Assembly (NCBI GenBank): GCA_037305845.1 | Contig: CP147778.1 | Location: 2,080,001 to 2,144,000, forward strand | Direction: 5' to 3' | Length of the DNA: 64,000 nt | From: Candidatus Freyarchaeum deiterrae | GTDB lineage: Archaea > Asgardarchaeota > Jordiarchaeia > Jordiarchaeales > Jordiarchaeaceae | Shown here: positions 1-64,000 of the stretch, piece after piece | Layout of the letters: every line of letters starts with the position of its first letter | Numbering within the stretch: the first letter of the stretch is position 1 | The notes under the pieces: generated by a model | What the model was told of the DNA's origin: nothing | Database searches by the model: none | What the model saw: only the letters and a program-made list of their open reading frames with translations | Program-made: the position numbers and the translations under genes

Positions 1-453
1 GTAGAAACGAGCAAAACTATCCAGTTGACTCCAGGGGTCTGGACCAGCGGTGAAATAGAAACTCCAATTAAAGAAGAATTAACCACTGGATTATACGTCC
101 AAAAAAACGGTGAAATTCTCTTCGATGATTTCAGAGACGAAATCTCAATTTTCATTAATGTTAAAAAAAAGGGTCTGATTATCCTTACCGGATGCGGACA
201 TACGGGAATAATGAACACGGTGAAAATGGCGCAAAAACTCTCTGGAATAAACAAAATCTACTCGTTGATTGGTGGCTATCACATGAATTGGGCAAGTAAA
301 GAGAGAATTGACAAGACTGTGGGCTTCCTTAAAAAATTGAACCCCGAAATTTTATGCGCAATGCATTGTTCCGGATTCAATTTTACAGCTAGACTTATGA
401 ACGAGATTCCGAACTCAGTTCTAGGAATAGTAGGTACTGTTTTCAACCTCTAA
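1..453 (+). CDS. MBL-fold metallo-hydrolase (7,8-dihydropterin-6-yl-methyl-RFA-P synthase-like), 5'-truncated by the window edge
   Basis: Motifs FRDE, LTGCGHTG, IGGYH and AMHCSG are typical of the C-terminal half of this MBL family; the frame is open from base 1. Confidence 0.75.
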   Translation, partial: VETSKTIQLTPGVWTSGEIETPIKEELTTGLYVQKNGEILFDDFRDEISIFINVKKKGLIILTGCGHTGIMNTVKMAQKLSGINKIYSLIGGYHMNWASKERIDKTVGFLKKLNPEILCAMHCSGFNFTARLMNEIPNSVLGIVGTVFNL

Positions 454-693
454 CAATTAGTTAAAAAACAAAAATACACTTCACACTATCTCGATTTTAA
501 TTTAGACCAAGTTGCCAAGTCACTATATATTATAGAAGCTCTAGAAACAGAAGGGAAGAAGCGAAATTCCCTTATCCAAAAAGGGAACGTATTGCCGTTT
601 TAATATGGACAGAAGGAAAACTCTAATATAGCGAGGTTCATACTTCAAACGCTGCCCTCCCTTTTTGCTACGCGTTGGGGAAATTTTCTTTTT

Positions 694-969
694 TTAAGAA
701 ATGATAATTTGAATTTTTTCTATGGCTGGTTCACATACTTTCCTTACGCCGTGTTCCCCAGGTTCATAGTGAGATTTCAGCAGTCCGGCTTTTTCTAAGA
801 TTTTGACCTGAGCCGAAACATTGGCTTCTGTCTGTTTGAGGGTTTCAGCTATTCTGCTAACGTCCATCTTTTTTTCTCTGAGGAGTCTTAAAATCTCCCA
901 TCTTGTTTGGGACGCTAGGGCTTTTGCAATTTTAGCTACTTCTTCATTTTTAACAGTCAGTTCTGACAT
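694..969 (-). CDS. ArsR-family winged-helix transcriptional regulator
   Basis: KALASQTRWEILRLL...VSRIAETLKQTEANVSAQVKILEKAGLL; ATG at 969 follows a GGTGAGG SD. Confidence 0.85.
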   Translation of the reverse strand: MSELTVKNEEVAKIAKALASQTRWEILRLLREKKMDVSRIAETLKQTEANVSAQVKILEKAGLLKSHYEPGEHGVRKVCEPAIEKIQIIIS

Positions 970-1459
970 TATCCTCACCATTTTTTAATTTTACTTAAAA
1001 AGATAGTATATTATAATTCTTTATAAATTTATCCTATTTAACAATATATTTTTAGTATATCCTTTATGTAATACAATTTCTTATGAAATTAGTACTTTAA
1101 ATCCTCAACTTTTTTCTCTTTAGTATACCTTTAAAATTTTCACATATGTTTAAGTATGTTTATTTTACCTTTTTTCATTTGATTAATTTAACTTTCAAAC
1201 CAATTTCTTAATTTGATAATTTGTATACCAAAAGCAAAATTTTTAATTTTAATATTTATCGCTAAGAATTAGCAAAAAAGTCCAATTCATTTAACGCTTT
1301 GGCACTTTAAAATCTAATAATTAGGTTCAACTTCTTTCTCTTTAGCCACGCCGTGTCCCCTACAAAAAAATGGTAATAGAAGAAGTTGATAACTTCCAGA
1401 TTCGATAGAGCTTATCATTTTATTGCTGGGTCTCGCTTTCTTACTTTTCACTAATTAGC

Positions 1460-1969
1460 TTACCAGTGTTCATATCGTACCAGTTCAGACAAATTTTTGC
1501 GTTTCTTCGCCCCCGGCTTATCAGCTGGATACCCTAGAGGTGTGAAAACTATAGGTTCCACTCCTTCAGGCAGTCTCAGCACTTCCCGTGCCGCCGAGGT
1601 GTCGAAGGTAGCAATCCAGCATGTGCCGAGTCCCAGTTCCGTGGCCGCTAGGATCAGGTGATCCATGGCAATGGCCACATCCACCTCGCAGTAGTTCTTA
1701 TCATCCCACCGTGTCCAAGCTTTCGACGGGATTCCACAGGCACAAATGACTACCGGTGCTTTGAAGAAATAATCCGCCTTGCAAATACGCCTCAACTCCT
1801 GTTCCCGTCCTGCTGTGTGTACAGCAATGAACTGAAAAGGCTGCAGGTTAACTGCTGATGGGGCTAGACGCGCCGCATCAAGCACCTGCTGCAGCTTTTC
1901 ATCCTCGACTGGAGTAGTTTGAAACTTCCGAACACTATATCTTTTTTTGATCAATTCACTGAAATCCAT
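1460..1969 (-). CDS. Nitroreductase family protein
   Basis: KRYSVRKF, ARLAPSAVNLQP, LAATELGLGTCWI. Confidence 0.9.
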   Translation of the reverse strand: MDFSELIKKRYSVRKFQTTPVEDEKLQQVLDAARLAPSAVNLQPFQFIAVHTAGREQELRRICKADYFFKAPVVICACGIPSKAWTRWDDKNYCEVDVAIAMDHLILAATELGLGTCWIATFDTSAAREVLRLPEGVEPIVFTPLGYPADKPGAKKRKNLSELVRYEHW

Positions 1970-2268
1970 TATACTCCTCCTTTTTCAATTCTATTCCACT
2001 TTTGGCTTAGCTTTTCCTTATAATAGTTGATAATAGCATTGACCAGATTGACAGCCCCTAAACATGGATATGCAAAAATCCTCGATTCGATTCTCCCATT
2101 TTGTAACTAGTAAATTATTACATACTTATAGTGAAAAAGAATTTTTTTAACACTTGCCCTTGAATGACTACTGGTAATAGTAGTTTAAACTCACTTTCAG
2201 GAAAAAGGAAAATAAAGAGAAATTTAGAAAAAGTACATTATTATTGAAACTAAAAAAGCTACTATACA

Positions 2269-3609
2269 TTAAAGTACTGGCAGATACTTTGACCACTCCC
2301 AGCTTGTTACCGTCATAGTGAATTCTTTCCATTCTTCCTTTTTTCCTTCGATGAATCTAGTGAAAACATGTTCTCCTAATGCTTCTTTGGCTATCGCACT
2401 TTTTTCTGTAAGTTCTATTGCCTCGCCAAGTGATCCTGGGAGTTGATCGATGTAAAACTCTTTTAATTTTGCTTCATCAAATTCATAAACATCTTCGTCC
2501 ACTGGGTCTGGTGGTTCTATCTTATTTTTCATTCCTTCAAGACCCGCCTTGAGCATCACTGCGAATGCTAGATAGGGATTACATGAAGAGTCTGGACACC
2601 GAAGCTCTACTCTTAGAGATTTTTCTCTTCCTAGGAAGTATTCGGGAACCCTTATCAAAGCCGATCTGTTTCTTCGCCCCCAGCAGATGTAGACTGGTGC
2701 CTCATATCCCGGAACTAGTCTTTTGTAGGAGTTTACTGTAGGTGCTAATATTGATATTATCTCTTTTATGTATTTTAGCTGACCGCCGATGAAGTAAAGT
2801 GCGTTTTCAGAAAGGCTGTATTTTCCGCTTTTATCAAAGAAAGCGTTTTTATCCTTGTTCCAAAGACTCTCATGAACGTGCATCCCAGAGCCATTTATCC
2901 CGAAGAGTGGCTTTGGCATAAATGATGCAAAGAGGTTATGCTTTTTGGCGATGGCCTTTAATACATATTTATAAGTTAATACGGCATCCGCAACGCGTAA
3001 AGCATCACCATACCTGAAGTCGATTTCATGCTGTCCGGGCGCCACCTCATGGTGCCCCATCTCAACCTGTATCCCCATCTCTCCAAGAGTAGCTGCCGCT
3101 TCTCCACGAACATCGAACGCTAAGTCTAGAGGCGCGAGATCGAAGTAGCCTCCTTTGTCTTGAGGCACAGGCTCTAGTCCGTCTAATTGTTTGAATAGGA
3201 AGAATTCTAATTCTGGTCCTACTAAGTAATTAAATCCCATTTTCTTTGCTTCATCTAGGCTTCTTTTTAGAATGTTTCTAGGGTCTCCTTCAAACGGTTT
3301 ACCCTCAGGTCGATACACATCACAAAAAATTGTGGCCACTTTTTTATCTGTTATTCTTGGAGATAGTATCGTGAAGGATGAAGGATCAGGAATTAATCTC
3401 ATGTCGCTTTCATAGATTCTTGCGAATCCCTCTACCGAGGATCCGTCAAAGCCTACACCGTTATCTAAAGCTTCCTCTATTTCTCTAGGAGGAATTGCGC
3501 AAGTTTTTGGGGTGCCGAATATATCTACAAATTGTAAGGTTATGAGACTTATTTCATTTGAACTCACTTTCTCAATTATCTGTTGCTTCAGTTCTTCTTT
3601 GGATTGCAT
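2269..3609 (-). CDS. glnA: Glutamine synthetase type I (GSI-alpha-like)
   Basis: FDGSSVEGF, GPELEFFLF, HHEVAPGQHEIDF, FMPKP..GINGSGMHVH, NSYKRLVPGYEAP, NRSALIRVP; an alternative GTG start lies at 3618. Confidence 0.95.
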   Translation of the reverse strand: MQSKEELKQQIIEKVSSNEISLITLQFVDIFGTPKTCAIPPREIEEALDNGVGFDGSSVEGFARIYESDMRLIPDPSSFTILSPRITDKKVATIFCDVYRPEGKPFEGDPRNILKRSLDEAKKMGFNYLVGPELEFFLFKQLDGLEPVPQDKGGYFDLAPLDLAFDVRGEAAATLGEMGIQVEMGHHEVAPGQHEIDFRYGDALRVADAVLTYKYVLKAIAKKHNLFASFMPKPLFGINGSGMHVHESLWNKDKNAFFDKSGKYSLSENALYFIGGQLKYIKEIISILAPTVNSYKRLVPGYEAPVYICWGRRNRSALIRVPEYFLGREKSLRVELRCPDSSCNPYLAFAVMLKAGLEGMKNKIEPPDPVDEDVYEFDEAKLKEFYIDQLPGSLGEAIELTEKSAIAKEALGEHVFTRFIEGKKEEWKEFTMTVTSWEWSKYLPVL

Positions 3610-3630
3610 TTCTTCCACCTTTATACTAGA

Positions 3631-3747
3631 TTTTGTAATTCTCTTTTTAATGTAGTAACTGATATGATTATATTTTTAAATATTTATCAGGTTCTGTAAC
3701 TTTTTTTTAATGTAGTAACTGGTATAATTATATCTATAAATTTCTGT
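3631..3747. repeat. Tandem ~60-bp imperfect duplication upstream of glnA
   Basis: TTTTTAATGTAGTAACTG(A/G)TAT(G/A)ATTATAT occurs at ~3644 and ~3704, exactly 60 bp apart. Confidence 0.85.
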
Positions 3748-3870
3748 TTTTTCTGAATAAATGTTTACCAATTATGATTTCTACTGAACATATATCCAAA
3801 AAGCCCTTATTGTTTAGATTAAAACGTCTAGTAATTGGGAGTTAAAAGAAGATATAAAAATAGAATGCAG

Positions 3871-4314
3871 TTATAAGAGTTCAAAATTTTCTTTTATAGT
3901 GTTTAAAACCACATGCGTGTTGGCTCTTTGCACGTTAGGGATTGCCAATATACTTTTTGTGAAGTTACTAAGCTCATTTCTATCTCTAAACTTAGCAATG
4001 ATAATTGCATCGACCTCTCCGGTTACATCGTACACCGCGCAAGTGGAGGGATTTTTAGAGATCTCTTTGTCCGCATCAAGCATTTTGCCTTGAGAAACAG
4101 TAATTTCGGTTACCACCGTTAGGTCAAATCCGAGTTTTTCATGATCTAAAACAGCGGTGTAACCTTTAATTACTCCCTCTTCTTCCATCTTTTTAGTTCT
4201 GGATACAACAGTTCCCACAGATACACCAATTTTTTTCGCTATCTCTCTATGAGATTGTCTTGAGTTTTCGAGTATTTCTTTTAGTATTTTCTTATCGATG
4301 TCATCTATAGTCAA
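3871..4314 (-). CDS. Lrp/AsnC family transcriptional regulator
   Basis: N-terminal HTH (IDDIDKKILKEILENSRQSHREIAKKIGVS) plus RAM domain (VYDVTGEVD). Confidence 0.92.
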   Translation of the reverse strand: MTIDDIDKKILKEILENSRQSHREIAKKIGVSVGTVVSRTKKMEEEGVIKGYTAVLDHEKLGFDLTVVTEITVSQGKMLDADKEISKNPSTCAVYDVTGEVDAIIIAKFRDRNELSNFTKSILAIPNVQRANTHVVLNTIKENFELL

Positions 4315-4375
4315 GGATTATAACACCCCTAAAACGACTTACCGTATTCAAATACTTAATATTTTTCCGGAATAG

Positions 4376-4389
4376 TGAACAAATGTTCA
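4376..4389. promoter_or_regulatory. Palindromic operator-like site TGAACA-AA-TGTTCA
   Basis: Perfect 6-2-6 inverted repeat ~60 bp upstream of the Lrp gene; the identical 14-mer recurs at 59477-59490. Confidence 0.5.
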
Positions 4390-4600
4390 AAACCAATTCA
4401 TACTAGTTGATTTGATACCTATAATTTTTTTTATTTTAACAATCAGACAGCATAGTGGCTACTGAAATGTGGCAGACTTTTTATCAAGTTTTTAAAATTA
4501 GAGTAGTAGTTATAAACCCTTATTATCTTCATAATTTAGGAGGTTAATATATAAAAGCCCCAAAATAATAGTGTGTTGCTTTTAATTGGAGGTTTTTAGG

Positions 4601-5629
4601 TTGGACGAAGAAATACAGGTGTGGACTGAAAAGTATAGGCCTAAACAGCTGAATCAGATAGTGAATCAGAAGGAGATTAAGAGTCGTTTAGAGAGTTTCG
4701 TTGCTCAAAGGGATCTGCCGCATTGTCTCTTTGCGGGTCCTCCTGGTACTGGAAAGACTACAGCGGCTCTTTGTCTGGCTCATGGAATGTTCGGAGAATA
4801 TGTTCAAGGTAATTTTCTTGAGCTGAATGCTAGTGACGCCCGAGGAATTGATGTGATTAGGACTACCGTTAAAGATTTTGCTAGAACCATGTCTATGGGT
4901 GATATTCCATTTAAGATTCTGGTTTTGGATGAAGCTGACGCGCTCACCACAGAGGCTCAGCAGGCTCTGAGACGTACTATGGAACGCTTCACACGTACAT
5001 GCCGTTTCATTTTAATTGTGAATTATTCCAGTAGGATAATTGAACCCATACAGTCTAGGTGTGCCCTATTCCGTTTTCCTCGCCTTAGTAGAGAGGATAT
5101 CGCAGGTATGCTTAAAACCATCTCTGATAAAGAGGGTGTGAAGCTTGAGGATGATGGGATTGAGGCGGTTTTGTATGTTTCCGAGGGGGATATGCGAAAG
5201 GCGATTAACACTCTTCAGGCTGCTTCCGCTTATGGCGAATCGGTTAATGCGGACTCGGTATACAAAGTTACTGGTAAGGCGAGACCTGAGGAAGTTAGGG
5301 AGATGTTGGAATTATCTCTAAAGGGAGATTTTGTTCAAGCTAGAGAAAAATTACATGAACTTTTGATAAACTATGGTCTCTCAGGAGTTGATGTTGTTAG
5401 ACAGGTGCACCGAGAAACTTTTAACATTGAGATTCCGGAAACTTGGAAGGTGCGTATAGCAAATATTGTGGGCGAAATTGATTTTCGCATGAGTGAAGGG
5501 GCTAATGAGGAGATTCAGCTAAGCGCTTTACTCGCCCAATTCAGTCTTGCTGGTCAGGAAATAGAAGAAGAGGAAGAAGTAGCTGAAGAAGAGGCGGGAA
5601 AGAAGAAGGAGAAGTCGAAGAAGAATTGA
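4601..5629 (+). CDS. rfcS: Replication factor C small subunit
   Basis: WTEKYRP, GPPGTGKT, LELNASDARG, LDEAD, SRC motif; TTG start after GGAGG. Confidence 0.95.
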   Translation: MDEEIQVWTEKYRPKQLNQIVNQKEIKSRLESFVAQRDLPHCLFAGPPGTGKTTAALCLAHGMFGEYVQGNFLELNASDARGIDVIRTTVKDFARTMSMGDIPFKILVLDEADALTTEAQQALRRTMERFTRTCRFILIVNYSSRIIEPIQSRCALFRFPRLSREDIAGMLKTISDKEGVKLEDDGIEAVLYVSEGDMRKAINTLQAASAYGESVNADSVYKVTGKARPEEVREMLELSLKGDFVQAREKLHELLINYGLSGVDVVRQVHRETFNIEIPETWKVRIANIVGEIDFRMSEGANEEIQLSALLAQFSLAGQEIEEEEEVAEEEAGKKKEKSKKN

Positions 5630-5657
5630 AAATAATGGGAAAAACTTAGAATAGGTA

Positions 5658-6929
5658 ATGGTGAGTTCAATGAGTTTACCTTGGACTGAAAAGTACAAGC
5701 CTCTCAAAATATCCGAGGTCGCAGGAAACGAAAAGGCGTTGTCTGAACTAGTGAATTTTTTGAGGGCTTGGAAAAGGGATGCGAGAAAAAAGGCTTTACT
5801 GCTGTACGGCTCTCCTGGAACTGGTAAGACGGTTTCTGTTTATGCGGCAGCCAAGGATTTGGGGTTTGAACTTGTGGAAGTAAACGCGAGTGATAAGAGG
5901 AACCTAGAGATGATTCAACGCACTATTGGATCTGCTGCAACCATGAGCTCACTGTTTCCAGTTAAGGGTAAGGTGTTACTAGTAGATGAGGTAGATGGGC
6001 TAAGTGGAACTGAGGATAGGGGAGGAGTCGGTGCAATAATATCGGTGATAAAGAGTTCTGAGTATCCTATTGTACTTACGGCTAATAATCCTTGGGACCC
6101 TAAATTCTCATCACTACGTGCATATTGCGAAATGATATCCTTTGATAAGATAAGAGCCCCTACTGTCCGCAAAGTGCTTCGGAGAATATGTGAGCGTGAG
6201 GGTATTCGAGTGGATGAACCCGTTTTAGAGGCTTTATCTACTAAAGCTGAGGGGGATTTGCGTGCTGCGATTAACGATTTACAAGCTTTGAGTCAGAATA
6301 AAACTGATTTAACAATAAAAGATGTAAAAATATACTCACGAGACAAAATAAAAAGCATATTTGAGGCACTAGGTAAAATGTTTGGGGGGAGTAAAGCCCA
6401 GTTGATTGTTAATGAGGTTTCTTCAACTGATGTGGATTATGAGCTAATGATACACTGGATCAATGAAAACATTCCTCAGCATATGAGCGATGCGAAAGAA
6501 CTGAGTGACGCTTATAATATGATATCTAGAGCGGATGTTTTTCTTGGCAGGATTAAAAGTAGACAACACTGGGGACTACTCTCATACGTTTTTGAACTCA
6601 TGTCCGCTGGAGTCTCTTTATCGAGAACGGTTAGTAAAACACACTATGTTAAGTACCAATTTCCTAGCTGGATAAGGAATTTGAGCAGAACCAGAGTCAC
6701 GCGTAGCAAATTATCATCCATAGGAATGAAGATAGGAAGTAAGTGTCATATCTCTTCATCTGGAGGGGTGGAGTATTATCTCCCGTATTTGGAAATAATT
6801 TTTCAAGCTGACCCTATAAGAGCTGCTAAAATATCTAAATTCTTCGAGTTCGAAGAGGAGCTTATTGAGAAAATTGCAGGCGATAAGAAGACGTACAACA
6901 AGATAATAAAAGAGTTAAAGAAGGAATGA
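5658..6929 (+). CDS. rfcL: Replication factor C large subunit
   Basis: PWTEKYKP, GSPGTGKT, EVNASDKR, VDEVDG; adjacent to rfcS. Confidence 0.93.
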   Translation: MVSSMSLPWTEKYKPLKISEVAGNEKALSELVNFLRAWKRDARKKALLLYGSPGTGKTVSVYAAAKDLGFELVEVNASDKRNLEMIQRTIGSAATMSSLFPVKGKVLLVDEVDGLSGTEDRGGVGAIISVIKSSEYPIVLTANNPWDPKFSSLRAYCEMISFDKIRAPTVRKVLRRICEREGIRVDEPVLEALSTKAEGDLRAAINDLQALSQNKTDLTIKDVKIYSRDKIKSIFEALGKMFGGSKAQLIVNEVSSTDVDYELMIHWINENIPQHMSDAKELSDAYNMISRADVFLGRIKSRQHWGLLSYVFELMSAGVSLSRTVSKTHYVKYQFPSWIRNLSRTRVTRSKLSSIGMKIGSKCHISSSGGVEYYLPYLEIIFQADPIRAAKISKFFEFEEELIEKIAGDKKTYNKIIKELKKE

Positions 6930-6932
6930 GCG

Positions 6933-7766
6933 TCACCGAGCCTTTTCAAGAGCGTGTATCATTGCTGAACACACTCGGGCTCCTGTTCTCTTGCGAACAT
7001 AGTTTTTGTATAATGTTTTTAAAAACATATTTTTACTGACTTCGTCAACCTGAAAATCGAACGAATATTTAATGTCAAACAGAATTAGACCGTACGGATC
7101 CGCTGGATTCACTCCACCTCTCGGTTTATAATCCGGATCTAACAAATCAATGAGGTATTGTAATGGTTTTTCACCCGAGCCAATTTCACGGAGTGTAGTA
7201 ACCGTTTTGCGTATCATTTTCCAAAGGAATCCTTTGGATGTAAAAGTGAAAATTAGTAGCTCGCCTTCCTTTTCAATTTTTGATTCGTAAAGTGTTCTGA
7301 TAGTTCTTTCGTTTGGTTTTGGAGTGCACAGGTTCTTGAAATTATGAGTTCCTTTTAGTAGGGAGGCGGCTTTCTTCAATGCTCTTAGATTTTCTCTTTC
7401 ATAAACGGCATAATATTTGTAGGTGCGGCGTATGGCATCTCTTCGGGGATTGAACTCTTCTGGGACTTGGGAGTAAGCCCAGCAGCGTATATCCTCTGGG
7501 AGATTGGTGTTTAGGGCGGGTAGAATTATCTTTTCCTGGGTGTTGAATGCTATTGTCTGGCTAAGGGCGTTTACACCCTGATCTGTACGCCCCGCGTTAT
7601 TGTAATTTGATGCTTCGGAGCTGCTAATCCAACCTATTTTCTCTAAAGTTTCGATTAGTACTCCCTCAATAGTTTTCATATTGGGCTGTCTTTGGAAACC
7701 GTAGTAATTTTCACCGATATACGCCAGCCTAACCGCGTATCGCAATTGATTCTCGTCTCCTAGCAT
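6933..7766 (-). CDS. truA: tRNA pseudouridine(38-40) synthase
   Basis: YIGENYYGFQRQP, AGRTDQGV catalytic motif, GFLWKMIR. Confidence 0.92.
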   Translation of the reverse strand: MLGDENQLRYAVRLAYIGENYYGFQRQPNMKTIEGVLIETLEKIGWISSSEASNYNNAGRTDQGVNALSQTIAFNTQEKIILPALNTNLPEDIRCWAYSQVPEEFNPRRDAIRRTYKYYAVYERENLRALKKAASLLKGTHNFKNLCTPKPNERTIRTLYESKIEKEGELLIFTFTSKGFLWKMIRKTVTTLREIGSGEKPLQYLIDLLDPDYKPRGGVNPADPYGLILFDIKYSFDFQVDEVSKNMFLKTLYKNYVRKRTGARVCSAMIHALEKAR

Positions 7767-7829
7767 TATGAATTTAAAACAAGATAAAACTTATTCAGAT
7801 TCCATTTTCTAGAATTCCTTTTTACCAAC

Positions 7830-8621
7830 TCAAATTTTAATATGAATAGATATTTTCTCCGGATTTTCTATATTCTTTAGAGTTGATAGCATTCCTCGGA
7901 TTGTCCCGCTGATAATTCTTTGTACGAAAGGATTAATCACAACCTTTCCCCCATTAACGTACAATACGGTTTGAGCCGCGTTTTGGGGGCATGCGGTTAG
8001 ATTAGCTTCGCCTTGTATAAGAGCCTTGGCGTATTCGTCGCAGTTTGGATATCCACACGCCGCACATGTTTTCTTTTCTAATCGGTTAATCACTTCATCC
8101 ACAAATCTGGATAGTACCAAATTAGCTAGCTCGTCTGCTTTTGAGACTACGGGAATATCCGAATGAGCTTCTCTTATCCTTTCTTTTTCTACCTCATTTT
8201 CTGTTATTGCACCAACTACCGCAATGACTAGATTTTCAGTGAAAAGGTCAAAAACTTGGTCTGCGGTTTCCGCCGCAATTATCCGGGGGTATTTTTCTTC
8301 ACGGAATCCTTCCAAAATTATTATGTCTGCGAACGGTGCGACCATATTCAAAGCGCTGTCTAAAGATTTTCCTGGGGTAATTAAAACAAAACTTCTATCC
8401 GTGAGAGCACCACAAACATCAGCTCCAGCTTCCAGATACCTCTCTGTATCCTTGGAGTCTAGTGCACCTTGTGTATCGTATTTCACTTCATACTCATTAT
8501 ATGAGGATGCATGCTTTATGGCAGCTACACGGAAACCTCTTTTCTTGAATTCTTCGATTAAACTAATACTGGTTGAGGTTTTACCCACATGTCTCTGAAA
8601 TCCAACTATTTGGAAAATCAT
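7830..8621 (-). CDS. mobB: Molybdopterin-guanine dinucleotide biosynthesis protein B with C-terminal Fe-S domain
   Basis: VGKT P-loop, VAAIKH, ILEGF; CAACGYPNC...CP Fe-S motif; divergent from the moa/moe operon. Confidence 0.85.
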   Translation of the reverse strand: MIFQIVGFQRHVGKTSTSISLIEEFKKRGFRVAAIKHASSYNEYEVKYDTQGALDSKDTERYLEAGADVCGALTDRSFVLITPGKSLDSALNMVAPFADIIILEGFREEKYPRIIAAETADQVFDLFTENLVIAVVGAITENEVEKERIREAHSDIPVVSKADELANLVLSRFVDEVINRLEKKTCAACGYPNCDEYAKALIQGEANLTACPQNAAQTVLYVNGGKVVINPFVQRIISGTIRGMLSTLKNIENPEKISIHIKI

Positions 8622-8851
8622 ATTATTCCATCCTTTTTATGAGAGATTAAGCATTAATATTAAAAATTATATTGTTGATTATAAACGTAATTAAACTCCT
8701 TACAATTAAAAGGATAACTCTGATTTATTCCATATGAATCGAAGTTTTAGTGTAGAAACTTAAAGGTGATGGCGACTATTGGAATAGTTTTTATTTCTTG
8801 GAGTTTATGGTTTTCTCTAGATTTAGAGATAAACGTGGAGGATGGAACTCT

Positions 8852-9322
8852 TTGAGTATAGATATGGCGGATATCGGCGGGAAAGAAGACGTTATACGCG
8901 TCGCGCACACTAAGGGTACTATCAAACTTAAATCTGAAACAGTTAAGAGGATTAGAGAGAAAACGCTGGGTAAAGGGGATGTTATTACCACTGCTCAGAT
9001 AGCAGGTATTCTAGCAGCTAAAAAAACTCCGGAGTTAATACCCTTGTGCCATCCGATTCCAATAACCAAAATCGATGTACAACTCTCCGTAGGAGAAAGT
9101 GAAGTTACTGTTGAATCTACAGTCCAGTCATTTTCCAAAACAGGAGTGGAGATGGAAGCATTAGTTGCAACCTCGGTGGCTCTTCTTACAGTGTGGGACA
9201 TGGTTAAACCCTACGAAAAAGACCAAGAAGGTCAGTATCCTGACACGAGTATAGAAGAAATTAGAGTAGTGAGAAAAATCAAGTCTCCAACAAAAAAGCA
9301 GTCTAGGGGAGAAAAGCAATGA
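8852..9322 (+). CDS. moaC: Cyclic pyranopterin monophosphate synthase
   Basis: KGDV, LIPLCHP, TGVEMEAL, WDMVK; likely TTG start at 8852. Confidence 0.93.
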   Translation: MSIDMADIGGKEDVIRVAHTKGTIKLKSETVKRIREKTLGKGDVITTAQIAGILAAKKTPELIPLCHPIPITKIDVQLSVGESEVTVESTVQSFSKTGVEMEALVATSVALLTVWDMVKPYEKDQEGQYPDTSIEEIRVVRKIKSPTKKQSRGEKQ

Positions 9323-9852
9323 AACCCAAAAGCCACCACGAAAAGCACAGAGTGTCGACCGGGCCTCTCAATATCGGATTAATAATTATTAGTGATACAC
9401 GCTACCGGGAAATTCAAACTGGTACTCAGTGCAGCGACGAAAACGCTGGTATGGTAGAGAATTTGGTAAAAGAGGCAGGTCATAAATTGGTTTCGGTTTC
9501 TTTTGTTCCTGATGAAGCTGAAGATATACTTAAATCGGTTAATGAGTTGATTGAAAAAGGGGTACAGGTGATAATAACCTGTGGAGGAACCGGCCTTTCA
9601 CCAAGAGATATAACTATTGAAACTCTGAGCCCTCTTTTTGAGAAGAGTATAACTGGTTTCGGAGAGCTCTTCAGATTCGAAAGTTATAAAGACATTGGAA
9701 CGGCAGCTATGATAACCAGAGCAGAGGCAGGAACCTACCGTGGAGCCGTGGTTTTTTGTTTACCCGGCTCTCCTAATGCAGTACACACTGCCTGTACCTG
9801 TTTTATTCTTCCCGAGATTGAACATACAATCAACCATATGAAACAGAAATAA
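9319..9852 (+). CDS. moaB: Molybdenum cofactor biosynthesis protein B (MoaB/MogA)
   Basis: ISDT, GGTGLSPRDITIE, GFGELFR, LPGSP. Confidence 0.9.
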   Translation: MKPKSHHEKHRVSTGPLNIGLIIISDTRYREIQTGTQCSDENAGMVENLVKEAGHKLVSVSFVPDEAEDILKSVNELIEKGVQVIITCGGTGLSPRDITIETLSPLFEKSITGFGELFRFESYKDIGTAAMITRAEAGTYRGAVVFCLPGSPNAVHTACTCFILPEIEHTINHMKQK

Positions 9853-9886
9853 TAGTTTATGAACTTGAACTGGGAGAGAAATTAAC

Positions 9887-11143
9887 TTGAATGCAAAGAG
9901 TGTACGTATGAGAGGTTTTCCAGAATACATCAAAGTTGAAGATGCGTTAACCAAAATTCTAACAAGAATTCAAAGAACAGAGCCTGAAGCAATACCAGTA
10001 ACGGAATCTCTGGGAAGAATCATCTACGATGATATTCATTCCTCGAGGGATATTCCTCACTTCGACAGAGCTGCGATGGACGGCTATGCGGTCATAGCAG
10101 AAGACACCTTCGGATCCAGCCAGCACAAACCCACCAAACTAAAAGTTATAGGAGAAGTGACTGTTGGGAAGCCTCCCAAACTCAAAGTATCCAGAGGAGA
10201 AGCTGCTCAAATAGCCACTGGAGCGCCTGTACCTTCAAAGGCGAATGCTGTAGTAATGGTCGAATACACAAATCCTATCAATAGTGAAATAGAGGTATAC
10301 AGCCCAGTCACTCCCGGTCAAAATGTCTCCAAAATAGGAGAAGATGTAAAAAGGGGTCAGAAGGTAATAAGCAGCGGGAAACAAATAAGGCCTCAAGAGG
10401 AAGCAATGCTTCTACAGTGTGGAATAACCGAAATGAGAGTGGCTAAGAAACCGCAGGTAGCGATAGTCTCTACGGGAAACGAACTCGTGGATATTAACAC
10501 GCCGCCTGAAATAGGACAGGTGGTTGGCACAAATAGTTACGCCCTAGCATCCCTGGTTAGGGTCTATGGTGGAGAGCCCAAAATTCTCGGAATCTATCCC
10601 GACGTACCAGAGGAACTTGAAAAAGCAATAGATGAAGCATCAAAATACGATGCTGGAGTTTTCACAGGCGGCACTTCAGTAGGTAAATATGATTATCTTC
10701 CTAGCCTCCTTGAAAAAAAGGGAGAGCTGGTTTTTCACGGGGTAGCCATGAAACCGGGAAGCCCTGTCGCGTTTTCTTTTATTGAAGATAAGCCAATATT
10801 TAGCCTCCCAGGGTATCCTGCAGCGACCATAATAGCTTTCACAGTTTTCGTCGCGCCCTCGATAAGAAAGATGCTGGGAGCAGGAAAACTAGATCCCCGT
10901 GTATTTGTTGAAGCGAAAATGTCCGGAAAGGTTGCCTCAACACTGGGTAGGCGAGATTTTGTCCGCGTCAAAATTGAGGAAACCGATGAGGGTATCTTGG
11001 CTGTGCCCCTAAGAGCTAGTGGTTCTGGTGTTATGAGTAGCATGGTGGACGCAGATGGGCTTGTGGAGATCCCGGAGAATGTGGAGGGCATAAACGAAGG
11101 GGAACTAGTAAGAGTTGCTCTATTTCCGCACATTGTTGCGTAA
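9887..11143 (+). CDS. moeA: Molybdopterin molybdenumtransferase MoeA (paralog 1)
   Basis: FDRAAMDGYAV, IATGAP, STGNEL, GGTSVG, MKPGSP, LPGYP. Confidence 0.92.
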   Translation: MNAKSVRMRGFPEYIKVEDALTKILTRIQRTEPEAIPVTESLGRIIYDDIHSSRDIPHFDRAAMDGYAVIAEDTFGSSQHKPTKLKVIGEVTVGKPPKLKVSRGEAAQIATGAPVPSKANAVVMVEYTNPINSEIEVYSPVTPGQNVSKIGEDVKRGQKVISSGKQIRPQEEAMLLQCGITEMRVAKKPQVAIVSTGNELVDINTPPEIGQVVGTNSYALASLVRVYGGEPKILGIYPDVPEELEKAIDEASKYDAGVFTGGTSVGKYDYLPSLLEKKGELVFHGVAMKPGSPVAFSFIEDKPIFSLPGYPAATIIAFTVFVAPSIRKMLGAGKLDPRVFVEAKMSGKVASTLGRRDFVRVKIEETDEGILAVPLRASGSGVMSSMVDADGLVEIPENVEGINEGELVRVALFPHIVA

Positions 11144-11158
11144 AGGGAGAAATGAAAA

Positions 11159-12394
11159 ATGGGAGAAGAAACACAAAAGAGCTTTTACACCACAACACCC
11201 CTCGAAGAGGTGCTTAGAGAATTATCCAAAATCAGCATAAAAAGAAGAATTGACGAAGTTAGTATAAACGAGGCCTTTGGGCGGGTTCTCTCTGAAGATT
11301 TCTTTTCACCAATTAATGTGCCACATTTCAAAAGAGCCTCAAAGGATGGGTACGCTGTCAAGGCAATTGATACGTTTGGATCGGAAGAAAACGAGCCAAA
11401 AACACTGAAAGTTCTAGGAGAAATAAGAGCGGGAGAAAAAAGTAATCTAGCCACAGAGAAGGGAGGATGTATTAAAATTGCCACAGGAGCTCTCATGCCT
11501 GAAGGTGCGGATGCTGTTGTGATGGTAGAGTTTACCGAGGAGGAAGAAAACCAAGTTCGCATTTACCGCCCCGTCTCTCCAGAGGAAAACGTGATAAAAA
11601 TTGGCGGAGATATAAAAGAAAAACAGAAAGTGCTTGAAAAAGGAACTATCTTAAACATCCAAGACTTGGGGGTGCTCTCAGCAACCGGTGCTACCGAGGT
11701 AAAAGTTTACTCCAAACCATTAGTAACGGTTGCGAGCACAGGAAACGAAATAATAAATCCCGGGGACAATCTGGAACCAGGAAAAATTTATGACATCAAC
11801 TCTATTACGATAACCCAAGCCGTCAGGCAATCAGGGGGAGAGCCTACCTATAGGGGAGTCATTCCTGATGATAAAGATGAATTAGTAAAAGCCATCAAAT
11901 ACTCTCTGGAAAACGCTGACATTGCAGTATTCTCGGGGGGAACTTCAAAGGGTCCCGGTGATACCGTGCCTACCGCACTACATCAAGTGGGTAAACCGGA
12001 CTTTCTAATACACGGAGTTTCAATCAAACCCGGAAAACCAACAGCAGTAGCCGCCTACAACGGGAAACCAGTCTTTATGTTGCCGGGGTATCCTACTTCT
12101 GCGCTTATGGTATACTACATCATTGTAGATCCCCAGATTCGGAGATGGGCGGGTCTACCTCCGAGAAGCAGACCCCGAGTAAAAGCTATAGCTGGACAGA
12201 GAATATACTCAGAACGTGGAAGATTAAACTTACAACCAGTCCGACTTGAAAATGAGAAGGGAGAACTCAGAGCTTATCCGGTTCCCACGGGTTCTGAAGC
12301 CATAACCACACTGGCATCTTCACAGGGATATATAGAGATAAAACCAGAAATTCAATTCATAGAAAAAGGAGAAGAAGTTTTGGTCTATATTTGA
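11159..12394 (+). CDS. moeA: Molybdopterin molybdenumtransferase MoeA (paralog 2)
   Basis: DGYAV, IATGALMPEGADAVVMVE, STGNEI, GGTSKG, IKPGKP, LPGYP. Confidence 0.92.
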   Translation: MGEETQKSFYTTTPLEEVLRELSKISIKRRIDEVSINEAFGRVLSEDFFSPINVPHFKRASKDGYAVKAIDTFGSEENEPKTLKVLGEIRAGEKSNLATEKGGCIKIATGALMPEGADAVVMVEFTEEEENQVRIYRPVSPEENVIKIGGDIKEKQKVLEKGTILNIQDLGVLSATGATEVKVYSKPLVTVASTGNEIINPGDNLEPGKIYDINSITITQAVRQSGGEPTYRGVIPDDKDELVKAIKYSLENADIAVFSGGTSKGPGDTVPTALHQVGKPDFLIHGVSIKPGKPTAVAAYNGKPVFMLPGYPTSALMVYYIIVDPQIRRWAGLPPRSRPRVKAIAGQRIYSERGRLNLQPVRLENEKGELRAYPVPTGSEAITTLASSQGYIEIKPEIQFIEKGEEVLVYI

Positions 12395-12471
12395 TCGTAG
12401 AGGAACTTTTGTAGGTATTTTCAAGAAATATTAAATAATTTATGTTACACGCGTTATAAAATGCAATAAAT

Positions 12472-12606
12472 ATCTGGGAAGATATGATTCACGTATTTCC
12501 TGCATTTGCTGGGTTTGCACCAGAGGGTCGCCAGGCTATTGAGCAAATCGGAGAATTCATACAAAAATTTTTCATAGAGAAGAAAACATCTACAAGGATA
12601 TCCTAA
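12472..12606 (+). pseudogene. C-terminal remnant of an HSL-type alpha/beta hydrolase
   Basis: Translates IWEDMIHVFPAFAGFAPEGRQAIEQIGEFIQKFF (catalytic-His region); in-frame TAA at 12457 and no N-terminal part. Confidence 0.6.
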
Positions 12607-12640
12607 ATGAGCAGAATTTATCTTTGCTTCGATAAGTTAT

Positions 12641-13951
12641 TTAACATTTAAATTTTTCAAGTTCAGGGCTGTTAAGCACTTCTGAGATTATCTTCATGGC
12701 GCAGAACTCCCCGCACATGGTGCAGGATTTTGGTTCCTTAGCTTCCCTCCTTTCATGGAATAACTTTGCTTTTTTAGGATCTAGGGATAACTCGTATTGT
12801 TTTTCCCAGTCTATGGCTATTCTGGCTTGAGCCATTTCGTTATCCCGTTTGGATGCCTTGTTTCCAAGTTTTGCGATGTCTGCTGCGTGAGCTGCTATTT
12901 TTGAGGCGATAACACCTTCTTTAACATCTTCTTCATCAGGGAGACCTAAGTGTTCTGCGGGAGTGACGTAGCAGAGGAAGTCAGCTCCTTCCATAGCTGC
13001 TATAGCGCCTCCGATAGCGCTTGTGATGTGGTCATAACCCGGTGCTAAATCTGTCACCAGGGGGCCTAGCACATAGAACGGTGCACCCTTGCACAAGGCT
13101 TTTTGGATTCGAACATTTGGTCCAATCTGGTTGATTGGCATATGCCCCGGCCCTTCTACCATTACTTGTACCTCTTTTTCTCTTGCTCTCTCCACGAGTT
13201 CACTGATTGTTAAAAGCTCCTGCATCTGGAGCTGGTCGCTTGCATCATTGACACAGCCGGGTCTGAAGCCGTCCCCAAGGCTGAGTGTGAAATCGTACTC
13301 TTTTGCTAGTTCCAGTAAGTATTCGTAGTTGGAGTATAATGGGTTTTCTTGTTCGTTGTGTAGTATCCAAGCGGCGTGGAAGGTTCCTCCCCGGCTTACC
13401 ATGGGTATTATTCTTCTACGCTTGGTCAGAATTTCTACTGTTTTTCTTGTAACGCCCACATGGACTGTCATAAAGTCTACTCCGTCTTCGGCGTGCTTCT
13501 CGATAGCTTTGAACATATCATCCTCGTCCATGTCCACTATTGCTCCCTTTTTTTTGATTGCTTCGATTCCCGCTTGATAAATGGGCACGGTGCCTAGAGG
13601 TACGTCGGTGTTTTCTATTATTGTTCTTCTAATGGCGTTAATGTCTCCTCCAGTGCTTAGGTCCATTATGGTGTCTGCTCCATACTCCACCGCGATCTTG
13701 GCTTTTCTTAATTCATAGTTTGAATCGGTAAAATCTACGGATGAACCAATGTTTGCATTTATCTTTGTACGGAGGCCTTCACCTATTCCAAGCGGCTTAA
13801 CATTCTCCCGCTTAATATTTCTGGTTACGACCACCCTCCCGGATGCAATTAGTTCCAATAATTTTTCCACTGGAATCTCTTCGTTTTCTGAAACTTGTTT
13901 CGCTTCGTCCGTTGCAATTCCTTTTCTGGCTGATTGAATCTGAGTTGTCAA
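12641..13951 (-). CDS. thiC: Phosphomethylpyrimidine synthase ThiC (ThiC/BzaAB family)
   Basis: KINANIG, DTIMDLSTG, GTVPIYQ, VSRGG, EGPGH, YVTPAEHL, CTMCGEFC. Confidence 0.93.
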   Translation of the reverse strand: MTTQIQSARKGIATDEAKQVSENEEIPVEKLLELIASGRVVVTRNIKRENVKPLGIGEGLRTKINANIGSSVDFTDSNYELRKAKIAVEYGADTIMDLSTGGDINAIRRTIIENTDVPLGTVPIYQAGIEAIKKKGAIVDMDEDDMFKAIEKHAEDGVDFMTVHVGVTRKTVEILTKRRRIIPMVSRGGTFHAAWILHNEQENPLYSNYEYLLELAKEYDFTLSLGDGFRPGCVNDASDQLQMQELLTISELVERAREKEVQVMVEGPGHMPINQIGPNVRIQKALCKGAPFYVLGPLVTDLAPGYDHITSAIGGAIAAMEGADFLCYVTPAEHLGLPDEEDVKEGVIASKIAAHAADIAKLGNKASKRDNEMAQARIAIDWEKQYELSLDPKKAKLFHERREAKEPKSCTMCGEFCAMKIISEVLNSPELEKFKC

Positions 13952-14316
13952 ATGTTTAACACTCCATTAACCATCAAAAAGTAGTTGATTGCTCCAAATT
14001 TTCTGGTTCAAATCTTTACGTAAGTAAATAATTACAAAATTAAAAAGATTTCCGATAACAAAGAAACAGTTATCAAATGTAAAAAATATTACTTTTCACC
14101 AGAAATTTTGGAAGTAAAAAAGCGTTTGAAAATTACAGGGATTGAAGAAGCTCTAGAAAGAAGAGCGATGAGCTTTTAAATGTTTCAGTCTACAACTAAA
14201 AGGAACCCTAAATTTTATTGTGGAAATTCGAGGCGGTCAGCAAACATTTTTAAGTAAAAGGATAGTTTAAAGAATTATAATCGAGTGTTATTCCCAGTTA
14301 TCTGGAGTTGAAATGT

Positions 14317-14607
14317 ATGTCTGAACGTCAACCGTTACAAATTCTCCTAAAAGCAATTAATAACGTGGTCCAGGTTAAACTAAAAGATGGTAAAATATTC
14401 AAAGGTAGACTGTCTCATTGCGACTCCTATATGAACCTGTGTCTTACGAGCGCCGAGGAACTGGATGGCGATGACCCAGTAGCTAGATATGGTGAAGTTT
14501 TTATACGCGGTAATAATATTCTATTCATTAAACCAGACGCCGAGGCTCTCGATTTCTCAGAAACAGAACCTAGAGAAAAGGCAAGAGAGACCAAAGGTAA
14601 AAAGTAA
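14317..14607 (+). CDS. Sm-like archaeal protein (SmAP/LSm)
   Basis: VQVKLKDGKIFKGRLSHCDSYMNLCL and FIRGNNILFI (Sm1/Sm2 motifs). Confidence 0.9.
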   Translation: MSERQPLQILLKAINNVVQVKLKDGKIFKGRLSHCDSYMNLCLTSAEELDGDDPVARYGEVFIRGNNILFIKPDAEALDFSETEPREKARETKGKK

Positions 14608-14678
14608 AAACAGAAGATTATTACACCTTTATGGATAGAATTACTTCGTCATGTTTTGCTTGCAGCTGGGGAGGGACG

Positions 14679-16760
14679 TTAATGATCTTCTGATAAATCT
14701 CGTTGCCGTTCTTCTCTGTACTGCTTGACAACAGTGTCCAATAATTGCTCTGCTTGAACTTTCTTCTGCTCTTGTGCCGCTTCTCTGTATTTGGCTAGTA
14801 CTCTCTCTAATTCTTCCTTATCTATAACTGCGAATTCATCCACTTGTTTTATGTTGACATCTTCGCAGGGAATAACAGGTATGTCCGCCTCTACAAACCG
14901 TTCTAGCGCAGTGTGCGACATTCCGGAACCGCAGATAACCGCAGAGATTTGTTTCTGTGCAAGAAATTCAGCTGCCTGACGTCCTCCACCTGTGGAATCT
15001 TTGAGGAATATTATATCTCCGGCTTTTATTCCTAGGAGTTCGTCTGCCTTGCGAATTTCTTCTTGTGTGAAGGCCTTCACAGTTTTTAGGGGGTATAAGA
15101 TTCCTCTGGATTCCATAAGCTTCATTCTTCTAAGACCTGATAATTGAAGCCTAGTAGTGGATAATTCATTTTTTAATTTAGCTAATTCGGATTTCAATCT
15201 GGCGTTCTCCTCTTGGTATCTTTTATGCATACGGTCGAGTTTAATTTCAGCAAAATTTTCGGAACGTAGAGTTTCTAGTTTATTATTCAGAGAATTAATC
15301 TCTTCCTTCAAGGTTTGGTTAGTGTTCTGTGATTCTGAAAACAGTTCTTCTAGTCGTTGAATCGTTTCTCTCTGTCTTTTTAATTTCGAGCGGTACTGAT
15401 CTAGTTTTTTCTTAAGTTTATCAGTGACTTCTTCAGGAGGTTCCTCTAATATCGTCGCTTCTTCCGTTTCGTCATCTTCCTCTTCTTCTAAAAATGACAT
15501 TATTGCCTCATTCATTGTAGCCCCTCTGGCAACTGAGGCTTTGACTTGATCTAGAGGAACATCAACATTCATTTCTTTTACATGCGCCTCAACTTGCTCA
15601 AATTTATTTTTGAGAGCTTGGTACGCCTTTATAGCTGAAGCCAAAGCGTCACGCTGGTGTGAATCCCTGACTTTTAGATTCTTTCCCTCCAGAAATTTTC
15701 TAGTAATCTCTCTTTTCTCAGTAACACTCATTGTATGAGAGGGAGAAAATAGTTTGGCGTTAACGGATTTAGCTAATTTTTTTACAAATTCAGGTGGTGG
15801 ATAAACATCTGAGCATATATATACTGGGACACCAAAATTCGAAGTTTCTTTTATAATATCTTTACGGGTTAGTTCCTTTTGGCTGCGGAGAGAGAGCAGG
15901 TTTGCGTTTAGGTCTAAAACGGCTAGACCGCAGGTTACACCGGGATCTATTCCCAGAATCAGGCTCCTCTTGGATACTGGTGTGCTGACTTTTGGAATTA
16001 GAGGTATCCACTCTAATTTGTCAAGAACCACTGGTTCAAACTTAACTTGAATATCACGACTTCTGGTCGGTTTTACAACTCCCTCTAGTTTTGCTCGTTC
16101 GGTATATACAAGAAACTTGGCTTGCTTTAAACCATGTTCAGATTCTTTGATGTAAAGGTCATAATCTATTTTGGCATCGTCCAAGTTATTTTTAATCTTT
16201 TGAGTAATCTGCAAAACGAAAGAATGCAGTCTCCTCCGAAATCTCTCTGAGCTGGAGCCACCAGGTCCTAGAGTTCTACCTCTTGAAACAATAATCTTAG
16301 TTTCGTTCTCAAAAGCGGAAACAATGTAGCCTACTTCCTTGGCAGCGAGTCGTGCACAAACTTCTGCAGCGCCAGTTGGACTCAATTTTGAAGATGTAGT
16401 TAATTCATACCTTGCCGCGATAGCGGCTAGTGGCTCCATCCCCCCTGCTGGTGAACCAGTAACCTGCACCAGCTTCGTACGCGCCGGAAAACGCCTAATA
16501 AGATATATTATCCCCTTTGCATCTGAAGCAAATTCGAAAATATTATCGGAGGCAACAATGTCAGGCTCAATCTCATTAATAGTTTCCAAGAGCTCTCTTA
16601 GGCTAAGCTTTTCAAAGCTTTTATTACCGTTGCTACTTAACAAAAAAGCTGCGTATTTTTGAATTGTAGATAAGGGGGAGCCCATTGGCAAAATGTCTAC
16701 GCCAAGAATAGTGGAATTTGATGAGCTTTTTAACAATTTTAGACCACCGCTCGGATTCAA
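14679..16760 (-). CDS. DUF460-domain RNase H-like / coiled-coil protein
   Basis: ILGVDI, ILGIDPG, DSHQRDALA and a long coiled coil; typical archaeal COG2433 architecture. Confidence 0.8.
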   Translation of the reverse strand: MNPSGGLKLLKSSSNSTILGVDILPMGSPLSTIQKYAAFLLSSNGNKSFEKLSLRELLETINEIEPDIVASDNIFEFASDAKGIIYLIRRFPARTKLVQVTGSPAGGMEPLAAIAARYELTTSSKLSPTGAAEVCARLAAKEVGYIVSAFENETKIIVSRGRTLGPGGSSSERFRRRLHSFVLQITQKIKNNLDDAKIDYDLYIKESEHGLKQAKFLVYTERAKLEGVVKPTRSRDIQVKFEPVVLDKLEWIPLIPKVSTPVSKRSLILGIDPGVTCGLAVLDLNANLLSLRSQKELTRKDIIKETSNFGVPVYICSDVYPPPEFVKKLAKSVNAKLFSPSHTMSVTEKREITRKFLEGKNLKVRDSHQRDALASAIKAYQALKNKFEQVEAHVKEMNVDVPLDQVKASVARGATMNEAIMSFLEEEEDDETEEATILEEPPEEVTDKLKKKLDQYRSKLKRQRETIQRLEELFSESQNTNQTLKEEINSLNNKLETLRSENFAEIKLDRMHKRYQEENARLKSELAKLKNELSTTRLQLSGLRRMKLMESRGILYPLKTVKAFTQEEIRKADELLGIKAGDIIFLKDSTGGGRQAAEFLAQKQISAVICGSGMSHTALERFVEADIPVIPCEDVNIKQVDEFAVIDKEELERVLAKYREAAQEQKKVQAEQLLDTVVKQYREERQRDLSEDH

Positions 16761-16912
16761 AATCCAAACACTAAATAACCCTTCCTCAGTTTAACAATTG
16801 GTATCGTGATATTTTTACCTTTATCTTCTGGATAAACGTTTTTTTGATTATATATTTTAAATCCTAAGCTTAAATTCCTCAGGAAAGGTGTTTATGTTAG
16901 CGAAATTACAAA

Positions 16913-17788
16913 TTACGCGGCTTGCTCAATCGTTTTTAAAACTTCTTCCAAATCTTTTTTTATTCCAAACTGCCTTTCAAAAAAGTGGAGAATATTAAAA
17001 ATATCTCTCCGCAGATTCTCTGAAGCGTTTATACTATTTGATTTTACCCACTGGGGCCAATCTATTAAAACTATATGAAGATCGGGTTTAACGATGACGT
17101 TATGTTCGCTAAGATCGGAATGCACTACACCAATCTTATACGCCTGCTTTACATTATCCAGAATTTCATTGAGCACCCGGAACGAATAAGGTAATTTTCT
17201 GACTAGAATGAGTTCATCGCCCTCCACAAAATCCATAACAACAACATGTCGATTATGACCCTTTGGTCTGGGTACGCTAATCCCCGCTTCGAAAAGAATT
17301 TTGAGCGCCTCATACTCTTTTTCAGCTGAAATCCTACTGGCATTAAACCATGAATGAATTTTATTACGGGTATAACTGCGTGTTCTACGTATTTGTCTGA
17401 AGCTGGTTAAACCAAGTCTATGAATTTTAATTATAACTCTTTCTTTGGATGGGGTTAAGCCATCGTAAACATCCGATTCTTTTCCAACACCTATTTGGTG
17501 GCCGAATGCTTCAATAATGTTTGAAGAAACAAGTGAACCGAGAGCTAAACAATCATATCCCGGAATTGTTAATCTATAACCAATGTAAGAAACAGACCAT
17601 CGAACGAAAAGATTCAGCTTGTGAAGATGATCCAGTCTATTAATAACTTCATCCGAACGCCTGTTATAAACTTTCAAAATGTAATCAAGGGGAACATGCT
17701 CATATTTCCCCATCCCTTTTTCTACAATTGACAGGATTCTAAAATCTTCAGCCTCTAACTGCTTGAAAGAATTGATTGTTTTTTCCAT
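16913..17788 (-). CDS. rio2: RIO2-family serine/threonine kinase
   Basis: N-terminal wHTH (GYRLTIPGYDCLAL), GVGKESDVY, HSDLSEHN, IDWPQ; start is uncertain (ORF extends to 17845). Confidence 0.9.
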   Translation of the reverse strand: MEKTINSFKQLEAEDFRILSIVEKGMGKYEHVPLDYILKVYNRRSDEVINRLDHLHKLNLFVRWSVSYIGYRLTIPGYDCLALGSLVSSNIIEAFGHQIGVGKESDVYDGLTPSKERVIIKIHRLGLTSFRQIRRTRSYTRNKIHSWFNASRISAEKEYEALKILFEAGISVPRPKGHNRHVVVMDFVEGDELILVRKLPYSFRVLNEILDNVKQAYKIGVVHSDLSEHNVIVKPDLHIVLIDWPQWVKSNSINASENLRRDIFNILHFFERQFGIKKDLEEVLKTIEQAA

Positions 17789-18286
17789 TTGTAACACCGA
17801 AAGGATGTTAAAAGGCTTGAAGCTCATTAAAAAGTAATACATCAACTACTTTAAATTATTTTTATCATTTCAAAGGCACGTTTTTCCAAATCTATCGGCA
17901 TATTAAACATTGTTTGAGGATATTTGCTTGGATATGATATAAATCTATTTGAGAAAGTTTAGTAAAATATATGAAAACCCACAAATCCATTAAAAATTTG
18001 GAAGGGCGCCGGAGCAGTTGTTATTCTTATGTGATTTTTTAATATTTAACTTAAAAAAAAGCAAGTGCAGGATTTTTTTCTGAATCCACTCTGGTTCTAC
18101 AGGATCTTTTATGTGTGATCGTGGACACATGGTTTATGTTCAATTAAACTAAGCATTTCTGAATATATGTCAACTTGGTACTGGATTTTAAATACAAAAA
18201 CATAATTTATCATAACTTTTATGAACAAATCACAATAAGATTTATATTCTGTTAAAGTAATTTGTATAAAAAAAAGAGGTTGAACT

Positions 18287-19753
18287 ATGCCAAAAGCTAA
18301 TATCAGATCCAGTGAGGATTTGAATAGAAAAATTTTAGAGACGATAAAGGAAGATCAAGTTAGATGGATAGATCTACAATTTCTGGATGTACCCGGCTTT
18401 CTTCAACACATCACGGTGCCTTCGCACACGTTAGATGAGGCGAGTTTCATCGATGGCATAGGTAAGCTAGACGGTTCCTCGATTAAAGGCTTCAAGGAAA
18501 TCTACGAGTCTGACATGCTTCTGATACCGGACTCAAGCACTTTTGCAATGATTCCATGGACGCAACAGAAAACTGCAAGAATGTTCACAGACCTGAGAGA
18601 AGCGTACGGCGGCCCAAGATTCTCAAGAGACCCACGCTACATCGCGCAGCAAGCAGAAGAGGCGGTCAAAAAAGCAGGATTTGATGTTTCCTATTGGGGA
18701 CCCGAGGCGGAGTACTTTGTATTCGACTCGGTGAAACTGCTTCCGAGCTATCTGTCTGCAAGAGATTCATGGGCTGGTACAGGTTACGCCATCGAATCTA
18801 AGGAAGCAATCTGGTCACAGGGTGGCATAAATTTTCCCATAAGAAATAAAGAGGGTTACTACCCTGCACCGCCTGAGGATACGCTTCAAGATTACCGTTC
18901 AGAAGTATGTTCGATTTTGGAAGATAACTTTGGTATATCTCTTGATGCTCATCACCATGAGGTAGCCACTGCTGGGCAAATAGAAATCGACATGGAATAC
19001 GATGAACTGTTGAAAATGGCAGACAATCTGGTTTCCTACAAATTTGTTGCAAAGAATGTTGCCTATATGAGAAAGATGATAGCTACATTTATGCCAAAGC
19101 CAATTTTTGGAGACAACGCAAGCGGAATGCACGTACATCAGAGCTTGTGGAAGGGTGGAAAAAACGTATTTTTCGACCCAGACGATGATTACGCAGAAAT
19201 AAGTCAAGTTTGCAGGTATTACGCAGGCGGCTTAATGGAACACAGTAGAGCTTTGGCAGCTATTGTTGCGCCAACGACAAATTCCTACAAGCGATTGGTG
19301 CCAGGATATGAGGCGCCGGTCTATGTTGCTTGGTCAAAGAGAAACCGCTCTGCCAATGTAAGAGTGCCTGTGTACCATAAGGGTGGCGAGTATGCAATGA
19401 AAACCAAGCGTGTTGAATTCCGTCCTCCTGACACAAGCTGCAATCCATACTACGCCTTTGGTGCAATGTTAGCCGCTGGTCTGGATGGTATAAAAAAGAA
19501 AACCGACCCTGGCGATCCAACGGATGAAAACATTTATCACCTAACCCCGAGTAAAAGGAAAGAGTTAGGCATAAAAGAGCTTCCTGGTTCGCTGAAAGAG
19601 GCGTTAGAAGAACTCAGCGGTGACAGAGAGTTTCTGGAGCCGATATTCCCAAGCGATTTAATAGATACTTGGATTGAGTTAAAGATGGAAGAGTATACGC
19701 AGAATTCAATCAGACCAACGCCATATGAATTCTACAGGTACTTTGATATTTAA
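18287..19753 (+). CDS. glnA: Glutamine synthetase type I (GSI-beta-like)
   Basis: DGSSIKGF, GPEAEYFVFD followed by a beta-type insertion, HHHEVATAGQ, NSYKRLVPGYEAP, DENIYHL. Confidence 0.95.
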   Translation: MPKANIRSSEDLNRKILETIKEDQVRWIDLQFLDVPGFLQHITVPSHTLDEASFIDGIGKLDGSSIKGFKEIYESDMLLIPDSSTFAMIPWTQQKTARMFTDLREAYGGPRFSRDPRYIAQQAEEAVKKAGFDVSYWGPEAEYFVFDSVKLLPSYLSARDSWAGTGYAIESKEAIWSQGGINFPIRNKEGYYPAPPEDTLQDYRSEVCSILEDNFGISLDAHHHEVATAGQIEIDMEYDELLKMADNLVSYKFVAKNVAYMRKMIATFMPKPIFGDNASGMHVHQSLWKGGKNVFFDPDDDYAEISQVCRYYAGGLMEHSRALAAIVAPTTNSYKRLVPGYEAPVYVAWSKRNRSANVRVPVYHKGGEYAMKTKRVEFRPPDTSCNPYYAFGAMLAAGLDGIKKKTDPGDPTDENIYHLTPSKRKELGIKELPGSLKEALEELSGDREFLEPIFPSDLIDTWIELKMEEYTQNSIRPTPYEFYRYFDI

Positions 19754-20113
19754 AAGAGAACGGTGAAAAATAGGGTCTACAAAGTTACAAGTGACGAAGA
19801 ATAAGTTTATGTTTCCAGAGAAAGGGTACTCGATGGTATAAACGTTTTGGGATTAGCCTTTTAGAGAGCTGTATGTCTTTTTCCTCTCCATCCTTTCTTT
19901 ATTTGAACTCATTGCAGTTTGTCCTGATACTATTTGAGAAGGCTTAACTTTGGCGGGCGTTCCTTTATTTCCTATGGTAACTCTGTTACAAAGAAATGAG
20001 GTAGCTACTAAAAATCAGAATAGAAAAACCGCAAGCTTTTTTAGTTTCTTTTGTTTTTGTTTTCGAAATCCGCGGAAAAATATGCTTCGTCTGTAATTTT
20101 TATAGGTGGTTTA

Positions 20114-21409
20114 ATGAAGTTTGCATTGTTTTTGGGATGTTTGATTCCTTTCAGGCTTCCTTCATTAGAAAGCACTGCTAGAAAAGTGTTAAACCGATTA
20201 GGTGTGGAACTGGAGGACATATCGGAATTCTCCTGCTGTCCGAACACTATAGCAGTGGAGGCTGTGAATGATGAATATTGGTACTTTCTAGCAGCCAGAA
20301 ATCTTGCACTGGCGGAAATGAGGGGGCTTGATATTCTGTGTCTCTGCAGTGGTTGTTCTGAGAGCCTTAAGAAGGCAAACTTTGAGTTGAAAAAGAATCC
20401 TGCTTTAAGGGAGAGAGTAAACTCTAAACTGTCAGAGATAGGTTTAAAGTACAATGGGACAGTTGAAGTAAAACATTATGTGGAAACCTTAATCGAAATG
20501 GGGTTAGACACTATAAGAGAGAAAATTGTTTATCCCTTACGAGGTTTGAAGGTGGCTTGCCATTATGGTTGTCATCTTCTTAGACCCAGCGAAGTAATTC
20601 TCTTTGATAATCCGTTGAACCCAGTATCTCTGGATAAGTTAGTTCAAGTTCTGGGAGCGGATACAGTTGACTATGAAAATAAAATGCTTTGCTGCGGTAG
20701 CGGTCTTAGTTTAGTGGAATCAAAAGAGGCGCTACAGTTATCTAAGAAGAAACTGGACGAGGTCAAGAAAAAGGCTGACTGCTTGGTTGTTGTTTGTCCT
20801 TCATGTTTCCAACAGTATGATGCGGCTCAGAAGCTGATGGTAGAAAAGCCCAATGTTCCAGTATTCTATTACCTAGAATTACTGGGACTAGCGCTGGGGA
20901 TGGAGCCCGAAAGCTTAGGGCTATCCACTCACAAAATAAGTGTTTCAGACCTGGTAAATAGAATTAATGAACGTGTAGAACCATTAAAGGATTTGTCCGA
21001 AATTTTTGATCTAAACGTACTCAAAAACTGTGCCAGATGCGGCGCTTGTTCTTCTAGTTGCCCGGTCGCTGATGAGAACTTCAACCCTCATCAGATAATT
21101 AAAATGTTGATGGAGGGAAAGATGAAAGAAGTTTTGGATGCAGGAGAATTCTGGCGCTGCACCGATTGTTATACTTGTCACGAGCTTTGCCCCCAAAATA
21201 TGGGACTTGTAGAAATTTTCTCAAAATTAAAAAGTATAGTCTCGGAAAAAAAGCTCATTCCAGAAGATATAAAAAACCAGGTAGCCAATGTTCTGAACAA
21301 TGGTTTTGCTATCCCACCATCACAAGCGCTAAGAAAACGTTTTGATCTTCCCGAACCGCCCAAGCCGAACATAGAAAAGATCAAGAAGTTGGTAAAAAGC
21401 GATGTCTAA
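20114..21409 (+). CDS. Heterodisulfide reductase B-C fusion protein (two CCG domains plus 2x[4Fe-4S])
   Basis: LGC..FSCCP..CSGC and HYGCHLLRP..CCG..CPSC (HdrB); CARCGACSSSCP and CTDCYTCHELCP (HdrC). Confidence 0.88.
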   Translation: MKFALFLGCLIPFRLPSLESTARKVLNRLGVELEDISEFSCCPNTIAVEAVNDEYWYFLAARNLALAEMRGLDILCLCSGCSESLKKANFELKKNPALRERVNSKLSEIGLKYNGTVEVKHYVETLIEMGLDTIREKIVYPLRGLKVACHYGCHLLRPSEVILFDNPLNPVSLDKLVQVLGADTVDYENKMLCCGSGLSLVESKEALQLSKKKLDEVKKKADCLVVVCPSCFQQYDAAQKLMVEKPNVPVFYYLELLGLALGMEPESLGLSTHKISVSDLVNRINERVEPLKDLSEIFDLNVLKNCARCGACSSSCPVADENFNPHQIIKMLMEGKMKEVLDAGEFWRCTDCYTCHELCPQNMGLVEIFSKLKSIVSEKKLIPEDIKNQVANVLNNGFAIPPSQALRKRFDLPEPPKPNIEKIKKLVKSDV

Positions 21410-22463
21410 AGTAATAGATGGATGTGGTATAAGTGGAATTATCAGTACGAAGAAAAATCTGATTCCCGGAAGTGAAATAGTTACTTCCATAGATTCAATG
21501 AACTTTAGATATAATGGGCTGGGCGGAGGATTTGCGGGTTACGGCATTTACCCAGATTACAAGGATTATTACGCATTTCACATGAATTTTGAGAATCAGG
21601 AAGCAAAAAATAAAGCAGAAAACTTCTTTTACGAGAGTTTGAGCGTTATAGACGATGAAGAGATACCGATAAGAAAATCTGAACTCATAGACGACACCAA
21701 ATCTATAAGCTGGCGTTATTTCGTAGGACCCCCAAAAGACATGGAAAATATTGATGACTACATCGTTAAGGTTGTTATGCACGTAAATGAGAATATTCCA
21801 GGAGCCCACGTTTTTTCGAGTGGAAAAAATATGGGTGTTTTCAAGGCGGTAGGCTACCCTAAAGCGGTAGCGGATTATTTCCGAATAGAAGATTATTCCG
21901 CGTACATTTGGACAGCTCACGGAAGATACCCAACCAACACCCCCGGATGGTGGGGTGGAGCTCACCCCTTTAACATACTAGACTGGTCAGTGGTTCACAA
22001 CGGAGAGCTTAGTTCTTATGGTACTAATAAGAATTTCTTGGAAATGTGGGGATACAAGTGCACCTTGCTCACTGACACCGAGGTTTTAGCATACTTATTT
22101 GATCTGCTAGTGAGAAGACATAAGATCCCTGTAGAACTTGCATGTAATGTTCTGACTCCCAAGTTTTGGAGCGAGCTTAAAACTGATGATAGTTTGAAAG
22201 GGAAGGCTCTTAAGGCATTAAGAATGACCTATGGAGGAGCAATTGTTAATGGACCATTCAGCATAATTGTGGCAACTAACAATTTCATGTTTGGATTAAC
22301 GGATAGGGTTAAGCTCCGCCCATTAATAGCCGCGAGAAAGGATGATCGCCTCTACCTTGCGAGTGAAGAGTGCGCTATAAGAAGCGTTTGCGAAAACCCA
22401 GACCTTGTTTGGGCTCCTAGGGGCGGAGAACAAGTGATTGCATATATACAAGAGGTGACCTAA
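21402..22463 (+). CDS. Glutamate synthase glutamine-amidotransferase subunit (GltB1)
   Basis: N-terminal GCGI, HGRYPTNT, AHPF, HNGE, TDTE, NGPF, DRVKLRP. Confidence 0.9.
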   Translation: MSKVIDGCGISGIISTKKNLIPGSEIVTSIDSMNFRYNGLGGGFAGYGIYPDYKDYYAFHMNFENQEAKNKAENFFYESLSVIDDEEIPIRKSELIDDTKSISWRYFVGPPKDMENIDDYIVKVVMHVNENIPGAHVFSSGKNMGVFKAVGYPKAVADYFRIEDYSAYIWTAHGRYPTNTPGWWGGAHPFNILDWSVVHNGELSSYGTNKNFLEMWGYKCTLLTDTEVLAYLFDLLVRRHKIPVELACNVLTPKFWSELKTDDSLKGKALKALRMTYGGAIVNGPFSIIVATNNFMFGLTDRVKLRPLIAARKDDRLYLASEECAIRSVCENPDLVWAPRGGEQVIAYIQEVT

Positions 22464-23956
22464 TGTTTCCCCCTCAATTTAGCGTGGTAATCGATAGTGA
22501 CAAGTGTGAAAAGTGCAAGAGATGCACAATAAATTGTTCTTTTGAAGCCCTATCCTACGATGAGGAGGAGGATAGAATAGTTGCTAAAGACCAAAAATGT
22601 GTTGCATGCTTAAGATGCGCCAGTAAATGTCCCAATGGTGCCATAACGATTAAGAAAAACGAAATCACTTTCTCTCCACATCCAACTTGGACTCCTGAAA
22701 TAAGATCAGACATAATTAAACAAGCTGAAACTGGTGGCATGATAATCGCAGGCATGGGAAACGATGTGAACTATCCCTGCTTGTTTGACCAAATAGTTAT
22801 CGATGCCTGCCAGGTAACAAACCCTTCTATAGATCCCTTAAGGGAACCGATAGAAGTCGACACCTATCTTGGTAAAAAATCCAAACAATTAAAAATCAAC
22901 GAAGATTTCAGTTTGGAAACTCAAATAACGCCCAACATTATGATTAATACCCCTATAATCATAGGTCATGTATCATATGGTGCAATCAGCCTCAACGCCC
23001 ACAAAGCCTTAGCCATGGCGGCAAGTAAAGTGGGAACCCTAATGGGATCCGGCGAAGGGGGATTACACCCCGACCTCTATGAATTCGGAGACCATATAAT
23101 CGTACAGGTGGCTTCGGGACGCTTCGGGGTTTATTCCAAGTATTTAGATGTTGGCGCCGCCGTAGAAATTAAAATAGGGCAGGGTGCAAAACCCGGGATA
23201 GGAGGCCATTTACCAGGAGAGAAGGTTACTGAAGACATTGCGGAAACTAGAATGATACCGATTCACACAGACGCCCTGTCGCCAGCTCCCCATCACGATA
23301 TTTACTCAATAGAAGATTTGTCTCAGCTAATCTACGCCCTTAAAGAAGAAACCGATTACACGAAACCAGTTTTCGTTAAGATAGCGGCGGTTCACAACAG
23401 CGCAGCCATTGCCAGCGGAATCGCCCGGGCTGGTGCAGACGCAATAACGATTGACGGTTTCAGAGGGGGAACTGGAGCTGCTCCTCAAATAGTTAGAAAC
23501 CATTTGGGTATACCTATAGAGGTCGCTCTTGCTAGTGTGGACAAGAGGTTGCGAGACGAGGGAATAAGAAACGAGGTCTCACTCATTGCCAGCGGAAGCA
23601 TCAGATTTGCTGCAGATGTTGTCAAGGCCATAGCTCTCGGAGCTGACGCTGTAGCAATAGTCACGCCAACCCTCATAGCAATGGGTTGCACGGTGTGTCA
23701 ACAATGTTATAGAGGGACATGCGCCTGGGGAATATGTACAACCAGACCAGATCTGGCTAGGAGACTTGATCCAGAAGTCGCTTCCAGAAGAGTTTACAAC
23801 TTGTTCAGCGCTTGGACCATGGAGATTAAGGAAGTCTTAGGAGCCTTGGGAATGAATGCGATTGAAAGCCTCAGATACAACAGAGAACGTTTGAGAGGAA
23901 TCGGAATAGACCAAAAGACCCTAGAAATCTTGGGAATTAAAGCGGCGGGTGAGTAA
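22463..23956 (+). CDS. Glutamate synthase FMN-binding subunit with ferredoxin domain (GltB2)
   Basis: Two CxxCxxCxxxC motifs; SGEGG, QVASGRFGV, EIKIGQGAKPGIGGHLPG, CTVCQQCYRGTC. Confidence 0.93.
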   Translation: MFPPQFSVVIDSDKCEKCKRCTINCSFEALSYDEEEDRIVAKDQKCVACLRCASKCPNGAITIKKNEITFSPHPTWTPEIRSDIIKQAETGGMIIAGMGNDVNYPCLFDQIVIDACQVTNPSIDPLREPIEVDTYLGKKSKQLKINEDFSLETQITPNIMINTPIIIGHVSYGAISLNAHKALAMAASKVGTLMGSGEGGLHPDLYEFGDHIIVQVASGRFGVYSKYLDVGAAVEIKIGQGAKPGIGGHLPGEKVTEDIAETRMIPIHTDALSPAPHHDIYSIEDLSQLIYALKEETDYTKPVFVKIAAVHNSAAIASGIARAGADAITIDGFRGGTGAAPQIVRNHLGIPIEVALASVDKRLRDEGIRNEVSLIASGSIRFAADVVKAIALGADAVAIVTPTLIAMGCTVCQQCYRGTCAWGICTTRPDLARRLDPEVASRRVYNLFSAWTMEIKEVLGALGMNAIESLRYNRERLRGIGIDQKTLEILGIKAAGE

Positions 23957-24692
23957 AATGCAAATAGACGCTAAGGGACTTAACTATAAAGAGTTAAACA
24001 AGAAATTAAAAGAGATTGTACTAAAAGACGACACCAAAGAGATAGAAATAGTAAATGTTAACGGACACCGCTACATAGGAACTGGACTGGAAAATAGTAA
24101 CGTAATTATCAGGTTGCATGGTATTCCCGGGAACGATTTGGCCGCCTTCATGAACGGCGCCTCCATATTTGTTTACGGAAATGCTGAAGACGGTGTGGGA
24201 AACACCATGAACGCGGGATTAGTGGTCATCCACGGAGACGCAAGAGATGTAGTAGGTTACTCCATGAGAGAAGGAAAAATTTTTATTAAAGGAAATGTCG
24301 GCTACCGGGCAGGTATCCATATGAAAGCCTATAAGAACCGTTTTCCAAGCATAGTGGTTGGGGGAAAAGCTGAAGATTTTCTTGGGGAATACATGGCTGG
24401 CGGAATAATAGTTATTCTGAACCGTAATAACGAGGAATACCCCGTGGGAAAATTCACTGCAACCGGTATACATGGGGGAACGATATTCGTTAGAGGTAAA
24501 GTTTCAGAAGAAACTTTGGGGATTGGTGCCGAAATAGATGTTCCCAACGAGGAAGACCTAAAACTTCTGAATGAATTAATTTCTGAATTTTCCTTTTATT
24601 TCCAAGTTAGCGAAGATTTAGCAGGTTCAGAATTTACCAAAATTCACTCGAAAAGTCACCGCCCATTTGGAAAACTTTACATCTTGGAGTAG
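23949..24692 (+). CDS. Glutamate synthase GXGXG-domain subunit (GltB3)
   Basis: Repeated G-N/D beta-helix motifs, FLGEYMAGG, GIHGG. Confidence 0.9.
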   Translation: MSKMQIDAKGLNYKELNKKLKEIVLKDDTKEIEIVNVNGHRYIGTGLENSNVIIRLHGIPGNDLAAFMNGASIFVYGNAEDGVGNTMNAGLVVIHGDARDVVGYSMREGKIFIKGNVGYRAGIHMKAYKNRFPSIVVGGKAEDFLGEYMAGGIIVILNRNNEEYPVGKFTATGIHGGTIFVRGKVSEETLGIGAEIDVPNEEDLKLLNELISEFSFYFQVSEDLAGSEFTKIHSKSHRPFGKLYILE

Positions 24693-24781
24693 TTTTCTAA
24701 AACAAATAATGCGACAATTAAACAAGAATAAAAAATAAATTAGGTATTCCTTCGAAAATCACCGTTGTTGGGAGGGCTTTT

Positions 24782-25033
24782 TTATTTTTGAATCTTTCTG
24801 GGAAAAATTGTATCCATGCATAAGTAGCATTTAATATGTTTCACGCTTGGCAGAGTACGTGTTTTAGCAAGCCATTCATATGCTGAATTATATTCAGGAA
24901 GACTCACAATAGTTACTAGATCATGTTCTCCCGCAATCACGTAAATATCTCTAACTGCCTCGTCGCCCTCTAAAGTTTCTAAAATCTCTTTTTCTGCTCC
25001 AGGGGCTATGTCAAAAATCATAAATGCCAACAT
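24782..25033 (-). CDS. Stand-alone Lrp/AsnC ligand-binding (RAM) domain protein
   Basis: PGAEKEI, IAGEHDLV; no HTH. Confidence 0.75.
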   Translation of the reverse strand: MLAFMIFDIAPGAEKEILETLEGDEAVRDIYVIAGEHDLVTIVSLPEYNSAYEWLAKTRTLPSVKHIKCYLCMDTIFPRKIQK

Positions 25034-25049
25034 TTCTCCTCATCACCCT

Positions 25050-25304
25050 CTACTCATTTATCAAAGCTGATTTCCAAACTTTAACCACTGGCAGGGTTTT
25101 GGTTTTCACTATTTCTCGGAGCTTTCTTATATTCATAACAACATCGTAAATTCTCTTGAGACTATCAGCAGCAATAACTGCAATAATATCATGATCTCCT
25201 GTAACCAAATGGGACTCCTTTACTTCCGGCGCGGCGTGAATCTTCTCGAAAACCGCTTCCTCAGTTCCGGGTATAATATCTAATTCCAGCAAAAGAAAAT
25301 ACAT
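25050..25304 (-). CDS. Stand-alone Lrp/AsnC ligand-binding (RAM) domain protein
   Basis: PGTEEAV, VTGDHDIIAVI, IRKL..IVKTKT. Confidence 0.82.
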   Translation of the reverse strand: MYFLLLELDIIPGTEEAVFEKIHAAPEVKESHLVTGDHDIIAVIAADSLKRIYDVVMNIRKLREIVKTKTLPVVKVWKSALINE

Positions 25305-25401
25305 CTAAATCTCCTCAAGAAATGATATATTTCATAAACAATATTCCATTTAATATGCATTTCTAAAGAATTTTTTAAAAGAAGGAACCTAAAATAGAGT
25401 T

Positions 25402-26202
25402 CTAAGCAATCGTGGTTTTCAAGTATCTGGGATTACGCATTAATCCAATCTCCTCAATATCCGGTTTAATCTTCAGCTTCCCATTCTCCATTTCACTCAA
25501 AATGTTTAAAACACGCTTTTCAATATCACCCTGAAACCCTATAGTAGTCGCAAACAGTATAAGAGTCCTGATAAAGGCATCGTTCCCGAATAGTGTTGGT
25601 TCACTTATGATTATTTCACATTTTCCACCAATATTGGCTACTTTGGTGTTGATTGCCGCGACTTGCTTATTCTTTTCTGCGCTAAAAACCTTGTAATCCG
25701 AGCCTATAGCTATCCTTTCCCCAATAATTTTGTAAGCATCAGCAACTCCGTTGTCCTCATTATACATACTCAAAGCGTAGGTATCAGTTTTAATCATCCC
25801 TCGATAAACCTTCTCCACAGTATGAACAAGCTTATCAAGATCCAATATTACCGCAAATACAGGGAGCGGGTCGCCTGTACCAAAAGATTTAGCGACCGAT
25901 CTTCCAACCAGTTCCTCAATGCTTCCCCACCATGAAAAATTCCCCGCTGACTCTGAAAAAGCTTTTATCACAAGTCTCTGACCAAAAACACTTTTCCCTC
26001 CAATACTAAGCTCTTCCTCATCCCAAATAGATTTTCTATACCCTATTACACCAAATTTATCCTTTTCCTTCTTCATTTCTCCAAAAAGATCCATGTCCGC
26101 GTCGAATTGACGGCTTTGGCTCATAAGGACTTCTCTCTGTCGAATCCCAACTTTTTCCCCGTGAAGCGACGAGGCCCAGTAGTCAATTTCATATTTTACC
26201 AA
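25402..26202 (-). CDS. Hypothetical protein with a possible LURP-one/Tubby-like (scramblase) C-terminal region
   Basis: GSDYKV...QVAAINTK...GGKCEIII followed by a hydrophobic helix LILFATTI. Confidence 0.5.
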   Translation of the reverse strand: MVKYEIDYWASSLHGEKVGIRQREVLMSQSRQFDADMDLFGEMKKEKDKFGVIGYRKSIWDEEELSIGGKSVFGQRLVIKAFSESAGNFSWWGSIEELVGRSVAKSFGTGDPLPVFAVILDLDKLVHTVEKVYRGMIKTDTYALSMYNEDNGVADAYKIIGERIAIGSDYKVFSAEKNKQVAAINTKVANIGGKCEIIISEPTLFGNDAFIRTLILFATTIGFQGDIEKRVLNILSEMENGKLKIKPDIEEIGLMRNPRYLKTTIA

Positions 26203-26436
26203 TTTTTAATTTTCCTCCATCGATTCTTATTCTCACAACTATCGCACCAGAAATCGATTTCATAGTCTACTGTTTTCGAAATTATTTTTAACCAAACAAA
26301 AATTAATATTGCTTAATAATAATAGAACAAAACCAATTTATAAAACGTTTCGACTGCAATTAAAAACTACGTTAATTGTCTTAAATATTTTAGAAGTGAA
26401 GGTTGGTTATCTAATCTATGATATGTTTGGAGGGTT

Positions 26437-27897
26437 TCACAACTTATTTTTATTTAAGTACTCCTTGTATTCAAACATCTTGCGAAGACATTTAGCCGCT
26501 CTCCTTGGGTCCACATATGCTGGGACGCTCCGGCTTACGAGCATTTCGGTAAACTCTGTGTCTCTTGTGATACAGAAAACTGGTTTTTTATATTTCTCCA
26601 CCATTTTTGCTGTATCAATGGCTATTTCGTGCATGAATTGCTTCCACCTCTGCGTCATTGTTTCAATCATTTGTTCATCCACTTTTCCAGTATTTTTCCA
26701 ACCCTTGATTATTGTTGAGAGGTTACCAGCGAAAAACTGAATGATTAATGCGTCAGCCGCATCGTTTTCAAGTAGAACATTTCCACTCCACGTGAGCAAC
26801 TCAATGTTGTATGTCGCAACAAGATCCACGGGATTACCGTGGCTCCAATAGGGAGGGGCCTTTTCGCTTATCTTATCAATAATGCTCTGAGATAGTTTAG
26901 AAACCTCCAAGCCATACTCCTCACACGCATCAGCCGCAAGTACTCCCCAGCCTCCTCCGGGGGTTATTATACCCACCCTTTTACCCTGTGGTAGGGCTCC
27001 CATTGAAAAGGCTACTGCATAGTCTATGAGCTCTTCCGTGCTCTCACACGTGATAATATTGTTCTGCTTCGCAACTGCGTTAAAAATTTGGTTTGATCCA
27101 GCGATGGAAGATGTGTGGGAGTGTGCCGCTTTAGCACCAGCACTGGTTCTGCCGGCTTTGACAACTATGAATGGTTTTCTTTTGGTTAACTCCTTTGTGA
27201 CCCTTAAAAACTTTTCACCGTTACGAATACCCTCTATGAAGGCTGCCACTACCTTCGTGTCCTTGTCGTATGTAAAATACTCTAAGAAATCATCCAGCTT
27301 CAGAACCGCTTCGTTTCCACTACTAACAAATTTGGAAACCCCGCCGCCCATGTCCGCCATTGCTCCCATAAGCACCAGACCCACAGTACCAGATTGACTC
27401 ACCATAGAAATATTTCCTCTAGTTGGAAGATTGCGGGTCATCAGGGTGTTTAAACCAGTGGAAGTATTAACAATCCCCATGCAGTTGGGACCTACTACCG
27501 CTATTTCATTTTCCCGCGCTATTCGAACAATCTCCTCCTGCATTTTCTTACCCTCCTCTCCCGCCTCACCGAAGCCAGCGGTGATTATTATACATGCTTT
27601 TACCCCCTTCTCAGCGCATTCTTTGAAGACTTGAAGAACATGCTCTGCGGGAATAACAATAACCGCTAAATCTACTTCTTGAGGTATATCCGTAATCTTT
27701 GGGTAAGCCTTAAGTTCAGAGACCTTTTGAACGTTAGGATTTACCGGGAAAATCTCACCCTTAAATCCGCTGAAAATCAGGTTACCCATAACATTATTTC
27801 CTATCTTATTCGGAACGTCCGTAGCTCCGATTACCGCAACGTTTCTAGGCTCAAAGAGCGGTTTCAGGGCATGGTCGCTTCTCATAGGGTTCACCAC
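26437..27897 (-). CDS. ADP-forming acyl-CoA synthetase alpha subunit (paralog 1)
   Basis: VAVIGA, VGPNCMG, SQSG, SSGNEA, AHSHT phospho-His, NPVDL. Confidence 0.9.
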   Translation of the reverse strand: MVNPMRSDHALKPLFEPRNVAVIGATDVPNKIGNNVMGNLIFSGFKGEIFPVNPNVQKVSELKAYPKITDIPQEVDLAVIVIPAEHVLQVFKECAEKGVKACIIITAGFGEAGEEGKKMQEEIVRIARENEIAVVGPNCMGIVNTSTGLNTLMTRNLPTRGNISMVSQSGTVGLVLMGAMADMGGGVSKFVSSGNEAVLKLDDFLEYFTYDKDTKVVAAFIEGIRNGEKFLRVTKELTKRKPFIVVKAGRTSAGAKAAHSHTSSIAGSNQIFNAVAKQNNIITCESTEELIDYAVAFSMGALPQGKRVGIITPGGGWGVLAADACEEYGLEVSKLSQSIIDKISEKAPPYWSHGNPVDLVATYNIELLTWSGNVLLENDAADALIIQFFAGNLSTIIKGWKNTGKVDEQMIETMTQRWKQFMHEIAIDTAKMVEKYKKPVFCITRDTEFTEMLVSRSVPAYVDPRRAAKCLRKMFEYKEYLNKNKL

Positions 27898-27994
27898 AAA
27901 GGAGCTTATACAACTACGTTATAAATGCCTTTTCAACAATGAAATTAAATCAATATAAAACAAAACTGTAGAATCCCTACATAACATAATTTAT

Positions 27995-29455
27995 TTATTT
28001 TTCTGCCTCTGCGTTCCTCTCCCGGTACTCCTGGTACTCCACCATTTTTGCAATACACTTTACCGCCCTGATAGGACTTCCAAAAACTGGGACACTACTA
28101 TTCCTCAGAAAATTAGCTATTTCAGCGTCTCGGGTAACGAAGAAAACAGGTTTCCTGTACTTCTCATATATACCCAAAGCAATATCCGCAAAAGATTTCA
28201 CAAAGCCCTTGTACACCTCTTTAATCATCCCCATTTCTTCTTCGCGGAAAAGCGATAGCTTAGATAGGGGATACAATGCGCTTGAAAAGTCATACGCAAA
28301 ATAAGCATATAGCAATACATCAACAATATCCTTCTCAAAAAGAATCTCACAGCAGAACCTAAAGAGGTTCGTGTCTATGCTGGAGGTGAGGTCAATCGGA
28401 TTTCTTTTACTCCAGTAACTCGGCGCCCTCTCACTGATTTTGCTCACCACATCTGCTGGTAACTCAGGTACTTCCAGTCCATATTCCTCACAAGCATCAG
28501 CTGAGAGCACCGCCCATCCTCCGGCACCGCTCAAGATTCCTACTCTTCTTCCTCTTGGTAAAGGACACTTGGAGAAAGCTGTTGAATAATCTACGAGTTC
28601 ATCACTGTTATCTGCTAATGTGATTCCCGTCTGTTTTGCAATCGCGCGGAAAACCCGAATTGAGCCAGCTACTGAACTCGTGTGAGAATGAGCCGCCTTA
28701 GAACCCGCTTTGGTTTTTCCCACCTTAATTGCTATAAAGGGTTTCCTCTTGGTTAGTTCCCTCGCTACTTCAATAAACCGTCTACCATCACGAGCCTCCT
28801 CAATAAAAGCAACAACCACTCCCGCTTCGGGATCTTCACCATAATATTCCAAGTAGTCCTCTAATCTTAAGACCGCTTCATTCCCACTACTAACAAATTT
28901 TGTAAAACCAGCACCAGCCTTGGATATAGAATCCATAAGCACCATACCAAGAGTTCCGCTCTGAGAAACCATAGCAACATTTCCCTTACTGGGATAAAGA
29001 GGACTCATTAATGCAATGAGATTTCTAGAAGCACTGTAAACACCCATACAGTTCGGGCCAACTATTTTCATTCCGCTCCTTCGACCAATCTCCGAAATCA
29101 CATCCTGCATTTCCGCCCCTTCTCCACCAACCTCCCTAAAACCTGCAGTTATCATAATACATGCCCTAACCCCCTTCTTCTCACAATCCCTTAAAACCCC
29201 AAGAGCAACAGAAGCGGGAACCGTGATAACCACCAGATCAACGTCTCTCGGAATTGACGTAACACTGGGATAAGTTTTGAGCCCGAAAACTTTATCCTCA
29301 TTCGGATTCACCGGGTAGACTTCACCCTGATACTCCCCGGAAAGAATTGCAGCCAGAGTAGCCCCCCCAATTTTTCCAAAATTGTTAGAGGCACCAACCA
29401 CGGCAACACTTCTCGGATTGAACAAACTTTCAAGACCACGCTCTTGCTTGCTCAT
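27995..29455 (-). CDS. ADP-forming acyl-CoA synthetase alpha subunit (paralog 2)
   Basis: Same motifs as its neighbour (VGPNCMG, SQSG, AHSHT, NPIDL); tandem paralog. Confidence 0.9.
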   Translation of the reverse strand: MSKQERGLESLFNPRSVAVVGASNNFGKIGGATLAAILSGEYQGEVYPVNPNEDKVFGLKTYPSVTSIPRDVDLVVITVPASVALGVLRDCEKKGVRACIMITAGFREVGGEGAEMQDVISEIGRRSGMKIVGPNCMGVYSASRNLIALMSPLYPSKGNVAMVSQSGTLGMVLMDSISKAGAGFTKFVSSGNEAVLRLEDYLEYYGEDPEAGVVVAFIEEARDGRRFIEVARELTKRKPFIAIKVGKTKAGSKAAHSHTSSVAGSIRVFRAIAKQTGITLADNSDELVDYSTAFSKCPLPRGRRVGILSGAGGWAVLSADACEEYGLEVPELPADVVSKISERAPSYWSKRNPIDLTSSIDTNLFRFCCEILFEKDIVDVLLYAYFAYDFSSALYPLSKLSLFREEEMGMIKEVYKGFVKSFADIALGIYEKYRKPVFFVTRDAEIANFLRNSSVPVFGSPIRAVKCIAKMVEYQEYRERNAEAEK

Positions 29456-29661
29456 ATTATCGCCAAAAGCGAATATCTAGCTCCGCTATAAATAATTTTG
29501 GGAAAGCAATTCTCGAGGAAAAAATTCTGCGTTATTCAATACTGAACCTTTTTGTCATCGATTAAAGAGGTAAAGAAACCCTCGATATAAGTGGTTAAGA
29601 TAGTAAAACACTTAACATAAAATAAGATTATAGTATATTAAGGCTTTATGGAGGCAGTTTC

Positions 29662-30153
29662 TTGCCTGATAAATCAAAAAAAGAGGCAGTAGAGGCTGGA
29701 AAGCGAAGCGCCGAGCGTAAAACCGCCAAGGCTGCGGCAAAAGCAACCCCCGAAGACTCGAAGAAAGCTGCAGACAAGCTCTTAGAAGCTGAAATTAAAG
29801 GAAATATGTCAGCAGATACAGGTGAGCCCATGGAAATGGCTATCCGCTGCTACGAGCTTTTACGGAAGGGAGACCACTCGGCGTGGGTTAAAACGCTATC
29901 ACTTTATTTACAAGAGAAGGCCGACGTAAATGGATCAAGCGCATACTTTTGGTGGAAGACGGGACGGCACTACGTCGAGGATTATGGGGTCTACTATGAA
30001 TTCCTAAAAGAGGACAAAACCCCGTACCCAAACACGAGAAAATTCTTCTTTAAACGCAAGAACGCTGACGGTAGTGATAGAGGTTTACCAGTACCATGCA
30101 CACTACGCATCGATAACGACGGGGTTTGGAGAGTAGACCAACAAAGCGTCTAA
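29662..30153 (+). CDS. Hypothetical protein
   Basis: 163-aa ORF after a GGAGG SD; Lys/Ala-rich N-terminus and a globular C-terminal part. Confidence 0.65.
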   Translation: MPDKSKKEAVEAGKRSAERKTAKAAAKATPEDSKKAADKLLEAEIKGNMSADTGEPMEMAIRCYELLRKGDHSAWVKTLSLYLQEKADVNGSSAYFWWKTGRHYVEDYGVYYEFLKEDKTPYPNTRKFFFKRKNADGSDRGLPVPCTLRIDNDGVWRVDQQSV

Positions 30154-30173
30154 TTAGCTTACCATTATCTTTT

Positions 30174-30677
30174 TTAGTAAATAGAAACCTTTGCTACCCC
30201 TTTTATTTGCAAAAATTTTGGGATCAATTCTCCTGGTATTTTTCTTTCAGCTATTAGTGTTAGTCTGGGTTCGGGGCTGAGTTCGGGATCATCTGTGAGG
30301 GCCTGTCTGATACTTATTCCTTCATTAGCGAGAATCGTTGAGGCGTTGGCTAGTATTCCAACATTCCGAGGATCGTCAGGCGTGATCTCAAGCACCCCCA
30401 GATTAAGGTAGCGTGCTATCTCTCTCAGAGAGAGACCTGCGGATCTCATGAGAGTATAAATGTTTCTGAGCTCCTCGTTTTTGTTAATCATTTTTATGGT
30501 TTCAATAACAGTTCTTCTATCGACTTTTGCTGCCTGAGCAATTCGAACTACTGGAATCTCAATCTCGTTGCAGTAAACACTTTCATTCTTGATATTCAAA
30601 CCGTTCTCCACAAGTACTTTGGCCACGGCAAGTCTTTCTGGGTGGTCTGCAAAATATTCGGAGGTTTTTCGCCACAT
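30174..30677 (-). CDS. trpY: TrpY-like regulator (HTH plus ACT, COG2150)
   Basis: IAQAAKVDRRTV HTH and ACT domain (GILA..ISIRQAL.DDPEL); divergent from trpB2 with TGTACA boxes between the genes. Confidence 0.75.
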   Translation of the reverse strand: MWRKTSEYFADHPERLAVAKVLVENGLNIKNESVYCNEIEIPVVRIAQAAKVDRRTVIETIKMINKNEELRNIYTLMRSAGLSLREIARYLNLGVLEITPDDPRNVGILANASTILANEGISIRQALTDDPELSPEPRLTLIAERKIPGELIPKFLQIKGVAKVSIY

Positions 30678-30715
30678 ATTTATCTAATCCTCCACTCTGC
30701 TATACCATGGTTATA

Positions 30716-30731
30716 TGTACATTTATGTACA
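30716..30731. promoter_or_regulatory. Paired TRP boxes TGTACA-N4-TGTACA (putative TrpY operator)
   Basis: TGTACATTTATGTACA between trpY and trpB2; matches the TGTACA TRP box of Methanothermobacter TrpY. Confidence 0.7.
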
Positions 30732-30851
30732 CGTAAGATTTAAATTTAACCTAATTAACAATTAATGTTCATATAAGTATTTAAGATTTATCAAATGCAC
30801 AACTCCTAACATACGGAGAGAGTATCAAAACAAAATTGAAAGGTGAAAAAC

Positions 30852-32234
30852 ATGTCTCAAAGGAAGATACTTTTAGATGAGGAGAATATACCCAAGCAGT
30901 GGTACAACATAGCGCCAGATCTGCCAAAGCCGTTACCACCCCCAATAAGCCCCGAAACCAGGGAACCAGTAAACCCCTCAGCACTAGAACCCATATTCGC
31001 CAAAGAACTCATAAAACAAGAAATAAGCCAAGAACGTTGGATAAAAATACCCGAAGAAGTACGAGACATTTACCGAATCTGGAGACCAACTCCACTCTAC
31101 AGAGCAACCAGACTTGAAAAAGCCCTAAAAACACCAGCAAAAATCTACTACAAATATGAGGGAGTGAGCCCTCCTGGAAGTCACAAGCCCAACACAGCAG
31201 TAGCCCAAGTCTATTACAACATGAAACAAGGCATAGAAAGAATAACAACAGAAACCGGAGCCGGACAGTGGGGCTCCTCACTGGCATATGCTTGTTCCAT
31301 GTTTGGATTGGAATCTGTAGTCTATATGGTCAAAGTTAGTTATCAGCAGAAACCCTACCGAAAAATCATGATGGAAATCTGGGGCTCGCAGGTTTACGCA
31401 AGTCCAAGTAATAACACAGAATTCGGCAGAAAAGTATTAGAGGACGACCCCGACAATTCGGGAAGTCTCGGGTTAGCAATAAGCGAAGCTATGGAAGACG
31501 CTGTAACCCATGATAATACAAGATACACTTTAGGAAGCGTACTCAACCATGTGCTCCTACACCAAACAGTTATTGGACAGGAAGCTATAAAGCAGTTCGA
31601 ACAAATTGATGATTACCCCGACATTATCTTCGGCTGCATTGGAGGCGGTAGCAGTTTCTCAGGAGCATTCTATCCCTTCTACTATGATAAGGTTTCCAAA
31701 CATGCCCCCAAAGATTGCGAGTTTATGGCGGTTGAACCTACAGCATGTCCCTCCATGACAAAGGGCACCTATATGTATGACCATGCAGACGTAGCCCGAA
31801 TGACTCCACTATTCAAAATGTATACACTTGGCCACACATTCATCCCACCTCCGATACACGCAGGAGGCTTACGTTATCACGGGAAAGCTCCCACACTGTG
31901 TCTACTCCATAAGGAAGGAAAAGTGGGGGTCAAAGCTTACAATCAGCTTGAAGTATTCGAAGCTGCTACGCTATTCTCCAAGACTGAGGGCATAATCCCG
32001 GCACCAGAGCCTTCACACGCGATTAAAGCTGCGGTTGACGAAGCACTAAAGTGCAAAGAAACTGGTGAGGAAAAGACCATATTCTTCCCACTGTGCGGAC
32101 ATGGTTACTTTGATATGCAGGCTTACGACGATTACCACGCTGGAAAACTGGAAGCCTACGAGTATCCCAAAGAAAAAGTCAATGAAGCTATGAAAGAACT
32201 TAGAAACCTCTATCCATGGATAAATGGTAAATAA
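30852..32234 (+). CDS. trpB2: Tryptophan synthase beta chain type 2
   Basis: [42 protein letters not shown]. Confidence 0.93.
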
Positions 32235-32582
32235 ACCAAAATCTCAGACTATCAAAAACTCAAATATCTCTTTCAATTTAAATAGTAATTGTCTTTAACT
32301 GCGTGGATGTTAGAAAAAACAATCCTAACTCCACAATTTTTTATTAATTTTTATTCTACCACGATAAGATATTGCGTGACTGGTTTTTAATTAATATTAT
32401 TTTTTTATAGCTGGATATAAAGAGATACTAAACATTTTCAGTTAAACGCCTTCGATTAATGTTATTTTTTTGTAAAGAAACTTTTGAAATCGAAAATTTT
32501 GTGGTGTTTATTAGGTTAGCTCGAATAAAACTAGTGAATACACGAATTCAAATCTTTAAACCAAAGAAACTTTAATGGAGGA

Positions 32583-33065
32583 ATGAAAATGTCTCAATTT
32601 CAGATCCTTCGCGACCAAGCATTGGATATTTTAAAAGAAATTCAAGAAGAAAATCCTGCTATAGAATTCTCATCGCTCACCTACGCAGATGGTAGACTTT
32701 TAGCCACCACTCTAACAGAAACAGAAAAAGTTGACAGATGTCTCATTGCATGCGCGGAAACTGTGGCATTTTACGTTAGCTCAAATCTGGCAAACCACTT
32801 AATCCGAGGAGAAGTGAAAAAAATCTTAATAAGTGGAGACAAGGGAAATATTCTAATCCAAGGCGTAGGAAACTTCATGGTTCTTAGCACAGTCACCAAA
32901 AAAGATGCTGGCATTAAAAAGGTTACTAACGGAATTGAAAAACACGTAGAAGACCTCAGAAAAATAGAAAAATCATACGGAGCTATACTGAAGCAGTATT
33001 ATCCCCCGCAGGAAAGCCTAATTTCTGCTTCAGACGCCGAAGAAGTTCCAATGCAAGCTGAATAA
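32583..33065 (+). CDS. Roadblock/LC7 domain protein
   Basis: SLTYADGRLLATT...LIRGEVKKILISGDKGNILIQGVG...LSTV roadblock pattern. Confidence 0.75.
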   Translation: MKMSQFQILRDQALDILKEIQEENPAIEFSSLTYADGRLLATTLTETEKVDRCLIACAETVAFYVSSNLANHLIRGEVKKILISGDKGNILIQGVGNFMVLSTVTKKDAGIKKVTNGIEKHVEDLRKIEKSYGAILKQYYPPQESLISASDAEEVPMQAE

Positions 33066-33280
33066 AATTCGTAATTTAAAACATTATAGAAAAATAGCGG
33101 CTTCTATATTCAACCAGATGTAAAAAATTTGCGGCTTCCTAGGTTTGGCGAGTAAAAATTCTTGCCTTACCTAGTAATACCTTTTTACCAAAAAATCTCT
33201 TTTAGCGGATATCCATTCTAAGAGGGGGGAAAGCGACGAATTTGTAGATTCTATGATTCTTGATTTATTGGGACAGCGGA

Positions 33281-35335
33281 TTATGCTCTCTTCAAAAACC
33301 CATGTTTGGGCTCGAATAGAATTCCGTCGTTCTTTAACTGAGTCAAAGCTCGGTTAACAAAAGTGGCATCCATATTTTCCAATGAGGCTTTCTCTATGAG
33401 GGCTTCTACAGGAACTGGTGCGCCTGACTGTTCTTCTAATTTCTTGAGAATGTCCAGAATTGCTTCCATCTTGTCACGCTGGCTCTTGCTTACTCCAACG
33501 TATATACTGTCAATATCAAATAGTCCTTGTTCGTCTCTTCCTACTTGTCTCAGTGAGAACTGCATTAGCCGTATTACCGCTTCTGCGTCTTCCGGTAAAA
33601 CCTCGGCGTGTAGCGCCATGCGGGCTCTTGCCTCTGAAAGCCTTACTAAAGCTTCTAACTGGCGAGCGGTTATGGGTACTGGCGCTTCTGGCTGTTCGCC
33701 CATTTTTCTCATCTCCAAATAGAATCCCCTCAGCTTATCCGTCGCATTCTGAGACAATTTTGGATGAACATTCTTCCTGGCGTAGACGAAATACTTTCTT
33801 AAAAGGTCAGGTGGAATGGGAGGCGCTTTATCAAATGCTTGAGATCTATGTAGTGCTAGAATGTGGTCGGTCATCATCTTATCCTGCTCCTCCATCGGTC
33901 GATCCACAAGCACGAATATCAAGTCAAACCTAGAAAGAATAGTGGCAGGCAGTTTGAAGTTTTCAGCAACCGACTTGTAAGGGTTCCATCGTCCTAGTGC
34001 TGGATTCGCTGCTGCGAGTATCGCGGTGCGAGCGTTAAGTGTAGCTACAATTCCCGCCTTTGCAATGGACACGGTTCCCTGTTCCATCGCCTCATGGATG
34101 GCAACTCGATCCTGTTCCCTCATTTTGTCCATCTCATCTACACACGCCACTCCCCGATCTGCGATTACCAAGGCTCCCGCTTCTAAGATCAAGGTTCCGG
34201 TGTCTGGATCATGAAGAACCGCGGCTGTGAGTCCGGCGGCGGTGGTTCCCTTGCCTGAGGTGTACAATCCTCTGGGTGCGATACGCGCTACATATTGTAG
34301 CAGCTGACTCTTTGCTGTTCCTGGATCACCTACTATGAGTATATTGGCGTCCCCTCTTATTTTGACGCCGTCTTCCATTGTTTTTGGTTGTCCGCCGAAA
34401 AGCAGTAGGGCTACGGCTTCTTTGACGTTTTCCATTCCATATATGCTGGGGGCTATGGATCGGATTATTTTTTGGTATACGAAGGGATCTTCTGCCAGTT
34501 CTTTGATCTTTTTCTCATCCTCTTCAGTTATCTCCACTGTTTCGAGTTCTACCTCTGAGACATCTACGTTGTTTACTTCAAGAAAGCTTCTAAAAGTTAC
34601 GAGGCTTCCACCCCTAAGTGTGGTTTCTGGTGTTGAGTGTAATATTCCAGTTAGAGTGATTCTATCTCCGGGCCTTGCGGTATCCACGATGTCGTCGATA
34701 AGAATCGCGTCTAGGCTTCGGGGCAGTTGTCCTGGTGGTAGTTCTTCTGGTTTTTCCTGTATTCTTATTTTCTGCCAATCGATAAATTTTGATTCCTCTA
34801 TGATTAGTTTAAAGGGGCCTTTTCTTCTACACGAAGGATTGAAGCACTCCGATGGTTGGTTTATTTTTGTCTCTAGTTGCTTTGTAGGCATTACTTCACC
34901 GCATCTCTGGCAGATGAATACCGCTTCCACGATTTTGGGTTTCACTTCACTGGCTCTGGTGAGTATTCCACTCACCATTAATAATTGCCCAATATGCTGC
35001 GATCTAATCTTTCTGAGATTGACGTGATTTTCTTCGGGTAGTTTGGCTAAGCGAACATGGAAGTTTTCCACGCCCTCGGCGAATTCTGGATCCTCGCTTT
35101 CTATGATTCTTCTTAGCGATTGATCCAAATCGTTCATAGTTTTTTCCGGGTTTTCCAATATAGTCCTTGCCAATTCTGGATCAAATCTGATTAAGTCATC
35201 GAAACGGATAACTAAGCTCCGCTCGCCTGTTACCGTCATCTTCTGAATCTTTTCACGATACTCCATAGCGCCAGATTCTGCGCGATAAGTTTTGACGAAA
35301 GTTTGGAATCTTTCTATTGGAGCCTCATCCATCAT
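33281..35335 (-). CDS. mcm: MCM replicative helicase
   Basis: Zn finger, GDPGTAKSQ, LEAGALV, VDEMDKM, SRFD, C-terminal wHTH. Confidence 0.97.
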   Translation of the reverse strand: MMDEAPIERFQTFVKTYRAESGAMEYREKIQKMTVTGERSLVIRFDDLIRFDPELARTILENPEKTMNDLDQSLRRIIESEDPEFAEGVENFHVRLAKLPEENHVNLRKIRSQHIGQLLMVSGILTRASEVKPKIVEAVFICQRCGEVMPTKQLETKINQPSECFNPSCRRKGPFKLIIEESKFIDWQKIRIQEKPEELPPGQLPRSLDAILIDDIVDTARPGDRITLTGILHSTPETTLRGGSLVTFRSFLEVNNVDVSEVELETVEITEEDEKKIKELAEDPFVYQKIIRSIAPSIYGMENVKEAVALLLFGGQPKTMEDGVKIRGDANILIVGDPGTAKSQLLQYVARIAPRGLYTSGKGTTAAGLTAAVLHDPDTGTLILEAGALVIADRGVACVDEMDKMREQDRVAIHEAMEQGTVSIAKAGIVATLNARTAILAAANPALGRWNPYKSVAENFKLPATILSRFDLIFVLVDRPMEEQDKMMTDHILALHRSQAFDKAPPIPPDLLRKYFVYARKNVHPKLSQNATDKLRGFYLEMRKMGEQPEAPVPITARQLEALVRLSEARARMALHAEVLPEDAEAVIRLMQFSLRQVGRDEQGLFDIDSIYVGVSKSQRDKMEAILDILKKLEEQSGAPVPVEALIEKASLENMDATFVNRALTQLKNDGILFEPKHGFLKRA

Positions 35336-35405
35336 TATCTCCTCTTACGAAACTCAGTTAGTTTTAGTAGCTTTTTGGATGCAGGGTGAGTTTATTATCT
35401 ATGAT

Positions 35406-35990
35406 TTATTTCTCAGCAGTCTCCTTTTTAAAAGTGCGCAGTCCACTCTCCCAGCTTCGGATTAGACTGTTCAGTTTATCATAGAGCCATTTCTCCTCTT
35501 CGGTCATATTTTTTACCATTTCTGACCTACTTCCCCCCTTGAGAGCGATTTTCAGAATCTTAGATAAGCGCTGCGACATAAGATCTGTCACCATCCCCTC
35601 CACTTTCTCCTTCTCCGAGTCTTCCATACCGGGATCCTTGTAACACATTCTAAGCTTTTGGTAAAAATTCGGTTCGATTTGCTGAAGCTGAGGCTTGTTC
35701 GCTTCACTCCAAGACTGTTTATATAGTTCAGATACATTGAACTTAGTTTCCTCTTTGTATCTAACAACCCCCTGCTGCACCAGCTCAGCTGCCTCCCATA
35801 GTCTTAGACTCGTCTCCCTACCTTCCACAAATGGACCGAGAGTTCTATTACCAATCTGAATCTTTGGATAATCCTTGATGACAATGACCTTTACTAGACT
35901 GTTCTCAAACCTGAAAAGAAAGCGGGAAACATCAAACTGAACATCAAATACCGATTCACCGCCTGGCTCCAACAACAACACTCTCCTCAA
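35406..35990 (-). CDS. GINS subunit (Gins23 / Psf2-Psf3-like)
   Basis: N-terminal B domain (LWEAAELV) then A domain (LQQIEPNFY..RLSKI..MTEEEKWLY); directly upstream of mcm; start uncertain. Confidence 0.8.
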   Translation of the reverse strand: MRRVLLLEPGGESVFDVQFDVSRFLFRFENSLVKVIVIKDYPKIQIGNRTLGPFVEGRETSLRLWEAAELVQQGVVRYKEETKFNVSELYKQSWSEANKPQLQQIEPNFYQKLRMCYKDPGMEDSEKEKVEGMVTDLMSQRLSKILKIALKGGSRSEMVKNMTEEEKWLYDKLNSLIRSWESGLRTFKKETAEK

Positions 35991-36165
35991 AAACTCGGAA
36001 CTGGGAACTAAGCAAGTCTCCTTTCCAAAACCTTTCTCTAAAATCTACACGACTGCCTCTACTATTAAAATTTCCTTGTATCCTTTATAAACCCGTTCAT
36101 TCTACAGAATAAACTATAATAGAAAAGCTGCCATTATGTTACTAAACTTTCAAGGGAGAGGTTCA

Positions 36166-37593
36166 ATGTCTTCAACGACCTATCTAAAATGCACAGGCTG
36201 CGGTTCAGAGTATGATTCGTATCCCATACAAGCGGTTTGCAAAAAATGCGGATCAATTCTTCAATACCGTTATCCCTATGAAAAAATCGGGAAATCTTTC
36301 GAGGGTACTGGTTTCTGGAGGTACGCTTCACTCTTACCGGCGGTCAGTAAAGATAACATTGTAACCTTGGGTGAAGGGGGAACCCCTCTCCGACGGGCGA
36401 AAGACCTCTCCAAAAAGTTGGGTGTTAAAAATCTGCTTCTTAAGGATGAAACAATGAATCCCACAAATTCTTTTAGAGATCGCGCCGCTACCCTCATGAT
36501 CTCTAATGCACTAGACTTAGGGTACAAGGAAGTGATTTGCGCTTCCAACGGTAACATGGGTGCCTCAATCGCAGCGTACTCAGCTAAGGCGGGAATTAAA
36601 TCCAAAATAATTGTTCCCAAAAGAGTGGATCTGGGAAAACTGGCTCAGATGCACATATACGATGCGGAAATAATTGAAAAAGGCGAAATAGTTGACGAAG
36701 CTATACTAGAAGCAGAGAAGATGGTTAATGGAAACTATCAAGCCACACCCGAACTCAACCCGCTTACCATAGAAGCTCAAAAAACGATTTCGTTTGAAAT
36801 ATTCGAACAGCATGGAATACCCGACTGGCTACTAGTTCCCACCGGATCCGGGAGCACCGCCTATTCCATCTGGAAGGGCTTCCAGGAACTGAAGGCCTTA
36901 GGCATGATAAAAGAAGAGCCCAGAATTGTTGTTGTGCAACCTTCCGGATGCGCGCCAATCACAGATTCGTACAGACTTAATCGCGATATAGCGACTGTAG
37001 AGAAGCCAGAAACCAGAGCTTTGGCGTTACTAGTAGCGAATCCCGCCTACGGAAAGCTGGCACTCCAAGTCATAAGAGAATCTAACGGAACCAGCATAGC
37101 CGTTCCTGACGAAGAAACACTAGAAGCTGAGCGGCTACTGGCCAAGTCTGAGGGAATATTTGTGGAACCGGCAAGCGCCACAACCATAGCATCACTTCGA
37201 ACCCTAGTAAACCAAGGAAAAATATCAGAATCCGAAACCGTGGTTTGCCTAATAACTGCTACCGGTCTCAAGGCTCCCTACGTGCTTGAAGCACTTACAA
37301 AGGAGGAGTCAGAATCAAAAAAAGAAACCCTAGGACTACGCACCCGCGGCCAGGATATAAGCACCAAACTAAAAATACTCAGACTTCTAGATATGGGAGA
37401 ATCATATGGTTACGAAATCTGGAAAGCAACAAACAAGAAAATCTCTATACAAGCAGTATACCAACACTTGGATGAAATGGAGCAAAAAGAACTTGTAGAC
37501 TCCGCCACCAAGGAAAGAAGAAGATACTTCACAATAACCAAAAAAGGAAAAAGAGTACTCCAAGCCCTAGAAGAACTAATAGCGCTCCTATAA
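36166..37593 (+). CDS. thrC: Threonine synthase-like PLP enzyme with C-terminal PadR-like wHTH
   Basis: Zn ribbon, LGEGGTPL, NPTNSFRDR, ASNGN, PTGSG, EPASA, TATGLK; tail KILRLL..SYGYEIWK..QAVYQHL..RRYFTIT. Confidence 0.8.
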   Translation: MSSTTYLKCTGCGSEYDSYPIQAVCKKCGSILQYRYPYEKIGKSFEGTGFWRYASLLPAVSKDNIVTLGEGGTPLRRAKDLSKKLGVKNLLLKDETMNPTNSFRDRAATLMISNALDLGYKEVICASNGNMGASIAAYSAKAGIKSKIIVPKRVDLGKLAQMHIYDAEIIEKGEIVDEAILEAEKMVNGNYQATPELNPLTIEAQKTISFEIFEQHGIPDWLLVPTGSGSTAYSIWKGFQELKALGMIKEEPRIVVVQPSGCAPITDSYRLNRDIATVEKPETRALALLVANPAYGKLALQVIRESNGTSIAVPDEETLEAERLLAKSEGIFVEPASATTIASLRTLVNQGKISESETVVCLITATGLKAPYVLEALTKEESESKKETLGLRTRGQDISTKLKILRLLDMGESYGYEIWKATNKKISIQAVYQHLDEMEQKELVDSATKERRRYFTITKKGKRVLQALEELIALL

Positions 37594-37648
37594 TAACGCT
37601 TTTGAATATTATCAAATGAAATTGAGAACAAATTAAACTCAGTGCTTT

Positions 37649-38464
37649 TTATTTCTCCAATGGAGTGACAAAAATTTTTTCTGGGAGTTTTTTCATAGCC
37701 GCCCCTACTATAGGAATCGCTATCATAATACCTAAGAGAATTTGGGCAACATTCGAGGGAATACTTGTAGCCGCCACTCCCAGGAAAAGCTGCTCATAAA
37801 GAAAATAACCTAGAATCATGCAGAAGCCCCCAGCAAGTATGGAGAAAACATTCCAGCCAATAGAAGCATCTATCTTAAAACCAAAATACAAGACCAGTAA
37901 TCCAATGTAGACCGCCGCAATCAACCACACTAATCCCGAAATATAAACTAGTATATACCACCAACCCCCCTGGAAATAATTTACGAATAGACTGTTAATC
38001 CACCACCAAGGGGAAATTCCTCCATAAATCTCAGCCAAACCCGATAAATAATTTACACCCACATACAGAACAAGACCAGCAACTCCTACACCCATGATTA
38101 TGTTGAGAGGCTTCCACCATCTCTGAACCGTGAGACGAAACCTGTATTCCAAGAATCCCACCACAAATCCTTCGACTCCTTTTATTAATAAAACTGCCAG
38201 AGCGTACTGCGTGAAACCTAGGAAGATGTTGGCAAGCATCGATCCAACTCCCCCCGCGAAGCCTCCTATAATTGGTCCGAAAAGTAAAGCAGAGACGAAT
38301 ATGATGCTATCACCCACATTAATGTAACCTTGAGTAAATGGGAGATATATTTGAAAAAACATCGTAGCAACGCATACTAGCGCAGTCATTAATCCAGTTA
38401 GAGCTATACTAAAAGAAATGGGAATTCTTGGCAGAGCCTCAATTATTCTCTCCTTTACAGACAT
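37649..38464 (-). CDS. ECF transporter S component
   Basis: TALVCVAT, GYINVGD, GGVGSMLA, IKGVEG; multiple TM helices. Confidence 0.85.
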   Translation of the reverse strand: MSVKERIIEALPRIPISFSIALTGLMTALVCVATMFFQIYLPFTQGYINVGDSIIFVSALLFGPIIGGFAGGVGSMLANIFLGFTQYALAVLLIKGVEGFVVGFLEYRFRLTVQRWWKPLNIIMGVGVAGLVLYVGVNYLSGLAEIYGGISPWWWINSLFVNYFQGGWWYILVYISGLVWLIAAVYIGLLVLYFGFKIDASIGWNVFSILAGGFCMILGYFLYEQLFLGVAATSIPSNVAQILLGIMIAIPIVGAAMKKLPEKIFVTPLEK

Positions 38465-38557
38465 TAAAAACCTCCCAACATTTTCAGTTCTCTCCTAGAT
38501 GACATGTATCACCACTCTAAAGTAGTTATTCAGGCACTCCTATATTCAATTATAAAA

Positions 38558-39952
38558 CTAAACCACTACTATAAACACTAGGTCATTCACATTGGTTCCC
38601 GTTGGACCGGTGAAAATCAAGCCATCATCTATACCCTCAAAGAAAGCTGTAGAATTATTCCCAAAAAGAAAACTATTAGCGTCCAGTCCCCTTCTCTTGG
38701 ATTCCAAAATGGTTTGACCGTCTATAACAGCACCCGCCGCTTCGGAAAAGCCGTCGACTCCGTCACTGTCTATGGCTCCTATAGCAACACCCTCTACACC
38801 CACTAGCCTAAGCGCAGCACTCAAAGCTAACTCCTGATTTCTTCCACCCCTCCCCGAAGCTTTACCACGTACCGTGACTGTGGTTTCACCGCCCAAAATA
38901 ATTACAACTGGTTTTTTCCAAGGATTATTATGATACAAGATTTCTTTAGCAATTCCACTGACTAGAATACCTACATCCCTAGCCTCTCCCTCTAAATAAG
39001 TCGTTAACAGGGAGGAATTTAATCCTCTTCTCTGTCCCTCTTCCTGCGCAGCCATACATGCTATTCTATTTGTGGCGATAAGCAGATTAAACACCTTCTC
39101 GAACACCGGATTGCCGGGTTTAGGTGTCTCAGGATAATTTTCATTAAGACCCTCCTCCAGATGCTTCTTAACCCCATCCGAACAAGAATTCCAAACATTA
39201 AACTCCTTCAACACACTAATCGCATCTCTGTAAGTGGTGGAATCTGGTACCGTTGGACCAGAGGCAATGTTTTCTAGGGGGTCACCAACTACATCAGAAA
39301 TTATGAGGCTAATTACCGTGGCGGGATAAGCCGCCTTGGCAAGATTACCACCTCCAATAGCTGAGAGATGTTTACGCACAGTGTTCATCGATTTTATGTC
39401 AGCACCACTCTTAAGTAGAAGCGAATTAACCTCCTGCAGCTCCTCTAACGAAACCCCCTCCACTGGTAAAGGAACCAGAGCCGACCCTCCGCCCGAAATC
39501 AGGCATAAAACGATGTCATTTTCTCGAACACTTCCCACTAAATCCATTATTCTCTTAGCTCCCTCCAACCCGTCTCTATCAGGAACAGGATGCGCAGCTT
39601 CCACCAGTTCTATTTTCGCTGTCCTAAACCTGTCCTTAGTACCCCTAAGAATGTTCACACAACCCCCGCTGATTCTCTCTCCCAAGACTTCTTCAACAAC
39701 TTCCGCCATTGCGCCACTCGCCTTACCTCCCCCCACAACATAAATATCGCCAAAACTGCCAAGATCCCAGGTTTTCCCGCTAACTGCTAATCTGTCTCCC
39801 TCTAAAAGAAGACCTTTTCTCACAGCCAAACCGGGATCAGCGGCTCTAAGCGCAGACTCCATCAAACCCAGTACAATTTCTCTAGCCAGCCTATTCCTTC
39901 CCTTAGATTTCCCAACGAGCTTATCATGGTTTTTTATCATCGACTTTGACAT
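38558..39952 (-). CDS. Glycerate 2-kinase (MOFRL family)
   Basis: GGGKA, HPVPD, ISGGGSAL, SDVVGD, GGETTV, GGRNQE, TGTNVND. Confidence 0.92.
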   Translation of the reverse strand: MSKSMIKNHDKLVGKSKGRNRLAREIVLGLMESALRAADPGLAVRKGLLLEGDRLAVSGKTWDLGSFGDIYVVGGGKASGAMAEVVEEVLGERISGGCVNILRGTKDRFRTAKIELVEAAHPVPDRDGLEGAKRIMDLVGSVRENDIVLCLISGGGSALVPLPVEGVSLEELQEVNSLLLKSGADIKSMNTVRKHLSAIGGGNLAKAAYPATVISLIISDVVGDPLENIASGPTVPDSTTYRDAISVLKEFNVWNSCSDGVKKHLEEGLNENYPETPKPGNPVFEKVFNLLIATNRIACMAAQEEGQRRGLNSSLLTTYLEGEARDVGILVSGIAKEILYHNNPWKKPVVIILGGETTVTVRGKASGRGGRNQELALSAALRLVGVEGVAIGAIDSDGVDGFSEAAGAVIDGQTILESKRRGLDANSFLFGNNSTAFFEGIDDGLIFTGPTGTNVNDLVFIVVV

Positions 39953-40070
39953 ATAATCTATTTTCGGCGTCCAAAATTAAGAAGCTTTTGCGAAAAATTA
40001 ACATTCCACCCTCACCATATAACTCAAAATATGGAAAAAGAGATTTCCAACTTCCATCCAGAATTTTGGA

Positions 40071-40319
40071 TTACTTACCACAAACGGGACATTTTCCGGT
40101 ATCCGCTCTTAACCGCGATATCTTCCTATTTGAAAGACAATTCGGGCAGATGAGCAACTGTGTGTGGCAGTTGGGGCACTCCCTCTTGGTAAGACATTCC
40201 ATACAGAGCTCAGCCCCACAACCCGGACATCTCATACCATGATCCTTACAAAAGCTTTTACGATGCCTCTTACATCTATAACGAGCGCGCTGAATGCAGT
40301 AGTCGCAATAACGAACCAT
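40071..40319 (-). CDS. Small Cys-rich multi-zinc-finger protein
   Basis: 82 aa with 14 Cys, mostly in CxxC pairs, plus His. Confidence 0.65.
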   Translation of the reverse strand: MVRYCDYCIQRARYRCKRHRKSFCKDHGMRCPGCGAELCMECLTKRECPNCHTQLLICPNCLSNRKISRLRADTGKCPVCGK

Positions 40320-40694
40320 AATAGAATTCCTCTGTGTTAGCCTTGGTCCGATTTTCGAAATTTTGGGTTTAGTTATGGCTTCTATGGATTTATGTTATAT
40401 AAATCTTTTATTTTTCGGTATTAGGTTCTTCATCCACATCAATTGAGTTTTTACAATTAATGTAGACTTTGCTATATGCTTCTGCTAAAAAATTAAAGAT
40501 AAGCAGTTTGCCTGCAATTAACTGGGTATGCGTCTGTTTCTAGAGTTGCTTTTTTTGCTGGCACTTTCACGATAAAACATAAATATTGCCTCTCCTTTCT
40601 TTAATTAGGATTCGGTTCAACTAATAGTGGTTTCTCAAGAAAATATAATTAGTATCCTAAATTAACGGCCGTTAGCCGCACTGAAGGTGTCGTA

Positions 40695-41036
40695 ATGGAA
40701 GATAAAGCATACGATTTGGTTTTAGAAGCTGGAAGCAAGGGCTTGCTTCAGAGTGACTTGTGGAAAAAGCTTGGTGTCAATAGTCGTGAGGGTTCTCGCA
40801 TATCCGTGAAACTTGAGAAAAAGGGTTTGGCGAGGAGGGCTAAGGAGCTCTACAAAGGAAGGTGGACATACCGTCTCTATGCCAGCAAGAATGAGGAAGT
40901 TCCAATAACCTGGAACACACTAAACAACTGCCCGTGCTTTATGTGCGTACAAATTACGCGTTGCGGTACGGCTCAACCAACCTCACCCATAAAATGCCAA
41001 AAATTAACAAACTGGATTACCAAAGAAGTTACTTAG
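40695..41036 (+). CDS. tfeB: Transcription factor E beta subunit (RPC34/hRPC39-like; wHTH plus Fe-S)
   Basis: GLLQSDLWKKLG...KLEKKGL wHTH and PCFMC-x5-C...SPIKC..L..W cluster motif. Confidence 0.8.
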   Translation: MEDKAYDLVLEAGSKGLLQSDLWKKLGVNSREGSRISVKLEKKGLARRAKELYKGRWTYRLYASKNEEVPITWNTLNNCPCFMCVQITRCGTAQPTSPIKCQKLTNWITKEVT

Positions 41037-41081
41037 TTTTAAGACCTTTAACTCCTTAAAGTGGTTTAATTATTATAAATT

Positions 41082-41687
41082 TCAAATTTTTCTGAAATTC
41101 TTGGCTACAATGTACATTTCCGCGCTAGTTTTTCTGGATGCTTCCGGTTTAGTGGTTCTAACATAGCTGAAATATTGGCGAATTTCTTCTAGGAATTTTG
41201 GGTATTCACTTCCCTGAAAGGCCTTCATGACGAGGTTTCCTCCTTTTTTAAGGACTCTTCTGGCTATGTTTAATGAAGTTCTGGCAAGGAATACTTGTCG
41301 CTCATGGTCGACGCTCCAAATTCCGCTCACGTTGGGTGAACAGTCGCTCAAAACAACATCGAACTCTTCCGAAACGCTCAGAATCTTTTTCATAGTTTCC
41401 TCTTCAAGAATATCACCGCGGATAAAAGTCACGCCGTCTATATTCGAAACTCTGTTAATATCCACTCCCACAACAATTCCCTCATCCCCTAATTCCTCCT
41501 TAGTGATCTGTAACCAACCACCGGGAGCGCAGCATAAATCCAAAACAGCCTTCGCACCGCTTAAAATTCCATACTTTGCATTGAGTTGCCTTAGTTTATA
41601 AGATGCACGTGACCGATAGCCCTCCCTGTGAGCCTTGTAATAATAGTAATCCTTACGTCTCAGTTCAGTCGCACGCTCCGTAAATAT
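41082..41687 (-). CDS. rlmE: 23S rRNA Um2552 2'-O-methyltransferase RlmE (FtsJ)
   Basis: The frame extends beyond the ORF-track start: RRKDYYYYKAHREGYRSRASYKL...VLDLCCAPGGW, SDCSP, KPEASR..SAEMY; no ATG/GTG/TTG before the conserved N-terminus. Confidence 0.88.
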   Translation of the reverse strand: MFTERATELRRKDYYYYKAHREGYRSRASYKLRQLNAKYGILSGAKAVLDLCCAPGGWLQITKEELGDEGIVVGVDINRVSNIDGVTFIRGDILEEETMKKILSVSEEFDVVLSDCSPNVSGIWSVDHERQVFLARTSLNIARRVLKKGGNLVMKAFQGSEYPKFLEEIRQYFSYVRTTKPEASRKTSAEMYIVAKNFRKI

Positions 41688-41921
41688 TTAATTACATCTA
41701 TTGAAATTTGAGCAACTTAATAAAACTTCTTTCATTAAAGATTTAGAATCTATTGCCTTGTTAGACTTTTCTTAAACTTGTTCCATTCATTTGATTTTTG
41801 CAAATTTATTAAAAAAATATCAATTTATTTATAAGTAAGATTTTTAACCATGTCTCCTATATCGTTATTTCAACAACACAATCGACGGATTAACCAAGTC
41901 CTTTAATTTACTCCCTAGATT

Positions 41922-42824
41922 ATGGTGGGAAACTTGACAGAAAATGAAGCGGCGGAAAATGAAGAGTTCTACAAAGCTAAGATTTCTTCTCTGATAAAAG
42001 AGCGTATTCCTATTATTGAGGAGCTTAAAAGGCTGAGGGAGAGTTCCGAGGAGTACAAGCAGAAGAGGAACGAAAAAAATCGGGAAGTGCAATTAATCGC
42101 ACAGCAAATAAAAGAAATACGTGGGGGGAATGACGAATCCGGCTCTAGGCTGAATCAGCTGAAAGCGGAAAAAGAAAAATTATACGAGAGGGTTGAGGAG
42201 CTTTCCTCCGAAATAAGGGAGCAGAAAAATAAATTGAAACCTTTGGATTTTAACGGCGAACAGTTGAGGAAAAAAAGGGACGAGCTTGAATGGAAACAGC
42301 AAACGACCACGCTATCCTTGGAAGAAGAAAACGCTATTGTCAAAGAGATAGACGAAATTGAAGCCATCTTGCCGGATTATACAGAAAACCTTGAGCTACA
42401 GGAAACTGTTCTTGCTCCACTGAGGAAAGAAATGGCGGAAACTTGGGAAAAGATTAATTCCATAAAAAAAGAGATGCAGGAAGAATACGACAAAAACAAG
42501 CCGCAATTTGACCAAGCGAAGCTTCTTTATGCCAAAAGAGATGAGGTGCGGACCCTCGCGGACATCGATCACAAAAATTACATTGAAATACTCCAGAAAA
42601 TAATCCAATACGAGGATCAGCTAACAAAAATGGAAGATGAGATATCACTCCTGAAGATCCAGCGAATAAAAATGCAACGCGATAAGAGGGAGAACGCGAT
42701 AAAAGAAAAAAGAAGGAAAGCGGAAGAATTAATCCAGAACAAGGTAAAACAAGCCCAAGAAAAGCTTGAAAAGAAAAAGCGAGTAACCCTCCAAGAATTA
42801 AAACTCGCAATGGGTGAACTGTAA
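41922..42824 (+). CDS. Archaeal coiled-coil protein (COG1340-like)
   Basis: Long heptad pattern, LEWKQQTTTLSLEEE and C-terminal KKRVTLQEL. Confidence 0.75.
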   Translation: MVGNLTENEAAENEEFYKAKISSLIKERIPIIEELKRLRESSEEYKQKRNEKNREVQLIAQQIKEIRGGNDESGSRLNQLKAEKEKLYERVEELSSEIREQKNKLKPLDFNGEQLRKKRDELEWKQQTTTLSLEEENAIVKEIDEIEAILPDYTENLELQETVLAPLRKEMAETWEKINSIKKEMQEEYDKNKPQFDQAKLLYAKRDEVRTLADIDHKNYIEILQKIIQYEDQLTKMEDEISLLKIQRIKMQRDKRENAIKEKRRKAEELIQNKVKQAQEKLEKKKRVTLQELKLAMGEL

Positions 42825-42879
42825 TCCCCTTTTTAAAAAGTCATCTAATACCCTGATAAAATCAGTCAGAGGAATCTAA

Positions 42880-44352
42880 ATGACAAAATTGAATCTCAAC
42901 CCCCTATTTTACCCCAAAACTGTAGCTGTAGTCGGAGCTACCGATACTCCCTTCAAATACGGCAACCTTTACATGCATGCCTTAATACACCGAGGCTTTC
43001 CGAAAGAGCATCTATATCCCATAAATCCCAACGAAAAAGAAGCCTTCGGGATAAAGGCATATCCCAGAGTGCAAGACGTACCAGAACCTCTCGACCTGGT
43101 TTTTTTTACTATACCCAAAAAGCTAGCCATACAGACCATAAAGGACTGCGTGGAAGCTAAAGCCAAATTCGTAGCCATGTTCACATCGGGCTTCTCAGAA
43201 AGCACCTCAGAACGAGAAGAAGGTAAAAAACTGGAGGGAGAACTTCTAGAAATAATCTCCCAAGGCAACACGAGAATAGTAGGTCCAAATGGTATGGGTG
43301 TTTACTCATTTGATGGAAAAGTTTCCTACCCCTATATGTACATCCCTCCGGATGATGGTCCAGTATCATTCATCAGCCAGAGTGGAGGGCTAACCATTGA
43401 ATTAGCAAGTGTGGCCGATTTCTGGTCCAACATACGTTTCAATAAAATGGTTAGTTTTGGGAATGCAATAAATCTGGAATCCACAGATTTTTTGGAATAT
43501 TTTACAGAGGATCAAAAAACCAAAGTAATAAACATCTACATAGAAGGAGTGAAAAACGGTCCCCGATTTTTTAAAGCTTTGAAAGAAGCGGTTAATGTTA
43601 AACCGGTAGTGGTCTGGAAAGGAGGCTGGACAGCAGCAGGCTCACGAGCCACACTTTCACACACCGGTTCCCTCGCAGGATCAAACACAATTTGGGGAGT
43701 AGTATTCAAACAAGCAGGAGCCGTACAAGTATACAGCATGGAAGAGCTTTGCGACGTCACCATGGCTTTCCTCAGAATTAATCCACCCAAAGGATTAAAC
43801 ACAGCAATTTTGGGCGCAGGCGGAGGCCGAAGCGTTGTCTCAACAGATGAACTGGAGAGTGCGGGTTTGAGAGCTCCTCCCTTTAGTCCAGAAACCAAAG
43901 AAGAACTGTGCAAAATAGTTCCGGATACAGGAACCGGTATATCCAATCCTATCGATTGTTCCTACTTCGTTTACTCCGATTTAGACATGTATGCTAAACT
44001 ACTAAAATTGGTGGACGCTGATCCAAGTATTGACCTAGTACTGCTTCAACACGAGGTAATGTGGGCTGAAAGAAATGAACAACTCTTTAAAATAGTCAAA
44101 GAAACCAAAGAAAAACTAGAAAAGCCCTTTGCAATGGTTCTAATTGCTTCCGCAGGTCCGAGGAAGTATACGCCTGAACTTGAGGCTGAACGTTTAAAAA
44201 TTATAAAACAATACCTCGAAGCAGGTTTCCTAATATACCCCTCAATAAACAGAGCATCGAATGCAATCTATAAGATGATGCAATACTACAAGTTTCAGGA
44301 ATGCCACAGAAAACCTGAAGAGGCTGCCGAAATCCAACTTAAGGCTGCATAA
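42880..44352 (+). CDS. ADP-forming acyl-CoA synthetase alpha-like subunit (paralog 3)
   Basis: VAVVGA, VGPNGMG, ISQSGG, SHTGSLAG, NPID. Confidence 0.88.
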   Translation: MTKLNLNPLFYPKTVAVVGATDTPFKYGNLYMHALIHRGFPKEHLYPINPNEKEAFGIKAYPRVQDVPEPLDLVFFTIPKKLAIQTIKDCVEAKAKFVAMFTSGFSESTSEREEGKKLEGELLEIISQGNTRIVGPNGMGVYSFDGKVSYPYMYIPPDDGPVSFISQSGGLTIELASVADFWSNIRFNKMVSFGNAINLESTDFLEYFTEDQKTKVINIYIEGVKNGPRFFKALKEAVNVKPVVVWKGGWTAAGSRATLSHTGSLAGSNTIWGVVFKQAGAVQVYSMEELCDVTMAFLRINPPKGLNTAILGAGGGRSVVSTDELESAGLRAPPFSPETKEELCKIVPDTGTGISNPIDCSYFVYSDLDMYAKLLKLVDADPSIDLVLLQHEVMWAERNEQLFKIVKETKEKLEKPFAMVLIASAGPRKYTPELEAERLKIIKQYLEAGFLIYPSINRASNAIYKMMQYYKFQECHRKPEEAAEIQLKAA

Positions 44353-44399
44353 ACAATAATATGAGTCACTTTTTTCTTATATACTATTTTTAACTATAA

Positions 44400-44864
44400 C
44401 TACTCTTCTGTGAAGGTGGCTATTGAACCCTCAGCCTCTTCCACTGAAACTTTAAATTTAAAGTCTTTGAGAGAGGATTGTTTTAACTGCTTGTAGATAT
44501 ACTCAGATATTTTCTCTACAGTTGTAGCTTCAATCGGCAACAGCAAAGCGTCGTCTTTTGGGAAAACGTATCTCCTTTTGTTTGCTACTACTTCCATTTC
44601 CTTTCCCATTTCTTTTATTTCAATATCCTTCGCCTTAGTTGGGATGAGTATGTGGTGATCCATTTTCTGACAAATCTCCCTCGCTATATTTCTTATATCC
44701 ATAAAGTCAACTATCATCTGCTGACCGTTCAACTCATTTGCCTCAATCTCAATAGTTACCCTATAGTTGTGTCCGTGTAGGCGTTCACACTTTGGGTGAC
44801 GCATTAAAAAGTGCGCTGCAGAAAAATTTAGATCCGCTCTGGTCACGACAAGTTTATACGGCAT
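44400..44864 (-). CDS. queD: 6-carboxy-5,6,7,8-tetrahydropterin synthase
   Basis: FSAAH, CERLHGHNY, DF, DH, TTVE; downstream of queE. Confidence 0.9.
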   Translation of the reverse strand: MPYKLVVTRADLNFSAAHFLMRHPKCERLHGHNYRVTIEIEANELNGQQMIVDFMDIRNIAREICQKMDHHILIPTKAKDIEIKEMGKEMEVVANKRRYVFPKDDALLLPIEATTVEKISEYIYKQLKQSSLKDFKFKVSVEEAEGSIATFTEE

Positions 44865-45085
44865 CTTTTCAAACTTCCCTAAAATGTTCTTGTTTTAGTT
44901 ACTTTACGCTCTTACAAAAATTTCATCCCTGTATTTCCTTGCAATCATCTCAATAAATACTTTTAACTCTTACTAAACAATTTTGCTTCACGAAAAAATA
45001 TTCTTGTTACCTAGGTTATTAATAAATCTTCATCCAATATTCCGTGAAATTAACTTGAAATGCAAACGAAATTCTCTTTAGTACT

Positions 45086-45970
45086 TTAAAGAATCCCTAT
45101 AACCTTGTGAGCTTGAATCGAGAGCGAAATATCTTTTTTATCAAGATACTTTGACGCAGTCTCCGTGAACTGGAATAATTGTTTTATCGTGGGTTTCTCT
45201 TTTACTTCCCCGAATGGTGTCACAATCTGTATGCATAATGGGCATCCAATCTTGGCTAGTTCCAATGCGTACCATTCAATATTCTCTGATTTCGTCTCAG
45301 AAGTGACTACAACCTTGGCGAATGTCTTCTTTTTCGCATCCATAAAAATTTTCATAGTTTGGAATTCTCTCTCCACAAGAGCGCTCCAGTCGGAGGCAGC
45401 TCCCGCTGTTTCGTCTTTGATATCACAACAGCAATACTCAAAAAGATCAACAATTTTCAATGCGCAATTGGGCAAAGACCCGTTAGTCTCAAGAAAAAGA
45501 TTGTACCCGCCCGATACAAGTAACTCCGAAACTTCCTTTAGGAAATCTGTTTGATGCAAAGGCTCTCCACCAGTAAATGAAATTGAATGAAGATCCGGAG
45601 TTTCAATCCTTTTCAAATATTCGTACAACCTATCTGAGTCTATAGGGTTTGAAAATAGCGTGAACTCTCCGGTGCCTGGGTTTTCTTCCATTCTGAATTG
45701 CTGCATTTCCGGATTTTGAGCTCCAGGCGAGTGGCGTCTTTAGAGCGTACTCCACAAGATGTCGCACCACCTGCAGCCCTCGGTTCCGAATTCTCCTAAG
45801 GCTAGGTTGCAGCCCGCTAATCGAGCGATTCGACGAAAGGATAAAACTCATCCTTCCTATATCTGACGCTTCCCATAACACGAGCCGCTGACATTGCCTC
45901 CTTCCCCTTTACCTCCCTCTTAAGGGATCTGGTAGGAGGAGAACATCTCAGCGACCCATCCCTTAACCAA
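45086..45970 (-). CDS. queE: 7-carboxy-7-deazaguanine synthase (radical SAM), four exons: 45970-45929, 45907-45859, 45828-45761, 45730-45086; 267 aa after splicing
   Basis: Spliced N-terminus MVKGWVAEMFSSYQ|GEGGNVSGSCYGKRQI|FARLAGCNLALGEFGTEGCRWCD|SPGAQNPEMQQF, then FTGGEP, LETNG, QAHK; TTG start after a GAGGTGA SD. Confidence 0.9.
45731..45760 (-). other. queE intron 3 (30 nt, near-canonical BHB)
   Basis: CAGGUG-G-UGCG-AC^A-[UCUU-G-UGGAG(UACG)CUCUA-AAGA]-CGCC-AC^U-CGCCUG; in-frame UAA; removal gives UGG UGC GAC UCG CCU (WCDSP). Confidence 0.85.
45829..45858 (-). other. queE intron 2 (30 nt, relaxed BHB)
   Basis: AGAU-AU^A-[GGAAGGAUGA(GUU)UUAUCCUUUC]-GUCG-AA^U-CGCU; central helix pairs 3/4; introduces in-frame UAG and UGA; removal gives CAG AUA UUC GCU CGA (QIFAR). 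Confidence 0.82.
45908..45928 (-). other. queE intron 1 (21 nt, canonical BHB)
   Basis: RNA UCC-UACC-AG^A-UCCCU(UAAG)AGGGA-GGUA-AA^G-GGG: 4-bp central helix UACC/GGUA and two 3-nt bulges; contains in-frame UAA; removal gives CAG GGG GAA GGA (QGEG). Confidence 0.9.
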
Positions 45971-46165
45971 TAACATCACCTCGAAATAGATACAAGCATA
46001 AGGTTTTCTAATTAACTCAGTTTCTGAGTCAAGAAGTCTTTTTTACTTTAAATTTGTTTGGCAGTTGATATAAACTTTTATTCGATAAAGCTTATGTATC
46101 TGTTTCTGCTTTATTGATGTGGATTCTCCCTGAGGCTGATCTTTATGTCTTTAGTAGGACTTTTG

Positions 46166-46567
46166 ATGGGTAAAATGGAGCTTCGGTTGTGCAATGCGAG
46201 GTCTCTTGAGCAAAACAAAATGATGGTTGAAAAACCAGGCTCAAAAAGCTATGTTGAATCAACAGCGGTTGTGCTACTAGGCAAAGATGATATGGGCCAT
46301 TACGGTCTTAAAAACGGAGATACTGTTAAGGTAACAACAAAGTTTGGAACGGTGGTTGTTAAAGCCTACCAAACAGACGAAACAAAAAAGGGAATAGCGC
46401 TCATGCCTAACGGACCGTGGTTCAACTCGATAACCGACCCAGACATAGACGTAACTGGTTTTAACTCCTACTACGTGTTAAACGCCAGTATAGAAACCAC
46501 AAATGAAGAAGTTCTGGATACAGAAAAATTCTTTGAAAAGCTACTGAGAGAGGACGCTCATGAGTGA
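46166..46567 (+). CDS. fwdD: Formylmethanofuran dehydrogenase subunit D-like (molybdopterin dinucleotide-binding domain)
   Basis: GDTVKVTTKFGTVVV, MPNGPWFN; overlaps the fwdA start; start uncertain (46145-46175). Confidence 0.75.
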   Translation: MGKMELRLCNARSLEQNKMMVEKPGSKSYVESTAVVLLGKDDMGHYGLKNGDTVKVTTKFGTVVVKAYQTDETKKGIALMPNGPWFNSITDPDIDVTGFNSYYVLNASIETTNEEVLDTEKFFEKLLREDAHE

Positions 46568-48161
46568 ATCACTTCTTTTAAAGAACGGCTTCGTGTTTGA
46601 CCCCAAAAATAATGTGAATGGGGAACGTATGGATATAGCCGTAAAAAACGGCGTGATAGTTGAATCGGTAAAGGAAAAGGGCAGCAAGGTCGTGGATGCC
46701 CAAGGAAAAATGGTTTTTCCCGGTGGGATAGATATCCACACCCATATTGCCTCTCAGCATGTTAATTTTGGACGAATGCTATACCCCTCAGTATCAGGTA
46801 AGATCCTTCCTACCTCCCCCGAAGTAGGGCTAATGTACGCAAAAATGGGCTACACATTCGCACTTGAAGCCGCAGTGTCACCAACAAAAGCTTTACACAC
46901 TCACCTGGAATTCTCAGATATACCCATATTAGACTACGCGTGTCTGCTAGTCTTAGATTCATACTGGTATCTATTACAAGACGTTAGAAAAAAGTCCGTA
47001 GAAGAAGCTGCCACAATTATATCATGGCTGCTGGAATCGACCAAGACCTATGGAGTCAAACTGGTTGATCCCTTATCAAGTGAAATGTGGAGTTTCAAAA
47101 AAGAAATAACAAGCTTAGAAGAACCCATAAAGCTCCTCGGAGTATCTCCCCTGGATGTCATTCAAACACTAGGAAGAGCAAACGAATACCTAGGACTACC
47201 TCATCCAGTTCACATACATCCCAACGAAGCCGGAAAACCCGGAAACTACGAAACAACCCTCAAAACACTGAAGGCAATGGAAGAAGTAAGCCCCAATAAA
47301 AAACAGAGATCGGTACATTTAGCACACGCTCAATTGCACAGCTACGGGGGAAGCGAAGCAATCGAATCCAAAGCAGACCAAATAGCAGAATACATAAACA
47401 CCCACCCAAACGTGGAAGCAGACATTGGACAGATGGTGCCCCACGAAACAATAAGCCTTTACGCAGACAACCCCTTCCTAACCAGAATCGCGAAAGGAAA
47501 AAACATATTTACCGACCAAGTAGAAATGGAAGCAAGTTTCGGGGCAGCACTAACGGAATACACAATGGACGCAACCGGCAGCGTAATGTGGGCAACTGGT
47601 CTAGAACTAGCACTTAGCATAAAAGACCCATGGCAGATTCAGTTATCCGTAGATCATCCAAACCTAGGAATAATCACAGACTACCCACAAATCATTGCAT
47701 GGCTCATAAGCAAAAAAACCCGGGACGAAGTAAAACTAGAAGTGGATACATCACTGCCCTCTATGGATAGGGAATACTCGCTGTACGAAATAGCAATAAT
47801 AACCCGTGCAAGTCCAGCTCAATCACTTAGCTTACCCAACAAAGGAAACCTCTCAACTGGGTCAGACGCAGATATCGCGGTATACGATTTCAACCCTGAA
47901 ACCCAAGACCCCACAAAGGAAACAGAAGCCCTGATAAAAGCCTTCACCCAAACTTCCTACACTATAAAAAGCGGAGTAATGGTCATGAAGGAAGGAGAAG
48001 TCCTCGTAAAACCAAGAGGAAAAACCTACTGGGCGCACAGAGACGGAATCAGTTTTCCAGAAAAAAGGATAACGGAAATGCAGCGCTACTACTCACTTGA
48101 CATCAACAGCCTAAAAATCCCAAGGGAACTACTCCACAGCTCCCAAGAAGTAACATACTGA
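46560..48161 (+). CDS. fwdA: Formylmethanofuran dehydrogenase subunit A-like amidohydrolase
   Basis: GIDIHTH, YAKMGYT, GVKLV, HPVHIH, HLAH, VDHPN, IITRASPA, DADIAVYD. Confidence 0.85.
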   Translation: MSESLLLKNGFVFDPKNNVNGERMDIAVKNGVIVESVKEKGSKVVDAQGKMVFPGGIDIHTHIASQHVNFGRMLYPSVSGKILPTSPEVGLMYAKMGYTFALEAAVSPTKALHTHLEFSDIPILDYACLLVLDSYWYLLQDVRKKSVEEAATIISWLLESTKTYGVKLVDPLSSEMWSFKKEITSLEEPIKLLGVSPLDVIQTLGRANEYLGLPHPVHIHPNEAGKPGNYETTLKTLKAMEEVSPNKKQRSVHLAHAQLHSYGGSEAIESKADQIAEYINTHPNVEADIGQMVPHETISLYADNPFLTRIAKGKNIFTDQVEMEASFGAALTEYTMDATGSVMWATGLELALSIKDPWQIQLSVDHPNLGIITDYPQIIAWLISKKTRDEVKLEVDTSLPSMDREYSLYEIAIITRASPAQSLSLPNKGNLSTGSDADIAVYDFNPETQDPTKETEALIKAFTQTSYTIKSGVMVMKEGEVLVKPRGKTYWAHRDGISFPEKRITEMQRYYSLDINSLKIPRELLHSSQEVTY

Positions 48162-48444
48162 ACAAGAAACAAGACCAAATCTGTAATTTTTAATCAAAAA
48201 AAACTATTTTCCAAAAAGAAACACAAAAATAGAAAAAAAGTGCAACAGGCACTTAAAATTATCTACTTTTTAACAATAGTTTTTGAGTTTCTCTCCCAAT
48301 TAGGATTCGTATCCAAACATAATAAATAAGCTGCTGAAATCAATAAAAACTTAAAAAAAATTTTAAAAAGGAGACATAATCTCCGTAATGGAAGTTAGAA
48401 CGAATTATGCGCACAGTCTTATCAAAATATGAGGTGAATTACGA

Positions 48445-49968
48445 ATGCAATTTTTCCCCTTGTGGACAGAAGAGCAAAAAAATTTTGCCCAAGAATTAGA
48501 GCAATTCGCCACTGAAAACGTACCCCTAGCTGAAGAATTTTTTTGGCAGAGAATATTTCCTGAGGAGATACATGAAAAAGCAAGAAAAAAAGGATACTTC
48601 GGAGCAGGTATCCCACAAGAGTACGGCGGCTTAGGACTAGGAGCCACCGGATCCTGCATAGCTTGCGAACAGTTAAACCGAATGTATACGGTTGGACACC
48701 TCCTAGTAACCAGCTACATTGGAGGGCTCCACCAAATTCTACACAACGGCACCGAGGAACAGAAACAAGAATGGCTAACAAAAATGGCCCAAGGACAGCT
48801 GGGAGCAGTCTGCATAACCGAAGTCTTCGCGGGTTCAGACGCTGCTTCAATAATGACCACCGCTGAAAAAGACGGTGATGAATGGATAATCAACGGTAAA
48901 AAGAGATTCACCACAACCGCAGGACCAGCAGATAGATATCTCGTATACACAAAAACAAGCGATGACCCAGAAGTCAGGAGAAAGAACCAACACCTAACAA
49001 CCTTTGTGGTGGAAAAAGGAACCCCCGGATTCCACCTAGAGAAGGTTAATGCGCTCGTTGGGTTTGACAATCTGCCCAACAGTTACTTGGATTTTGAAGA
49101 TGTTAGAGTGCCTGACTTTAATAGGATTGGTCCCGTTGGTAGTGGTTGGAACACAATGGCAACGGGGCTTAACTTCGAGAGGCTGATCGCTGCCGCTGCA
49201 GCTGTGGGTCCTCTGGAAGACGTTATAAAACTAGTGATCTATTACACCAACAGGCGTGTACAATTCAGATCGACAATATCTGATTTCGAGCACAGCCAGT
49301 TCAAGATTGCTGACATGATAACTAAACATCAAATTGCACGTCTTATAACCTACTACTCTGCGTATATCATGGACCAGGGTCAGATGGCTGCGATTGAATC
49401 AGGCATAGCAAAAATGCTGAGCACCGATTACTGCACGGAGATCGGCGTTGACGCCATCCAACTAACAGGCGGTGACGGTCTCACAAAGTTCTATCCTGTT
49501 GAGAGGCTGATTCGTGAAGGCAAGATAGGTCAGATTGTGGCTGGTACAAATGAGGTTCAGAAGCTCGTCATCTACCGGATGGGCGCTTTAGCCTATTTGA
49601 ATTGGCCCTTCCGACTGCGATGGGACGAAAAATTGGAAACCCCCACACTAAAGCTCGGACATGGACCGTGGTATGGCAAGAAAATAAATGAGGACATAAT
49701 GCTTAAAATCTTAGCGGAAGATTACAGGTGCAACCCTGGACTCTACATGGCTGTAGATGACTGTGAGAAAGAAACCGGTCTTGCGAAGGATAAAATCCTT
49801 GAACTCTGGGCTAAGCTTGAGGAGCAGAAGATGATAGTCACATTCAAAGACAGACGCGGAAATGTCACAATGGCGAAAGCAAACTACACAGGAATCAGAA
49901 AAGCAAACCCACTCGACCACTATAGGTGGTACCCAGACTGGTTCGACATCGAGAAAATGGGCTTCTAA
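48445..49968 (+). CDS. Acyl-CoA dehydrogenase with C-terminal extension
   Basis: IPQEYGGLG, ITEVFAGSD, INGKKRFTT, RVQF, GGDG, AGTNEVQK. Confidence 0.9.
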   Translation: MQFFPLWTEEQKNFAQELEQFATENVPLAEEFFWQRIFPEEIHEKARKKGYFGAGIPQEYGGLGLGATGSCIACEQLNRMYTVGHLLVTSYIGGLHQILHNGTEEQKQEWLTKMAQGQLGAVCITEVFAGSDAASIMTTAEKDGDEWIINGKKRFTTTAGPADRYLVYTKTSDDPEVRRKNQHLTTFVVEKGTPGFHLEKVNALVGFDNLPNSYLDFEDVRVPDFNRIGPVGSGWNTMATGLNFERLIAAAAAVGPLEDVIKLVIYYTNRRVQFRSTISDFEHSQFKIADMITKHQIARLITYYSAYIMDQGQMAAIESGIAKMLSTDYCTEIGVDAIQLTGGDGLTKFYPVERLIREGKIGQIVAGTNEVQKLVIYRMGALAYLNWPFRLRWDEKLETPTLKLGHGPWYGKKINEDIMLKILAEDYRCNPGLYMAVDDCEKETGLAKDKILELWAKLEEQKMIVTFKDRRGNVTMAKANYTGIRKANPLDHYRWYPDWFDIEKMGF

Positions 49969-50130
49969 ACACACCTAGTAAAACACTTATTAGAACCCGT
50001 TTCTCTTCTATTTTTTATTTTTCAATTTTGGTTCTTCTTCATTCCATTTTTAAGCCCATTGAGCAAAAGTTTCCAAATTGAATTTTGTTAAAGATTTAAT
50101 TTAGATTTTTAAGAAAGAGGATGTATTATT

Positions 50131-50658
50131 TTATTTGAAGCGGACTTTGCCTACCGAGAAGATGTCTTCGGGTTTTAGTAGTGATATACCCGCCTGTTTT
50201 CCGATTATTTCCACTTGTAGAATCTTCTTTGGATTCTTCAGGTCTACCTTATTCCCGCTTATGTGTTTTGCTAAGCCTTCTATGATCTCTTGGGTATGGT
50301 GCTTGTTGTAGAATCGTTTGTTCACTGTCATCCTCCATGTTTCATTCTCTTTGATGCCTTCTGCAAGTTTTTTTACATTTTCTTCCATTTCTTCAAACTC
50401 TGATGATGACCAGCTATCTATGGGAATATAGTTATATGTGTTCCAAAAATTTTCAGGCTCTTCTCTGCACAACTGAGTGAGCTTTTTAGTTATTTCTCTA
50501 GGATCTAGAGATGTATGAATTAGAAAAATTCCCCTAGCTTGTGATCTTAAAAATTGTGTTTTTTCCTCCCCCACTTTACCCAAAACCTGTGAAACCTCTT
50601 CCTTAGACTCTCTTCTGTTCCGCATCTCAAAGGTAACAAGTAGGTTCGGTTTCTCCAT
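50131..50658 (-). CDS. THUMP domain RNA-binding protein
   Basis: ETWRMTVNKR, KVDLKNPKKILQVEIIG. Confidence 0.85.
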   Translation of the reverse strand: MEKPNLLVTFEMRNRRESKEEVSQVLGKVGEEKTQFLRSQARGIFLIHTSLDPREITKKLTQLCREEPENFWNTYNYIPIDSWSSSEFEEMEENVKKLAEGIKENETWRMTVNKRFYNKHHTQEIIEGLAKHISGNKVDLKNPKKILQVEIIGKQAGISLLKPEDIFSVGKVRFK

Positions 50659-50738
50659 CAAACTTCCTCCCACAAGAAATTTGAATCCAAAAAGACCATT
50701 TTAATGGGTGCATCAAAATTAGAGTCTACCAATTCTTA

Positions 50739-51683
50739 TTATATCTTCAGTATTTTCTTTGCGTTTTCTCCAAGGATTAATTTGACTTCCTCTTCGGTGA
50801 ATTTAAGATTGTATTCTTTTCCATCTTTGGGAAGTTTTTTAATCCAATTAACCCATTCATCCAGATTCATCATGGCGTTAGCGTACGGCCAATCGCTGCC
50901 AAAGAGTATCCTATTTTTGAAGGGAACTGCAAAGTTGAGTGGCAGGTCCATAAGCATTCTCAAATTATTCAGGAGAAACCTTGGAGCTCCGCGTGCGAGC
51001 ATTTGACCGGTGAAGGAGATCTCTGTGGAAATGCCTGACTTAAGGGACCCTATTTCCGCTAAAGTAAGAGCTCCGCTTATTCCACCCATGTGAGCAGCGA
51101 TTATTCTTAAGTCTGGAAAAGCTGTTTGAACATCGTCAAGGTGCATTGGATTATTGTATTTAACTTCAAAGGGTAAAAAAATCAAACCACAGTGAGAGAG
51201 CAGTGGCACATCCAGCTCTACACACTTCTCATAGAGCGAAAAACATACCGGGTCATTCGGATAATAACCTGCATCGGGATGAAACTTGAGTCCCCTCATT
51301 CCCCACTCTGTGACTCCCTTTTCAAGTAGTTCAACTGCCTTTTCTCCCCTACGCGGGTCGACGCCAACAAAACTGATGAGTTTATCGGGATACTCATCCG
51401 CAGCCCTGGCATGGTACAAATTCTGCTCTTCTATAGTCATCTTCGCCTTGCCAACCTTCAACTCAAAATCAACAGGCATAATCACCGCTTTATCAACGCC
51501 CGCCTTATCCATATCCTCAACAATCTTACCTGCATCTTGCTGCCAAAAATCCGGTATTGTATCCCTCAATACCTGCTCACTGGGGACGCCCAAATTTTTT
51601 GAGAGAGACTGTGCCAAAAGCTCCCAGTAAATATCAGGATAAAAATCTCTTTGGCTAAGATGACAATGTACATCAACTATCAT
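50739..51683 (-). CDS. Amidohydrolase_2 family metal-dependent hydrolase
   Basis: DVHCH, GLKFHP, AAHMG, ILFGSDWP, ILGENA. Confidence 0.88.
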   Translation of the reverse strand: MIVDVHCHLSQRDFYPDIYWELLAQSLSKNLGVPSEQVLRDTIPDFWQQDAGKIVEDMDKAGVDKAVIMPVDFELKVGKAKMTIEEQNLYHARAADEYPDKLISFVGVDPRRGEKAVELLEKGVTEWGMRGLKFHPDAGYYPNDPVCFSLYEKCVELDVPLLSHCGLIFLPFEVKYNNPMHLDDVQTAFPDLRIIAAHMGGISGALTLAEIGSLKSGISTEISFTGQMLARGAPRFLLNNLRMLMDLPLNFAVPFKNRILFGSDWPYANAMMNLDEWVNWIKKLPKDGKEYNLKFTEEEVKLILGENAKKILKI

Positions 51684-52000
51684 AAACTGACATCCAACCT
51701 AGCTACTTTTAATCCTTACGTTATACCACCACTCATAAAAAACCAGTTCGAAATAGAATTGCCATAAACATTTTTCGTATCAAATTAAATCAAAAGAGAA
51801 AAAAATATTCAGCCTTTTAGATTCTCTCAAACAGAGACACTGAAATATTTAAATAATAGTTCGAATAAACACTTTGAGGCACTCATTATGGAGCGAATAT
51901 GTGCTTCATCAAATAAGATATATATACTAAAACACCGAATTCATATAGAAAATTATTAATTGTTGATATCTATTTTAAAGAATTGGAGAGATGGAAAATT

Positions 52001-52837
52001 ATGAAAATAACACATAAAGATGGAAATTTCGAAGGCAAAAATGGAACAAAAATATACTACCAATTATGGAAACCAGACAAAGTAAAAGACGCAATGATAA
52101 TATCACACGGTTATGCAGAGTATTCAGGAAGATACCCTCATGTTGGGGATCACTTCGCCAATGAAGGAATAGCCGTCTACGCCTTGGATCACAGAGGACA
52201 CGGTCTTTCCGAAGGGCACCGTGGACATATAGATAGCTTCGACGATTACCTGGCGGATTTAGACACCTTCTTCGGAATAGTCAAAGGAATGGAGAAGGGA
52301 AAGAAAATTTTTCTTTTGGGGCACAGTATGGGTGGAACAATAGCCATAGCGTACGCACTAAAGCAGCCGAAAAAAATGAACGGCCTAATTCTATCCTCCC
52401 CTTGGTTAAAAACTGCTAGCCCGCCAGATCCAGAACTTGTAAAACAAATTGTGGCGCTTTCACAGAGTAACCCCACACAAGATTTACCAGCCCCAGTGGA
52501 GCCCAAAAACATATCACATGACCCCGTTGTTGTCAATGCTTATGACAAGGATCCCATGGTTTTTAGGACGCTTACTGCTAGATTCATCGTGGAGATCTTC
52601 ACCGCTTGTGAAAATGACATTAAGAACGCGGGTAAGCTGGTGGTTCCAACCCTGCATATGTACGCTGGAGCAGACAAAGTGGTGGATCCTGACGGCAGTA
52701 AAGAATTCGCTAAGGGAGTAAAGGAAAAAGACTATAAAGTGATAGTCTTCCCCGACTTCTACCACGAACTATTTAACGAAGTAGAAAAACAAAAAGTCTT
52801 CGATGCCGTGGACACTTGGCTAAAACCAAGACTCTAA
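52001..52837 (+). CDS. Alpha/beta hydrolase (lysophospholipase/monoglyceride lipase-like)
   Basis: HGYAEYSGRY, DHRGHG, GHSMGG, YHELFNE. Confidence 0.9.
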   Translation: MKITHKDGNFEGKNGTKIYYQLWKPDKVKDAMIISHGYAEYSGRYPHVGDHFANEGIAVYALDHRGHGLSEGHRGHIDSFDDYLADLDTFFGIVKGMEKGKKIFLLGHSMGGTIAIAYALKQPKKMNGLILSSPWLKTASPPDPELVKQIVALSQSNPTQDLPAPVEPKNISHDPVVVNAYDKDPMVFRTLTARFIVEIFTACENDIKNAGKLVVPTLHMYAGADKVVDPDGSKEFAKGVKEKDYKVIVFPDFYHELFNEVEKQKVFDAVDTWLKPRL

Positions 52838-53100
52838 ACAAAAACATAATTAGATTAAATTTATTCTCCTCTTTTTCTATTTTAAAAAATTCTAAAACAG
52901 AATAATAATATCTAAAATTATATATAACCTCAACACGCTAACCACAGTAGGCCTACCAACTTCAGAACTAAAATTAGTTGAGACCTCGATAAGGTTCCTC
53001 TTACCATCTTCATAAATCCTATGAAACCTCATAGGTTAATAGTTAAAGAAAGACTTAAATAATTTTAAAATGAATTCTAAAAGATAGGTGGGTAAGCTTT

Positions 53101-54294
53101 ATGTCAATAGATCTTGTTTCTGTAGTAAAAACTCTTCTTCCCTTTGTAACGCCTCTAGTTACAGCCGTTGCAAAGTCTACCGCCACTTGGCTTTCTAAGA
53201 AATTTGGAGATAAAATTAAAGCGGGAAAACTGGAGCAAGACTTGATTAAGGCTGTTGATAAGGGAAGGATTGAAGACTTTATCAAGGAATATAAAAAGTA
53301 TCTCTCAGAGGAAGACATAAAGAGAATTCGTGCCATCGCAGGTCTCAGAGATTTATTTGATAAAGCGAAGCGAATTCTTGAATCTAAAAAATATACTATA
53401 GACGCCGCGAATACTTTCACGGATTTAGCAAAGACTCTAGAAGATGTCACAACAGGAATCTCTTTTGAAGAAGCGGGAATAAAAGCGATAAATGTTCTAG
53501 ACTCCGAGGTGAACGAGGAAATAGCCGTTACCAGCGAAGAGTATATTGTGGCTCTTCTCCTCAGGTTTGCTGCTGTAGTTTGGACACAGTTAGCAATGAA
53601 GTTGACGCCCTCTATGGAGGGTTGGGCATTAGAATATGACGCAAGCATAAAAGTTGTTTTGGCTCCACCAACATTAGCGCTAAATAGAGCAATGGCTGCA
53701 GAGGCTAAAGAGGAGCGCGACGACGAGGCTAAAAAGGCTGTAATGGGAGGGTCAGAGTTTCTAAAGTTCAGAGGAGACTATCTGAGCCTGATGCAGTTTT
53801 ATAGAGAAGGAATCGCTATTAGGAACCAATACCTTGAAGCAGTTTCATGTTTAAAGACAGCGCAATTAAAAGTCAGAGTGGTTCAGGGTAAACAGAAGAT
53901 ACACAAGCATATGACTCCAAGCCACCTAGACGGTTTGGTTTCAGGTTTCAGAGGAGAGGCTCAGTTTTGGCAGTTTAATATCTCAGAAAATCTACCTCAA
54001 TTAGCTGAAACCGTTATAAACTTCTACAATAACAATCAACAAGGTACAAAGAAATACTTACAAGAACACCTCGAAGTTTCGAAGGAAGAGTTCAACGAAT
54101 TCTTAGACTGCTTGAACCTATACCAAAACACAAGAGACGGCTTCGCTGGAGCCCTCAAACTATACAAATACGCCGCAGAAAAATGCACACCCGGAAAAGA
54201 CATGGATATGATACAAGGTAGAATCGTCGAAACGCAGAAGCGTGCTTCAAATAATCCCAAAGTACTCGTCCCAGATTCCAAACCAATCCTATAA
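53101..54294 (+). CDS. Hypothetical, probably helical, protein
   Basis: 397-aa ORF with an upstream AGGTGGG SD; no recognised motif. Confidence 0.7.
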   Translation: MSIDLVSVVKTLLPFVTPLVTAVAKSTATWLSKKFGDKIKAGKLEQDLIKAVDKGRIEDFIKEYKKYLSEEDIKRIRAIAGLRDLFDKAKRILESKKYTIDAANTFTDLAKTLEDVTTGISFEEAGIKAINVLDSEVNEEIAVTSEEYIVALLLRFAAVVWTQLAMKLTPSMEGWALEYDASIKVVLAPPTLALNRAMAAEAKEERDDEAKKAVMGGSEFLKFRGDYLSLMQFYREGIAIRNQYLEAVSCLKTAQLKVRVVQGKQKIHKHMTPSHLDGLVSGFRGEAQFWQFNISENLPQLAETVINFYNNNQQGTKKYLQEHLEVSKEEFNEFLDCLNLYQNTRDGFAGALKLYKYAAEKCTPGKDMDMIQGRIVETQKRASNNPKVLVPDSKPIL

Positions 54295-54470
54295 CCCGCA
54301 CATTAAATAATATTATTTCAAGTGAAAGCTGAATCTCAAAAGCAAAATAAAAACATGTTTGATACCCATTAAATTAAGACTGAATAATAGCGCTGGAAAG
54401 CTGGTTTAGCGTTGCTTTAAAGAAAAGAGAGAATTGAGTTACTGGTTTATAAGGATACTTGCAATAATGC

Positions 54471-54953
54471 TCAAATTTCTGATTTACTTATTTTTTTGAT
54501 GTCTTTCCTAATTTTGTCGGCTATAATTTCTGCTATCTGTTCGATTAGGGGCTCTGTGTACTCTATTTCCGTGTTTGCAACCTGTTTCTTCACTTCTTCA
54601 AGTATTTTTGGTATGTCTTTCTCAGTGTGTTTGCAATGGGTTAAAAACAGGGGAACCACAATTATTTTTTCTATACCGCTATCCGCGAGCTGCTTAATAG
54701 TATCTTGGATGCTCGGTGAGCAGAACTCTGAGTACCCTACCTCAACCTGCAGATCTAGCTTCTCTCTCACTCTCTTAGCAAGGTTCTCAGTTTCCAGTTT
54801 GTGAGGATCATTTATACCGTCTGTGTTTCGGGGCAGTTTTCTAGCCATTTCGGATATTTTCTCCATCATTTCTTCGCCTTTTCCCATCTCGTAGTCTAAT
54901 GGGATGTCTCCATGGGCAGCTATGACAACTCCAACCTTCTTCACATTTATCAC
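54471..54953 (-). CDS. Sirohydrochlorin chelatase (CbiX, short form)
   Basis: AAHG, GYSEFCSPSI, VVPLFL..KHTEKDIP. Confidence 0.8.
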   Translation of the reverse strand: MINVKKVGVVIAAHGDIPLDYEMGKGEEMMEKISEMARKLPRNTDGINDPHKLETENLAKRVREKLDLQVEVGYSEFCSPSIQDTIKQLADSGIEKIIVVPLFLTHCKHTEKDIPKILEEVKKQVANTEIEYTEPLIEQIAEIIADKIRKDIKKISKSEI

Positions 54954-55029
54954 CTTTTATTTTCCGATCAGCAGAGTTATCCTATGTTGAAACAAAGTTT
55001 ATAATATAGGTAAAAGCTTTTTAATAGTT

Positions 55030-56289
55030 ATGAGCGGGAGCACATTAAAAAATTATATGCATAAATTTATTGTGGATATCTGCGATAAAATAGGCCCTCG
55101 AGAATCTGGTGCTAAGGAAGAGGAACTCGCGGGAAATAGAATCGAAGAAGAATTAAAAAAATTCTGTGACGAGACGCATCAGGAGGAGTATACTAGTAGC
55201 CCTACCGCCTTTTTGGGTTTTATTAGATACGGGTCTATTATGATTATTTTTGGAATTGTCCTTTACTGGTTTTCTCTTTTAATTGACCTCGGATTGATTC
55301 GAAGTATCGGCAGTTTAGCTTTAGTTTCCTCTCTCATCGCTAGTATTCTTTCTGCTTTTACGGTTAGCTATTTTATCTTAGAAGTTATGCGCTACAGGGA
55401 ATTAGTGGACTTTGCTTTTCCGAAAAAGAGGTCTAAAAATGTTATCGGAACAATAAACCCCACAGGTAAAGCTAAGCACACCATCATCTTCGCCGGGCAT
55501 CATGACTCAGCTTACGAATTTAACATATTTTACCATCTAAAGACAATGGGCGCCGCAACCATTTTTATAGGATACGTTGGGTCAATAGTTTTTTGCATAG
55601 TTAGCATTTTGAAAACAATTTCCTATTACCTGACTTTACCGTTTGATTCAAGACTGCTTTTTATCGGGTTCGGAGTGTTCTTACTATTTTTAGCTCCTAT
55701 CGCTGCTATTTACATTTTCTTTCACAGCTATAAACCCGTACTAGGAGCCTTTGACAATTTATCAGCAGTAGCCGTAACACTAGGTATAGGTAAATATTTG
55801 TCCGAAAATAAAAACGACGCAAAAATCTATCCCAAACACACCCGCATTTACTTAATATCTTACGCAGGGGAAGAAGCGGGACTAAGGGGATCGAAACGCT
55901 ACGTTAAAGCCCACTATGAAGACTTGAAAAAAAACGAAACAATTCTAATCAATATGGACGGTATCGCGGCTAAGGACAATGTTATCATCATGAATAGGGA
56001 AACACTAATCGGGGCCAAACATAATCCGGAAATATGCGCAACATTACTGAAAATAGCTCAGGAACAAGGTATAAACGCTCATTTAGGCTCTTTGCCCTTC
56101 GGAGCGACTGACGCCGCAGCTTTCAGCCGTAAAAAACTGCTTGCAACAACAATTAGTTCTCAGGACTTCAGCCACCTTCCTCCATTTTATCACACAAGAC
56201 TTGATACGCCAGATGTGGTTGATAAAGAGGCCTTAGGACAAGTGTTACAAATTTGTTTGGGATACTTAAAATATATTGAAAGTTTATGA
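55030..56289 (+). CDS. M28-family metallopeptidase with transmembrane segments
   Basis: GHHDSA, GAFDNLSA, GEEAGLRGS, TDAAAF, YHTRLDT plus hydrophobic inserts. Confidence 0.85.
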   Translation: MSGSTLKNYMHKFIVDICDKIGPRESGAKEEELAGNRIEEELKKFCDETHQEEYTSSPTAFLGFIRYGSIMIIFGIVLYWFSLLIDLGLIRSIGSLALVSSLIASILSAFTVSYFILEVMRYRELVDFAFPKKRSKNVIGTINPTGKAKHTIIFAGHHDSAYEFNIFYHLKTMGAATIFIGYVGSIVFCIVSILKTISYYLTLPFDSRLLFIGFGVFLLFLAPIAAIYIFFHSYKPVLGAFDNLSAVAVTLGIGKYLSENKNDAKIYPKHTRIYLISYAGEEAGLRGSKRYVKAHYEDLKKNETILINMDGIAAKDNVIIMNRETLIGAKHNPEICATLLKIAQEQGINAHLGSLPFGATDAAAFSRKKLLATTISSQDFSHLPPFYHTRLDTPDVVDKEALGQVLQICLGYLKYIESL

Positions 56290-56425
56290 TTAGCTACACT
56301 TAATGTAATGATTGCAAGATGTTTCTTGAAAACTATCTGTAAGACGTAAGGAAATAGTGTTGTTAGTAGTTGACACACTTGATACGTTTCAAAGATTTTG
56401 AATGTTTGTGGTTTAAGCTTTAATA

Positions 56426-57475
56426 ATGGGATTAACTTTGGTGGGAGAAATGGTTATGAGTTGTATGTTGGAATCCCTGAAAAGCGAATTAATTGATCTA
56501 ATTTTATCAATGGGAGCCGTGGGAGCGAGAGTTGCTAATTTGAAGATGCTTGAGGGTCCACCTTCTGCAGACCCCACATATGTTCTACCCGAAGCACAAT
56601 CAGTTATAGCCTTCGCTGTACCCCTAGGGAAAGACTTTATACCCGACTACCTTGGAAAGGTAACACGCCTGACGTTTAGCAGAATCATGTATGAGAAGTA
56701 CCAACTCATAGGAGTCATCGGCCAGAAAATGGTAGAATATTTACAGCATAGGGGCTTTCGAGCAGTAAGCCCTCAGCCGAACGGTATATATCGGCCAACA
56801 AATCCCGGCTCCGGCTCTTTGGCTCCTGATTTTTCTCATAGGTATGCAGCCCTAGCATCCGGACTTGGCACATTGGGTTGGAGCGGAAACGTATTGATTA
56901 AAGGACATTGGGCAACGACATTTTTAGGTTCTGTTATAACCGATGCAATGCTTCCCTCAGACGCCCCCCTACAGGAACGGCTTTGCGATGATTGTAAGAT
57001 ATGCACTAAGGTGTGCCCCTTGGGATTTATACATCCAAAAGAACCACAAACAGTTATTCTTGGAGGCAGGGAGTATGTTTGCAGCAAGAGGGGAAACCAC
57101 CTACGCTGCGGCTTAGCCTGTGGGGGATATGTAGGAATAAGTCGTGATGGAAAATGGTCATCATGGGCCACTCTTCGATATAAAGTTCCTGAAGACGACA
57201 GTAAACTATTAGACATATTCACGCGTGCGGTGCAAGACCCTGCCTCTAAATATATTCGTAGGCACCTTTTCTATGGGGGCCAGGGTGTATTGGCCAGAAG
57301 CATTGAGGACACAAATCCTACCTGCTGTCACTGTGTTTTGGTTTGCAGCGGACCTAGGAAGGAACGAGAAAAACTACTAAAGAAACTACATTCTTCTGGT
57401 ATAGTTGTAAGATTAGAGGACGGAACGGAAAAGGCTGTTAAACCTGAGGAATTAGAAAATATTTTCACCGAATAA
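56426..57475 (+). CDS. Epoxyqueuosine reductase-like (QueG/RdhA superfamily) Fe-S protein
   Basis: FSHRYAALASGLGTLGWSG, LGSVIT, CDDCKICTKVCP; start may be 56450-56465. Confidence 0.75.
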   Translation: MGLTLVGEMVMSCMLESLKSELIDLILSMGAVGARVANLKMLEGPPSADPTYVLPEAQSVIAFAVPLGKDFIPDYLGKVTRLTFSRIMYEKYQLIGVIGQKMVEYLQHRGFRAVSPQPNGIYRPTNPGSGSLAPDFSHRYAALASGLGTLGWSGNVLIKGHWATTFLGSVITDAMLPSDAPLQERLCDDCKICTKVCPLGFIHPKEPQTVILGGREYVCSKRGNHLRCGLACGGYVGISRDGKWSSWATLRYKVPEDDSKLLDIFTRAVQDPASKYIRRHLFYGGQGVLARSIEDTNPTCCHCVLVCSGPRKEREKLLKKLHSSGIVVRLEDGTEKAVKPEELENIFTE

Positions 57476-57577
57476 AATTCAAATAATAGAATCAGCGAAC
57501 GCGAAGAAATCTAAAATATATTTTGGAAAATTTACTTTAAATTAGTTCAGATTCGAAAGAAAAGGATTGGAAAAGAA

Positions 57578-58825
57578 ATGGTTAAACAAAAAAACAAGGA
57601 ACCTCAGCCGTCACCCGTTTCTCCACAATATAAAGGTCTCGAGGAAGTATCCCCCAAAATTTACTGCATAAACACTTTTGGAAACGTAGGCTTTATTGTC
57701 ACAGATGAGGGAGTAGTGGTTGTTGATACCGCTATTCACCATTTTGGGGAAATGATCCGGAATGATATACGGAAGATTACTGACGCCCCGATTCACTCGG
57801 TGATTTACACTCATGGACATTACGACCACGCATTTGGTGTTTGGGCTTTATTAAAAGATGCTGAGGAGCGAGGAGACCCTAAACCCAGAATAATTGCCCA
57901 CGAGAATGTAGTTAGGCGGTTCAACAGATACCAGGAATTACAGAACCAACAGGAATTCATAAACCGGATCCAGTTCAGCGTTCCTGAGGGAATCAGCGCT
58001 GTTCCCAAAGAATATCATTACCCCGATGTAACTTACCATGACCGTTTCAGTTTCCGCCTCGGTGGCTTGACCTTTGAGCTCAGATCCGGAATGGGGGAAA
58101 CAGACGATGCTACTTGGGTTTGGATTCCTGAGAAACGAACTATCTTTTCCGGCGACTTTATCCTCTGGTCATTTCCCAATATAGGAAACCCCTTCAAGGT
58201 TCAACGTTATGAGACTGAATGGGCAGAAGCCTTAGAACAGATGGCTTCCCTACATCCAGACATTCTAGTCCCAGGACACGGCCCAGTTATTCGGGGCGAA
58301 GAAACTCAGAAGGTTTGCCTCAACACCGCTAGAGCTCTTCGCTATCTACACGAAGAGGTTGTTAAACGATTGAACCAAGGAGCTTGGATTGAGCAGATAC
58401 TAGATGAGGTAAAACTTCCCGAAGACTTGGCCAATGAGCCCTATTTGGCTCCCGTTTATGGATGCCCCACCTTCGTTATCCACGGCATACACAGACGCTA
58501 TGCAGGTTGGTACGACGGCAATCCTTCACATCTATATCCTTCTAAAACAACAGACATTGCCAAGGAAGTTGTAAACTTAGCCGGAGGACCAGAAGCATTG
58601 CTTAATCGTGCTAAGGCCTTAAAGGAAGCTGGGGAAATACAATTGGCTCTGCACCTAGTGGACTTCGTCCTAAACAACTCCGAAACTGCTAGTTTAAAGG
58701 ATGCCCACGAACTTAAAGCAGACTTGCTTCAAGCTAAAGCCGACGTAGAACCGAGCTTTATAGCCCGCAATATCCTTCTTAATGGTGCCAGTCGAGAGCG
58801 GCAAATTGCTCGTGAAGCAAAATAA
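57578..58825 (+). CDS. Alkyl/aryl sulfatase (SdsA1/BDS1-like MBL fold with dimerization domain)
   Basis: YTHGHYDH, GETDD, FPNIGNP, PGHG, YAGWYDGNP. Confidence 0.85.
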   Translation: MVKQKNKEPQPSPVSPQYKGLEEVSPKIYCINTFGNVGFIVTDEGVVVVDTAIHHFGEMIRNDIRKITDAPIHSVIYTHGHYDHAFGVWALLKDAEERGDPKPRIIAHENVVRRFNRYQELQNQQEFINRIQFSVPEGISAVPKEYHYPDVTYHDRFSFRLGGLTFELRSGMGETDDATWVWIPEKRTIFSGDFILWSFPNIGNPFKVQRYETEWAEALEQMASLHPDILVPGHGPVIRGEETQKVCLNTARALRYLHEEVVKRLNQGAWIEQILDEVKLPEDLANEPYLAPVYGCPTFVIHGIHRRYAGWYDGNPSHLYPSKTTDIAKEVVNLAGGPEALLNRAKALKEAGEIQLALHLVDFVLNNSETASLKDAHELKADLLQAKADVEPSFIARNILLNGASRERQIAREAK

Positions 58826-58980
58826 CCACCTGTTCTTTTAATGACTGTGGTACCTGATAAAGACGACGAGTTCGTGTATCTAAGAGATTTAAAAATTGTA
58901 GCTCATTGAGCAAGCTCATCTATTTTATGTGGGCACAATGTAATAATTATGTTTTTGTGGGTAAGGTTAACTAAATTTTT

Positions 58981-59200
58981 TTGGGTCTAAATAAGGGTAT
59001 GCCAGTCGAAGAAGCTTTTGAGGGAACCAACCTTGAGCACTTTCACAACCTCCCCAGATTCAAGGAGGTTAATGAAACAGTCTGGAGGGGACTCACCCCA
59101 AGAGTTCAAGTCCTCTCAGTCAGCATCCTGAGCCACATCCTTTTCATGGCCCGCATGATTCTCGAATCAGTAAAATCCCTGTGAACCATATGCCTCTTCT
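58981..59200 (+). pseudogene. Possible degenerate transposase C-terminal fragment
   Basis: EHFHN...WRGL..VQV.SVSILSHILF loosely resembles IS4/IS5-type C-termini; no terminal inverted repeats found. Confidence 0.25.
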
Positions 59201-59473
59201 TAGTGAAGACAGAAGACTGTTCGGTCTGCACCCCACTCAAGAAGAAGAGAAAAAAGCCCCACATTGTCCTACGCAAAATATACGTTTACTGCCTCCTGAG
59301 AGGTGAGATGAGAATCTTTCTCAGGTCGAGGATAGAAACTCTACATGTCCAAAACGTGCCACTCAGCCCAAAAAAAACATTATTACATCATGCCGAAAAA
59401 AATCAAAATACTTAAATCTGAGAAAAATATTATGTTTAAAAAACATATACTTAATTTCTAAATGATAACCACC

Positions 59474-59493
59474 GAATGAACAAATGTTCATTC
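59474..59493. promoter_or_regulatory. 20-bp palindrome GAATGAACA-AA-TGTTCATTC upstream of the glycyl radical enzyme
   Basis: Perfect 9-2-9 inverted repeat ~60 bp before ATG 59555. Confidence 0.6.
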
Positions 59494-59554
59494 AACCCTT
59501 CTAAACAATTCAAAAATCCGCTTTATATTAACAAAAAGGAGGAAGAGAAATTAT

Positions 59555-62053
59555 ATGACAATTATAGTGAAAACTGACCAAAGTCAGGATCAAGCCGGGA
59601 AACTGCCGAAGCGCATTGCGATGCTTAAAGACAGATTGTATTCCCGGCATATGGAGACGGACATCGAACGCGCTTTGTATTACACCAGAGCGTACAAGCG
59701 CAGTGAAGGTCAGCCCGCTTGTATACGCGCTGCCCTGGGGCTAGAAGAGACGTTGCGCAACATGACCATTAGAATTGAAGACGGGGAACGCATCGTAGGG
59801 TCGAAATCCGCCAAGGAATGGGGAGGCCCCATGTACCTTGAAGCGGGCGGTCAGACCGTGTGGACAGCCATGGCCTTAATGTTCCACGGGAAGCCGGATG
59901 CCCTCAAGGCTACGCTTCCAAACGGTGCTCTGGGGGTGAGTGCTGAATTCCTTAGAGATGCGCCCAAAATATCGGAGGAAGAGTACCAGGAGCTGGCCAA
60001 AGAGATTCTGCCGTACTGGAAGGATAACTGTACGCAAGTTCGCAAGATGGCTCGTTGGAAGGAAGAAGGACTAGCTCCCTCCGGCGAATGCAATGCGGGC
60101 GGCGTGTGGATAGGTCTGGGCGAGGGTATAGGACTATCCGTTGCGGGAGGAGAGCTGGGCATAAAATCTGATGCTACTGCTGGTACGATTGACTTTCAAG
60201 GCCATGTGACGATAGGTATTAAGAAGGTTCTGGACATGGGGTTCAAGGGCATTGCCAAACAGGCAGCCGAACAGCTGGCAAAGCTCAGTCCGAACGAGGA
60301 AGACTACGAGCAGCGCAAGGACTTCCTAGAATCAGTGCAGGTGTCGGCGGAGGCGGCCTGCTTGTTCGCAGAACGCTACGCCAAACTGGCGAAGAAAATG
60401 GCGGCGAAAGCTACTGGCCAGAGAAAAGAAGAGCTGCTGAAGATCGCCAAGCGGTGTCATCGAGTGCCTGCGCGACCCCCGCGGAATTTCACGGAGGCTG
60501 TGCAAGCCATCTGGTTAACCCAGGCCATGGTCCTAATTGCCTACGGCGATAGTTCCATCACTTGTCCCGGCAGGGTAGACCAGTTTCTATATCCATATTA
60601 CAAGAAAGACATTCAGAAGGGACTGATTACCCGTGAAGATGCCCTCGAGATAATCGAGGAGTACTATCTGAAGCTGGCCACTAATATCTACTTCGGCCCC
60701 AACAATGTCACCATCGGCGGCTTGAACAAGGAGGGTGAAGACGCAACAAACGAAGTCAGCTACTTATTCGTCGAAGCCCACAGGAACCTGAAAGGACTTC
60801 GCAATGGCCTAGCCATCAGGATCTCTCCGAAAACACCGCGTGACTTTCTCCTAAAGGCTTGCGAAGTGCACAGGATCACGGCAGGCATTGCCTTCCATAA
60901 TGACAATGTACTCATTCCCTCTCTTATGGGAGATGGATATTCGCTGGCTGATGCGCGGGACTACTCCATCGTGGGATGTACAGAGCCGACCGGCACGGGT
61001 AATAACAACGGAGACACAGCTGGCAACGCGATTTTTCCTGTAGCCCTTCTGGAAACGGCGCTGTATGAGGGACGCAGGGCTAAAGGGCAGAAGCGCTTGG
61101 GTTTGGCAACTCCCCCTGCCAGTGAATTCAAGACTTTTGAAGACGTTAAGAAAGCCTACGAAGACCAACTAAACTCTATCATCGATATTACTGTGAAGAG
61201 GGGAGATTCTCGGGACAGAGTAATCGCGGAAACGTATCCGATCCCTATCCTTTCCAGCACAATAGAAGGATGCGTAGAGTCCGGAAAAGATATCACCATG
61301 GGCGGTGCCCGTTACAACCACGGAGCCGTAGGATGTCAGGCGCTGGCGACGGTGGCCGACTCACTGACCGCCGTCAAATGGGCTGTGTTTGACAAGAAAC
61401 TGGTGAGCATGGAAGAGCTTATGAAGAACATGAGCAACAATTTTGAAGGAGCCGAAAGCTTGAGACGCAAACTGCTCAGCGCACCGAAGTACGGCAACGA
61501 CGATCCATACGCCGACGAAATAGCGGCCTGGGTAGCGAATCTGATCAGCCGTACAATAACAAATAAGAAGTTCCGGTCAAACGGACGGTACAGGACCTGC
61601 TTAATCTCGTCCCTTACTCAGACGGCAGAAGGCGCTACATGTGGTGCCACCCCAGACGGGAGGCTAGCAGGAACCCCGGTCTCTAACGGTATGTCTCCTA
61701 CCAACGGCGCCGATACAAGCGGGGCGACCGCTGCTTTGCGTTCAGCCGCGTTAATGCCAAATGTTGGTTTTAGCGATGGCACAGCCTTAAATGTCAATTT
61801 CAACCCGTCTATCATTAAGACTGAAGAAGGACTGGAAAAATTCGCTTTCCTGATAGAAGGGTATTTTGCTTTGGGCGGCAGGCATGTCCAGTTCAACCCC
61901 ATGAGCAAAGCGACATTGCTGGACGCGCAGGCTCATCCGGAAAACTACACCGATTTGAATGTCAAGGTCTCGGGCTTCTCAGAGCGCTTCATCGACATGC
62001 CCAAGAGCCTGCAAAACGATATCATAGCGCGGACGGAACACGTCGAAATATAG
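59555..62053 (+). CDS. Glycyl radical enzyme (PFL2/dehydratase-like, substrate unknown)
   Basis: GRVDQFLYPY, Cys loop IVGCTEP, APKYGNDD, ATPDGR, Gly loop KVSGFS. Confidence 0.9.
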   Translation: MTIIVKTDQSQDQAGKLPKRIAMLKDRLYSRHMETDIERALYYTRAYKRSEGQPACIRAALGLEETLRNMTIRIEDGERIVGSKSAKEWGGPMYLEAGGQTVWTAMALMFHGKPDALKATLPNGALGVSAEFLRDAPKISEEEYQELAKEILPYWKDNCTQVRKMARWKEEGLAPSGECNAGGVWIGLGEGIGLSVAGGELGIKSDATAGTIDFQGHVTIGIKKVLDMGFKGIAKQAAEQLAKLSPNEEDYEQRKDFLESVQVSAEAACLFAERYAKLAKKMAAKATGQRKEELLKIAKRCHRVPARPPRNFTEAVQAIWLTQAMVLIAYGDSSITCPGRVDQFLYPYYKKDIQKGLITREDALEIIEEYYLKLATNIYFGPNNVTIGGLNKEGEDATNEVSYLFVEAHRNLKGLRNGLAIRISPKTPRDFLLKACEVHRITAGIAFHNDNVLIPSLMGDGYSLADARDYSIVGCTEPTGTGNNNGDTAGNAIFPVALLETALYEGRRAKGQKRLGLATPPASEFKTFEDVKKAYEDQLNSIIDITVKRGDSRDRVIAETYPIPILSSTIEGCVESGKDITMGGARYNHGAVGCQALATVADSLTAVKWAVFDKKLVSMEELMKNMSNNFEGAESLRRKLLSAPKYGNDDPYADEIAAWVANLISRTITNKKFRSNGRYRTCLISSLTQTAEGATCGATPDGRLAGTPVSNGMSPTNGADTSGATAALRSAALMPNVGFSDGTALNVNFNPSIIKTEEGLEKFAFLIEGYFALGGRHVQFNPMSKATLLDAQAHPENYTDLNVKVSGFSERFIDMPKSLQNDIIARTEHVEI

Positions 62054-62199
62054 CCGTTTCCCAAATATGGTGTCCAGTACTTGTTCAGGCGGGTGCATCA
62101 GCCAGACATTTTTCGCCTGAAGGCAGATGCGTCCGTCCGATATATTTTTTTATATGATTTTTTAAAGTATCTCGTTTCACTGAAGGTGATTCAAAACCG

Positions 62200-63135
62200 A
62201 TGTCGCCAATAACAGGAAGGCTCTTTAATATCCAGCGGAATTCAACCGAGGATGGCCCAGGAATCCGTACAACAGTGTTCCTGAAGGGTTGCCCCATGCG
62301 CTGCCTCTGGTGCCAGAATCCCGAGGGTAAAAAGTCAACCCCGGAATTGGTCTGGTATAAAGTGCGCTGCATTGGAGCAAGCGACTGCCTGAGAGCCTGT
62401 CCTCAACATGCGCTGAAACTAACACCGGATGGAATGCTGGTTGACAGAACTCTGTGCGATGCATGCGGGAAGTGTGCTGAAGTCTGTCCTGCCAAGGCCC
62501 TTGAAGTCCTCGGAAAACAATATACGGTCGACGAGGTCGTCGAGATCGTGGTGCGGGATAAGATCTTCTACGAGAAATCGGGCGGCGGCATGACTTTGTC
62601 CGGTGGCGAGCCTTCGATGCAGGCAGCTTTCTGCCTGGCGCTGATGCAGGCGGTCGGCGATGAGGGAATTCATATCGCCATGGAGACTTGCCTCGGTACG
62701 AACTGGGAAGTCCTGCGGCCGTTGGTCGAGTCTGCGGATCTCATTCTTTTGGATCTAAAACTGATGGATGAAGCGAAGCATCGGGAGTACACCGGTGTTC
62801 CACTCGAACTCGTGCTCGCGAACGCACGTAGAGTGGCGGAGTTGGGTAAAGAAATCTGGGTGCGTACTCCAATCATTCCGGGATACACCGACAGCGAGAG
62901 CAACGTAAGAAGAATATCACGCTTCATTCTTGAGCATCTTCCCACAGTCACAAGGTATGACCTCCTTGCATTTAACAAACTATGTGTACCCAAATACGCC
63001 CGCCTCGGCCTGCCGTGGCAGCTAGAAGGGGTGGACATGGTCACGACGAAGACAATGGACACTCTGTCAGCGGTTGCCCGCGCCGAGGGGCTGGGAAACG
63101 TTCGCTGGTCCGGAATGACAAAACCAGACGAGTAA
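62200..63135 (+). CDS. Glycyl-radical activating enzyme with ferredoxin insert
   Basis: DGPGIRTTVFLKGCPMRCLWCQNPE, ferredoxin-like Cys motifs, SGGEP. Confidence 0.93.
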   Translation: MSPITGRLFNIQRNSTEDGPGIRTTVFLKGCPMRCLWCQNPEGKKSTPELVWYKVRCIGASDCLRACPQHALKLTPDGMLVDRTLCDACGKCAEVCPAKALEVLGKQYTVDEVVEIVVRDKIFYEKSGGGMTLSGGEPSMQAAFCLALMQAVGDEGIHIAMETCLGTNWEVLRPLVESADLILLDLKLMDEAKHREYTGVPLELVLANARRVAELGKEIWVRTPIIPGYTDSESNVRRISRFILEHLPTVTRYDLLAFNKLCVPKYARLGLPWQLEGVDMVTTKTMDTLSAVARAEGLGNVRWSGMTKPDE

Positions 63136-63339
63136 GCGTGTAACCGCCGCTGCTGGAGCTTCGGTCGTCGCTATCTCACCATTTCTCAGAGACACGACGC
63201 TTCTTTGTTATCCAATATTATACGAATCATTATTATGCAACATAGCATTTTTTCACAAATATTTAAATAATAAGAGATATATATACTTAAAAAAAATCAG
63301 TTGTTTCAAAAATCAAAAAATTAGGAGGATTGTCAATTC

Positions 63340-64000
63340 ATGTCTAGCAAGGATGCAGAAACAATGTTAAAGGATTACGCTGACAAGGCTCGGGCTTCAA
63401 GGACGGGTTTCCAAAAATTCGTGGATGCCTTCACTTTTATTCCCATTACGATATACTTCATTATATCAGTTATACTAAATTATCCCGCAGGAATTCAGCT
63501 TGCTGGTGCAGAATTTGGGCTCAAGTTCCTTTTTAATGGCGTTGTTTTACCCTGGGCATTTGACTTGACTACTTATCAAACGGCAGCTCTACTAAATGCG
63601 TTGTTGTTCGTAAATCCTGTTCCCGCCACTTGGTATGCGGGTCTCTATACCGCAGCAGCTATTAGCATGGTTGTATCCGGAGCATTTTTTATATTCTATT
63701 TCATTTCTAGAGCAGTTGCATACAGGGAAGTCTATGATCTTGATGTTGGTCTTTTGGTCTTCTTTGTGTCTGGAATAGTTATAATGTTTTTATCTCATAC
63801 CATCGGCGCTCTCTACTACTATTACGCGGGTTTCTTGGTATACGCCCTTCTGGCAATTCCAGCCATAATATCAATAGCTGTTAAGAGGCCTTTCACTTTT
63901 CAGTATACCAAAAGACTTGTACTAAAAGAAGTCCAGAAAACGGATGTGTTTAAACGTATTAATTACGCTATCGGCGCTGCCTGGTCAGTAGTTTTCGCTG
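63340..64000 (+). CDS. Membrane protein, 3'-truncated by the window edge
   Basis: ATG after an AGGAGG SD; frame open to the window end; several TM helices and KRPFTFQY...FKRINY..W motif. Confidence 0.7.
   Translation, partial: MSSKDAETMLKDYADKARASRTGFQKFVDAFTFIPITIYFIISVILNYPAGIQLAGAEFGLKFLFNGVVLPWAFDLTTYQTAALLNALLFVNPVPATWYAGLYTAAAISMVVSGAFFIFYFISRAVAYREVYDLDVGLLVFFVSGIVIMFLSHTIGALYYYYAGFLVYALLAIPAIISIAVKRPFTFQYTKRLVLKEVQKTDVFKRINYAIGAAWSVVFA

What the first reader, a model, noticed from the sequence alone, without database searches (positions are those of the whole stretch)
45731..45970. Protein-coding gene (queE) split by three tRNA-type bulge-helix-bulge micro-introns
Seen: the 5' end of queE contains three inserts (45928-45908, 21 nt; 45858-45829, 30 nt; 45760-45731, 30 nt). 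Each forms an internal hairpin flanked by 3-nt bulges and a central 4-nt helix. Cutting after the 2nd nucleotide of each bulge (the established rule for archaeal splicing endonuclease EndA) gives junctions that rebuild conserved QueE motifs: SYQ|GEG, RQI|FAR and CRWCD|SP. All six cut sites agree with protein conservation. Established: archaeal mRNA BHB introns are known mainly as single introns in crenarchaeal cbf5. Inference: this is a multi-intron mRNA processed by EndA plus an RNA ligase (RtcB), in a probable Asgard archaeon. Standard ORF callers miss it and annotate a truncated QueE lacking its radical-SAM motif.
Basis: partly seen in the sequence, partly recalled or inferred. Interest (0 to 1): 0.96.

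Follow-up and report, generated by a model that had tools for sequence, protein, structure and literature searches.

The report
Three spliced mini-introns in Asgard queE
The queE gene of this Asgard archaeon is cut into four pieces by three tiny tRNA-type introns; public sequencing data from a close relative show two of them removed at exactly the predicted bases, and about fifteen more protein genes of the same genome look spliced the same way, whereas the papers searched document this inside a coding sequence for only one archaeal gene (cbf5).

Summary
Confirmed and extended. Removing three inserts (45928-45908, 45858-45829, 45760-45731; each with an in-frame stop) gives a 267-269 aa QueE that aligns without gaps to about 80 uninterrupted orthologues. 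All ten other same-order genomes searched (Jordarchaeia-type Asgard) carry inserts at the same three sites, 15-30 nt, mostly not multiples of three, with invariant exons and conserved bulge-helix-bulge (BHB) geometry; here introns 2 and 3 have one central-helix mismatch. A relative's contig from run SRR28530378 matches its intron-bearing contigs at 3021 of 3021 bases but lacks exactly introns 1 and 2 at the predicted, non-slidable junctions; intron 3 is retained. Sibling runs likewise lack exactly the alba and rtcB inserts. That these runs hold RNA is inferred, not shown. The genome encodes a crenarchaeal-loop-type EndA pair and RtcB, and at least 17 further BHB inserts in 15 genes (cbf5, rtcB, ahcY x3, tyrS, gatE, nadE, porA and others). 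Verdict: real EndA/RtcB-type mRNA splicing, a multi-intron, genome-wide variant of the cbf5 case; not found in papers searched. This scan noted the same queE introns and similar ones before on other Asgard DNA.

The parts
45929..45970 (-). queE exon 1 (42 nt from TTG 45970; ATG 45976 and GTG 45979 are in-frame alternatives), ends ...SSYQ
   Evidence: GAGGTGA at 45982-45976 is spaced 5 nt from TTG 45970 (sequence, inference)
45908..45928 (-). intron 1, 21 nt, phase 0, strict BHB (helix TACC/GGTA, bulges AG|A and AA|G), in-frame TAA; 20-26 nt in relatives
   Evidence: orthologous 22-nt intron absent exactly in L062
45859..45907 (-). queE exon 2, 49 nt (GEGG...KRQI), length invariant in 12 genomes/contigs
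45829..45858 (-). intron 2, 30 nt, phase 1, relaxed BHB (helix AGAT/GTCG 3/4; 10-bp inner stem), in-frame TAG and TGA; 18-38 nt in relatives
   Evidence: orthologous 38-nt intron absent exactly in L062
45761..45828 (-). queE exon 3, 68 nt, carries the three 4Fe-4S cysteines (C-x11-C-x2-C), length invariant
45731..45760 (-). intron 3, 30 nt, phase 0, relaxed BHB (helix TGCG/CGCC 3/4 here, 4/4 in 9 of 11 distinct copies), in-frame TAA; 15-30 nt in relatives; retained in L062
45086..45730 (-). queE exon 4, 645 nt with stop; contains the truncated 206-aa ORF called by annotators (45706-45086), radical SAM Pfam PF04055
44400..44864 (-). queD (6-carboxytetrahydropterin synthase, PF01242), uninterrupted, 222 nt downstream; supports the QueE assignment

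Best explanation
The queE pre-mRNA carries three protein-spliced, tRNA-type introns. Each intron folds into a hairpin whose 3' end pairs with the last exon bases to form a 4-bp helix flanked by two 3-nt bulges; the heteromeric splicing endonuclease EndA cuts after the second base of each bulge and the ligase RtcB joins the exons, giving a full-length QueE (preQ0/archaeosine pathway). Shown: the inserts, their conservation and geometry, restoration of QueE, precise absence of introns 1 and 2 from a relative's contig. Inferred: that this contig reflects RNA, that intron 3 is also removed (possibly last or least efficiently), and that EndA and RtcB do the work. The introns were probably gained once, before the two families of this order split, and belong to a genome-wide set of at least 20 such mRNA introns in 16 genes, including rtcB itself.
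For: Gap-free alignment at all three junctions with about 80 intact QueE proteins, junction residues Q|G, I|F, D|S/T near invariant. Inserts at the same sites in 5/5 same-genus and 5/5 same-order genomes, none in 6 more distant genomes with contiguous queE. Exons 49 and 68 nt invariant; 21 of 34 distinct introns not multiples of 3; intron 1 inner stem paired in 60/60 cells with T-A/C-G swaps at all five positions; first bulge base A in every copy. L062 (SRR28530378) equals L060/L061 at 3021/3021 nt except two non-slidable gaps of 22 and 38 nt at the predicted junctions. Same pattern for alba (13,155 identical nt, one 30-nt gap; second species too) and rtcB (485-aa full-length product, gap at the predicted site). 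EndA alpha best matches PDB 3p1z/3ajv with catalytic Tyr/His/Lys and K-P-K aligned to the K44-P45-R46 loop that gives broad specificity (PMC3241643, PMC12397907); a second EndA paralogue and RtcB present. Intron-bearing QueEs form one side of a branch, 90/92.
Against: Library type of SRR28530378/79 could not be read with the tools; the contigs are 4-13 kb and span divergent genes, so they are not pure mRNA assemblies. Intron 3 is retained in the only partly spliced contig; no fully spliced queE was found in the protein collection and neither junction 2 nor 3 in JGI contigs. The spliced contig is from a relative (82% identical over the C-terminal ORF), not this genome. Introns 2 and 3 deviate from the strict BHB here. 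No biochemical test.
Confidence: 0.95

Rival explanations
1. The intron-less contigs come from DNA: a sub-population has lost the inserts precisely (recombination with reverse-transcribed mRNA or exact excision), and the contigs are not direct evidence of RNA splicing.
For: Library type unknown; long contigs over divergent genes; genomic alba without the intron exists in other members of the class (P0161), so precise loss happens in evolution.
Against: Three genes and two species show exact gaps within the same run series with zero other differences in 3-13 kb for queE and alba, and which intron is missing varies from run to run (78: queE i1+i2 and alba; 79: alba and rtcB but not queE; 82/83: retained). 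Precise loss by this route would itself presuppose spliced mRNA.
Confidence: 0.06
2. The inserts are removed at RNA level but by an enzyme other than EndA/RtcB (another nuclease-ligase pair or self-splicing).
For: No enzyme test; two of three motifs are relaxed here; rtcB needs splicing itself.
Against: Observed cuts fall exactly on the EndA rule (2nd bulge base, 4-bp stagger); 15-38 nt is far too short for group I/II ribozymes (established knowledge); the EndA has the loop known to permit relaxed motifs.
Confidence: 0.03
3. Translational recoding (read-through, frameshift or ribosome hopping over hairpins) makes the protein from unspliced mRNA.
For: In this genome all three inserts are multiples of 3 and hairpins are typical recoding signals.
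Against: Three different stop codons; orthologous inserts take all three phases; read-through would put 7-10 residues into motifs that tolerate no insertion in about 80 orthologues; nucleotide-level gaps seen.
Confidence: 0.01
4. queE is a pseudogene with insertions, or the inserts are assembly artefacts.
For: Stops inside the 5' region.
Against: Same intron lengths in three independent runs of this species; exons open and conserved in 11 genomes of two families; queD adjacent, queC and TGT-family genes present with open frames.
Confidence: 0.005

Closest known systems
cbf5 pre-mRNA intron of Crenarchaeota (Watanabe 2002; Yoshinari 2006; Yokobori 2009, PMC2738675)
   Same: Short ORF-less intron in a coding sequence, BHB-like boundaries, cuts between 2nd and 3rd bulge base, heteromeric EndA, placed in a conserved motif. 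This genome's own cbf5 has a 32-nt BHB insert at the same position, inside the catalytic Asp codon.
   Different: cbf5 has one intron in one gene of another phylum. Here one gene has three introns with 49- and 68-nt internal exons, and at least 16 genes of the genome are interrupted, including the ligase gene.
Multiple non-canonical tRNA introns of Freyarchaeia/Jordarchaeia/Atabeyarchaeia (PMC11291895; bioRxiv 10.64898/2026.10.13.758758)
   Same: Same lineage, same motif, several introns per gene, same EndA.
   Different: Both papers treat tRNA genes only; neither mentions mRNA or queE introns.
BHB intron in the 5' UTR of Haloferax HVO_1309 (PMC7714728)
   Same: mRNA substrate of EndA shown in vivo and in vitro.
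   Different: Untranslated region, single intron, no reading frame to restore.
Eukaryotic non-conventional XBP1/HAC1 splicing (own knowledge)
   Same: Short protein-excised mRNA intron, RtcB as ligase in animals, splicing restores the frame.
   Different: The nuclease is IRE1, unrelated to EndA, and recognises two separate stem-loops, not a BHB; analogy only, not tested.

Membership tests
Archaeal BHB (EndA-type) introns | 4-bp central helix formed by exon end and intron end | tested here: met
   Intron 1 4/4; introns 2 and 3 3/4 in this genome (relaxed), 4/4 in 5 of 11 and 9 of 11 distinct orthologous copies
Archaeal BHB (EndA-type) introns | Two 3-nt bulges, cut after the 2nd base of each | tested here: met
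   Predicted cuts equal the non-slidable gaps in L062 for introns 1 and 2; for intron 3 by geometry and protein only
Archaeal BHB (EndA-type) introns | Flanking helices (intron stem and exon-exon stem) | tested here: inconclusive
   Inner stem strong with compensatory changes for introns 1-2, reduced to 1 bp in the 15-17-nt intron 3 copies; outer helix short or offset
Archaeal BHB (EndA-type) introns | Removed from the RNA in vivo | tested here: inconclusive
   Exact absence of introns 1 and 2 in a contig of run SRR28530378; library type not readable; intron 3 retained
Archaeal BHB (EndA-type) introns | Host encodes EndA able to cut relaxed motifs, and an RNA ligase | tested here: met
   Two EndA paralogues, alpha with catalytic triad and crenarchaeal-type loop lysine; RtcB present but itself interrupted
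Archaeal BHB (EndA-type) introns | Cleavage by EndA and ligation by RtcB demonstrated | not testable with these tools
   Needs in vitro assay
QueE (7-carboxy-7-deazaguanine synthase) | N-terminal F-x-S-x-Q-G-E-G and F-x-R-x-x-G-C motifs and three cluster cysteines | tested here: met
   Present only after splicing; C-x11-C-x2-C as in about 80 orthologues; intact orthologue P0012 hits QueE models, below their cut-offs
QueE (7-carboxy-7-deazaguanine synthase) | Pathway context (queD, queC, tRNA transglycosylase) | tested here: met
   queD adjacent; queC-like and TGT-family genes elsewhere
Group I/II self-splicing or spliceosomal introns | Ribozyme core of hundreds of nt, or GT-AG ends with branch point | tested here: not met
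   15-38 nt, ends vary (A/T start; AA, AC, AG, AT end)

The most novel reading that the evidence does not exclude
Jordarchaeia Asgard archaea run a genome-wide, spliceosome-free mRNA splicing system: dozens of core genes, some with three introns, depend on EndA and RtcB, the ligase gene depends on its own product, and incomplete splicing (as for queE intron 3) is used to tie expression of tRNA-modification and metabolic genes to tRNA-splicing capacity. The breadth is well supported; the regulatory use is speculation.
Probability: 0.4. Interest if true: 0.95.

Novelty: new variant of a known kind. Interest (0 to 1): 0.88.

Why it matters
Archaeal coding sequences are thought to be almost free of introns, cbf5 being the one documented case. 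A three-intron gene with sequence evidence of precise removal, in a genome with at least 20 such introns, shows exon-intron structure built on the tRNA splicing machinery in the archaeal group closest to eukaryotes. It makes testable how protein-spliced introns spread from tRNAs into mRNAs and whether RtcB-dependent mRNA splicing predates eukaryotes. Practically, core genes of these genomes (queE, cbf5, rtcB, tyrS, gatE, nadE, porA, ahcY, alba) are annotated as truncated or split, which biases metabolic reconstruction, completeness estimates and phylogenomics.

Tried and rejected
Exact-pattern scans of JGI contigs for spliced junction 3 and junction 2: no match. No full-length spliced QueE of this group among homologues or cluster members; the 262-264-aa entries are wrong-frame calls. 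Three Logan contigs of this very species all retain the introns. Folding-energy z-scores are uninformative. The queE introns have no significant copy elsewhere in the genome, so no donor or mobile source was found. The first genome scans were too permissive; with length-shifted decoys only the strict tiers are clearly enriched (9 vs 1 and 2; 18 vs 5 and 8; loosest 228 vs 190 and 194), so only candidates with independent support are listed. Candidates at C1 735531 and 2313184 were rejected (complete upstream gene or no exon support) and 245491 left open. Sigma-70 promoter scan not applicable. Ten literature searches found no paper on Asgard mRNA introns or on the SRR2853037x-8x runs; subscription journals are mostly not covered and PMC3064391 was not held. 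No structure was predicted, as the spliced product is not an accepted input.

Full report
Observation. On the minus strand, queE reads in one frame from 45970/45976 to 45086 but with four stop codons in three short stretches. Cutting out 45928-45908, 45858-45829 and 45760-45731 gives a 267-aa (TTG 45970) or 269-aa (ATG 45976) protein. Testing registers from -3 to +3, only the stated one gives a paired central helix and inner stem in all three cases; intron 1 is 4/4, introns 2 and 3 are 3/4. A random site pair in this genome meets 3/4 helix plus four inner pairs with probability 3.4e-3. Folding energies alone are not significant. The ORF a caller finds (45706-45086, 206 aa) lacks the cysteines, which lie in the 68-nt exon 3.

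Host. The genome is one contig of 3,576,204 bp. Close homologues are named Freyarchaeota, Jordarchaeum or Jordarchaeales. PMC11291895 describes a complete 3.58-Mbp Freyarchaeum genome with introns in 92-95% of tRNA genes of its three genomes; identity with it is my inference. ARAGORN finds only 17 tRNA-like genes, as expected if most are multiply interrupted.

Protein test. The spliced product aligns to 81 full-length homologues with no gap column at any junction; Q16/G17, F33 and D55 are present in 80 of 81, and position 56 is S or T in all. queD is adjacent, queC-like and TGT-family genes are elsewhere with open frames, so the product is most likely the QueE of the preQ0/archaeosine pathway (inference from established pathway knowledge).

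Comparative test. All five same-genus and all five same-order genomes carry inserts at the same three places; six more distant Asgard genomes have contiguous genes. Internal exons are always 49 and 68 nt. Distinct introns measure 20-26, 18-38 and 15-30 nt; 21 of 34 are not multiples of three. Central helices are kept, the first bulge base is always A, and the intron 1 stem is paired in all 60 cells with T-A/C-G exchanges at all five positions. Related genomes are not independent samples, but the phase changes exclude read-through. In a tree of 42 proteins the 12 intron-bearing ones form one side of a branch (90/92, not starred), consistent with one gain before the two families split.

Sequence evidence of removal. 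The same truncated QueE (82% identical to ours) lies on three Logan contigs of 4275, 4274 and 4214 nt. Intron 3 (29 nt) is retained. For alba, contigs from SRR28530378 and 79 equal one from SRR28530383 at 13,155 and 8,041 bases with a single 30-nt gap, and a second species shows the same gap; the two sliding ranges overlap only at the BHB-rule cut. For rtcB, SRR28530379 yields a full 485-aa protein with the gap at the predicted site, while the truncated twin lies on a contig 29 nt longer. The simplest reading is that runs 78 and 79 contain RNA and that spliced reads won the assembly path where abundant. I could not read the library type, and the contigs are long, so this remains an inference.

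Machinery. Two EndA paralogues (C1 1921033 and 1733162) are uninterrupted; one has the catalytic Tyr, His and Lys, the other lacks the His, suggesting the two-subunit type. The catalytic one best matches PDB 3p1z/3ajv (E 3e-42) and aligns K-P-K to the K44-P45-R46 loop that confers broad specificity in Aeropyrum (PMC3241643; PMC12397907; that these entries are the Aeropyrum enzyme is from my own knowledge and the matching numbering). This fits the relaxed helices of introns 2 and 3. RtcB is present but interrupted by a 29-nt relaxed BHB insert at LPD|AHQGYG.

Genome-wide. A de novo scan for BHB hairpins whose removal joins two coding frames, with length-shifted decoys as control, is enriched only in strict tiers. 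Its best hits rebuild known proteins. NCBIfam profile positions run straight on across the junction for cbf5 (69 to 71), pcm (63 to 65), nadE (148 to 150), porA (28 to 30), tyrS (43 to 45), gatE (88 to 89), selD (90 to 91) and hacA, and approximately for an OYE oxidoreductase and a TIGR00375 protein. ahcY has three inserts (56, 29, 191 nt, all 4/4 helices) whose removal gives one 459-codon frame. moaE rests on its motif only, and a LIMLP_15305-family gene on geometry only. In all: 20 inserts in 16 genes, 17 with 4/4 helices; a lower bound, as in-frame stop-free, long and clustered introns escape the scan. The cbf5 insert splits the catalytic Asp codon, the position known in Crenarchaeota.

Mechanism. 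Shown: inserts, geometry, conservation, restored proteins, exact absence of queE introns 1 and 2 in a relative's contig. Inferred: EndA cuts both bulges, RtcB ligates, introns leave as small RNAs; intron 3 is removed too, since the cysteine exon must be joined to the rest, perhaps later or less efficiently. Speculative: regulation through splicing capacity, including self-dependence of rtcB.

Known versus new. It works like, and by every feature testable here belongs to, the archaeal BHB introns. Published coding-sequence cases are limited to cbf5 (PMC2738675), plus a 5' UTR case in Haloferax (PMC7714728). Papers on Asgard introns treat tRNAs only. I found no paper on multi-intron or genome-wide mRNA splicing in archaea, within a library that lacks most subscription journals. 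The scan's own unchecked notes report the same three queE introns in another Jordarchaeia genome and similar introns in other Asgard genomes; they gave me the lead to look for intron-less contigs and the 191-nt ahcY insert, which I then tested. Class: new variant of a known kind; interest 0.88.

Noticed in passing
G000 C1 1452796-1452824 (-), L034; L072: rtcB, the presumed ligase, is itself split by a 29-nt relaxed BHB insert next to a conserved Asp; a contig from SRR28530379 lacks it exactly and encodes a full 485-aa RtcB.
   Followed up: yes
G000 C1 1483415-1483446 (-), L033: cbf5 has a strict 32-nt BHB insert inside the catalytic Asp codon, the same position as in Crenarchaeota; shared ancestry or independent gain not tested.
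   Followed up: partly
G000 C1 1877011-1877066, 1876899-1876927, 1876203-1876393 (-): ahcY is a second three-intron gene; the 191-nt insert is long enough to host a small RNA (not examined).
   Followed up: partly
G000 C1 1125569-1125598 (+), L041; L051, L052, L057-L059: alba has a 30-nt BHB intron, missing exactly from contigs of two species in SRR28530378/79; other members of the class (P0161, L053) have a genomic alba without it.
   Followed up: yes
G000 C1 2636158, 2244134, 1619887, 1589354, 1715640, 2494680, 1873137, 2285374, 2434689, 1472160, 2458220: Further frame-restoring BHB inserts of 25-34 nt in hacA/leuC, pcm, nadE, porA, moaE, an OYE oxidoreductase, tyrS, a TIGR00375 protein, a LIMLP_15305-family gene, gatE and selD.
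   Followed up: partly
L052:75-431: A public gene call reads TAG as Gln to run through the alba intron: such introns can make pipelines assign a false alternative genetic code.
   Followed up: no
L031:2416-3045 versus window 44865-45085: A relative has a DUF366 gene between queE and queD; this genome has only a 222-nt gap there.
   Followed up: no
window 46145-48161 (+): Molybdopterin-binding and amidohydrolase genes (fwdD/fwdA-like formylmethanofuran dehydrogenase subunits, my reading) lie divergent from queE; the arrangement is kept in relatives (L031, L063).
   Followed up: no
G000 C1 245491-245518 (+), L048: 28-nt hairpin with a 4/4 helix near the end of a small gene; removal gives no recognisable improvement; left open.
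   Followed up: no

What the first reader, a model, noticed from the sequence alone, without database searches (positions are those of the whole stretch)
45908..45928. Intron 1 is a textbook minimal BHB in the QGEG substrate-binding motif
Seen: exon helix UCC/GGG (extended by UCUCC/GGAGG), central helix UACC/GGUA, bulges AGA and AAG, and intron stem UCCCU/AGGGA with a UAAG loop. After splicing, the exons form a stem with a 7-nt loop interrupted after the 6th base, the same geometry as the tRNA 37/38 intron site. Inference: it arose by insertion (e.g. reverse splicing) into an anticodon-arm-like mRNA hairpin.
Basis: partly seen in the sequence, partly recalled or inferred. Interest (0 to 1): 0.75.

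Follow-up and report, generated by a model that had tools for sequence, protein, structure and literature searches.

The report
tRNA-type intron in Asgard queE mRNA
A 21-base insert that seems to break an enzyme gene (queE) of an Asgard archaeon is almost certainly a tRNA-style intron cut out of the messenger RNA; it is one of three in this gene and one of many in this genome, whereas the papers I could search document such an intron inside only one archaeal protein-coding region.

Summary
Confirmed. [quoted passage not shown] Two more relaxed BHB introns follow (45858-45829, 45760-45731). Cutting all three by the EndA rule gives a 267-aa QueE, 54% identical with one gap to an intronless orthologue. 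All 11 genomes of the order tested carry the three inserts at the same codons. Intron 1 varies from 20 to 26 nt (9 of 11 shift the frame), its stem is 55/55 Watson-Crick with compensatory changes in all five columns, and the exon codons inside the motifs are synonymously frozen. 78 other QueE loci are intronless. EndA (two subunits) and RtcB are present. The origin claim is not supported: the '7-nt loop cut after base 6' follows arithmetically from any BHB, the loop is not anticodon-like, and no tRNA-intron donor or reverse transcriptase was found. cbf5, alba and porA introns were verified across relatives, so this is part of genome-wide mRNA splicing. No spliced transcript was found. The scan noted these queE introns before, in other genomes.

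The parts
45977..45982 (-). Shine-Dalgarno-like GAGGUG, 6 nt before the probable TTG start at 45970
   Evidence: sequence; same spacing to TTG/GTG/ATG in relatives; start codon inferred
45929..45970 (-). queE exon 1 (42 nt, ends ...SSYQ); supplies the exon stem, central helix strand UACC (45934-45931) and two bulge bases
   Evidence: codons TCC and TAC invariant in 11 of 11 orthologues
45908..45928 (-). Intron 1, 21 nt, strict BHB, phase 0 between Gln and Gly of QGEG, in-frame UAA at 45922-45920
   Evidence: 20-26 nt in 10 relatives, 19-20 nt in two more; stem 55/55 Watson-Crick
45859..45907 (-). queE exon 2 (49 nt, length invariant in 11 genomes)
45829..45858 (-). Intron 2, 30 nt, relaxed BHB (3 of 4 central pairs here, 4 of 4 in the sister family), phase 1, splits the Phe codon of RQIFxR; in-frame UAG and UGA
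   Evidence: 18-30 nt in relatives
45761..45828 (-). queE exon 3 (68 nt, invariant length); carries the substrate Arg and the C-X11-C-X2-C iron-sulfur motif
45731..45760 (-). Intron 3, 30 nt, relaxed BHB, phase 0, directly after CxxCD; in-frame UAA
   Evidence: 15-30 nt in relatives
45086..45730 (-). queE exon 4 (645 nt); gene callers keep only a 206-aa piece from ATG 45706 that lacks the cluster cysteines
   Evidence: dN/dS about 0.11 against relatives
44400..44864 (-). queD (6-carboxytetrahydropterin synthase), uninterrupted, next gene downstream
   Evidence: TIGR03367 E 5e-24

Best explanation
This is a protein-spliced (EndA/RtcB) pre-mRNA intron, the first of three in queE. The transcript folds into a hairpin in which exon UACC pairs with intron GGUA between two bulges. 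The two-subunit tRNA splicing endonuclease cuts after the second base of each bulge, releasing 21 nt, and RtcB joins CAG to GGG, restoring Gln-Gly-Glu-Gly. Unspliced mRNA gives a 16-residue peptide, so QueE, and with it probably preQ0/archaeosine synthesis, depends on three splicing events. Shown: the structure, its conservation by compensatory change, restoration of frame and motif, presence of the enzymes. Inferred: cleavage and ligation in the cell, which enzymes act, and the QueE activity. Most likely history (inferred, about 0.5): one gain in the ancestor of the order as a short hairpin insertion that a relaxed-specificity EndA could already remove, then fixed because exact loss inside a catalytic motif is rare; mostly tolerated rather than a queE-specific switch, since unrelated genes carry the same kind of intron.
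For: Same three sites in 11 of 11 genomes of two families, with exon 2 and 3 lengths invariant while introns vary. Intron 1 shifts the frame in 9 of 11. Stem 55/55 Watson-Crick against 19-31/55 when slid, all five columns with both-side changes. The only synonymously invariant codons in exons 1-3 (6 of 29) are at or next to the three motifs, against 0 of 26 in an exon 4 control; dS there is 3-6 times lower. Spliced protein is 54% identical with one gap to an intronless QueE; 78 other QueE loci are uninterrupted; no second close copy in the genome. EndA alpha (Tyr, His, Lys and an L1-like loop by inspection) and beta, and RtcB, are encoded; Asgard EndA is reported as the relaxed L1 type (PMC5829648). 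tRNA introns of this genome have the same anatomy. Sister genomes lacking the alba or porA intron have exactly the predicted spliced sequence.
Against: No RNA evidence: two searches of metagenome contigs for the spliced junction found nothing, and no full-length correctly framed protein is on record for close relatives. The strict BHB is a minor conformer by nearest-neighbour energies, and below 5% for the core in four genomes of the sister family. The QueE name rests on best hits below the curated cut-offs plus gene context. The 11 genomes are related and are not independent tests.
Confidence: 0.92

Rival explanations
1. Origin: an excised tRNA intron was reverse-spliced into an anticodon-arm-like hairpin of the mRNA and copied into DNA.
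For: mRNA and tRNA introns here share size (19-33 nt), inner hairpin and A-rich bulges. The G002 version of intron 1 resembles the tRNA-Val(TAC) intron (P 0.035 uncorrected, 1 of 11 tests). Transposition of tRNA introns is proposed for Thermoproteales (cited in 10.64898/2026.10.13.758758).
Against: The geometry argument is circular; the loop is not anticodon-like. The window's intron matches the roughly 20 tRNA loci examined no better than random hairpins (P 0.45), and none of 23 genome hits with up to 5 mismatches is in those loci. No PF00078 match. The preprint found no general copying or reverse-transcription route for Asgard tRNA introns.
Confidence: 0.12
2. Origin as the shrunken remnant of a mobile BHB intron that once carried a homing endonuclease, which would explain the preference for invariant catalytic motifs.
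For: Introns sit in catalytic motifs of queE, cbf5, rtcB and others. Yokobori et al. raise this origin for cbf5 (PMC2738675).
Against: No LAGLIDADG match in this genome with two families; no long version at any queE site in 13 loci. The motif bias may partly reflect which introns are recognisable.
Confidence: 0.2
3. The introns are a selected regulatory device that ties tRNA-modification output to splicing capacity.
For: Three introns in the first 240 nt kept across an order; tRNA-related genes are frequent among hosts (cbf5, rtcB, tyrS, gatE, queE). Negative regulation was proposed for cbf5.
Against: queC, queD and tgt are uninterrupted; introns also occur in porA, alba, leuC and an HD-domain gene; alba loses its intron cleanly in two genomes.
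Confidence: 0.25
4. The insert stays in the mRNA and the ribosome bypasses it (gene 60 or byp-type hopping; known from my own memory, not tested in the literature here).
For: A hairpin with a stop codon shortly after the 5' junction resembles bypass signals.
Against: No matched take-off and landing codons (CAG versus AAA). Intron 2, cbf5, alba and porA junctions split a codon whose residue is conserved in intronless relatives, which hopping cannot rebuild. Covariation includes the exon-intron helix that only a nuclease needs.
Confidence: 0.03
5. queE is a pseudogene, or the inserts are assembly errors.
For: Three in-frame stop-bearing inserts; public records hold only truncated or mis-framed proteins.
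Against: Same sites in 13 independent assemblies, purifying selection on all exons, compensatory stems.
Confidence: 0.01

Closest known systems
cbf5 pre-mRNA BHB intron of Desulfurococcales and Sulfolobales (Watanabe 2002; Yoshinari 2006; Yokobori 2009, PMC2738675)
   Same: Short (16-44 nt there), ORF-less, often relaxed BHB at the borders, cut between bulge bases 2 and 3, interrupts a catalytic motif of an enzyme linked to RNA modification, variable interior, lineage-specific loss, hetero-oligomeric EndA.
   Different: Different gene and phylum; three introns in one coding region rather than one; one of at least seven introns in five genes that I checked (queE x3, cbf5, alba, porA across relatives; rtcB in this genome) plus seven further motif-restoring candidates; splicing there is shown by cDNA and here only inferred.
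HVO_1309 5' UTR BHB intron of Haloferax volcanii (PMC7714728)
   Same: mRNA substrate of the tRNA splicing endonuclease.
   Different: In the untranslated leader; does not break a reading frame.
Non-canonical tRNA introns of Freyarchaeia and Atabeyarchaeia (PMC11291895; 10.64898/2026.10.13.758758)
   Same: Same lineage, same size, hairpin and bulge pattern, same presumed enzyme.
   Different: [quoted passage not shown]
IRE1/RtcB splicing of XBP1 and HAC1 mRNA (PMC13149111)
   Same: Spliceosome-independent mRNA splicing by a protein nuclease and a tRNA ligase at RNA hairpins, changing the protein made.
   Different: Uses IRE1 and two stem-loops, not EndA and a BHB; an analogy only, no homology of the nuclease claimed.

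Membership tests
Archaeal BHB (EndA-type) intron | 4-bp central helix flanked by two 3-nt bulges on opposite strands, with outer helices | tested here: met
   Strict form in the window; central helix 4/4 and intron stem in 11 of 11, full 3-bp exon helix in 3 of 11
Archaeal BHB (EndA-type) intron | Cut after the second base of each bulge gives the correct mature sequence | tested here: met
   Restores SSYQGEGG in all 11 genomes; the protein allows only three neighbouring placements and the rule picks one of them
Archaeal BHB (EndA-type) intron | Structure kept by compensatory change while the interior varies | tested here: met
   55/55 Watson-Crick cells, five of five columns covary, slid controls 19-31/55
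Archaeal BHB (EndA-type) intron | Motif is the dominant fold | tested here: inconclusive
   Hairpin is dominant, strict register 1.8 kcal/mol above the minimum, relaxed core 0.3 above
Archaeal BHB (EndA-type) intron | Host encodes EndA able to cut relaxed motifs, and a ligase | tested here: met
   Two PF01974 genes, one with the catalytic triad, and RtcB; specificity itself not assayed
Archaeal BHB (EndA-type) intron | Spliced RNA or in vitro cleavage demonstrated | not testable with these tools
   No transcript reads; junction searches in assembled contigs were empty
tRNA 37/38-type site (anticodon-arm mimic) | Loop with Y32, U33 and R37 on a 5-bp stem that exists without the intron | tested here: not met
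   Loop UACCAGG has A at position 33; 3-bp stem, present in 6 of 78 intronless orthologues
QueE (7-carboxy-7-deazaguanine synthase) | QGEG, substrate Arg, three-Cys cluster motif, GGEP, ETNG | tested here: met
   All present in the spliced protein; only PDB hits are QueE
QueE (7-carboxy-7-deazaguanine synthase) | Score above a curated QueE equivalog cut-off | tested here: not met
   Intronless orthologue scores 33-47 bits against cut-offs of 200-300; the models are bacterial. Context (queD, queC, tgt) supports the function
Mobile homing-endonuclease BHB intron | Encodes a homing endonuclease | tested here: not met
   19-26 nt; no PF14528 or PF00961 match in the genome

The most novel reading that the evidence does not exclude
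An Asgard lineage runs routine, genome-wide, EndA/RtcB-dependent mRNA splicing, with multi-exon protein genes (queE has four exons), lineage-specific gain and exact loss of introns, and a ligase gene that needs splicing itself: a spliceosome-independent intron system for protein genes among the closest prokaryotic relatives of eukaryotes, invisible to current annotation.
Probability: 0.8. Interest if true: 0.87.

Novelty: new variant of a known kind. Interest (0 to 1): 0.72.

Why it matters
The papers I could search name cbf5 as the only archaeal coding region with a BHB intron. A three-intron gene conserved across an Asgard order, alongside introns in several unrelated genes, turns a curiosity into a general expression step and bears on how mRNA introns can arise and persist without a spliceosome. 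It also has a practical effect: public records of this enzyme are truncated or begin in the wrong frame, so pathways of these archaea are under-called. The prediction is directly testable with existing soil metatranscriptomes. Intron 1 by itself is the cleanest substrate for a cleavage assay but adds no new mechanism, and its geometry says nothing about origin.

Tried and rejected
Spliced-junction patterns in metagenome contigs: no match in two scans; the collection may hold no such transcripts, so this is not evidence against splicing. Long database proteins (262-264 aa) that looked like spliced products have wrong-frame N-termini. ARAGORN, a regex search and Rfam recovered only about 23 of the 38 reported tRNAs, so the donor search is incomplete, and my automatic tRNA-intron caller made some wrong calls. 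The de novo genome scan separated true geometry from mirror and wrong-bulge controls only weakly (for example 27 versus 11-17 loci at one threshold), so I give no genome-wide count; it also misses multi-intron genes such as queE. A general target-duplication origin was considered: the last six bases of intron 1 resemble the following Gly-Glu codons, but this is explained by helix pairing plus the AA bulge and is not seen in most other introns. The protein tree groups the intron-bearing genes only weakly (58/81), so a single origin rests on shared positions. rlmE in the window looked truncated but is intact. The QueE structure paper could not be fetched. No structure prediction was run, as it would not have changed the verdict.

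Full report
Setting. The window lies in a single-contig genome of 3,576,204 bases. That size matches the complete Freyarchaeia genome of 3.58 Mbp in PMC11291895, and close relatives are labelled Freyarchaeota or Jordarchaeaceae; the identification is an inference. That paper reports introns in over 90% of the tRNA genes.

The observation. On the minus strand a reading frame starts at a TTG at 45970 behind a GAGGUG site and reads ...SSYQ, then IP-stop, then resumes with GEGG. The region folds far better than shuffles (z -3.5). The strict register is 1.8 kcal/mol above the predicted minimum and the relaxed core 0.3 above; the minimum is the same hairpin slipped by one pair with both cut sites still unpaired.

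The gene. Two further inserts follow at 45858-45829 and 45760-45731, each with a stop codon and a relaxed BHB. Removing all three by the rule 'cut after the second bulge base' gives 267 codons, 54% identical with one gap to an intronless orthologue from Hydrothermarchaeales. Its relatives hit only QueE in the PDB; QueE models are among the best NCBIfam hits, though below cut-off; queD follows, and queC and tgt are in the genome. Gln and Glu of the QGEG motif and the downstream Arg bind substrate in E. coli QueE (PMC11142719). No second close copy exists in the genome. Without splicing the ribosome makes 16 residues, and the 206-residue piece that gene callers keep lacks the cluster cysteines.

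Comparative proof. Five genomes of the same genus and five of a sister family carry all three inserts at the same codons. Intron 1 is 20-26 nt, not a multiple of three in nine of eleven; two more loci have 19 and 20 nt. Exons 2 and 3 are 49 and 68 nt in every case. The five innermost stem pairs are Watson-Crick in 55 of 55 cells, every column shows a both-side change, and slid registers give 19-31. The exon side is constrained too: the six synonymously invariant codons among 29 in exons 1-3 lie at or next to the three motifs, against none of 26 in an exon 4 control, and exon 4 has dN/dS near 0.11. Six genomes of other Asgard families and 78 further loci from archaea and bacteria are uninterrupted. 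These genomes are related, so the counts are not independent trials, but pseudogene and assembly error are excluded.

Machinery. The genome encodes two EndA paralogues, one with the Tyr-His-Lys triad and an L1-like loop by inspection, and one RtcB. Asgard EndA is described as the two-subunit L1 type linked to relaxed motifs (PMC5829648). That RtcB is the archaeal splicing ligase is from my own knowledge. Ribosome hopping is unlikely because several junctions split a codon whose residue is conserved.

Not an isolated case. Earlier notes of this scan pointed to similar inserts elsewhere in the genome. My own scan, though too noisy to count with, recovered inserts that restore recognisable motifs in cbf5, tyrS, gatE, ahcY, pcm, endoQ, alba, porA, leuC and an HD-domain gene. 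I tested three across relatives. cbf5 is interrupted at the Asp codon in all 11 genomes of the order and in one other Asgard genome. The alba intron is in 9 of 11, and the two genomes without it have exactly the predicted spliced sequence. The porA intron is confined to the genus, and the sister family again has the spliced sequence. rtcB carries a 29-nt relaxed BHB in its DxH motif. These intronless alleles validate the cut rule independently of queE.

The origin claim. After splicing, any BHB leaves four helix bases, two bulge bases and one more base between the exon stems: seven bases with the junction after the sixth. The match to tRNA 37/38 is thus built in. The loop here lacks the anticodon-loop pattern, as do all 13 junctions checked; the 3-bp exon stem occurs in 6 of 78 intronless and 3 of 11 intron-bearing genes. 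The intron resembles the tRNA introns I could recover no more than random hairpins do, and no reverse transcriptase or LAGLIDADG endonuclease was found with the families searched. A 2026 preprint found no general arrival route for Asgard tRNA introns either. I rate a locally arising hairpin insertion tolerated by a relaxed EndA at about 0.5, a homing-intron remnant at 0.2 and reverse splicing at about 0.12; none is shown.

Known systems and novelty. It works like the crenarchaeal cbf5 intron and meets every membership feature I could test for a BHB intron except experimental splicing, which I could not test. The papers found list cbf5 and one 5' UTR intron as the only archaeal mRNA cases; none found reports Asgard coding-region introns, though the library lacks most subscription papers. 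The scan itself had noted the three queE introns in other genomes; that is a lead, not independent support. Verdict: a real intron (0.92), a new variant of a known kind because of multiplicity and genome-wide extent; origin inference unsupported; interest 0.72.

Noticed in passing
G000:C1:1125569-1125598 (+), L117: 30-nt BHB intron in an alba gene; present in 9 of 11 genomes of the order, exactly absent in G007 and G008.
   Followed up: yes
G000:C1:1589354-1589381 (-), L118: 28-nt BHB intron in the YPITP motif of a porA-like gene; found only in the window's genus, so probably a recent gain.
   Followed up: yes
G000:C1:1483415-1483446 (-), L116; L130: cbf5 intron splits the catalytic Asp codon, as reported for crenarchaeal cbf5; a 41-nt version sits at the same codon in G021, another Asgard family, while 13 other Asgard genomes lack it. 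Either a recurrent hot-spot or an ancient shared intron.
   Followed up: partly
G000:C1:2636158-2636190 (-) and 987065-987095 (+): Strong BHB candidates in a leuC/aconitase-like gene and at the HDIGH motif of an HD-domain gene; not compared across relatives.
   Followed up: no
G000:C1:1452796-1452824 (-), L121: 29-nt relaxed BHB insert in the DxH motif of rtcB, the presumed splicing ligase itself.
   Followed up: partly
window 45761-45828 (-): The iron-sulfur motif of this QueE is C-X11-C-X2-C, between the usual X3 spacing and the X14 spacing of the TIGR04508 family; shared with intronless relatives.
   Followed up: no
L198:6916-7545 and L199:1901-2527: A DUF366 gene lies between queE and queD in relatives but not in the window, where only about 220 bases separate them.
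   Followed up: no
G000:C1:1698331-1698425 (+): The 19-nt intron in the variable region of tRNA-Val(TAC) resembles intron 1 of G002; not significant after correcting for 11 tests.
   Followed up: yes
P0003, P0046, P0007: Public QueE records of this lineage begin in the wrong frame or inside intron 3, so their N-termini are artefacts of gene calling.
   Followed up: yes
window 41082-41687 (-): rlmE/FtsJ frame is open about 50 codons upstream of the start listed by the ORF caller; the gene is intact and no intron is needed.
   Followed up: yes
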